Positions 1 through 27,323 of a DNA stretch of 27,323 nt are shown piece by piece. The notes under the pieces were generated by a model. That model worked only from the letters and a program-made list of their open reading frames with translations, searched no databases and was not told the origin of the DNA. A program made the position numbers and the translations under genes. How positions within the stretch are numbered: the stretch's first letter is position 1; each line of letters opens with the position of its first letter. Origin of the DNA: an uncultured Aquificales bacterium (lineage in GTDB: Bacteria > Thermosulfidibacterota > Thermosulfidibacteria > Thermosulfidibacterales > Thermosulfidibacteraceae); assembly GCA_964453345.1 (NCBI GenBank), contig CAYVOC010000002.1, positions 1-27,323 on the forward strand, written 5' to 3'.

Positions 1-283
1 CAATCACATCCCCGTTTTCTTCAAGGACTTCAAAAGACAAAAGCAGCTCAACGCAAGAAACAAGATCTTTAGACTTTAAGACAGTTGCAATAGCTTTCTT
101 CTTCTTTAAAGTCATCGGAGAAATTCCAGCCTTCAATCCAACCAGTTTATAAAAAACTTCTGAAAATATAACGCCAATAATAAAACACTGAAAATGTTCT
201 ATTGCGCAAATAAGCAAATCCCTGGCTCTGCCTTTACCCTTAAAACTTTCAATGAACACACAACTGTCGATGACACACCTCAC
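1..283 (-). CDS. vapC: PIN-domain ribonuclease toxin (VapC family), partial, runs off the left edge
   Basis: Hand translation from GTG at 283 gives MRCVIDSCVFIESFKGKGRARDLLICAIEHFQCFIIGVIFSEVFYKLVGLKAGISPMTLKK..., open to the edge. It has the N-terminal hydrophobic-Asp-Ser motif (VIDSCV) and second acidic residue (FSEV) of PIN domains. The GTG overlaps the upstream stop (GTGA). Not in the ORF track. Confidence 0.82.
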   Translation of the reverse strand, partial: MRCVIDSCVFIESFKGKGRARDLLICAIEHFQCFIIGVIFSEVFYKLVGLKAGISPMTLKKKKAIATVLKSKDLVSCVELLLSFEVLEENGDVI

Positions 284-450
284 TGTTCATACCACTCCTC
301 TTCCAGCTTTCTATCCAGTTTTTCATCCTCAGCCAGCACACCAAAGGTTTTCTCCACTAACTTCTTCAATCTCAATCTTTCATCAGTCTTTGATTCTTCA
401 TCATGTTTTCTTTCCACATCCCCCGGAACTTTAATCACTATCTCTCCCAT
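280..450 (-). CDS. Small charged protein (56 aa), probable antitoxin of the PIN toxin
   Basis: MGEIVIKVPGDVERKHDEESKTDERLRLKKLVEKTFGVLAEDEKLDRKLEEEWYEQ*. GGAGG Shine-Dalgarno upstream, acidic C-terminal tail, and 4-nt overlap with the PIN gene, which is the classic type II TA layout. Confidence 0.78.
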   Translation of the reverse strand: MGEIVIKVPGDVERKHDEESKTDERLRLKKLVEKTFGVLAEDEKLDRKLEEEWYEQ

Positions 451-482
451 TAGCTGCCTCCAGGGTATCGTCCTTGGAGTAT

Positions 483-511
483 AGAATACCCCCTTGAAAA
501 ATGATTTGCAA
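483..511 (-). promoter_or_regulatory. Putative sigma70 promoter for the TA pair
   Basis: TTGCAA (511-506), 17 nt spacer, TATTCT (488-483) on the minus strand. Confidence 0.5.
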
Positions 512-534
512 AAGAAAACCTATGCGAGAAGTTT

Positions 535-1725
535 TTACAGCCTCAGATTCTCAATTATCATGGCTGAGCCCATGCCTCCGCCTTGACAGAGGGTGGCAAG
601 CCCATACTTCACCTTTCTCCTTATCATCTCGTAGATGAGGGTCACCACTATCCTGCAGCCTGTAGCTCCGACGGGGTGTCCCAAGGAGATGCCGGAGCCG
701 TTCACATTGGTTATGGAAAGGTCCAGTCCCAGCCCCTTTATGCAGGCAAGTGCCTGGGCTGCAAAGGCTTCATTCAACTCCACAAGCCCTATATCATCAA
801 GTTTCAACCCGGCTTTTTTCAAAGCCTTCTTGGTTGCGGGAACGGGTCCCCATCCCATTATTTCAGGAGGCACACCAACCACAGCACAGGAAACTATCCT
901 CGCCAACGGTTCAACCCCCAGCCTTTCCGCAACCTCCTCCCTCATTATCACCACAGCTGCAGCACCATCGTTTATGGCCGAGCTGTTTCCGGCGGTAACA
1001 GTTCCGTCCTTCTTGAAAACGGGGGGAAGCTTGGCGAGTTTCTCCAGTGTGGTATCCTCCCTGGGATGCTCGTCGGTGTCAAAGAGAAAGCTTCCCTTTT
1101 TGGTCTTCACCTCAACGGGCACTATCTCTTCCTTGAATTTGCCCTCCTTTATGGCCCGGACAGCCCTCATGTGGCTCTCGTAGGCCAGTCTATCCTGCTC
1201 CTCACGGGTTATGTTGTATTTCTCAGCCAGGTTCTCAGCGGTTACCCCCATGTGATAGTTACAGAAAGCACAAATCAACCCATCGTAAAGCATGTGATCA
1301 TAAAGGGTGTCGTTGAAGAGCCTGTATCCCCAGCGGGCCTTGGTGAGGATGTAGGGGGTGGCGCTCATGTTCTCCATGCCGCCTGCAACTATTATATCGG
1401 CGTCTCCCGCCACTATCTTGTGGGCACCGCAGGTTATGGCCCTCATGGCAGAGGCGCACTGGTTGTTCACGGTAAGCGCCGGCACCTCGTAGGGAAGCCC
1501 CGCCTTAACGGATGCCTGCCTTGCAGGATTGGCCCTCTGTCCCGCCTGAAAGATGTTGCCCATAATCACCTCATCAACGGTTTCGGGATCCACCTTCGCC
1601 CTCTTCAGAGCCTCCCTTATCACAGTGGCGCCCAGATCCACAGCGGGCACATCCTTTAAGCTTTTACCAAAGTCTCCTATAGGAGTTCTTACAGCGGAAA
1701 CTATCACCACGCTTTCAACACCCAT
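535..1725 (-). CDS. atoB: Acetyl-CoA C-acetyltransferase (thiolase)
   Basis: RTPIG, catalytic Cys in NNQCASA, VTAGNSSAINDGAA, NEAFA, GHPVGATG and LCQGGG motifs. Confidence 0.95.
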   Translation of the reverse strand: MGVESVVIVSAVRTPIGDFGKSLKDVPAVDLGATVIREALKRAKVDPETVDEVIMGNIFQAGQRANPARQASVKAGLPYEVPALTVNNQCASAMRAITCGAHKIVAGDADIIVAGGMENMSATPYILTKARWGYRLFNDTLYDHMLYDGLICAFCNYHMGVTAENLAEKYNITREEQDRLAYESHMRAVRAIKEGKFKEEIVPVEVKTKKGSFLFDTDEHPREDTTLEKLAKLPPVFKKDGTVTAGNSSAINDGAAAVVIMREEVAERLGVEPLARIVSCAVVGVPPEIMGWGPVPATKKALKKAGLKLDDIGLVELNEAFAAQALACIKGLGLDLSITNVNGSGISLGHPVGATGCRIVVTLIYEMIRRKVKYGLATLCQGGGMGSAMIIENLRL

Positions 1726-3043
1726 CTCTCCCCTCCAGCTGTTTTTTTACTCTATTTTTCACCTCATCCCATCCGATGAGGCTGATCACATCCGCAAGGG
1801 GCGGACCTTTGCTGTCACCGGTGATTGCCCTTCGCAGGGTCCTATAAAGCTTCCCCTTGGGGTATCTGCTCTCCAGTTCCTCCAGCGAGGAGGCTTCCAA
1901 AACCTCCTTCAGAACTACCCTTTCCCTCTCAGAAAAAGAGAGCACCGGATACCTTCCCTCCACTACTTTTTTATAAAAAACACACAGATCATGCAAAGTC
2001 ACAGCGTTCTCCCTGAAAATTTTAACAAACTTCTCCACCCTGTCAGAAATAGAAACGCCGCAGAAGGCTGCAAATCTTTCAACCAGATCCTTCAGAGGCA
2101 GGCCCATCATGTAGATCCTGTTGCAACGCTCTATGAAAGAGAGGGGAAGGACCTGTTTAGAAAGTCCGTATTTACTTAAATCAAAGCTCAGAGCCATCTC
2201 CCGAAGGGAGATGGGTGCATCGGGGAAATCGCCCCTGCCGGTTGAAAAGAGGGCCAAACAGATAGCCTCAGGGAAAAAACCCCTGTCCCGAAAGGATCTG
2301 ACAGAAGGAGAGGATTCGCTCTTGCTGTAGGGCCTTCCCCTTTCATCCACCATCAGAGGAAGATGGGCAAACTTGGGAGGAGCATACCCCAAGGCCTCCA
2401 TAACAAGCACCTGAAGGGGGGCATTGCTCAAGTGATCCTCTCCCCTTATGACAATATCAACGCCCATGTCCCCATCATCCACCGATGAGGTAAAAAGGTA
2501 AAGAAAGCTTCCATCACTTCTTCTGATTACGAAATCTCCAAAGGAGTCTGCATCAAACTCCAGCCTCCCCCTGACGGCATCCTCCACAGCAACGACCCTG
2601 CCCCTTGGAATCCTGAACCTCCAGCAGCACGGCTCCCCAGCCTCAGCTCTCCTCATAGCCTCTTCAAAGGGAATCCTGGAACATCTGCCGCTGTATCTTG
2701 GAGGAAGCCCCCTCTTTAAGGAAAGCCTGCGTTCCCTCTCAAGATCCTCCTTGGAGCAAAAGCAGGGGTAAACAAGCCTCTCTGAAACAAGCCTTTCAAA
2801 GGCCTTCAGGTATCTTTTTCTTCTTTCAGACTGGCGATGCTTCTCGTCCCACTTTATCCCCAGCCACCTGAGATCCTCCTCTATTGCATCCTCATAGGAG
2901 GGATCCGCATCGGGACCTGTATCGTCTATTCTCAAGATAAACCTGCCACCACAGGAAAGAACCAGAAGATAGTTAAACAGCGCTACCCTTGCGTTGCCCA
3001 GATGAAGAAAACCCGTAGGACTGGGGGCAAATCTTACGGTCAT
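1715..3043 (-). CDS. gltX: Glutamate--tRNA ligase, divergent paralog (GluRS2-like)
   Basis: RFAPSPTG, HIGH-like HLGN, Zn site CFC...YSGRC, IRGEDH and an anticodon-binding domain (LRRAITG..GP). The KMSKS motif is degenerate (PYSKS). Start moved to ATG 3043, which overlaps the dapB stop (ATGA). Confidence 0.88.
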   Translation of the reverse strand: MTVRFAPSPTGFLHLGNARVALFNYLLVLSCGGRFILRIDDTGPDADPSYEDAIEEDLRWLGIKWDEKHRQSERRKRYLKAFERLVSERLVYPCFCSKEDLERERRLSLKRGLPPRYSGRCSRIPFEEAMRRAEAGEPCCWRFRIPRGRVVAVEDAVRGRLEFDADSFGDFVIRRSDGSFLYLFTSSVDDGDMGVDIVIRGEDHLSNAPLQVLVMEALGYAPPKFAHLPLMVDERGRPYSKSESSPSVRSFRDRGFFPEAICLALFSTGRGDFPDAPISLREMALSFDLSKYGLSKQVLPLSFIERCNRIYMMGLPLKDLVERFAAFCGVSISDRVEKFVKIFRENAVTLHDLCVFYKKVVEGRYPVLSFSERERVVLKEVLEASSLEELESRYPKGKLYRTLRRAITGDSKGPPLADVISLIGWDEVKNRVKKQLEGRDGC

Positions 3044-3816
3044 AGCCCGAGAACATCCCACATGCTGTATAGACCAGGGGATTTATCCACCACCCACTTG
3101 GCCGCCCTAACGGCGCCCCTTGCAAAGGTTTCTCTACTGTGGGCCCTATGCACAAGCTCTATTCTTTCGCCCAGTCCTCCAAAAATCACCGTGTGCTCCC
3201 CCACCACATCCCCTGCTCTCACGGCGAACACCCCTATCTGGGAAGAGGGTCTTTCACCCACCATGCCTTCCCTTCCGCAAACCATGCACTCCTTCAGGTC
3301 CCTGCCAAGACCCTCGGCCGCCATCTCGGCAAGCCTCAGAGCGGTGCCCGAGGGAGCGTCCTTCTTGAAACGGTGATGCACCTCCACAATCTCCACATCG
3401 TAGTCATCGCCCAGAACCGACGCCACCTGCTGAACAAGCTTGAACAACAGGTTCACCCCCACGCTCATGTTGGGGGAAAATACAATGGGAATTTTCCTGG
3501 ATGCCTCCTCTATCCGGGATTTCTGCCCATCGGAAAAGCCCGTGGTGCCTATCACCATGGCCACGCCTTTTTCCACACACGCATCCAGCGCTTCCAAAGT
3601 GGCATCGGGGTAGGTGAAGTCTATCAGCACCTCGGCATCCGCCAGAACATCCTCTATGCTGTCGGAAACCTTGATCCCCTCTATGAAAGAGCCAACGGCC
3701 TCATGCCCCTTCGCCTCAAGGGCGCCCACCACCTCAACATCGGCATCGGAAGCGCACACAGAAAGAATCGCCCTTCCCATTCTGCCAGCCGCACCGCTGA
3801 CGGCAACCTTCACCAT
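3040..3816 (-). CDS. dapB: 4-hydroxy-tetrahydrodipicolinate reductase
   Basis: GAAGRMG Rossmann motif, DFT, GTTG, NMSVG and EVHHRFKKDAPSGTA. Confidence 0.98.
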   Translation of the reverse strand: MVKVAVSGAAGRMGRAILSVCASDADVEVVGALEAKGHEAVGSFIEGIKVSDSIEDVLADAEVLIDFTYPDATLEALDACVEKGVAMVIGTTGFSDGQKSRIEEASRKIPIVFSPNMSVGVNLLFKLVQQVASVLGDDYDVEIVEVHHRFKKDAPSGTALRLAEMAAEGLGRDLKECMVCGREGMVGERPSSQIGVFAVRAGDVVGEHTVIFGGLGERIELVHRAHSRETFARGAVRAAKWVVDKSPGLYSMWDVLGL

Positions 3817-3825
3817 AGCCTCCTC

Positions 3826-4704
3826 CTAAATCAGTCCATAGGAAGAGAGAACCTGCCTTAAACGCTCCCTGTTCTCCTGGCTCATGCTGCAAAGGGGAAG
3901 CCTTATCTCCTCCTCTATCTTACCCATCATGGCAAGGGCGGTCTTCACAGGGATGGGATTGGTCTCAATAAACATGGCGCGGCACGCAGGCTGCAACTCA
4001 TAGTGGAGCTTTTTCGCAGTCTCATAGTCCCCGCTCAATGCCGCATCCACAAGCTTCGCCATTCTGTCGGGAAGAATGTTGGAAACAACAGATATCACCC
4101 CCTTGGCGCCAACGCACATGAGGGGATACACGATGAAGTCGTCGCCGGACAGCACGGAGAAATCGTCTCTGTCTATAAGTTCCAGGATCTCGCTTGTGCG
4201 GCGAACAGAGCCCGTGGCCTCCTTTATTCCCACTATATTTTTGTGGTCCTGGGCAAGCCTCGCCACCGTTTCGGGAAGTATATCTATCCCTGTTCGGGAC
4301 GGCACGTTGTAGATAACTATGGGAAAGCCCGTCTCCTTGGCAAGATAGGAGTAGTGCTCGTAAAGCCCCCTCTGGGTGGGCTTGTTGTAGTAGGGGGTGA
4401 TAACAAGGGCACCGTCCGCCCCTGCTTCCTTGGCGTAATTTATCAGCTCAAGAGCCTCCTTAGTGCTGTTGGAGCCGGCCCCTGCAAGCACGGGAACCCT
4501 CCCCTTCACCTGCTCAACCGCTATTTCGATAACCCTCTTGTGCTCTTCATAACTCAAAGTGGCCGATTCACCCGTGGTCCCGCAGGGAACTATTCCATGG
4601 GTTCCCTTCTCTATCTGGAACTCTATGAGATTCCTGAAGGCCTCCTCGTCCACCTCTCCCCCTCTGAAAGGCGTCACAATTGCCACAAAGGCTCCCTTAA
4701 ACAT
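3826..4704 (-). CDS. dapA: 4-hydroxy-tetrahydrodipicolinate synthase
   Basis: GTTGES, PYYNKP, YNVPSRTG, GIKEA (Schiff-base Lys), SGDD and NPIPVK. Confidence 0.98.
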   Translation of the reverse strand: MFKGAFVAIVTPFRGGEVDEEAFRNLIEFQIEKGTHGIVPCGTTGESATLSYEEHKRVIEIAVEQVKGRVPVLAGAGSNSTKEALELINYAKEAGADGALVITPYYNKPTQRGLYEHYSYLAKETGFPIVIYNVPSRTGIDILPETVARLAQDHKNIVGIKEATGSVRRTSEILELIDRDDFSVLSGDDFIVYPLMCVGAKGVISVVSNILPDRMAKLVDAALSGDYETAKKLHYELQPACRAMFIETNPIPVKTALAMMGKIEEEIRLPLCSMSQENRERLRQVLSSYGLI

Positions 4705-4717
4705 TCTCTTCCTCCCT

Positions 4718-5512
4718 TCAGTCCTGCCAAGCCTCTTCTCTCAAATACCCGTCATAGACCCACTTAGTCAAACCCTCAAGGAAAACTTTTCCTTCATCAA
4801 GATACACCTTCAATACCTCTCCGCCTCTGGTAAGGACCTCAACCGGAAGATCCACAAGGCCCTTTTTATGCGCAACAAGGGCAGCGGCAACGGAACCCGT
4901 CCCGCAGGCAAGGGTTTCCCCCTCAACACCCCTCTCATAGGTTCTTATCAGTATGCGATCCCCTTCCACCTTGGCGAAATTGACATTGGTTCCGGAAGGA
5001 GAAAACCTCTCGTGGAACCTGATTTTTGAACCAAGCCCCTCAACATCAACCGACTCTATATCCTCAACAAAGACCACCACATGAGGGACTCCAGTGTTGA
5101 CAAAGCAAAAGGTTATTCCCAGATCCTCAAGTCGCTCATCCATTACCCAGCCGAAGGGATCCGTCATCTGCACCTTAACGAGCCTGCCCTTGACCTCCGC
5201 CCTTATCAGACCGGCAAGGGTTTCAAAGGCCATGGTGGCCGGGGCTATCCCCTTTTCATAGGCGAACCTTGCGGCGCACCTTCCTCCGTTGCCGCACATC
5301 TCCGCTTCAGAACCGTCGGAGTTGAAGAACCTCCACCTGAAATCCGCCCTCTCTGAAGGCTCAATAATTATCACCCCATCTGCCCCGACCGATACCCCCC
5401 TCCGGCATATCTTGGGGACAAGTCCTCTGAAATCATCGGCATCCAGCTTGCCGCTCATGTTGTCTATAATTATGAAATCGTTTCCGGATCCCGAAAGCTT
5501 TGAGAACTCCAT
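4718..5512 (-). CDS. dapF: Diaminopimelate epimerase
   Basis: GSGNDF, GADG, AEMCGNG, GVPH and ERGVEGETLACGTG; both catalytic Cys present. Confidence 0.98.
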   Translation of the reverse strand: MEFSKLSGSGNDFIIIDNMSGKLDADDFRGLVPKICRRGVSVGADGVIIIEPSERADFRWRFFNSDGSEAEMCGNGGRCAARFAYEKGIAPATMAFETLAGLIRAEVKGRLVKVQMTDPFGWVMDERLEDLGITFCFVNTGVPHVVVFVEDIESVDVEGLGSKIRFHERFSPSGTNVNFAKVEGDRILIRTYERGVEGETLACGTGSVAAALVAHKKGLVDLPVEVLTRGGEVLKVYLDEGKVFLEGLTKWVYDGYLREEAWQD

Positions 5513-5515
5513 AAC

Positions 5516-6772
5516 CTAATCCTCCAGAAGGAAGGTGGGGATCCTTTCGCCCCTCACCAGATCCTCATAGGTCTCCCTCTCCCTCACCAGATACCAGTTG
5601 TCCCTACAGACCAGAACCTCAGGCACCCTGGGACGGGAGTTGTAGTTTGAGGCCATGGTGAACCCGTAGGCACCGGCGCTCATAACCGCAAGAAGATCAC
5701 CCCTTTCAAGCACCGGCATCTCCCTGTCCTTGGCCAAAAAATCACCGGTCTCACAGATAGGTCCCACCACATCCGCCACAACGCTTCCACCCTTCTCATA
5801 AACCGGCCTTATCTCATGGTAGGCGTTGTATAGAGCAGGCCTTGCAAGATCGTTCATGGCACCATCAACTATGTAGAAGACCCTATCCGATTTCCTTTTG
5901 ACATACAGAAGGCGGGTCAGAAAGACCCCTGCATTTCCCACAACGGATCTGCCCGGCTCCATAATAAGGGTAAGTCCCCGCCTCACTACCTCGTCCTTCA
6001 CAGCGCCTATAAGATCGGCGGGAGAGGGTGGGGTTTCATCCCTGTATTTTATCCCTATCCCTCCGCCTATATCCATGTATTTCAGATTTATGCCCCTCTC
6101 TTTCAATCTATCCACCAAAGAAAGCACCTTGCCGACCGCATCGACAAAGGGAGAAAGCTTCGTTATCTGAGAGCCTATGTGGCAGTGGATACCGACAACA
6201 TCAATCCCTTCCAAGGAAGCCGCCTTTTCGTAAACCTCCAAGGCCTCCTCCACATCTATCCCGAACTTGCTCTTTTTAAGGCCTGTGGCAATGTAGGGAT
6301 GGGTCTGGGGATCCACATCCGGATTCACCCTCAGGGCAACAGGGGCCCTTTTGCCTACAGAAAGGGCTATCTGGTTCAAAACCTCAAGCTCCTGCAGGGA
6401 TTCAACGTTGAACATGAGAATGCCGACTTTTAGGGCGTATTCCATCTCCTTTTCTGTCTTTCCCACACCCGCATACACCACCCTCTTGGGATCAACACCT
6501 GCCCTGAGGGATCTGAAAAGCTCTCCACCGCTGACGATATCGGCACCCGCTCCCTGTTTAAAGATGACCCTCAAAACGGCGAGATTTGAATTGGCCTTAA
6601 CAGCGTAGCATGCAAGCCCCCCTATCTCACCCAGGGGCTTGGTGTAGGCCCTTATACCCCTGACAAGCTCAGCGTAGCTGTAAATGTAGCAGGGGGTGCC
6701 GACCTCCTTTGCTATCTCATCAAGGGGAACCTCCTCACAATACAGCCTTCCATCCCTGTAAACAAAGGACAT
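5516..6772 (-). CDS. lysA: Diaminopimelate decarboxylase
   Basis: YAVKAN (PLP Lys), HIGSQ, GGG, EPGR, GPICETGD and GAYG..MASNYNSRP. Confidence 0.98.
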   Translation of the reverse strand: MSFVYRDGRLYCEEVPLDEIAKEVGTPCYIYSYAELVRGIRAYTKPLGEIGGLACYAVKANSNLAVLRVIFKQGAGADIVSGGELFRSLRAGVDPKRVVYAGVGKTEKEMEYALKVGILMFNVESLQELEVLNQIALSVGKRAPVALRVNPDVDPQTHPYIATGLKKSKFGIDVEEALEVYEKAASLEGIDVVGIHCHIGSQITKLSPFVDAVGKVLSLVDRLKERGINLKYMDIGGGIGIKYRDETPPSPADLIGAVKDEVVRRGLTLIMEPGRSVVGNAGVFLTRLLYVKRKSDRVFYIVDGAMNDLARPALYNAYHEIRPVYEKGGSVVADVVGPICETGDFLAKDREMPVLERGDLLAVMSAGAYGFTMASNYNSRPRVPEVLVCRDNWYLVRERETYEDLVRGERIPTFLLED

Positions 6773-6784
6773 CCAGCTACCTCC

Positions 6785-7735
6785 TCATCTGCGAATTGTA
6801 AGGGCTTTGGATTTTGCACTTTCATTCCCCTTCTTGTCAACAGAGGAGACGGCGAAGGTCCAAGGCCCCTTGCCCGAAACTTCAACGCTAAAGCTTGGAG
6901 CCACAACGGGCTTCTCGTTCAAACGCCTCCAGACTCCACCCTCCTTTACATAAACAAAATAACCCGCAAGATCCCTGGCTGAGACAGGCTCCCAGCTCAA
7001 AAAGACCTTCCCCTCATGGTAAAGTCCCTCCAAGCCCTTCGGAACGGGCGGCGGGACCACATCCTTGGGAGTTACACACACCTCATTGGAAGGATCGGAC
7101 TCGTAAAAGCTTCCCCTATCAAAGGCAAAGTTTCTGATCACATAGCAGTAGGTCCTCCCCTCCACCACCGATCTATCCGACCATCTTCTGCTGCACTCGC
7201 CCCTGTAAATCGGCAGGGAACCGTAGCCGGAGGGGGGAACTCTTCTGTAAACGGCAAAGCCATCCCCAACGCAACCCTTCACATCAAGATCGACCTCCCC
7301 CTCGGAAAGCCCCGAAACCACCACAAGAGGTCTTCCGGGAAGGGATCGGGGGAAGACGAAGAAGACGTATTTGGGAATATCAACGCCCCCGTCCGTTTCG
7401 CCCTCAACCTTATAGCAGGCCGCATCAAGGGGAGGTGCGTCCTCCACCACAAACATGCCCGGTTTACCCTCAACATAGTAGATTCTCTCGCAATCCGAAC
7501 ACTCGGAGTCGCACCTATACACCCTGAGAATGAATTTCCCAATCCTCTTCCCGCTGTTGGCATACCTGTCCGACAGCCTCAGAAGTACGAGCAATTCATC
7601 GCTTCTAACAACGGGACGGGCAGAAACAACACCCACGGGCCTCAAATGCTCCGGAGGCAGAGGCGGCGCCTTGTGCCCACATCCCGCCAAAAAGATCAAA
7701 AGGATCAATCCAGAGACCAGCCTCTTTGCCTGCAA
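6785..7735 (-). CDS. Lipoprotein with LptM/YifL-like N-terminus and fibronectin type III-like domains
   Basis: TTG start, lipobox LAGC followed by GHKAPPLPP. FN3-like motifs: YCYVIR...ESDPSNEV, PPPVPKGL, LSWEPV..DLAGYFVY and FAVSSVDKKGNES. Confidence 0.75.
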   Translation of the reverse strand: MQAKRLVSGLILLIFLAGCGHKAPPLPPEHLRPVGVVSARPVVRSDELLVLLRLSDRYANSGKRIGKFILRVYRCDSECSDCERIYYVEGKPGMFVVEDAPPLDAACYKVEGETDGGVDIPKYVFFVFPRSLPGRPLVVVSGLSEGEVDLDVKGCVGDGFAVYRRVPPSGYGSLPIYRGECSRRWSDRSVVEGRTYCYVIRNFAFDRGSFYESDPSNEVCVTPKDVVPPPVPKGLEGLYHEGKVFLSWEPVSARDLAGYFVYVKEGGVWRRLNEKPVVAPSFSVEVSGKGPWTFAVSSVDKKGNESAKSKALTIRR

Positions 7736-9090
7736 ATCTCCTCTATCCTCCTTTCCACCTCTTTTCGGGAGGTCCCCCCGTAGGAAGCCCGCGAATCCAC
7801 AAGGTTCTCCAGGCTCAAAACCTCATAGACATCCCCATCAAAAACATCAGAAAAGCTTTTCATCTCCTCAAGGCTAAGATCCCCCAATCTTTTGCCCCTA
7901 TCCACGCAGTAAAGAACCATTTTCCCCACAATGGCGTGGGCTTTTCTGAAGGGAACCCCTTTTTTAACGAGATAATCTGCAAGATCCGTAGCATCCGTGA
8001 ATCCCTCAAGGGCCATCTCCCTCATTCTATCCCTGTTGAACCTGGCTCCATCGACCATGATCCTGACGGCCCTCAGGGCACCCTCAACCGTGTCAACGGC
8101 GTCAAATAAGGGTTCCTTGTCCTCCTGCAGATCCCTGTTGTAGGAAAGGGGTAGCCCCTTAACCACGGTCAGCAGAGCCACAAGATCCCCTATCACCCTG
8201 CCGGCCTTGCCCCTGGTAAGCTCAGCCACATCCGGGTTCTTCTTCTGGGGCATTATGCTGCTTCCGGTGCAGACCTCATCGGAAAGCTCAACAAAACCGA
8301 ACTCCGGCGAACTCCAGAGAACCATCTCCTCACAAAAGCGGGAAAGATTGATCATCAAAATGGCGCAGGCCGAAATAAACTCCAAGATAAAATCCCTGCT
8401 GGAAACGGTATCCATGGCATTCTTAGTGGGTCCGTCAAAACCCAGCTCAGATGCCACAAAGAACCTGTCTATGGGATGGGCGGTTCCGGCAAGGGCGCAG
8501 CTCCCCAAGGGACATTCGTTCATTCTTCTGCGGCAGTCCAGAAACCTTCCCCTGTCCCTCTCAAGCATCTCGTAGTAGGCGAGAAGGTAAAAGCCGAGGG
8601 ATACCGGCTGTGCATGCTGCAGGTGGGTAAAACCGGGCATCAGGGTATCCTTCTCCTCCTTTGCCCTTCTGACAAGGGAGAGCTGCAGATCCCCTATCAG
8701 GGAAAGGATCACATCTATATGTTTACGCAAAAAAAGCTTCACATCCGTGAGGACCTGATCGTTTCTGCTTCTTGCGGTGTGAAGTTTGCCCGCAACCTCT
8801 CCTATCTTCTCCTTGAGCCTGGCCTCTATGTATGTGTGTATATCCTCATAGGAGGGATCGAAATCTATTTTTCCAGCCTCTATCTCCCTTTCCACCTCAT
8901 CGAGGGCCTTCAGGATCCTTTCCCCATCCTGTTGAGAGATTATGCCCTGCTTCACCAGCATCCTGCAGTGGGCGCGGCTTCCCTCTATATCCTCCCTGAA
9001 GAGCCTCGAATCAAAGGATATGGATTCCGTGTATTCTTCAATGAACCTGTCGGTAGATCCTTTAAACCTTCCACCCCACAGCTTCATCAC
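7705..9090 (-). CDS. argH: Argininosuccinate lyase
   Basis: KLWGGRF, LHTARSRNDQV, PGFTHLQ, GSSIMPQKKNPD and YNRDLQEDK. Start is GTG 9090 or ATG 9087. Confidence 0.98.
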   Translation of the reverse strand: MMKLWGGRFKGSTDRFIEEYTESISFDSRLFREDIEGSRAHCRMLVKQGIISQQDGERILKALDEVEREIEAGKIDFDPSYEDIHTYIEARLKEKIGEVAGKLHTARSRNDQVLTDVKLFLRKHIDVILSLIGDLQLSLVRRAKEEKDTLMPGFTHLQHAQPVSLGFYLLAYYEMLERDRGRFLDCRRRMNECPLGSCALAGTAHPIDRFFVASELGFDGPTKNAMDTVSSRDFILEFISACAILMINLSRFCEEMVLWSSPEFGFVELSDEVCTGSSIMPQKKNPDVAELTRGKAGRVIGDLVALLTVVKGLPLSYNRDLQEDKEPLFDAVDTVEGALRAVRIMVDGARFNRDRMREMALEGFTDATDLADYLVKKGVPFRKAHAIVGKMVLYCVDRGKRLGDLSLEEMKSFSDVFDGDVYEVLSLENLVDSRASYGGTSRKEVERRIEEICRQRGWSLD

Positions 9091-10187
9091 ATCCTCTCCA
9101 AGCGCATTTTGATTCTATCGAGCATGGGTATAAGCTCCTCCGGATTGTAGGAGCTGTTCAACGCCTGATCGTAGGTTATAAGCCCCTTCTCGTAGAGCTT
9201 TGCAAGGGACTGATTCATGGTCTGCATGCCATGGTGCATCTGCCCCGCCTGCATAACGGTGTATATCTGGTGGATCTTGTTCTCCCTTATCAGATTCCTC
9301 ACCGCAGGCGTGGGAACAAGGACCTCAGCCGCCAGAACAAGCCCCTTGCCGTCGGCTCTGGGGATCAGCTTCTGGGTGATGATGCCCTCCAGAACATGGG
9401 AGAGCTGCGCCCTTATCTGGTTCTGCTGATGGGGAGGGAACACATCGATGATCCTGTTGATGGTCTCGACCGCCGAATTGGTGTGCAAGGTGGCAAAGGT
9501 GAGATGGCCCGTTTCCGCAACGGTTAAAGCTGCAGCAATGCTCTCCAGATCCCTCATCTCGCCTATGAGCACCACATCCGGATCCTGCCTCAAAACGTAT
9601 CTCAGAGCAGTGGTGAAGGACTCCGTATCGGATCCCACTTCCCTCTGGTTCACAAGGCATCTCTTGTGGGGATGCAGATACTCTATGGGATCCTCAATGG
9701 TTATTATGTGCTTCTCCATGGTGGAGTTGATCCTGTCTATCATGGCCGCAAGGGTGGTGGATTTACCGGACCCCGTGGGACCCGTAACGAGTATCAACCC
9801 CTTCGGCTTGGTGACAAAGGTCTTCACCACAGGGGGCAGACCGAGATTCTCAAGGGGAATCACCTCATAGGGGATCCTCCTGAAGGCACCAGCAACGGAA
9901 CCCCTCTGCATGAAAACGTTTGCCCTGAATCTTGAAAGCCCGGCTATACCAAAGGAAAAGTCCACCTCGTTTTTCTGTTCAAACACCTTCTTCTGATGCT
10001 CGTTCATAACGCTGTAGCAGAGTCTCTGGGTATCGGCGGGAGCAAGCTTAGGCAGATCCATCATGGGCACAAGCTTGCCGTATATCCTCATACGTGGAGG
10101 ATTGCCGACGCTTATGTGAAGATCTGTGGCCTTCTGCTCAACCATCCTTCTCAAAAGCTGCTCCATGGTAACCGGATAGTCCGACAT
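9087..10187 (-). CDS. pilT: Type IV pilus retraction ATPase PilT
   Basis: GPTGSGKSTT, EDPIE, LRQDPDVVLIGEMRD, TGHL..ATLHTN and the PilT signature AVRNLIRE. Confidence 0.96.
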   Translation of the reverse strand: MSDYPVTMEQLLRRMVEQKATDLHISVGNPPRMRIYGKLVPMMDLPKLAPADTQRLCYSVMNEHQKKVFEQKNEVDFSFGIAGLSRFRANVFMQRGSVAGAFRRIPYEVIPLENLGLPPVVKTFVTKPKGLILVTGPTGSGKSTTLAAMIDRINSTMEKHIITIEDPIEYLHPHKRCLVNQREVGSDTESFTTALRYVLRQDPDVVLIGEMRDLESIAAALTVAETGHLTFATLHTNSAVETINRIIDVFPPHQQNQIRAQLSHVLEGIITQKLIPRADGKGLVLAAEVLVPTPAVRNLIRENKIHQIYTVMQAGQMHHGMQTMNQSLAKLYEKGLITYDQALNSSYNPEELIPMLDRIKMRLERM

Positions 10188-10207
10188 ATCCCACCTCCAG
10201 AAGGCGG

Positions 10208-11935
10208 CTAAGAGACCGCCCTTATAACTTCCTCAAGGGTTGTTATCCCCCTCTTTGCCTTTAGCAGACCGGCCTCCCTCAACTCAAGCATGCCGTTGGC
10301 CTTGGCAAGATCCCTTATCTCGTCCTCAGATCCCCCTCTGACAATAGCCCTCCTTATATCCGGGGTCACCTCCATAAGCTCATAAACCGCTATTCTGCCC
10401 TTGTATCCGGTATTTCTACACCGGGAACAACCCTCGCCTATGAAAAAGGGACCATCCTCGGGGGTGAGTCCAAGGGTCTCAAGCACCTCATGGGGAGGGG
10501 TATACTCTCTCTTACAGTAGGGGCATATCTTCCTGACCAGCCTCTGGGCCACAACAAGGATCAAAGAGGAGGATACCAAAAAAGGCTCCACGCCCATATC
10601 GATAAGCCTGGTAACAGTGGCCGGTGCATTGTTGGTGTGAACCGTTGAGAAGACCAGATGACCGGTCAGAGCAGCCTTTATTGCTATATCCGCCGTCTCC
10701 CTGTCCCTTATCTCCCCCACAAGGATAATGTCCGGGTCCTGTCTCAAAAAGGCCCTCAAGGCCGAGGCGAAGGTCAAACCAACAGCCTCATTCACATTCA
10801 CCTGGTTTATCCCCTCAAAGTTATACTCAACGGGGTCCTCAACGGTCATAATGTTAACCTTCGGGGAGTTGAGAATCCTCAAAGCCGAATACAGGGTGGT
10901 GGTTTTACCGGAACCCGTAGGCCCCGTTATCAAAATCATCCCGTAGGATTTTCTTATGCTTCTCTCAAAGATCTTCTTCTGCTCCTCCTCAAAGCCCAGA
11001 AGATCCAGATCAAGCACAAGCCCGGCCTTATCAAGAAGCCTCATAACCACCTTTTCGCCTGTAACCGTGGGAACTGTGGAGACACGGATATCTATCTCCC
11101 TGCCGCTCACCCTTGCCTTTATCCTTCCGTCCTGGGGAACCCTTCTTTCCACAACATTCAGCTTCGCCATAACCTTCACCCTTGCAACGATGGCGTCCCG
11201 CATCTTGGTGGAAACCGTCATCTGCTCCTCAAGAACCCCATCTACCCTGAACCTTACCCTGACCCTCTTCTCATAGGGCTCTATGTGTATGTCGCTTGCC
11301 CCCTTGGCCACCGCCTCCTTGAGGAGAAAGTTGACGAGCCTGACCACGGGAGCCTGATAGGCAAGCTCCTCAACGGTCCCGACACTCAGGGTGTCATCCT
11401 CTTCGGAAACCAGATCTATCTCCCCCTCATCCTCCTCCAGGGCTGCCTGATCTTCTGAAACTATATCTTTGAGTAGCTCATCCTTCTTTGCAGACTCATA
11501 GAGGACTTCTCTTGCCGCCTTTACAAAATCCTCGGTGGAAAGCACCACCTTGACGTTGTAGCCCGTTGCAAACCTTATGTAATCCATGGCCGAAATATCA
11601 AGAACATCGGGAGAGGCAAGCCATATGATCCCGTCCTCCTTTTTCACGGGAACCACGTTGAACATGGAAGAGATGCGTTCCGGAACAAGCTTGGCAAGTT
11701 CTTTATCTATCTTTTCAGGATCAAGACACTCCTCGACACTCTTCAGGGTTGCCCTATACTCCTGAAGGGTCTTCTCAAGAACGTCCCTTGCCACATACCC
11801 CTTCTCAACGAGTATATCCCCGATGCGCTTACCCGTTCTGGCCTGCTCCTTCAGGGCATCCTCGAGCTGTTCCTCCGTGATGAGGCCCTTTCTTATGAGG
11901 AGTTCCCCGATCCTCAGCCTGGCAAAGCTTCCCAT
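10208..11935 (-). CDS. pilB: Type IV pilus assembly ATPase PilB (GspE/PulE family) with N-terminal MshEN domain
   Basis: ASDIHIEP, GPTGSGKTTT, LRQDPD, tetra-Cys motif CPYC..CSRC and N-terminal tandem RIG-xxLxxxG motifs; adjacent to pilT. Confidence 0.93.
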   Translation of the reverse strand: MGSFARLRIGELLIRKGLITEEQLEDALKEQARTGKRIGDILVEKGYVARDVLEKTLQEYRATLKSVEECLDPEKIDKELAKLVPERISSMFNVVPVKKEDGIIWLASPDVLDISAMDYIRFATGYNVKVVLSTEDFVKAAREVLYESAKKDELLKDIVSEDQAALEEDEGEIDLVSEEDDTLSVGTVEELAYQAPVVRLVNFLLKEAVAKGASDIHIEPYEKRVRVRFRVDGVLEEQMTVSTKMRDAIVARVKVMAKLNVVERRVPQDGRIKARVSGREIDIRVSTVPTVTGEKVVMRLLDKAGLVLDLDLLGFEEEQKKIFERSIRKSYGMILITGPTGSGKTTTLYSALRILNSPKVNIMTVEDPVEYNFEGINQVNVNEAVGLTFASALRAFLRQDPDIILVGEIRDRETADIAIKAALTGHLVFSTVHTNNAPATVTRLIDMGVEPFLVSSSLILVVAQRLVRKICPYCKREYTPPHEVLETLGLTPEDGPFFIGEGCSRCRNTGYKGRIAVYELMEVTPDIRRAIVRGGSEDEIRDLAKANGMLELREAGLLKAKRGITTLEEVIRAVS

Positions 11936-11976
11936 GCAGACAAGAATAAAGAAAAAGGCGGGGTAAAATCAAGGAA

Positions 11977-12049
11977 TGGCGGCGGAGGGATTCGAACCCC
12001 CGACCCGGCGCTTATGAGACGCCTGCTCTACCACCTGAGCTACGCCGCC
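11977..12049 (-). tRNA. tRNA with CAT anticodon, most likely elongator tRNA-Met; CCA not encoded
   Basis: GGCGGCG TA GCTC AGGTGGTA GAGC A GGCGT CTCATAA GCGCC GGGTC GGGGG TTCGAAT CCCTC CGCCGCC A folds into a full cloverleaf. G1-C72 is paired, so it is not an initiator. tRNA-Ile2 cannot be fully excluded. Confidence 0.93.
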
Positions 12050-12060
12050 CTGCAGCTTGT

Positions 12061-12089
12061 CTAATAAAATTCCCACCGGCTTTTGTCAA
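12061..12089 (-). promoter_or_regulatory. Putative sigma70 promoter of the tRNA
   Basis: TTGACA (12089-12084), 17 nt spacer, TATTAG (12066-12061), 11 nt upstream of the tRNA 5' end. Confidence 0.55.
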
Positions 12090-12094
12090 GCCAG

Positions 12095-13051
12095 CTATAT
12101 CTCCTCCCCCTGATAACAGCACTTGCAGGAGATCTTCTCTATCACCGAGTAGGGATCGATCCTTTTTTCAAACATCTCATTTATTATCTGGGAGTATAGC
12201 CCCTTCTCCTCCATTCTCTTGATCAGATCCTCCAGAAGTTTATCCTTCAGAAGCAGCAAAAAGAGATTCTCCAGCCTGTCCCTTCTGTAGCTCTCAAATC
12301 TGCCCGTCTTCTCAAGAAATCTTTTGTGTTCAAAGATGCCCTCGATCAGCTCGTCGAAGCCCTCATCCTTCATGGCGCTCACCTTGTAGACGGGCACCTT
12401 CCAGCCCTCTTCCCTTGGGGGACTCATATCAAGCATCACCTTCAACTCCCTGACGGTCTTATCCGCTTCAGGTTTATCGCCCTTGTTAACCACAAAGATG
12501 TCGGCAATCTCCAGAACCCCCGCCTTTATAGCCTGTATGTCATCTCCCAGGCCGGGAACGGTGACCACGATTGTGGTATCCGCCGTCTTGACTATGTCCA
12601 CCTCGTCCTGACCAACTCCAACGGTCTCAACGATGATTATGTCCATACCCATGGCATCCATGACCTGGATAACATCGTCGGTGCACTTGGCCAGCCCCCC
12701 CAAATGCCCCCTCGTGGCGAGGGACTTCACAAAAACACCCTCATCGAGGGAGTGATCCTGCATCCGGATCCTGTCACCAAGTATAGCGCCCCCGGAGAAG
12801 GGACTTGTGGGATCTATGGCAACCACTCCCACCTTATAGCCCCTCTTTCTGAGATGGGAGACCAGCTTGTTTATCATGGTGCTTTTGCCAGCCCCCGGAG
12901 GACCGGTGATCCCAAGAATATAGGCCCTGCCCGTGTAGGGATATATGCGCTTCAAAATCTCCTTACCTTCAGGATACTCATCCTCCACAAGCCTGATGGC
13001 CCTTGCAGCAGCCCTTCTATCCCCCTTAAGCAGCTTATCAATCAACCCCAT
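12095..13051 (-). CDS. meaB: MeaB/ArgK GTPase chaperone of adenosylcobalamin-dependent mutases
   Basis: GITGPPGAGKST, AIDPTSPFSGGAILGDRIRM, ETVGVGQDE, GDDIQAIKAG and NKGD. ATG 13051 has GAGGTG upstream; GTG 13060 is an alternative start. Confidence 0.96.
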   Translation of the reverse strand: MGLIDKLLKGDRRAAARAIRLVEDEYPEGKEILKRIYPYTGRAYILGITGPPGAGKSTMINKLVSHLRKRGYKVGVVAIDPTSPFSGGAILGDRIRMQDHSLDEGVFVKSLATRGHLGGLAKCTDDVIQVMDAMGMDIIIVETVGVGQDEVDIVKTADTTIVVTVPGLGDDIQAIKAGVLEIADIFVVNKGDKPEADKTVRELKVMLDMSPPREEGWKVPVYKVSAMKDEGFDELIEGIFEHKRFLEKTGRFESYRRDRLENLFLLLLKDKLLEDLIKRMEEKGLYSQIINEMFEKRIDPYSVIEKISCKCCYQGEEI

Positions 13052-13053
13052 CT

Positions 13054-13806
13054 TCAACACCTCGCAAGTATAGTGTAGATCTGATACTGACCAAACCCCT
13101 TGGCATCCATATCATAGGCTCTGTTGAGAAGGCTCTTTATAGCGGAAAGCCTTCCCCAGGATCTCAAGGCCACATTTTTGGCAAGCTCCCTCACCCTTTC
13201 GCCGAGTCTATCATGCTCCACAACCTCGTGAACGATCCCCAACTCAAGAGCCTCAGAAGCGGAAAGGATCCTCGCCGTGAAAAACATCTCCTTGGCCGCC
13301 CTCACTCCCACAAGCCTTCTTAAACGCTGGGTCCCACCAAAACCGGTTATTATCCCCATCTTGCATGCAGTATGGGCTATCTTCGCCCTGTCAGAAGCTA
13401 TCCTCAGATCACAGGCCATGGAAAAGTCAAAGCCACCGCCCATGCAATACCCGTCTATGGCGGCTATGATAACCTGAGGGACCCTTTCCATGGTGTTGAA
13501 AAGCTCGTGACCAAGATCACAAAACCAGAGGGCATCGTATTTATCAAAGGAGTCCAGCTCCTTTATATCCGCGCCCGCCACGAAAACCTTATCACCGGCG
13601 CTCTCAACCACCACAACCCTGATCCTTCTGTCGTATAGAAGGGATTTGAAGAAAAGGACAAGCTCCCTTAGGGTGTCAACGCTTAAGGTATTCATCTTTC
13701 GGGGGCGGTCTATGAAAAGGTAAGCAACCGCCCCCTCATACTCAACCTTTATGTTCTCAAAGGCTAAAGCTTGACGGGACGAGGTTTCACATTGTTTCTC
13801 ACCCAT
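13054..13806 (-). CDS. Enoyl-CoA hydratase/isomerase (crotonase) superfamily protein with non-canonical active site
   Basis: [15 protein letters not shown] oxyanion motif, [13 protein letters not shown] and [14 protein letters not shown] lies 8 nt before ATG 13806; 43-nt overlap with the upstream gene. Confidence 0.9.
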
Positions 13807-14180
13807 TCAACGATCTCCTCAAGGGGTGTTCCCGGAAGGAAGATCTCCTTAACCCCAACCTCCTTGAGCTTGGGAATATCATCAAGGGGGATAATGCCTC
13901 CCCCAAACACCACCACATCATCCAAGCCGGCCTCCTTAAGCTTCTGCATCAAGGTGGGAAAGACATACATGTGGGCCCCAGAAAGGATACTTATGCCGAT
14001 GGCGTCAACGTCCTCCTCAAGAGCCGCCTGGACGATCTGATCTATGGACTGGTGAAGCCCGGTATAGATAACCTCAAAACCCGCATCCCTCAAAGCCCTT
14101 GCCACAACCTTGGCTCCCCTGTCGTGCCCATCAAGACCCGGCTTGGCTATGAGTATTTTAACCTTCCTCTCCTGAGCCAT
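13764..14180 (-). CDS. icmB: Cobalamin-binding small subunit of the acyl-CoA mutase (IcmB/MCM C-terminal domain)
   Basis: [12 protein letters not shown] (DxHxxG), SILSGAH, GGIIP and FLPGT. Confidence 0.93.
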
Positions 14181-14203
14181 ACCCTACCTCCTCCAGAAAC
14201 TGG

Positions 14204-14974
14204 TTATTTAAACTCCAGATCCCTAACCCCATCAGGGTCTATTCTTCTTATAAACTCAAGCTCCTGCTCCGTGGGGGGGTCGGTGGTCGGAACCTCATCC
14301 GGAACGATCAGCTCAAAGCCGGTATTGCTGATCACATCCTCAAGACTGACTCCGGGGTGAAGAGAGACCAGCCTCATCCTCTTAGTCTTGGGCTCAAAGT
14401 CCATAACACACAGATTGGTGATAACCTTCCTCGGACCCCCCTTGGGTATCCCAAGCCTCTCCCTGGTATCCCACCCGTTTATGTATCCCTGACCGGTTAT
14501 GAACCCCACCTTCTCCACAAAAACCCTGCTGCTGTGCCTTGGAACCCATATAACCGTCTCCATAAAGGCGCAAAGATAGGCGGATGCCGCACCACCGGGC
14601 AACCTGACCTTGGGCCTCTCATAGCTACCTATAACGCTCAAATTCGTATTGCCATACATGTCAACCTGCGCCGCTCCCAAAAATATCAGGTCAAGCTCCC
14701 CTCTCTGGGCCAGGTCAAAGACCTCGGCCAGGGGAACATAGGCCACACAGTTCTCCTGGAGTTTTGGAGCAGCAGTTGAAAAGGGCACCTTTGAAGGGGA
14801 AGGATCCACAGCGTCCGCCGTGTTGAAGTAGACCATGTTGGGAGCGTGGGTGTTCTTGGCGAGAAGACAGGCTATCATGGGCATGGGGGAGTAGAGTCCC
14901 TGAAGGACCCTGTCCCCATCCCTTATCTCCCTTGCCATAAGGCTTATCATAAGTTCACTCACGGTGTATTCCAT
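14204..14974 (-). CDS. Family I CoA-transferase-fold beta subunit (GctB/AibB/IpdB-like), catalytic Glu absent
   Basis: LGAAQVDMYGNTNLSVIG.Y..PKVRLPGG, VITNLCVMDF, LHPGV and NTGFEL. Confidence 0.9.
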   Translation of the reverse strand: MEYTVSELMISLMAREIRDGDRVLQGLYSPMPMIACLLAKNTHAPNMVYFNTADAVDPSPSKVPFSTAAPKLQENCVAYVPLAEVFDLAQRGELDLIFLGAAQVDMYGNTNLSVIGSYERPKVRLPGGAASAYLCAFMETVIWVPRHSSRVFVEKVGFITGQGYINGWDTRERLGIPKGGPRKVITNLCVMDFEPKTKRMRLVSLHPGVSLEDVISNTGFELIVPDEVPTTDPPTEQELEFIRRIDPDGVRDLEFK

Positions 14975-14978
14975 GGCA

Positions 14979-15788
14979 CTATCCCTTAAGCACGTATTTT
15001 TTCAAATATTCCTCAAAGCCCTCGGGGGTCTTTGAAAGCTTAGCATACTCCTTTATGTGCCCATCATCAGAATCGTAGTATCCGTCGCAGGATGTGGGAT
15101 ACGCCCCCTTGGGTGCGTGAACAACCGCGCTCACGTAAAAGTATGGGATCGTTGTGGCATGGGGATTCGCCTTTATTTCCTCATGAGGAATTATCTCCTC
15201 CACGCTGACTATAACCTTCTTAGCCCCCTTGGCCATGTATACGTCTTCCCAGGGAGATCCCAGAAGCTGAACATTCCCATATTCATCGGCCCTGTGGGCG
15301 TGGATGAGGGCAACATCCGGATTCAAGGCCTTAACGAGAACCATCTTCTCCCCTGTGAAGGGGCAGATGAACTCCTTTATGGTCTTGCTGTGCCTCAAAA
15401 CATCCGAACCTATCATCCCCTTAACGGGAATGCACGGAATTCCCATGGCAGAAGCCCTTATGGAGTTTATTATCGTGCCGCAGGCATGCTCATCCAGCTC
15501 TATCTCCCCGGCTTCCGCCTTCCTCCTGAAATTAGGAGCAAGGCCAAACTCCTCCAAGGAGACAAGGGCAAAGGAAACCTTTTTGACACAGCCCGCACCT
15601 ATAAGCATATCGAAGTCCATTCCCTTCTCACGGCCAAGGATATGCAGATCCCTTTTGTTCTGCCTTATCACTTCCCTAACCAGCTCCATGGGGCAACGAT
15701 TCCTGCCCACCCCGCCTATGGCAACAACATCCCCGTCTGATACAAACCTGCTTACGGCCTCAGAAAGATCCATCAACCTTCTCTCCAT
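14979..15788 (-). CDS. Family I CoA-transferase-fold alpha subunit (GctA/AibA/IpdA-like)
   Basis: DGDVVAIGG, DMLIGAGCV, CPFTGE, PDVALIHAHRADEYGN and VSVEEI. Start moved to ATG 15788 (MERRL), just downstream of the mutase stop. Confidence 0.9.
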   Translation of the reverse strand: MERRLMDLSEAVSRFVSDGDVVAIGGVGRNRCPMELVREVIRQNKRDLHILGREKGMDFDMLIGAGCVKKVSFALVSLEEFGLAPNFRRKAEAGEIELDEHACGTIINSIRASAMGIPCIPVKGMIGSDVLRHSKTIKEFICPFTGEKMVLVKALNPDVALIHAHRADEYGNVQLLGSPWEDVYMAKGAKKVIVSVEEIIPHEEIKANPHATTIPYFYVSAVVHAPKGAYPTSCDGYYDSDDGHIKEYAKLSKTPEGFEEYLKKYVLKG

Positions 15789-15801
15789 CAAACAACCCCC
15801 G

Positions 15802-17514
15802 TTAGAAGAATGCGGGGTCCTTATACTCACCAAAGACATCCTTCATGGCGTTGCAGATCTCACCTATGGATGCGTATTCCCTGACCAGATCTATGATTAT
15901 GGGCATGACGTTCTCCTTCTCGTCCTTACAGGCATCCCTCAGGTCATCGAGCAGCCTCTTCACCTTGGCGTTGTCACGCTTGCGTCTCACCTCGTTGAGT
16001 CTCTCAATCTGCACCCTCTCAACCTCGGGATCTATTTTCAGGATCTCTATGGGCAGATCGTGCTCCTCACCCATCACAAACTCATTAACTCCCACAATGA
16101 TCTTTTCCTTGTTCTCAACCGCCTGCTGGAAGCGGAAGGCGGACTCTGTTATCTCCCTCTGCGGATACCCCTTCTTGATGGCCTCAAGCATGCCGCCCAT
16201 CTCCTCTATCTTGTAGATATACTCCCAGGCCTTTTCCTCTATCTGATTGGTCAAAGCCTCCACGAAGTAGGAGCCGGCAAGGGGATCTATGGTGTTGGTT
16301 ATGCCCGACTCATAGGCGATGATCTGCTGGGTTCTTGTGGCAACGGTGACAGCTTCCTCTGTGGGAAGGGCCCACGTCTCGTCCATGGAGTTGGTGTGCA
16401 GCGACTGGGTTCCTCCAAGCACCGCCGCCATGGCCTCTATGGTGGTTCTAACAATGTTATTGAGGGGCTGCTGGGCCGTGAGGGAGCATCCAGCAGTCTG
16501 GGTGTGGAACCTCATCCACCAGGATCTGGGGTTCTTGGCGCCGAACCACTCCTTCATGATCTTGGCCCACATGCGGCGGGCTGCACGGAACTTGGCTATC
16601 TCCTCAAAGAAGTCCATGTGGCTGTCGAAGAAGAAGGAGTATCTGGGGGCAAAGGCGTCCACATCAAGACCGGCGTTTATCCCCATTCTCACATACTCAA
16701 TGCCATCGGCCAGGGTGAAGGCGAGCTCCTGAACGGCCGTGGCCCCCGCCTCCCTTATGTGATAGCCGGAGATGGAGATGGTGTTCCACTTAGGAACATG
16801 GTGGGTGCAGTAAACCACTATATCCCTGACAAGTCTCAGCGAGGGTTCGGGAGGATAGATCCAGGTCTTCTGTGCGATGAACTCCTTGAGCATGTCGTTT
16901 TGCACGGTGCCGCCTATTTTGTCCTGGGAAACCCCCTGCTTCTCGGCGCAGACGATATACATGGCTAGAAGAACGATGGCGGGGGGATTTATGGTCATGG
17001 AGGTAGTGATCTTGTCCATGGGGATGCCGTCAAAGATGATCTCAAAGTCCTTCAGGGTATCCACGGCAACACCGCATTTGCCAACCTCGCCCCTCGCCAT
17101 GGGATCGTCGGAATCCCTCCCGTAGAGGGTGGGGAAGTCAAAGGCGATGGAGAGTCCCGTCTGGCCTATGGAGAGCAGATACTTATAGCGCTTGTTGGTC
17201 TGCTCCGGGGTTCCAAAGCCCGCAAACTGCCTGATGGTCCAGATCCTTCCGCGATACATGGTGGTGTGAACGCCGCGGGTGAAGGGGTATTCACCCGGAA
17301 AGCCCAGATCCCTCATGTAGTCAAAATCTTTAATATCTTCAGGCGTGTAAACCCTCTTTATCTCCAAGTCAGACAGGGAATAGAACTTCTCCTTTCTCTC
17401 CGGGTGTTTCGCCATTTCCTTAGCGAGGGGACCCTGCTCCCACCTCTCCCTTTCCCTTGTTATCTCTTCAATGGCCTCATCGTTGAAGAGCCTGTTTTTC
17501 GCCTTCACCTCCAT
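15802..17514 (-). CDS. icmA: Adenosylcobalamin-dependent acyl-CoA mutase large subunit (methylmalonyl-CoA mutase family, isobutyryl-CoA mutase type)
   Basis: [49 protein letters not shown] and [10 protein letters not shown]; specificity residues are F97/Q215. Confidence 0.92.
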
Positions 17515-17539
17515 GACAAACCTCCAAAAGCTAAAGTTT

Positions 17540-18076
17540 TTATCTTTCTATGCCGTCTCTCGCATCAACGCCCTTCTCTGCGTAATAGTGCCTCACCTCT
17601 ATCATCTCGGTGACAAGATCCGCCCTTTTGACCACCTCGGGATGGGCGTAGCGACCTGTCATCACAAGCTCCATGTCCTCAGGCTTCTTCTCCATAAGCT
17701 CAAGGACCTGCTCCAGCTTAACAAGCCCAAAATCCAGAGCCACGTTTATCTCATCAAGGATCAGAATGTCATGTTCATTCTTTTCCATAATCTTCCTGGC
17801 CAGCTCCAGCCCCTTCTGGGCAAGCTCTATGTCCTTGGGATCCGGGTTGTTCCTATCCACAAACTCCTCCCTGCCCATCTGAACGATGGTGACGTAGGGA
17901 GACAGCATCTCAGCAGTCTTCAACTCCCCGTAAAAGATGCTTCCCTTCATAAACTGAATGATAAAGACCCTCATCCCGTGCCCCACCGCCCTGAAGGCAA
18001 GTCCCAAGGCAGCGGTGGTTTTGCCCTTGCCGTCCCCGGTGTAAACCTGTATGTAGCCCTTCTTCAGCTTCTTCAT
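17540..18076 (-). CDS. cobO: Cob(I)alamin / cob(I)yrinate a,c-diamide adenosyltransferase (BtuR/CobO/CobA type)
   Basis: [30 protein letters not shown] and ADLVTEM..V.HY. Confidence 0.95.
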
Positions 18077-19227
18077 GAGAGAATATTCCTCGCTATCACC
18101 AGCCTCTGGATCTCAGAGGTTCCCTCATAAAGGGTGGTGACCCTTATATCCCTGTAGTAGCGCTCAACGGGAAACTCCCTTGAGTATCCGTAGCCTCCGT
18201 GGACCTGAACGGCCCTGTATGCGGCCCTGTTGGCAGCCTCCGTTGCGAAGAGCTTCGCCATGGAGGCCTCCTTTGTGAACCTGCCGCCCTTTCCGGCAAG
18301 GAACAGATCCTTGAGCCAAGCAGCCCTCAGCACAAGGGCCTCCGCCGCCTCAAGCTCTGTGGCGGTGTCGGCTATCATCCACTGTATTGCCTGAAAGTTG
18401 GCTATGGGCTGACCGAACTGGACCCTGCCCTTGGAATACTTCACCATCTCCTCAAGGCAGGCCCTCATCACACCGCAGGCCAAAGCCCCTATGCCTATCC
18501 TTCCGCCGTCAAGATCGGCCAGCATGATCTTGAACCCATCCCCCTCGTTGCCCAGAAGGTTCTCGGCCGGGACCCTGCAGTCCTCAAAGACAAGCTCCAC
18601 GGTGTTGGAGCCGCGCTGTCCCATCTTCCTCTCTTCCTTGCCGATGGTGAGTCCCGGTGTATCCTTCTCAACAAGAAGGACGCTTATCCCCTTCTTGCCC
18701 TTGGATTTGTCTGTGACTGCGGCCACCATGATAACTCCGGCATAGGCGCCGCTGGTGATGAAGATCTTGCTTCCGTTTATCACATAGTGATCCCCATCCC
18801 TGACAGCGGTGGTCTTGATGCTCCCCGCATCTGACCCCGCCCAGGGCTCGGTGAGGGCAAAGGAAGCGGCCACGTATTCGCCTGAGGCTATCTTGGGGAG
18901 ATACTTTCTCCTCTGCTCTTCGTTGCCGAACCTCCATATACCCTCTGCAACCATGTTGGTGACCGACTGGGTAACGGCGATTGAAGCTGAAACCCTTGCA
19001 AGCTCCATTATGGCAAGGGCGAAGGCTATGGTGTCCATGCCGCTTCCGCCGTATTCGGTGGGGATGGTGATGGCGTTAAGCCCAAGTTGTGCAAGCTTTT
19101 TGTGGATCTCAACCGGGAAGAACTCCTCCTCGTCCATCTTCTCTGCAATGGGAGCTATCTCCTTTTCCGCAAACTCCCTGACCATGTTCTGAAGAAGCCT
19201 GTGCTCTTCCTTCAGTTCAAAATCCAT
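18073..19227 (-). CDS. Acyl-CoA dehydrogenase (short/branched-chain type)
   Basis: FALTEPWAGSD, NGSKIFIT, KMGQRGS, GRIGI, RVQFGQPI, QVHGGYGY and YEGTSEIQR (catalytic Glu present). Confidence 0.96.
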   Translation of the reverse strand: MDFELKEEHRLLQNMVREFAEKEIAPIAEKMDEEEFFPVEIHKKLAQLGLNAITIPTEYGGSGMDTIAFALAIMELARVSASIAVTQSVTNMVAEGIWRFGNEEQRRKYLPKIASGEYVAASFALTEPWAGSDAGSIKTTAVRDGDHYVINGSKIFITSGAYAGVIMVAAVTDKSKGKKGISVLLVEKDTPGLTIGKEERKMGQRGSNTVELVFEDCRVPAENLLGNEGDGFKIMLADLDGGRIGIGALACGVMRACLEEMVKYSKGRVQFGQPIANFQAIQWMIADTATELEAAEALVLRAAWLKDLFLAGKGGRFTKEASMAKLFATEAANRAAYRAVQVHGGYGYSREFPVERYYRDIRVTTLYEGTSEIQRLVIARNILS

Positions 19228-19263
19228 TCCCTTCCTCCCATTGAAGGCGATCTGTTTTCCCTC

Positions 19264-19292
19264 ATCTTAAACGAAGGATAAAACTTTTTCAA
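19264..19292 (-). promoter_or_regulatory. Putative sigma70 promoter of the acyl-CoA/B12 operon
   Basis: TTGAAA (19292-19287), 17 nt spacer, TAAGAT (19269-19264); GGAGG SD before ATG 19227. Confidence 0.55.
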
Positions 19293-19371
19293 TAAAACTG
19301 AATCCACTTGCTTCAACTTGTTGAATTTTTCACGTTTTTTGATAATCTACACCAAAAGGAGGGAAAGGTAA

Positions 19372-19683
19372 ATGCCTATCTACGAGTTTAGATGCGAAAG
19401 ATGCGGGCGCATCAGGGAAGTTATTGTCTTAGGGGGCACCTGTCAGCCTCCCACGTGCGAGCAGTGCGGCATAGCCATGAAGCGCATCATGTCCCCCTTC
19501 GCCTACAACCCCGACAGAACCTCGGAAAGGGAAAGCAGGGTTATGAAACTCGCCTCCGACTACCTCAAGGACGGCAAGGTAAAGGACGCTGCAAGGTTCC
19601 TCAAGAAGGCCGAAGAGCACCTGAAAACGGACACCATAAAAAGGGCATCGGAAGCCCTCAATAAGGCCGTATCAGATAAGTAA
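19372..19683 (+). CDS. FmdB-family zinc-ribbon protein
   Basis: MPIYEFRCERCG...CEQCG...MKRIMS; AGGAGG SD upstream. Confidence 0.88.
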   Translation: MPIYEFRCERCGRIREVIVLGGTCQPPTCEQCGIAMKRIMSPFAYNPDRTSERESRVMKLASDYLKDGKVKDAARFLKKAEEHLKTDTIKRASEALNKAVSDK

Positions 19684-19708
19684 GGGGACCCCGGGATACC
19701 GGGGCCTT
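19684..19708. terminator. GC-rich hairpin between convergent genes, possible terminator
   Basis: GGGGACCCCGG-GATA-CCGGGGCCTT: 6-bp core stem extended past one bulge. No clear U-tract on either strand. Confidence 0.4.
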
Positions 19709-19710
19709 CA

Positions 19711-20283
19711 CTATCCCATGAGGAAGAAGATCCCTGCCGCAACCATCCCGGAGCCTACGGCCCTTATGGCCCAAAGCCCAATTTTGCTGTTCTGGAATCT
19801 CTTAACAAAGGCAACCCCGGAAAAGTGCAGAAAGGCCGTAGAGATAATCATGCCCATCATAAAGGCCACAGGCCTTGCGCCTGCCTCAAGTCCGTGGGCA
19901 AGACCGTGGAACAGCCCAAAGCCCGCTACAAGAATCATCCCCGCCACAAGGGGCAGACTCACCCTCAGGGCAACGAGGGCGCCAAGAACAGCCACGGAAA
20001 GGGCAATCACGGTCTCAACCGGGCCAAAGCTCACCTTCATAAGCCCCAGAATCCCACCAGCGGTCAAGGCGGACACGAAGGCGGCTGGAAGAAACCAGAC
20101 GGCCCTCCCCTCTTTAACCCTTGCGGCAAGCATACCCACGGCAACCATGGCAAGCAGATGATCAAGTCCGGTAAAGGGATGAAGCAATCCGCCGGTAAAC
20201 CCGTTGTTATGTCCGGGATGGGCAAAGGCCAACTGAGGGATAAGAACCAATCCTAAAGGCAAAAGCCTTCTTAAAACCCTCAT
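19711..20283 (-). CDS. hupE: HupE/UreJ family Ni/Co transporter
   Basis: Signal peptide ending AFA|HPGH, HPFTGLDHLLAMVAVG, FHGLAHG and multiple TM helices; GGAGG SD. Confidence 0.93.
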   Translation of the reverse strand: MRVLRRLLPLGLVLIPQLAFAHPGHNNGFTGGLLHPFTGLDHLLAMVAVGMLAARVKEGRAVWFLPAAFVSALTAGGILGLMKVSFGPVETVIALSVAVLGALVALRVSLPLVAGMILVAGFGLFHGLAHGLEAGARPVAFMMGMIISTAFLHFSGVAFVKRFQNSKIGLWAIRAVGSGMVAAGIFFLMG

Positions 20284-20371
20284 GGAAACACCTCCATCCC
20301 ACCGAATTTAAATGTCAAATACCACTTCTCCCCCTTTAAAGCAAATCCCGTCTCTGATATAGAGCTTTACC

Positions 20372-21109
20372 ATGGATGAGGGAAGGATACACATAATAGA
20401 GGAACTGAAGGCCCAGCAGGGTGATGTCTGGCGCATCCTAAGGATCATGTCCGAGTTCATCCAGGGGTTTGACACCCTCAACAGAATAGCCCCCGCCGTC
20501 ACCTTCTTCGGAAGCTCAAGGGCAAATCCGGAAAGCAAATACTACAAGTTGGCGGAGGAAACCGCCTACAAGCTCGGATGCCACGGGTTCACCATCATAA
20601 CCGGCGGCGGCCCCGGCATCATGGAAGCGGCGAACAAAGGGGCCTTCAAAGCTGGCGTTGATTCGGTGGGACTGGTGATAGAGATACCCCAGGAGGAGAA
20701 GCCCAACCCCTACCAGACCATAACCTTAAGATTCAAATACTTCTTCGTCCGCAAGGTGATGCTTTTGCGATACGCCCTCTCCTATGTGATATTCCCCGGA
20801 GGATTCGGAACCTTTGACGAACTATTTGAAGCAGCAACCCTCATACAGACCAAAAAGAGCTATCCCTTTCCCATAATTCTCTTCGGCTCCGAATACTGGA
20901 ACCCCCTTCTGAAGTTCATGAAGGACAACATGCTAACGGAAGGTGTAATAAGCCACAGCGATCTTGAGATCTTCAAACTAACAGACGATCCAGATCACGT
21001 GGTTGAAATAGTAAAATCGGAAGCGAAAAAGAAGCTGAAGTTCCTTGAGAAGTGCGATATACAGACGGACATAAAGGCAGCCTTAGAAGAACATGCGAAA
21101 AGGTATTAG
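20372..21109 (+). CDS. LOG family phosphoribohydrolase (TIGR00730-type)
   Basis: VTFFGSSR, TGGGPGIMEAANKGA, YFFVRKVM and PGGFGTFDE. Confidence 0.93.
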   Translation: MDEGRIHIIEELKAQQGDVWRILRIMSEFIQGFDTLNRIAPAVTFFGSSRANPESKYYKLAEETAYKLGCHGFTIITGGGPGIMEAANKGAFKAGVDSVGLVIEIPQEEKPNPYQTITLRFKYFFVRKVMLLRYALSYVIFPGGFGTFDELFEAATLIQTKKSYPFPIILFGSEYWNPLLKFMKDNMLTEGVISHSDLEIFKLTDDPDHVVEIVKSEAKKKLKFLEKCDIQTDIKAALEEHAKRY

Positions 21110-21560
21110 TCTTTTCATAGTGCTACTGATAGCGGGATGTTCGGCCCCCAACTCGATAAGGTATAGCGCAAGGCCAACTCTTATGCATACCTACTCCGTA
21201 TGCATACTCCCCGAAGATGACGGCTCAAAAAGATTCGTGGAGCTTCTGAAGGAAGAATTGATATGGGAGCAGTATCTCTACATAGCCGCAAGCTGTTCTG
21301 ATGCGGACACAATCATGAAGGTTAAGGTAAAACGCAAAGGCAAAGGAAAACTGATCATCAACATCAGCTACTCCGAAAAGGCCACAGGGAACAAATGGGT
21401 CCAGAACATAGAAGCGAGAATAAACCAAGGCGATCCCATCAGCACGGGGGCAAAACTGCTGGCCCATCACCTTCACGAAATGCTTGTTCTGCCTCCGGAG
21501 GTTGAGGCCGCCACCCCCTACGGGGATGCGGGAGACCCCGGGGGAGAGGCAGCCAAATAG
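21093..21560 (+). CDS. Hypothetical lipoprotein
   Basis: Signal peptide MRKGISLFIVLLIAG|C; overlaps the LOG gene by 17 nt; no recognisable family. Confidence 0.7.
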   Translation: MRKGISLFIVLLIAGCSAPNSIRYSARPTLMHTYSVCILPEDDGSKRFVELLKEELIWEQYLYIAASCSDADTIMKVKVKRKGKGKLIINISYSEKATGNKWVQNIEARINQGDPISTGAKLLAHHLHEMLVLPPEVEAATPYGDAGDPGGEAAK

Positions 21561-21562
21561 GT

Positions 21563-23365
21563 TCAAAGCAGATCATCCTCCGATATGTTCTTCAAAATGC
21601 TCATATCTATGGGATTGCGCAACTTCTTTAAAGCCTTGGCCTCTATCTGCCTTATACGCTCCCTTGTAACCCTGAAGACCTTCCCAACCTCCTCAAGGGT
21701 GTGCTCCGCATCCATGTCGATGCCAAAGCGCATCTTCAGAACCTTCTGCTCCCTCTCCGACAGGGTGGCAAGGGCCTCATACACCTTCTCCTTCAGCGCC
21801 TCAAGAACCGCCACCTCCTCGGGCCTCTCAATGGTTCTATCCTCAACGAAATCCCCCAGAGAGCTGTCCTCATCGTCTCCTATGGGGGTTTCAAGGGAAA
21901 TGGGTTCCTTGGCTATCTTGAAAATCTTTTTGACCTTCTCAACGGGCATATCCGCCTTTCTGGCTATCTCCTCCGGAGTGGGCTCCCTCCCAAGCTCCTG
22001 GTAAAGCTGCCTGGCGGTCTTCACCAGCTTGTTGATGGTCTCTATCATGTGGACGGGGATCCTTATGGTTCTCGCCTGATCCGCTATGGCCCTCGTTATC
22101 GCCTGCCTTATCCACCAGGTGGCGTAGGTGGAGAACTTATACCCCCTCTGATACTCAAACTTCTCAACCGCCTTCATAAGCCCGATGTTGCCCTCCTGGA
22201 TCAGATCCAGAAGCTGCAACCCCCTGTTCGTGTATTTCTTGGCGATACTCACCACAAGCCTCAAATTTGCCTCAGCAAGCTGCCTCTTCGCCTCCTTCTC
22301 CTGGATAAGGCCCTCCTCTATCTCCTTAAGGGCACTTTTCAGCTCCTCTATATGAACCGTCGCCTTGGACTCTATCTCCTCAAGCCTACTCTTAGATCTA
22401 ACAATTCTCTCTCTGAGCTCCTGCAAAACCTCATAATCCATCCCCGTGACCTTTTTGCACCTCTCATCCTTCTCCTCGTCAGACTCCAGAGGATCAACCG
22501 CCGTCTCCATGAACTCAAGGAAGGTCTCATGGGGCATGAGCAGTATCTCCTCACACCTCTTCAGCTCCTCCTGGGCTTCGGAAGCGATCTTCACATACTC
22601 CTTTATCTTGTCCACCAGCCTCTCTATCTGGGAAGAGGCCAGGCTCATACTCTTGACGACCTCCACCATCTGGGCCTTCTGGGCCTCTATTTCCCTTTTG
22701 AGACCTTCCTCCTCCTCGGGAGAGAGGTTGCCCTCAGAAAGCCTCAGCCTTTTCTCCTCGAACTGGATGAAGATCTCCTTAAGCTTGTTAACCTTCTTCA
22801 AGAAGGCCTGCCTCTCCCTTTCCACCACCTCGGGGGAATTGTCCTCGATTATCAGAACATCCTCTATGTCTATCTCCTCCCTTTCCAGAAGCTCCGCCAG
22901 ATTGAACAGCTCCCTGACAGTGAGGGGAATGGATATAACGGTGTTTATGGCCTTCAGCCTTCCCGCCTCAATCTTTTTGGCCAGCTCAACCTCTTCCTCC
23001 CTGGAGAGGAGGGGGATATTGCCCATCTCCTGAAGATACATCCTTACAGGATCGGCCCCTCCGAGATCCCTGTCGTAGGATGTCTCATCCAGCTCCTCAA
23101 AGGTGAAGGACGCCGCATCAACCACCTCATCCTCATCCTCGGCAAAGGAAGCCGCAAGGATGGCGGCGGCAGCCTCGGACGGATCCTCCACCACCTGAAT
23201 GTTCATCTCCTCCAGGATCTTTAAAATCTCCTCCCTCTGCTTCTTGTCCTCCATCTCCTTGGGCATAACGGCCCGCAGATCATCATAGGTGAGATACCCC
23301 CGCTTCTTCCCGGTGCTTATAAGCTTTCTCAAGTTCATAAGTTTGGTGGTTTCTGCAAAATTCAT
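21563..23365 (-). CDS. rpoD: RNA polymerase primary sigma factor RpoD (sigma70)
   Basis: Region 1.1 (GKKRGYLTY), 1.2 (DPVRMYL), 2 ([43 protein letters not shown]) and 4.2 ([16 protein letters not shown]); downstream of dnaG. Confidence 0.98.
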
Positions 23366-25071
23366 GGGATTCCCCCTCCCATAGCCTTGGATTCTTTTAT
23401 CTTTTCCATATAAAGCCTCATCAATCTTCTTCTCTCCGACGCCGCAGCCGTTGCAGCCATCCTCTTGAGCTGCTCCGCTTCATACCTCAGGGCGCGGGAC
23501 TCCAGCTTTCTCCAGCAATCCTCATCGGGAGGATCATAAGAGGCATCGTCCTGATTGAACAGGGCCATTCCCAGAATCTTCGCCGCCTCACCCTCCAGCT
23601 CACCCATCAGCTCCTCCGGGGTCTTCCCCGAAGCAATCCCCTTAGCTATTTTTGCAACGGCCCTGTCCATGAAAAGCTCAGGGGCCAATCGGTCCTTCCA
23701 GCGCTCATACAGAACAGGATCCCTGATGATGGCTATCATAACCCGCCTTTCCCAGCCAACAGAAGAGGCGTCCCTGCTCTCCTTCCGGTCCCTTTTAAGA
23801 GCTGGCTTCTTTCTCTTTCTCAAAAGGTAGGAAGCCTTGAGATCCTCAAGGGGCAACTTGAAAATTTCTGAAACATAAGAGAGGACAGAATCCACAAGAA
23901 CGGGATCCACCACCTCATCAATAAGCTCCATGGCCCTTTCAACCGCAATCCCCTTTGAAAGGGACCCCTTAGAAACCTCCTCGGCGATGAGGTCAATCGG
24001 GCCCTTTGCCTGTTCAATCAGATCGCCAAGGGCATCCGCCCCCTTGGCTCTAACAAAATCGTCCGGATCACTTCCCTCAGGCAACAGCACAACCTTCGGC
24101 TCGATGCCCACAGCGTAAAAGGCCTTCGCAGCCCTGAGAGTGGCCTTCCTGCCTGCACTGTCTCCGTCGTATAGAATATAGACGTTGCGGGTAAGCCTCG
24201 ATATCCTTACGGCCTGATCCTTAGTAAAGGCTGTTCCCAAAGAGGCCACGGTTTCGGCAAAGCCAAAGGCGTGCATAGAAATAACATCCATATACCCTTC
24301 AACAAGAATAACCCTGTTTCTGCTTCTTATCCTCTCCCTTGCCTGGTAAAAACCGAACAGAATCTTGCCCTTCTGAAAAATGGGGGACTCCGGAGAGTTC
24401 AGATACTTGGGTTCCCCCTCGCCTATCACCCTGCCTCCAAAGGCCACCACATCACCCGAAAAGTCGCATATGGGGATCATAAGTCTTCCCGCAAACCTGC
24501 ACACAAGCCCGGATCCCTTGGGGTAAAAGATGCCGCTTGCCGTAAGCTCCTCCCTCGTGAACCCCCTCTTCATCAAAGAAGCAGCGAAATCCATGCCTTC
24601 AGGGGCAAAGCCGATCCTGAACACCTCCCACCAGAGGGGAGAAACGCCCCTCTTCTTCAAATACTCCCTTGCACCCTTCCCCAGATCCGTCTTCAAAAAG
24701 GAACAGAAGGCCTCAGCCAGAATCCCGTGAAGCTTCTTTAGCCTGCTCTTCTTTTCTCTATCGGGTCCCAGATCAAGCTTGAGATCCTCAAGGGACATGC
24801 CCGCCATGTCGGCGGCCCTTTCAAGGGCCTCCAGAAAATCCAGACCCTCTATGAGCTGTATGAACTTTATAACATCGCCTCCCACCCCACACCCGAAGCA
24901 GTAAAACATCTGCCTCTCCGGGCTAACGGTGAAGGAGGGGGTCTTCTCTATGTGGAAGGGACACAGACCCTGGTAATTCCTGCCCACCCTCTTTAGGGGG
25001 ACATAGAGAGAAACCACATCCACAATATCGAGGCGGGACTTCACCTCATCGATGAAGGCATCTATTCCCAT
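23362..25071 (-). CDS. dnaG: DNA primase
   Basis: CHC2 zinc finger CPFH..CFGC, KYLNSPE, and TOPRIM motifs EGYMD, DGD.AG and DPDD. Confidence 0.98.
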
Positions 25072-25112
25072 GGGTCTAAATAAAAAATAGGAAAAAGAGA
25101 GAAGTTCGCAAG

Positions 25113-25143
25113 AAAAAATAAAGGGGTCCCTGCAGGGACCCCT
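25113..25143 (-). terminator. Rho-independent terminator of the cytochrome c3 gene
   Basis: Perfect stem AGGGGTCCC-TGCA-GGGACCCCT (25122-25143) followed on the minus strand by a T-rich tract (TTATTTTTT). Confidence 0.85.
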
Positions 25144-25166
25144 AAATCAACGTCGAAAAGCCCCTT

Positions 25167-25499
25167 TTACTTGTGGCAGCCCTTACAGCTTCTGGGCCCT
25201 GCGTGCTTGGCCTTGTGGCAGCCCTTACACTGCTTGTGGAAGGCCTTCATGGCCTTGGGAGCCTTCCCCTTCTTGCAACCGTGGCAGGTGAAGCAGTTGC
25301 GAGGCTCACCCTGTCCACTCCACTTGTGGTGGCAGGTCTTACACTCAAACTTCTTGGAGTGGGCCTCATGATTGAAGGTAACTGCAGCCTTCCTCTTCTG
25401 GCACTTATCAATCTTCACCACAGTAGGAGCCTTGGCAAAGGAAACGGCAGACACAGCCATAAAGGCACATGCGGCAACGATGGCTAAAAGCTTCCTCAT
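25167..25499 (-). CDS. Tetrahaem class III cytochrome c (cytochrome c3), periplasmic
   Basis: Sec signal (SFA|), VTFNHEAH, four CxxCH motifs (CKTCHH, CFTCH, CKGCH twice), AFH distal ligand, Lys-rich; AGGAGG SD. Confidence 0.93.
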   Translation of the reverse strand: MRKLLAIVAACAFMAVSAVSFAKAPTVVKIDKCQKRKAAVTFNHEAHSKKFECKTCHHKWSGQGEPRNCFTCHGCKKGKAPKAMKAFHKQCKGCHKAKHAGPRSCKGCHK

Positions 25500-25534
25500 G
25501 CCTCACACCTCCTTTGTTATTGTTTGCACTTTTG

Positions 25535-25563
25535 CTAATACGCCCTCTTGCAAAATTAGTCAA
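25535..25563 (-). promoter_or_regulatory. Putative sigma70 promoter of cytochrome c3
   Basis: TTGACT (25563-25558), 17 nt spacer, TATTAG (25540-25535). Confidence 0.5.
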
Positions 25564-25583
25564 CATGCAACAAATAAAAGCCC

Positions 25584-26963
25584 ATGCCGTGGCTGAGCTT
25601 TAAAGAGGCGATGGAACTCAACAGGCCCTTTTTGGTTTTCGTTCACAGTCCCACCTTACCCCTCTCCTGCAGGATAAAAGAGAAACTGGAAGAGCTGAAC
25701 ATCGATGCAGCAATAGTGGACTGGCACAGGGAACCGGAAATAGCAAGAAGGCTCACGGAATACCCCCCCAGGGTGCTCGCATTCTTCCCGGGATGGAAGA
25801 TAGCCCCCATGGACGGAGTATCCCCTGATAAGCTGAAAAAAATCGACCCCACAGATCTCTCCCCCCAGCCGGTGAAGGAGGAGCTTCCCCTCTCCTGGCG
25901 CACCTTAAGGGAGGAGATACTCGGAGAACTCTCAAAAAATCTGCTTTTCCTTTACGACCCCTACAGGGCGGGGTTCGGCTACTCACCCAAGTTCACCGAA
26001 AGCGACGCAATAAATGCAGCCACAGCCCTGTGGTGCATGGACAGAGACATAAGATACAGAATGATAGCCGAGGACACCCTCAATGTAATCCTGAACTCCC
26101 CCATGACAGAAGGCGGGCTTGTATCAACCTTCTCCTACTCCCCGGACTGGCGGGAACCATCCAAGGAATACACAGCCGAACACCAGGCGAAGATAGCCGC
26201 CTCCATGATATACGCTGCCAAAAGCGTCCCCAATCCCTATCTTACAAAAAGAGCCGCAGAGGCCATAGAGGCCGCAGAAAAGCTGAGAATCCTCTCTGCA
26301 AGAGAGGCCTTTGTCCTTGCTTGGTCCTACGCAATAACCTACCAGGCACTCCATAAAAAACGGCTTCTGGAGGCCGCCCAAAGACTCTTGAGAAGCGCAG
26401 AACCCCGGAAGACCTACATAGAGGATGCGTGCGAAAAAGGACACGCCCTCTTAGAGCTATACATGGCCACGGGAAGCAGAGAATACCTAAAAGAGGCAAC
26501 AGAGTGCGCACAAGAACTGAAAAGATTCCTGCACCAGGAAGCCTTTGTGGACACAACCTTGGATCTCCCTCCCAGATACCCTGTAAGGGTCAATGCGCGG
26601 GCGTGCGAGCTTCTTTTAAAGATACACGCCATAACCGGGGAAGAACAGATGAGGGATCTCGCCACAAAGGTTCTGTGCAGAATAGCCAAAAAGGGGGTGG
26701 ACAGGGGCATAGAGGGTTTGAGCCTTGTAGTGCCCATGATAATCGCCCTTTACGGCTGCATGAAAATAGAGCTTAAAGGGCAAGACCCTGAACTGCACCT
26801 TGCAGCCATGACCCTTATAAACCCCATAAGGGTGATAGTTCACAGAGATGCCCCACATGCCTCAGCCTCCCTCTGCTTCGGAGAGATCTGCTTTCCTGAA
26901 ACGAGGGATCCCAACCAGCTGAGGGACTACATTGTCAGTCTCCTCATACGGGGAGGCAGATGA
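25584..26963 (+). CDS. Degenerate YyaL/SPATA20 (DUF255)-like protein: thioredoxin-like N-terminus plus helical barrel
   Basis: Recognisable remnants: NRPFLVFV, VDWHREPEI, YDPYRAGFGYSPKF, DWREP and C-terminal LCFGEICFP.T.DP. Confidence 0.65.
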   Translation: MPWLSFKEAMELNRPFLVFVHSPTLPLSCRIKEKLEELNIDAAIVDWHREPEIARRLTEYPPRVLAFFPGWKIAPMDGVSPDKLKKIDPTDLSPQPVKEELPLSWRTLREEILGELSKNLLFLYDPYRAGFGYSPKFTESDAINAATALWCMDRDIRYRMIAEDTLNVILNSPMTEGGLVSTFSYSPDWREPSKEYTAEHQAKIAASMIYAAKSVPNPYLTKRAAEAIEAAEKLRILSAREAFVLAWSYAITYQALHKKRLLEAAQRLLRSAEPRKTYIEDACEKGHALLELYMATGSREYLKEATECAQELKRFLHQEAFVDTTLDLPPRYPVRVNARACELLLKIHAITGEEQMRDLATKVLCRIAKKGVDRGIEGLSLVVPMIIALYGCMKIELKGQDPELHLAAMTLINPIRVIVHRDAPHASASLCFGEICFPETRDPNQLRDYIVSLLIRGGR

Positions 26964-27323
26964 AACTAAGAATACTGCACACCAACATGCACAGAGGCGG
27001 TTGGGGAGGCCAGCCCAACAGAATACTGCTTCTGTGTAAGGGACTGAAGGAAAGGGGTCACCACGTTGTAATAGCCGCTCCTAAGGGCGCAACCCTCATA
27101 GAAAGAGCAAAAGAGGAAGGTATCCCCACCTACGACGACCTGGAGTTTCCCAAAAAGTTCAAGCCCCATGTGATCCTGTCGGAAATCATAAAGCTGAAAA
27201 GGCTGATTGAGAAAGAAGACATCCAGATAGTCCACACCCACGGCTCCCAGGACACCTGGGCCGCAACCATAGCCGCCAAGCTTGCAAGAAACAGACCCAT
27301 AGTCATAAGAACCCGTCACAACA
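26960..27323 (+). CDS. Glycosyltransferase family 4 (GT-B), partial, runs off the right edge
   Basis: Hand translation: MKLRILHTNMHRGGWGGQPNRILLLCKGLKERGHHVVIAAP...IQIVHTHGSQDTW...VIRTRHN. GGAGG SD and ATGA overlap with the upstream gene. Not in the ORF track. Confidence 0.88.
   Translation, partial: MKLRILHTNMHRGGWGGQPNRILLLCKGLKERGHHVVIAAPKGATLIERAKEEGIPTYDDLEFPKKFKPHVILSEIIKLKRLIEKEDIQIVHTHGSQDTWAATIAAKLARNRPIVIRTRHN

Follow-up and report, generated by a model that had tools for sequence, protein, structure and literature searches.

A B12-enzyme operon of a Thermosulfidibacter-like bacterium with an isobutyryl-CoA-mutase-type signature and two partner proteins altered at textbook catalytic residues

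The window, meaning the whole 27,323-nt stretch of DNA that was analyzed, contains eight minus-strand ORFs in 12095-19227, all confirmed as genes by the ORF listing and by Pfam and NCBIfam matches. These genes and their flanking elements are as follows.

11977..12049, minus strand: tRNA gene at the downstream end of the unit (Rfam RF00005, 66.7 bits)
12095..13060, minus strand: MeaB G-protein chaperone, 321 aa, GTG start (PF03308, 338 bits)
13054..13806, minus strand: crotonase-fold protein, 250 aa, Asp127/Ala147 (PF00378)
13764..14180, minus strand: mutase small (B12-binding) subunit, 138 aa (PF02310; TIGR00640, 174 bits)
14204..14974, minus strand: GctB/AibB/IpdB-like beta subunit (CtB), 256 aa (alignments and reciprocal profile searches)
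14979..15839, minus strand: GctA/AibA/IpdA-like alpha subunit (CtA), CoA_trans fold, annotated at 286 aa (PF01144, E 2.2e-36)
15802..17514, minus strand: acyl-CoA mutase large subunit, 570 aa, Phe97/Ala124/Gln215 (PF01642, 780 bits)
17540..18076, minus strand: ATP:cob(I)alamin adenosyltransferase, CobA/BtuR type, 178 aa (PF02572, E 1.3e-65)
18073..19227, minus strand: acyl-CoA dehydrogenase, 384 aa, butyryl-CoA/short-chain type (Pfam ACAD N, M and C domains)
19264..19292, minus strand: promoter-like -35/-10 pair upstream of the first gene (TTGAAA, 17 nt, TAAGAT; 9 of 12 consensus positions)
19641..19659, minus strand: terminator-like hairpin after the upstream HupE/UreJ gene, at the upstream end of the unit (consensus match only)

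By Pfam and NCBIfam the gene order is acyl-CoA dehydrogenase, CobA/BtuR adenosyltransferase, MM_CoA_mutase large subunit, CoA_trans alpha and beta, B12-binding small subunit, ECH_1 crotonase and MeaB. This is the order originally predicted, with the transferase-like pair set between the mutase subunits and the genes closely packed (overlaps of 4, 38, 43 and 7 nt; gaps of 25, 4 and 23 nt). CtA probably starts at Met18 (position 15788), giving 269 aa, because its homologs have 271 aa; the 38-nt overlap then becomes a 13-nt gap. A single promoter had been predicted for the unit. A promoter-like site does precede the first gene (19292-19264), but two more of the three minus-strand sites fall within the operon, and the six sites found by the scan of the region are not beyond chance (5.4 +/- 2.3 in shuffles), so that the upstream site is weak evidence.

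The mutase large subunit places 'RQFAGF' and 'FIAQKT' opposite 'RQYAGF' and 'FMVRNT' of human methylmalonyl-CoA mutase (MCM), giving the predicted specificity residues Phe97 and Gln215. Alignment with MCM and with 2-hydroxyisobutyryl-CoA mutase (HCM, 4r3u) gives F97/A124/Q215 in the operon protein, Y/A/R in MCM and I/D/Q in HCM. The specificity rule that we assume here is Tyr89/Arg207 for MCM, Phe80/Gln198 for isobutyryl-CoA mutase (ICM) and Ile90/Asp117 for HCM. By this rule the signature is of the isobutyryl-CoA-mutase, non-carboxylate type, although it may also suit isovaleryl/pivalyl-CoA mutase activity. Because of it the operon does not appear to be of a plain methylmalonyl-CoA/propionate type, as had been argued from the same residues. 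The closest solved structure is HcmA (PDB 4R3U, 619 bits), which is likewise split and likewise has Gln at the Arg207 site, but has Ile and Asp in place of Phe97 and Ala124.

The active site had been described as a non-canonical oddity, yet it is ordinary: all of the 120 best homologs carry the same three residues, and known ICM clusters, namely IcmA/IcmB of Streptomyces cinnamonensis and Slip_0757-0760 of Syntrophothermus lipocalidus, have the Phe/Gln signature by the rule assumed above. One source (PMC5017805) shows split subunits, adenosyltransferase and MeaB-like chaperone clustered in these systems as well, proposes from comparative genomics that such a cluster serves anaerobic isobutyrate degradation, and reports isobutyrate-to-butyrate isomerisation for S. 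lipocalidus, which its ICM cluster is proposed to serve. Unlike those clusters, the operon adds a dehydrogenase, a pair inserted between the mutase subunits and an Asp/Ala crotonase, and its small subunit and MeaB apparently serve a second, MCM-type large subunit.

The adenosyltransferase scores 173 bits against TIGR00708 (cut-off 167.75), MeaB 385 against TIGR00750 (cut-off 240.75), and the small subunit carries the 'DGHDRG' His-on motif. The small subunit and MeaB are the only ones of their kind in the genome, against two large subunits, the Phe/Gln (F/Q) one of the operon (contig C2) and a Tyr/Arg, MCM-type one on contig C32. The lack of an epimerase and carboxyltransferase, pointed out in the original prediction, holds for the cluster, but both are found on C32 beside the Tyr/Arg subunit, together with a biotin carrier. 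Throughout the phylum each genome with a MutS (small subunit) match has one operon-type MutS, and MeaB occurs at most once; a third mutase in genomes G002 and G003 is the sole large subunit with a small subunit of its own. In G006 the F/Q large subunit is lost, yet the dehydrogenase, adenosyltransferase, CtA, CtB, MutS and MeaB genes are kept. The operon small subunit and MeaB thus probably also serve the C32 methylmalonyl-CoA-type large subunit.

The dehydrogenase is of the butyryl-CoA-dehydrogenase (Bcd/SCAD) type, with best solved relatives 5ol2_C (403 bits), 1jqi (367) and 1buc (335) and weaker matches to isovaleryl-CoA (265-303) and glutaryl-CoA (268) dehydrogenases. It has a 'YEGTSEIQ' motif, whose Glu we take to mark this type and not the isovaleryl-CoA type. 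A 53%-identical paralog on contig C7 is grouped with thiolase, EtfB, EtfA and a CCG FeS oxidoreductase. In relatives such electron-transfer genes adjoin the operon itself: EtfB, EtfA and CCG FeS oxidoreductase immediately upstream at locus L095, and an EtfA fragment with the oxidoreductase, also upstream, at L068. This context, in which the FeS oxidoreductase is of a quinone-linked kind, suggests oxidation over reduction, against the earlier proposal of a reduction by the dehydrogenase. A FadB-like/thiolase/FadE cluster (contig C16) and a canonical crotonase (contig C63) are found elsewhere in the genome, which has only three acyl-CoA dehydrogenases, none specifically glutaryl-CoA-dehydrogenase-like.

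In the operon crotonase, 'GGGFD' and 'HTACK' lie opposite 'GGGCE' and 'QPEVG' of a solved hydratase, so that Asp127 and Ala147 replace both catalytic Glu, as predicted. Judged from these residues the protein is not a hydratase. Its C-terminus is short, and its gene overlaps the small-subunit gene by 43 nt. The signature is conserved and not a product of decay, since operon orthologs in genera g1, g3, g4 and g7 keep it. D/A or D/G occurs in 19 of the best 120 homologs and E/E in the other 101; the former are found only among the closest matches, and those that are named or placed are all of this lineage. The methylmalonyl-CoA decarboxylase model gives 126.5 bits (cut-off 257), nineteenth among the crotonase models listed.

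CtB likewise lacks the Glu expected of a CoA-transferase beta chain, as had been noticed: in 'YFNTADAV', Thr52 stands opposite GctB Glu54, with Asp54 at +2. PMC5380842 states that Glu54 is the catalytic Glu of GctB. The canonical 'GSGG.ND' is replaced by 'GGAA', in the part of the chain that in AibB (A133/G134; PMC7756340) touches the enolate. A tree puts 133 of the 134 Glu-less sequences together in a clade with support 0.978, and all 69 canonical ones in another (0.965). The Glu-less profile scores AibB at 174-175 bits, GctB at 166 and IpdB at 129-134, the canonical profile GctB at 243, AibB at 107-109 and IpdB at 83-93; the Glu column that defines the clades is also inside the profiles, but explains few of these 60-130-bit differences. 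The pair thus falls into a Glu-less clade allied with the decarboxylase AibA/AibB and the hydrolase IpdAB, not with true transferases.

CtA matches 1poi_A (158 bits), 5mzw_A (130) and 6coj_A (117) among PDB chains. AibA/AibB, the 3-methylglutaconyl-CoA decarboxylase of Myxococcus xanthus (PDB 5MZW-5N03), resembles CtA/CtB in its two-subunit GctAB fold, in replacement of the Glu (Cys56B in AibB) and in the glycine motif, which is changed where the enolate is contacted. Among PDB entries the Glu-less profile matches AibB best, but CtB alone gives only about 120 bits to AibB, which lacks the conserved +2 Asp and has Glu72B where CtB has Thr; nor is the operon set among genes for HMG-CoA synthase, AibC or TetR. 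IpdAB, a ring-opening hydrolase of steroid catabolism (PDB 6CO6, 6CON), is also a Glu-less GctAB-like pair (IpdB Gly57 beta) closer to the Glu-less profile than to the canonical one, but is less similar (92-97 bits to CtB). CtA has Cys aligned to an Ala of the variant chain 6coj_A, a position that is presumably IpdA Glu105. According to PMC5380842, IpdAB is encoded among acyl-CoA dehydrogenases, crotonases and thiolases.

Recurrence of the gene set elsewhere had been proposed as a check, and the operon is indeed conserved across the Thermosulfidibacter-like phylum, whose members are relatives and not independent samples. The pair and the crotonase vary in their presence: the pair is missing in G013, G012 and G016, the crotonase in 5 of 16 genomes with a readable operon (5 of the 13 having the pair), and one or the other in 9 of the 16. 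Since the pair occurs without the F/Q mutase, and the mutase without the pair, their functional coupling is unproven. These losses, together with that of the F/Q large subunit in G006, speak against a self-contained cassette.

Our tentative reading, which we hold at somewhat under even chances, is of an operon with two jobs, supply of mutase machinery and a short catabolic segment, with the pair as an accessory. The operon would supply the adenosyltransferase, small subunit and MeaB of the cell, most likely for both its own large subunit and that of C32. The F/Q mutase would interconvert isobutyryl-CoA, from valine or isobutyrate, and n-butyryl-CoA; the dehydrogenase would convert n-butyryl-CoA to crotonyl-CoA, passing electrons to Etf and the membrane FeS oxidoreductase, and ordinary beta-oxidation would carry crotonyl-CoA to acetyl-CoA. 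CtA/CtB would be no canonical CoA-transferase but most likely a cofactor-independent lyase on an acyl-CoA. The guess that we prefer is that it decarboxylates a CoA ester of glutaconyl or malonyl type, with Asp54 as proton donor, giving a C4 acyl- or enoyl-CoA that would enter the same node; against this guess, no glutaconyl-CoA source was identified in the genome.

The pair may instead be a genuine CoA-transferase with its nucleophile moved two residues, to Asp54, activating isobutyrate/butyrate or propionate/succinate; in that case the operon would cover the whole way of short branched acids from uptake to crotonyl-CoA. We consider this unlikely, though well worth weighing. An acidic residue at +2 recurs in 118 of the 134 Glu-less sequences (NTAD, NV[AS]D, SVAE, SGAEG) and might be the nucleophile in a new place. 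No other CoA_trans-family protein is encoded in the genome, nor does the operon include a ligase or any other activating enzyme. A pair of the NTAD type with 67% identity lies, at one locus outside the lineage (L007), after prpB (which passes its NCBIfam cut-off) and genes resembling prpF and prpD, a setting that would suit a propionate CoA-transferase and that counts against the lyase reading; the scpA-argK-scpB-scpC (sbm) operon of Escherichia coli also includes a CoA-transferase. However, two transferase motifs are altered in CtB, related Glu-less pairs adjoin acyl-CoA ligases and so need not be the activating enzyme, and a nucleophile displaced in this way is not known to us from family I. 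The clade moreover groups with characterised non-transferases, and CoA-transferase activity is absent from IpdAB according to PMC5380842.

The Aib-like biosynthetic route originally suggested, in which the pair decarboxylates (methyl)glutaconyl-CoA, reduction of the enoyl-CoA falls to the dehydrogenase, and rearrangement by the mutase (isovaleryl/pivalyl or butyryl/isobutyryl) yields a primer for iso-fatty acids, seems to us improbable. The pair does resemble AibA/AibB, and a beta,gamma-enoyl product might be isomerised by a crotonase of the Asp type. Against it are the dehydrogenase type, the Etf/FeS context, the patchy distribution of pair and crotonase, and a search of the 99.9%-complete genome in which the HMG-CoA synthase C domain was not found; furthermore M. 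xanthus employs another reductase, AibC. Very doubtful in our view is an Sbm-like succinate/propionate module in which the pair (CoA transfer) and crotonase (an ScpB-like methylmalonyl-CoA decarboxylase) serve the C32 large subunit, with the F/Q subunit as another partner of the one small subunit. The E. coli operon likewise combines a mutase, MeaB/ArgK, a crotonase-fold protein that lacks both Glu, and a protein of CoA-transferase type; here MutS and MeaB appear to be shared, G006 keeps them and the pair without the F/Q subunit, and L007 has its propionate-related context. Yet the large subunit here is Phe/Gln and not Tyr/Arg, the crotonase falls under the ScpB model cut-off and is missing in 5 of the 16 genomes, the transferase-like protein is a Glu-less two-subunit GctAB type of a non-transferase clade, an acyl-CoA dehydrogenase and adenosyltransferase are added, and C32 already has epimerase, biotin carrier and carboxyltransferase.

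The original prediction is partly borne out: its distinction of the operon from the plain type holds, and membership of the Glu-less clade, the kept crotonase signature and recurrence in relatives favor it, while an unusual mutase, reduction, self-containment and a methylglutaconyl route are unsupported or weakened. On the two-job reading, a hot-vent bacterium would have in this compact B12-enzyme operon a mutase predicted to reshape small branched fatty acyl-CoAs, and the transferase-like pair and crotonase, in which the textbook catalytic residues are gone, probably carry out reactions that are still undescribed.

We found eight minus-strand open reading frames in a row (window 12095-19227), overlapping by 4, 38, 43 and 7 nt or separated by gaps of 25, 4 and 23 nt. 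Matches in Pfam and NCBIfam identify them, from the first transcribed to the last, as acyl-CoA dehydrogenase (ACAD), CobA/BtuR adenosyltransferase (ATR), mutase large subunit (MutL), the two subunits of a GctA/GctB-like pair (CtA and CtB), mutase small subunit (MutS), crotonase (ECH) and the G-protein chaperone MeaB. The downstream edge of the operon is a tRNA, the sole match at Rfam gathering thresholds; no cobalamin riboswitch or other RNA element was found near the operon. The upstream edge has one promoter-like site and, behind a HupE/UreJ gene, a terminator-like hairpin. The single promoter of the original prediction is nevertheless its weakest part, because promoter-like sites occur in the region at chance frequency (6 found, 5.4 +/- 2.3 expected) and two others are internal to the operon, also on its strand. 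Other features of the window are:

535-1725, minus strand: acetoacetyl-CoA-type thiolase
13764-13806: 43-nt overlap of the ECH gene with the end of the MutS gene
19711-20283, minus strand: HupE/UreJ-family membrane protein (nickel/cobalt transporter family), directly upstream of the operon, with the hairpin between
25167-25499, minus strand: class III (c3-type) cytochrome

The thiolase and cytochrome lie among housekeeping genes (dapA/B/F, lysA, argH, rpoD, dnaG). The MutS/ECH overlap is similar in a relative (40 nt, locus L090), which suggests translational coupling. In another relative (L004:10218-12740), MeaB is followed by the cobalamin nucleotide-loop genes for CobT-like DBI_PRT, CobD and CobU, and then by the PilB/PilT genes also found next to the window operon.

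Three active-site departures had been read from the sequence: Phe and Gln at the specificity positions of the mutase, a transferase beta chain without its catalytic Glu, and a crotonase without either catalytic Glu. Alignment with solved or characterized proteins upheld all three. For the mutase, MutL has 'RQFAGF' and 'FIAQKT' opposite 'RQYAGF' and 'FMVRNT' of human methylmalonyl-CoA mutase (MCM), the departing residues being F97 and Q215; 2-hydroxyisobutyryl-CoA mutase (HCM, 4r3u_A) has 'RQIAGF' and 'YMAQKE' at these sites, and MutL has Ala at the Asp of its 'STDFD'. We take the specificity positions to be Tyr89/Arg207 in MCM, Phe80/Gln198 in isobutyryl-CoA mutase (ICM) and Ile90/Asp117 in HCM. 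MutL therefore has the ICM residues at the substrate-carboxylate positions, lacks the Tyr and Arg that bind the carboxylate in MCM, and has Phe and Ala at the HCM positions. The remaining ICM parts are also here: a separate B12-binding subunit with the DxHxxG motif (MutS, 138 aa, with the His-on motif 'DGHDRG') and an accompanying chaperone (MeaB, 385 against a TIGR00750 cut-off of 240.75). By signature, MutL/MutS would be an isobutyryl-CoA/n-butyryl-CoA mutase, and may also accommodate isovaleryl/pivalyl-CoA activity. The Phe/Ala/Gln signature recurs in all 120 best MutL homologs, some labelled as Thermodesulfobacteriota and others as belonging to several archaeal groups. One study, using comparative genomics, proposes that clustered genes for both ICM subunits, an adenosyltransferase and a MeaB-like protein serve the isomerization of isobutyrate to butyrate that is reported for Syntrophothermus lipocalidus, and reports relatives of this cluster in sulfate reducers (PMC5017805). 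As far as sequence tells, the Phe/Gln mutase is an ordinary part of the operon, not an unusual one. Among metagenome loci, one large subunit carries 'RQLAGF', with Leu (L130:9650-10417), and another 'RLYSGF' plus Arg (L140:13707-15386).

The host genome (G000) is 1.51 Mb and 99.9% complete, and the closest named homologs are from Thermosulfidibacter takaii. It encodes a second large subunit (contig C32:1-8341, locus L085) that is MCM-type (Tyr/Ala/Arg); its neighbors include a methylmalonyl-CoA epimerase that passes the NCBIfam cut-off, a biotin carrier protein and a carboxyltransferase. A search of the genome found no small subunit or MeaB belonging to this locus; the sole mutase-type small subunit and the sole MeaB of the genome are those of the window operon. 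The same holds across the phylum, with one operon-type MutS in each genome that has a match and never more than one MeaB. Of the extra large subunits, only a third one (42-43% identical) in two genomes has a MutS of its own, encoded immediately after it (G002:C62:14652-16748 and G003:C40:7651-9756). With a single operon-type MutS and at most one MeaB per genome, these gene counts indicate that MutS, MeaB and ATR apparently serve both ICM-type and MCM-type large subunits. We know of no description of one small subunit and one MeaB serving two different mutases.

We surveyed conservation in 18 genomes of the phylum; these relatives are not independent samples, so the counts describe a pattern and carry no statistic. 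Sixteen of the 18 have a large subunit with 80% or more identity to MutL, the exceptions being G006 and the 71%-complete G010, and an MCM-type large subunit (54-66% identity) is found in all 18. CtB is present in 13, and in 9 of the 10 high-quality genomes. The complete eight-gene form occurs in G000, G017, G007 and G008, and the operon is cut by contig ends in G014, G015 and G009; the form thus occurs in genera g1, g4 and g7, spanning two families. Recurrence of the gene combination elsewhere, which had been set as a check, is thereby established within the phylum. Wherever both operon ends fall within a contig (G000, G002, G004, G006, G007, G008, G011, G013, G017), the constant core is ACAD, ATR, MutS and MeaB. 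Even the Phe/Gln MutL can be missing: G006 (L093, contig C4, 5987-7483) has the order ACAD-ATR-CtA-CtB-MutS-MeaB, with 133 bp alone between ATR and CtA at the place of MutL. ECH is absent from the operon in G011, G002, G003, G004 and G005. CtA and CtB are absent from G013 (L090), G012 (L094) and G016 (contigs C269 and C249), where MutS directly follows MutL. Since these three relatives lack the pair there, and one of them (G016) is of the same genus as the window, the pair has been gained or lost more than once, exactly at the MutL-MutS junction.

CtA and CtB are the only CoA_trans-family proteins of the host genome. In the 'YFNTADAV' segment of CtB, Thr52 aligns with Glu54 of GctB and with the mutated Cys56 position of AibB; GctB Glu54 is the catalytic Glu of family I CoA-transferases (PMC5380842). 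Our alignment of 203 sequences takes in window CtB, the 120 best of its homologs from the database and 82 ORFs from the loci. At this site 69 have Glu, 51 Gly, 42 Val, 35 Thr and 5 Ala, and one has a gap. The change is not isolated. The 'GSGG.ND' glycine motif of the canonical, GctAB-type group (G127, S128, G129, G130, N132 and D133, at 0.90-1.00) becomes 'GGAA' in the Glu-less group (at 1.00 in the window clade), CtB included. The Glu-less group also has a two-residue insertion ending in Ser29, Trp143, His206, Thr231 and a C-terminal extension. FastTree placed all 69 canonical sequences in one clade (support 0.965) and 133 of the 134 Glu-less sequences in another (support 0.978). Reciprocal profiles were built from 28 Glu-less and 20 canonical sequences: the Glu-less profile scored AibB at 174-175, GctB at 166 and IpdB at 129-134 bits, the canonical profile scored GctB at 243, AibB at 107-109 and IpdB at 83-93 bits, and the Glu column by which the groups were defined is a small part of these differences. 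These scores put the true transferase, GctB, with the canonical clade and the two characterized non-transferases, AibB and IpdB, with that of the window. Classing of alpha subunits by regular expression proved unreliable; it contributes here just the 'EHAC' motif and the start of CtA at Met18. The ESM Atlas returned generic family names alone for CtB and for the crotonase.

The likeness to AibA/AibB, which decarboxylates 3-methylglutaconyl-CoA, has limits. The 'GGAA' segment lies opposite Ala133/Gly134 of AibB, where Gly134 is described as the one hydrogen-bond donor to the enolate; at the positions of the proton-relay residues Cys56B and Glu72B of AibB, the window has Thr at both (PMC7756340). 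The aib operon also includes a gene for HMG-CoA synthase. Our search with one domain of that enzyme (the C domain, PF08540) had no match in the host genome. 'AGAVG'-type loci (L010-L012), which have the AibB-like motif, encode luciferase-like oxygenases, a ligase, an SDR and DUF2889; a check of these loci for an aib-like context found no HMG-CoA synthase.

Elsewhere, Glu-less pairs keep varied company. In G004 and G005 the neighbors of a Glu-less paralog are ACADs, an SDR, a thiolase and a crotonase. In sediment metagenomes (L096, L130, L135) an acyl-CoA ligase gene precedes the 'SGAEG'-type pair and a URO-D-like gene follows it; just L130 and L135 also have an NMO-like gene, DUF169 and another ligase. 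The recurrent cluster comprises acyl-CoA ligase, NMO-like flavoprotein, CtA, CtB, DUF169, URO-D-like protein and second ligase; gene sizes around the pair are similar in L120, L134, L138, L143, L149, L152 and L153, the Pfam annotation being from L096, L130 and L135. With a ligase available for activation in such clusters, the pair there is likely a downstream enzyme. Ordinary CoA transfer by the window pair has two points in its favor. At L007:3865-8771, from a MAG labelled Deltaproteobacteria, an NTAD-type CtA/CtB pair 67% identical to that of the window is preceded by prpB/methylisocitrate lyase (above the NCBIfam cut-off), PrpF/oxalomesaconate-tautomerase-like and PrpD-family genes, with no mutase at the locus, and a propionate CoA-transferase would fit there. 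Moreover, 118 of the 134 Glu-less sequences have Asp or Glu two residues after the lost Glu, and this conserved acid could be a relocated nucleophile. Set against the loss of both the catalytic Glu and the glycine motif and the grouping with AibB and IpdB, we consider a CoA-transferase unlikely and a non-transferase the probable identity of the pair.

Where a solved crotonase has 'GGGCE' and 'QPEVG', ECH has 'GGGFD' and 'HTACK'; Asp127 and Ala147 thus replace the two Glu ('GGGxE' and 'PE') with which enoyl-CoA hydratases catalyze. The altered motifs, as 'GGG[FC]D' and '[HQ]T[AG][CA]', are present in every operon ortholog from four genera (43-68% identical), and none of these proteins has the usual C-terminal helices. 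Compared with the rest of the operon, ECH changes more quickly, yet its altered site stays fixed. Asp with Ala or Gly is found in only the 19 closest (at least 48% identity) of the 120 best ECH homologs, the other 101 being Glu/Glu, and those of the closest that are named or placeable are all of this lineage. ECH is thus a short-chain hydratase derivative of narrow distribution. A short query of the ECH active site against PDB gave, among the five alignments listed, canonical Glu/Glu hydratases only. Methylmalonyl-CoA decarboxylase (ScpB/YgfG) was tried as an identity for ECH and rejected (NF008506, 126.5 bits against a cut-off of 257). The host genome also has a canonical crotonase with both Glu (contig C63).

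The nearest solved structure to ACAD is 5ol2_C (403 bits; butyryl-CoA/short-chain), ahead of isovaleryl-CoA (265-303) and glutaryl-CoA (268) dehydrogenases. Its 'YEGTSEIQ' lies opposite 'YEGTSEVQ' and retains the Glu of the C-terminal 'YEGT' motif, presumably the catalytic base, as in Bcd/SCAD enzymes. ACAD reached no NCBIfam equivalog cut-off (best AcrC, 496 against 640). Immediately ahead of the operon, L095 has genes for EtfB, EtfA and an FeS oxidoreductase, and L068 has an EtfA fragment and the oxidoreductase, which suggests that ACAD acts oxidatively. In the host genome a paralog (53% identical) is found with thiolase, EtfB, EtfA and a CCG-type FeS oxidoreductase on contig C7, and contig C16 has a FadB-like/thiolase/FadE/ligase cluster. 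The Aib-like biosynthetic route proposed at first is weakened by the missing HMG-CoA synthase, the Bcd-type ACAD, the Etf/FeS linkage pointing to oxidation, and the dispensability of pair and crotonase in relatives.

The best-supported account is that the operon supplies B12-mutase machinery, and that two accessory enzymes, the pair and the crotonase, accompany a mutase/dehydrogenase core. A literature search, mostly of listings and abstracts, returned no published description of this gene combination. It is possible, though on balance doubtful, that Thermosulfidibacterota have an undescribed short-chain acyl-CoA node made up of a new type of AibAB/IpdAB-clade lyase with its carboxylate relocated to Asp54 of the beta subunit, a lineage-specific Asp-only crotonase, an ICM-type mutase, and a MutS and MeaB shared by ICM- and MCM-type large subunits. 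Lyase and crotonase would feed, or draw from, the crotonyl/butyryl/isobutyryl-CoA pool of the ICM-type mutase, for example by a cofactor-free (de)carboxylation linking a C5 dicarboxylyl-CoA and a C4 acyl-CoA, and one MutS and one MeaB would serve both types of large subunit.

Homologs of these proteins are named 'methylmalonyl-CoA mutase', 'glutaconate CoA-transferase' and '3-hydroxybutyryl-CoA dehydratase', likely mis-annotations that are here corrected. Bench work would be best spent on the Glu-less pair, on the Asp-only crotonase and on the small subunit, which is apparently shared. The operon offers two enzyme types with conserved non-textbook active sites in a small defined unit of a cultivable thermophile: the cultured T. 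takaii ABI70S6 has an ECH ortholog (67% identical), and a MAG labelled T. takaii has a large subunit 84% identical to MutL. There is also a case for testing whether one B12-binding subunit and one chaperone serve two mutases. The set of non-transferases with the GctAB fold (AibAB, IpdAB) is widened by a large uncharacterized clade, accounting for 134 of the 203 sequences sampled.

Follow-up and report, generated by a model that had tools for sequence, protein, structure and literature searches.

Family I CoA-transferases depend on a glutamate of the beta subunit, which sits in an E-x-G motif and forms an enzyme–CoA thioester. What, then, does a gene pair of this fold do once that glutamate has been lost? 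The question is raised by a contig stretch of 27,323 nucleotides from an uncultured Aquificales bacterium (the whole of this stretch is referred to as the window), in which two such genes lie inside a cluster for a B12-dependent acyl-CoA mutase (Table 1). The original prediction took the pair to be a probable case of a repurposed fold, and this reading is upheld by the loss of the beta glutamate together with an invariant alpha cysteine that gives way to selenocysteine in some relatives.

Both open reading frames are intact and are separated by 4 nt, and are thus adjacent, as are the genes of family I CoA-transferases. We consider the alpha start at 15788 correct, because the homologues of this 269-residue protein are of nearly the same length. 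The two subunits each pass the family profile PF01144 (cut-off 23 bits), and at E ≤ 0.001 the family numbers 1500 detected homologues of alpha and 2150 of beta. GctAB of Acidaminococcus fermentans (PDB 1POI; 1poi_B for the beta chain) is the best-scoring solved relative of both chains, and shares with them the two-gene alpha/beta layout and the Pfam family. Next come AibAB of Myxococcus xanthus (E of 8.8e-37 for AibA and 1.7e-33 for AibB, 5mzw_D) and actinobacterial IpdAB (1e-32 for IpdA; 1e-26 to 3e-25 for IpdB, 6con_B and 6co6_B). By these structure-search scores AibB is not a nearer relative of the beta subunit than GctB, and the special resemblance to AibB that had been proposed for it does not hold. 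Curated transferase models all fell below their cut-offs (25.4 against 243.55 for pcaJ_scoB, 81.2 against 128.5 for pcaI_scoA and 58 against 315 for AtoD). Judged from sequence, the gene pair is a predicted CoA-ester-binding enzyme on the glutaconate-CoA-transferase fold.

Table 1 Coordinates of the gene pair, its key codons and neighbouring genes in the window
Feature	Position	Strand	Evidence
Canonical thiolase	535-1725		
MeaB G-protein chaperone	12095..13060	(-)	TIGR00750 385 bits vs cut-off 240.75
Crotonase-fold protein without both hydratase glutamates	13054..13806	(-)	alignment to Crt 5z7r
B12-binding mutase small subunit	13764..14180	(-)	TIGR00640 173.9 bits; sole copy by whole-genome tblastn
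Beta subunit, 256 aa, without catalytic Glu	14204..14974	(-)	PF01144 81 bits; GctB E 4.1e-37; hhalign vs Glu-bearing relatives
Beta Thr52, Ala53 and Asp54 codons	14813..14821	(-)	Thr52 = transferase Glu position; Asp54 = clade's conserved acid
Alpha subunit, 269 aa, with invariant Cys103	14979..15788	(-)	PF01144 125.8 bits; GctA E 3.3e-45; homologues 269-271 aa
Alpha Cys103 TGC codon, proposed catalytic nucleophile	15480..15482	(-)	alignment to IpdA Glu105; Cys/TGA column counts
B12 acyl-CoA mutase large subunit	15802..17514	(-)	PF01642 779.6 bits; Phe at MCM Tyr89 column, Gln at Arg207 column
ATP:cob(I)alamin adenosyltransferase	17540..18076	(-)	PF02572 221.2 bits; TIGR00708 173 bits
Short-chain acyl-CoA dehydrogenase, butyryl-CoA dehydrogenase type; cluster's first gene	18073..19227	(-)	structure scores

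On the beta side, an ungapped, high-posterior alignment places Thr52 (codon 14819-14821) on the glutamate of the GctB E-S-G motif, in the very column that sets apart the AibB variants deposited as 5n00, 5n01 and 5n02 (A, N and S). Comparison of the beta clade with 18 Glu-bearing relatives by hhalign (probability 100%) likewise sets Thr52 on an invariant Glu, and Asp54 on an invariant Gly. The predicted loss of the catalytic glutamate is therefore confirmed. The catalytic role that had also been given to Thr52 is rejected, because column 52 is variable (G48, V40, T27, A5 and E1 among 121 sequences): in 120 of the 121, G, V, T or A stands in place of the E-x-G glutamate. Of 123 clade sequences, 115 carry an acid in column 54 (E61, D54), 6 have G and 2 have Q. 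Given this interchange of D and E and the eight exceptions, Asp54 is better seen as a helper than as an obligatory, relocated nucleophile, which we disfavour.

On the alpha side, Cys103 aligns with the position held by Glu in IpdA 6co6 and by Ala in the variant deposited as 6coj, so that the earlier by-eye assignment to the column of IpdA Glu105 proved right. We take Glu105 to be the catalytic residue of IpdAB, and by this homology Cys103 would lie in the active site; all column assignments derive from HMMER and profile–profile alignments. The cysteine is present in all 96 best homologues (P0121-P0216, at least 47% identity), in 100 of 121 sequences overall and in 116 of 116 members of a clade that is defined by that same column. 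We delimited this large, uncharacterised group of the Gct fold here as the alpha-Cys/Sec clade. With Cys at column 103 and no Glu at beta column 52, the query belongs to it, and it also groups with the clade in the alpha trees. FastTree places the Cys sequences on one side of a branch with SH-like support of 96 (40 Cys sequences and 2 long-branch exceptions), IQ-TREE groups them with SH-aLRT support of 99 (23 rows), and in both trees Glu-type alphas fall into other clades. Two further alpha residues, Arg53 and Arg111, are conserved specifically in the clade.

The two active-site columns vary together. Across 69 alpha/beta pairs, the 26 with beta Glu52 carry N, H or G at alpha-103, never E or C; the 43 without it have E in 24 cases, C in 16 and another residue in 3.

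Selenocysteine in relatives bears most directly on the role of this site. An in-frame TGA occupies the codon of column 103 in 16 relatives from two phyla, namely in two genomes of the query's own phylum, exactly at the column, and in 14 of the 14 Desulfobacterota genes that were fetched as flagged '1 TGA'. Three of the Sec sequences branch within the Cys clade to which the query belongs, in a group of 27 rows (24 Cys and 3 Sec) with a support of 89 in the alpha tree. In 16 of 16 Sec-type genes a hairpin begins 15 nt past the TGA (columns 19-37 of a 48-nt alignment), and the mean MFE of this region is -19.2 for Sec-type genes (n=16), compared with -12.3 for Cys-type genes (n=33) and -15.6 for others (n=122). 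In the helix, 85.7% of cells pair, compared with 74.3% in shuffles, none of 500 of which reached the observed value; three pairs have changed on both sides, and slid controls gave at most 60%. SelA, SelB and tRNA-Sec were found in three genomes (G000, G007 and G008), and SelA in five of five further ones. Because the in-frame TGA, the covarying hairpin and the Sec machinery coincide, we conclude that column 103 holds a Cys/Sec pair, which identifies alpha-103 as a presumptive catalytic nucleophile or redox residue. It is this pair that fixes the predicted catalytic residue without experiment, and the case made for Cys103 in the original prediction is considerably stronger for the clade-wide invariance and the replacement by Sec. 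Such a site speaks for catalysis of a nucleophilic or redox kind, and this goes beyond the decarboxylase, hydrolase or lyase first suggested. Our literature search returned no report of such Sec-type proteins of the CoA-transferase fold, and neither PF01144 nor a CoA-transferase family appears in the main text of a 2026 review (PMC13188914). If confirmed, the Sec forms would enlarge the prokaryotic selenoproteome by one family.

The comparison with the two solved Glu-less relatives bore out the earlier statement that the pair matches neither. IpdAB likewise lacks the beta Glu and carries a functional residue in the same alpha column, where it has Glu rather than Cys/Sec (6CO6, 6CO9, 6COJ and 6CON), but the query stands in a separate tree clade. 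As inspected in the window and the cluster, its neighbours are a Bcd-like dehydrogenase and the genes of a B12 mutase system instead of genes for steroid ring C/D catabolism; its substrate is probably a C4–C5 acyl-CoA, as opposed to the COCHEA-CoA whose ring IpdAB hydrolytically cleaves in steroid catabolism. AibAB, a 3-methylglutaconyl-CoA decarboxylase (PDB 5MZW-5N03), shares the fold and the absence of Glu, but has a catalytic residue in neither of the two active-site columns, the alpha-103 position of AibA being Gly, and AibB has no acid at beta-54. GctAB itself differs in that the GctB Glu is Thr and the following Gly is Asp here, and in that GctA has Ser where the clade has its invariant Cys. 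The alternative isovaleryl-CoA pathway, to which AibAB belongs, has HMG-CoA synthase upstream of the AibAB step. That synthase (PF01154) was not found in the genome, which is rated 99.92% complete, by a search that was positive in 7 of 14 control genomes. The AibAB-type pathway suggested at first is therefore abandoned and orthology to AibAB rejected; as aligned here, the pair is an orthologue of neither AibAB nor IpdAB.

We then considered the cluster in which the pair resides. The order acyl-CoA dehydrogenase, adenosyltransferase, mutase large subunit, alpha, beta, mutase small subunit, in some cases a crotonase-like gene, and MeaB recurs in six complete and three contig-cut clusters of the phylum, and also in L001-L003. 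Throughout the query's phylum the pair sits between the genes for the two mutase subunits, and beta is present in 13 of its 18 genomes, including 9 of the 10 of high quality. The mutase large subunit has Phe and Gln at the signature columns in all 121 sequences of an alignment that comprises the query plus the 120 homologues that match it best; these columns were read from alignments to 1req, 5req, 2xij and 4r3u, the Y89F entry 5req marking the first. We take Phe/Gln to be an isobutyryl-CoA-mutase-like signature, although a literature search for the meaning of these residues found nothing, and the protein has neither Ile90 nor Asp117 of HcmA, in keeping with an isobutyryl-CoA-mutase type. For the dehydrogenase, the top solved relatives (5ol2_C, 403 bits; 5lnx_A, 402.2 bits) both bear no more specific name than 'Acyl-CoA dehydrogenase' in their deposition; for chains that are called butyryl-CoA or short-chain acyl-CoA dehydrogenase the scores are 335-372 bits, and for glutaryl-CoA dehydrogenase 3mpi the score is 268. 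In the crotonase-fold protein the two glutamates of Crt 5z7r are replaced by Asp and Ala, as they are in five cluster orthologues; its gene is present in only some of the orthologous clusters, and a canonical crotonase is encoded on contig C63. A scan of 11800-19800 for promoters and terminators gave counts no higher than in shuffles, and an Rfam scan of the window found only a tRNA and no cobalamin riboswitch.

Known isobutyryl-CoA mutase clusters, such as Slip_0757-0760 of Syntrophothermus lipocalidus, contain the same four mutase-system genes (PMC5017805), whereas here alpha and beta separate the large-subunit gene from the small-subunit gene and the operon opens with a Bcd-like dehydrogenase. 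A literature search found no characterised Glu-less pair beside a mutase. Outside the phylum the contexts are mixed, with AMP-ligase neighbours, a 2-oxoacid:ferredoxin oxidoreductase, or stand-alone pairs beside gluconeogenesis genes.

The rest of the genome narrows what the pair might contribute. It encodes five AMP-forming ligases, three PaaK-like ligases and about nine family III CoA-transferases, and CoA activation is independent of the pair. A canonical hbd-crt-bcd-etfBA set, together with the thiolase, already covers ordinary butyryl-CoA oxidation. There are two paralogues of the mutase large subunit, with one small subunit and one MeaB. We also considered the pair as a missing methylmalonyl-CoA epimerase, and rejected this because a canonical epimerase (TIGR03081, 176.6 bits) is encoded on contig C32, where its neighbours are a biotin carrier protein and the mutase paralogue with Tyr/Arg; a carboxyltransferase match lies farther down the same contig.

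The pair is very probably not a Glu-dependent CoA-transferase, as far as its sequence can tell. For its substrate and reaction, which we infer from these observations, the explanation that on balance we hold to be true, with considerable room for error, is a Cys/Sec-based enzyme that acts on C4–C5 acyl-CoA rather than by Glu–CoA transfer. The catalytic group would be the cysteine thiolate at alpha-103 (selenocysteine in some members), in place of the lost beta Glu, and given both the loss and the putative thiolate no CoA transfer through a Glu–CoA thioester would be expected. Cys103 may attack an electrophilic carbon of a short CoA-bound acyl group, either the beta-carbon of a 2-enoyl-CoA or a 3-oxo or thioester carbonyl, to form a covalent thio-adduct that would then be resolved, with beta Asp54 as a possible helper. 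In this organism the substrate would be a C4–C5 acyl-CoA, since the pair appears to share a single transcription unit with the isobutyryl-CoA-mutase-like B12 mutase, its chaperone, the adenosyltransferase and the butyryl-CoA-dehydrogenase-like enzyme.

As to the chemistry, our first choice, a tentative one, is C–C cleavage of the IpdAB kind (retro-Claisen chemistry; PMC6678751) or addition–elimination on an enoyl- or 3-oxo-acyl-CoA; thiol- or selenol-dependent reduction, and isomerisation or decarboxylation through proton transfer, rank behind it. The mixed contexts outside the phylum are explained by a generic reaction of acyl-CoA or of the CoA thiol no less well than by a C–C cleavage tied to one pathway. 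Two further points count against our main reading: ordinary butyryl-CoA oxidation is already provided for by the canonical genes named above, and in genome L192 of the phylum, as in the metagenome contig L081, alpha, beta, the mutase small subunit and MeaB are kept together with no mutase large subunit between them. It is conceivable, though we would not rely on it, that the clade represents a third, undescribed catalytic type of the fold, a Cys/Sec acyl-CoA enzyme that is widespread in anaerobic bacteria and archaea and, in several unrelated lineages, firmly associated with unusual B12 acyl-CoA mutases. Were this so, the mutase's substrate or product would undergo a thiol or selenol step (covalent C–C or C=C chemistry, or a reductive one), a reaction for which there is no known enzyme, and the members with Sec would form a family of selenoproteins that the published catalogue lacks. 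The fixed insertion between isobutyryl-CoA-mutase-like subunits suggests an unrecognised step in the anaerobic metabolism of branched-chain and C4 acyl-CoA, and the Cys/Sec site offers a direct handle for finding the reaction. Clade members are currently named 'glutaconate CoA-transferase' or 'CoA transferase subunit A/B', which is almost certainly wrong for the clade.

The alternative that fares best, itself unlikely, is a thiol/selenol redox enzyme on a CoA-binding fold. Such an enzyme would reduce a C=C or C–X bond of an acyl-CoA through a Se or S adduct or, in a lineage that reduces sulfur, act on the CoA sulfur itself (as in CoA persulfide or mixed disulfides), and be re-reduced by an external dithiol. 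According to the abstract of PMC1794560, bacterial selenocysteine occurs mostly in redox enzymes and the exchange of Sec and Cys at a single position is the classical sign of a redox-active cysteine, and on this point the redox alternative is favoured over our main reading. Sec-type pairs, moreover, mostly stand alone without acyl-CoA pathway genes, which suggests a general function. A second alpha cysteine, C234, is found in 113 of 116 clade members, but it is missing in 2 of the 16 Sec-type proteins and present in 47% of non-clade relatives, and a role as obligatory resolving cysteine is not supported. The operon contains no gene for a thioredoxin or reductase, and its partners are acyl-CoA enzymes.

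The pair might still be a CoA-transferase that activates isobutyrate or butyrate for the mutase and dehydrogenase, with beta Asp54, two residues past the lost Glu, as a relocated nucleophile or with a Cys-assisted mechanism. This would give the operon its simplest pathway, and an arrangement of this kind, a predicted CoA-transferase next to a butyryl/isobutyryl-CoA mutase, has been proposed for clostridia (PMC7764203); ligase or oxidoreductase neighbours could provide the CoA donor. We consider it improbable. The Glu column holds G, V, T or A, and although beta-54 is nearly always acidic, its D/E swaps and its G or Q in 8 of 123 are unlike a covalent nucleophile, in a column that is an invariant Gly in Glu-bearing relatives. 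The residue that is invariant is the alpha Cys/Sec, whose thiolate would carry the acyl group and not CoA. Both the low scores of the curated pcaJ_scoB and pcaI_scoA models and the many other transferases and ligases of the genome also speak against it.

A decarboxylase of the AibAB type, or an acid–base isomerase, acting on a glutaconyl- or malonyl-type CoA ester would work mainly by positioning its substrate, with Cys as a proton donor only. AibAB is a solved Glu-less relative of similar score in which a small residue is tolerated at the lost-Glu column, and AibB Cys56 was first proposed as the general acid and later found to be dispensable (PMC7756340). The clade's Arg53 and Arg111 could bind a substrate carboxylate, and a carboxyltransferase gene follows beta in L004. 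We nevertheless give this alternative little credence. Unlike AibB Cys56, alpha Cys103 is invariant and replaceable by Sec, which argues for an essential nucleophile rather than a dispensable proton donor; the Gly of AibA and the absence of HMG-CoA synthase count against it here too, and the Phe/Gln mutase signature and the Bcd-like dehydrogenase point to uncharged C4–C5 acyl groups.

That the pair serves the mutase complex in a regulatory or otherwise non-catalytic role, its gene order reflecting assembly and not chemistry, would suit its place between the mutase subunits across the phylum and the single small subunit and MeaB that serve two large-subunit paralogues, but is highly improbable, because the strictly conserved Cys/Sec and the clade-specific residues indicate catalysis and most clade members are far from any mutase.

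The alpha and beta chains form a CoA-transferase-fold (Gct-fold) pair that has lost the glutamate forming the enzyme–CoA thioester. Searches against solved structures matched beta to GctB of glutaconate CoA-transferase (E 4.1e-37), AibB (1.7e-33) and IpdB (about 1e-26), and alpha to GctA (3.3e-45), AibA (8.8e-37) and IpdA (about 1e-32). The original prediction, aligned by eye, had placed beta Thr52 at the catalytic Glu of GctB and alpha Cys103 at that of IpdA, and both placements are borne out. Within ungapped stretches, Thr52 matches both the E-S-G motif Glu of GctB and the column changed in deposited AibB variants, and Cys103 aligns with a position occupied by Glu in IpdA (6co6) but by Ala in its deposited variant 6coj. 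Profile–profile alignment of the beta clade with 18 Glu-bearing relatives (probability 100%) likewise set their invariant Glu against Thr52 and their invariant Gly against Asp54.

The two positions differ in conservation. Across the query and its 120 best homologues, beta column 52 holds G48, V40, T27, A5 and E1, and column 54 holds E56, D52, G6, V5 and Q2; because column 52 varies, Thr52 has no special role. Alpha column 103, by contrast, is Cys in all 96 top homologues (at least 47% identity, among the 120 best), with Glu predominating below 47%. The idea of a repurposed enzyme matching neither AibAB nor IpdAB finds support in the alpha Cys but fails for the beta Thr. Pairing the chains across 80 genome loci gave 69 pairs: where beta carries Glu52 (26 of 69), alpha-103 is N, H or G, whereas in the 43 pairs without it alpha-103 is E in 24, C in 16 and another residue in 3. 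The catalytic group thus appears to sit on either the alpha or the beta chain, a complementarity that would tie alpha-103 to the active site. Alpha trees place the Cys rows together on one side of a strongly supported split: support was 96 in FastTree (92 rows; 40 Cys rows and two exceptions on long branches, with a separate Cys trio placed elsewhere), and SH-aLRT was 99 in a quick IQ-TREE run on 56 sampled rows after removal of four long-branch rows. Residues conserved specifically in the Cys clade include alpha R53, E54, N86, R111 and E181, and its beta chains read P-G-G-A-A, as opposed to P-G-S-G-G in other clades.

Some relatives appear to carry selenocysteine (Sec) at alpha column 103. 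Two genomes of the same phylum encode a second alpha/beta pair (54% identity) flanked by a dehydrogenase on each side, in which the alpha frame is open and conserved apart from a single TGA that falls precisely on column 103. These alpha genes lie at L193:1971-2789 (+; TGA at 2301-2303) and at locus L194 (-), in the order thiolase-like, dehydrogenase, alpha(Sec), beta, dehydrogenase, aldehyde dehydrogenase. In a sample of 401 Desulfobacterota genomes, 140 had an alpha-like match (E ≤ 1e-45); among the 150 matches listed (there were 58 further matches), 14 were flagged with one TGA, which falls at column 103 in 14 of 14 amid widely divergent flanking residues. A hairpin of about seven pairs with an invariant G-G-C in its loop starts 15 nt past the TGA (columns 19-37 of a 48-nt alignment) in 16 of 16 distinct Sec-type genes. 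Mean folding energy over the 50 nt after the codon was -19.2 for Sec-type genes versus -12.3 for Cys-type (n=33) and -15.6 for other relatives (n=122), groups that also differ in G+C content (0.66, 0.57 and 0.61, respectively). Of the hairpin alignment cells, 85.7% were paired versus 74.3% in shuffles (reached by 0 of 500), with the structure derived from these same, mutually related sequences; three pairs showed changes on both sides, and slid-partner pairing reached at most 60%. The window's genome and both same-phylum genomes carry SelA, SelB and tRNA-Sec, and SelA also occurs in all five of the further genomes searched for it. With Sec rows included in the alpha tree, three fell inside the query's own Cys clade and thirteen formed a separate all-Sec clade. 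In its main text, a 2026 review covering prokaryotic selenoproteins (PMC13188914) lists no PF01144-fold Sec family. The window's pair is a member of a large Cys/Sec clade within the Gct fold, in which Cys or Sec is invariant at the IpdA catalytic column. That Cys and Sec exchange at one column argues strongly for Cys103 being a catalytic nucleophile or redox residue.

In the window, the pair lies within a minus-strand cluster of eight closely packed genes, and its packing with the mutase-system genes is co-transcription-like. The alpha start at 15788 is the true one, because it lies 13 nt past the mutase stop codon and homologues are 269–271 aa long. A tRNA gene marks the operon's end; the remainder of the window holds housekeeping genes and one thiolase.

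Features of the gene cluster and its boundary (window positions)
Feature	Position	Strand	Basis
Acyl-CoA dehydrogenase	18073-19227	-	Pfam and NCBIfam family match
ATP:corrinoid adenosyltransferase	17540-18076	-	Pfam and NCBIfam family match
B12 acyl-CoA mutase large subunit	15802-17514	-	Pfam and NCBIfam family match
Alpha chain, CoA-transferase-fold pair	14979-15788	-	Pfam and NCBIfam family match
Beta chain, CoA-transferase-fold pair	14204-14974	-	Pfam and NCBIfam family match
B12-binding small subunit of mutase	13764-14180	-	Pfam and NCBIfam family match
Crotonase-fold protein	13054-13806	-	Pfam and NCBIfam family match
MeaB	12095-13060	-	Pfam and NCBIfam family match
tRNA gene	11977-12049	-	66.7 bits; between MeaB and type IV pilus ATPase genes

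Within the phylum, beta occurs in 13 of 18 genomes (9 of 10 high-quality ones), and an 84%-identical mutase homologue bears a name pointing to Thermosulfidibacter relatives. Six complete clusters and three contig-cut ones share the gene order; in one genome and in one metagenome contig, adenosyltransferase and alpha have no mutase large subunit between them, and only some orthologous clusters include the crotonase-like gene. The operon's crotonase-fold protein is probably not an enoyl-CoA hydratase: compared with Crt (5z7r), one hydratase glutamate is Asp and the other Ala, a loss common to five cluster orthologues. A canonical crotonase is encoded elsewhere in the genome, on contig C63.

The mutase large subunit has Phe at the MCM Tyr89 column (marked by the Y89F entry 5req), Gln at MCM Arg207 and Ala at HcmA Asp117, with Phe and Gln kept in 120 of 120 best homologues; we take this combination to be the isobutyryl-CoA mutase signature, which goes with acyl groups that carry no charge. 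Another large-subunit paralogue (62–64% identity; C32:4-8362) has the Tyr and Arg of MCM and lies among genes for a canonical methylmalonyl-CoA epimerase, a biotin carrier and a carboxyltransferase. In the window's genome, neither the small subunit nor MeaB was found in a second copy, and both mutases may share the single copies encoded in the window. The acyl-CoA dehydrogenase is much closer to butyryl-CoA and short-chain acyl-CoA dehydrogenases than to glutaryl-CoA dehydrogenase, scoring 403 bits against its best solved relative and 268 against the glutaryl-CoA enzyme. The genome also encodes a canonical hbd-crt-bcd-etfBA set (on C7), many ligases and family III CoA-transferases. Given the mutase signature, the dehydrogenase type and these other ligases and transferases, the operon probably acts on C4–C5 acyl-CoA, and the pair is not needed for activation. 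Outside the window, at C2:72605-79369, four tandem family III CoA-transferase genes adjoin a 4-hydroxybutyryl-CoA-dehydratase-like gene.

We infer that the pair binds a short acyl-CoA in its conserved site and that Cys103, as a thiolate, attacks one of the electrophilic carbons in the acyl moiety; a 2-enoyl- or 3-oxo-acyl-CoA might be added to covalently, with C–C cleavage or addition–elimination as the outcome. We favour this chemistry only tentatively, by analogy with IpdAB, for which PMC6678751 describes retro-Claisen hydrolysis. Thiol- or selenol-dependent reduction, which a redox role of Cys/Sec would suit, ranks next, followed by acid–base isomerisation or decarboxylation. The AibAB decarboxylase shows that the Glu column tolerates almost any residue: according to PMC7756340, the AibB Cys56 variants Ala, Ser, Asn and Val keep activity. 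True CoA transfer, the classical activity of the fold in GctAB, comes last, given the lost glutamate.

Outside the phylum, the Cys clade often lies 3' of an AMP-forming ligase, which a UroD-like gene accompanies at some loci, and in one case 3' of a four-subunit 2-oxoacid:ferredoxin oxidoreductase; Sec-type pairs mostly stand alone. The ligase and UroD-like gene recur around alpha/beta at four loci of Desulfobacteraceae and related taxa (L007, L012, L016 and L088), with the UroD-like gene upstream on the opposite strand at L007, DUF169 in between at L016 and the UroD-like gene only at L012. Sec-type pairs at three Desulfobacterota loci (L221, L211 and L212) adjoin a class V fructose-1,6-bisphosphatase (PF01950), with phosphoglucose isomerase (PGI) also close by at L212, and a PGI-like gene lies close to Cys-type alpha at L081 and L085; these neighbours may reflect lineage synteny or hint at a general function. 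On a Dehalococcoidia contig (L049:4150-10005), a different Glu-less pair, whose alpha-103 residue is Gly, immediately precedes a crotonase, a distant mutase large subunit (34% identity), a small subunit and a crotonase, with a 4-hydroxybutyryl-CoA-dehydratase-like gene close by, and is an independent association of a Glu-less pair with a mutase.
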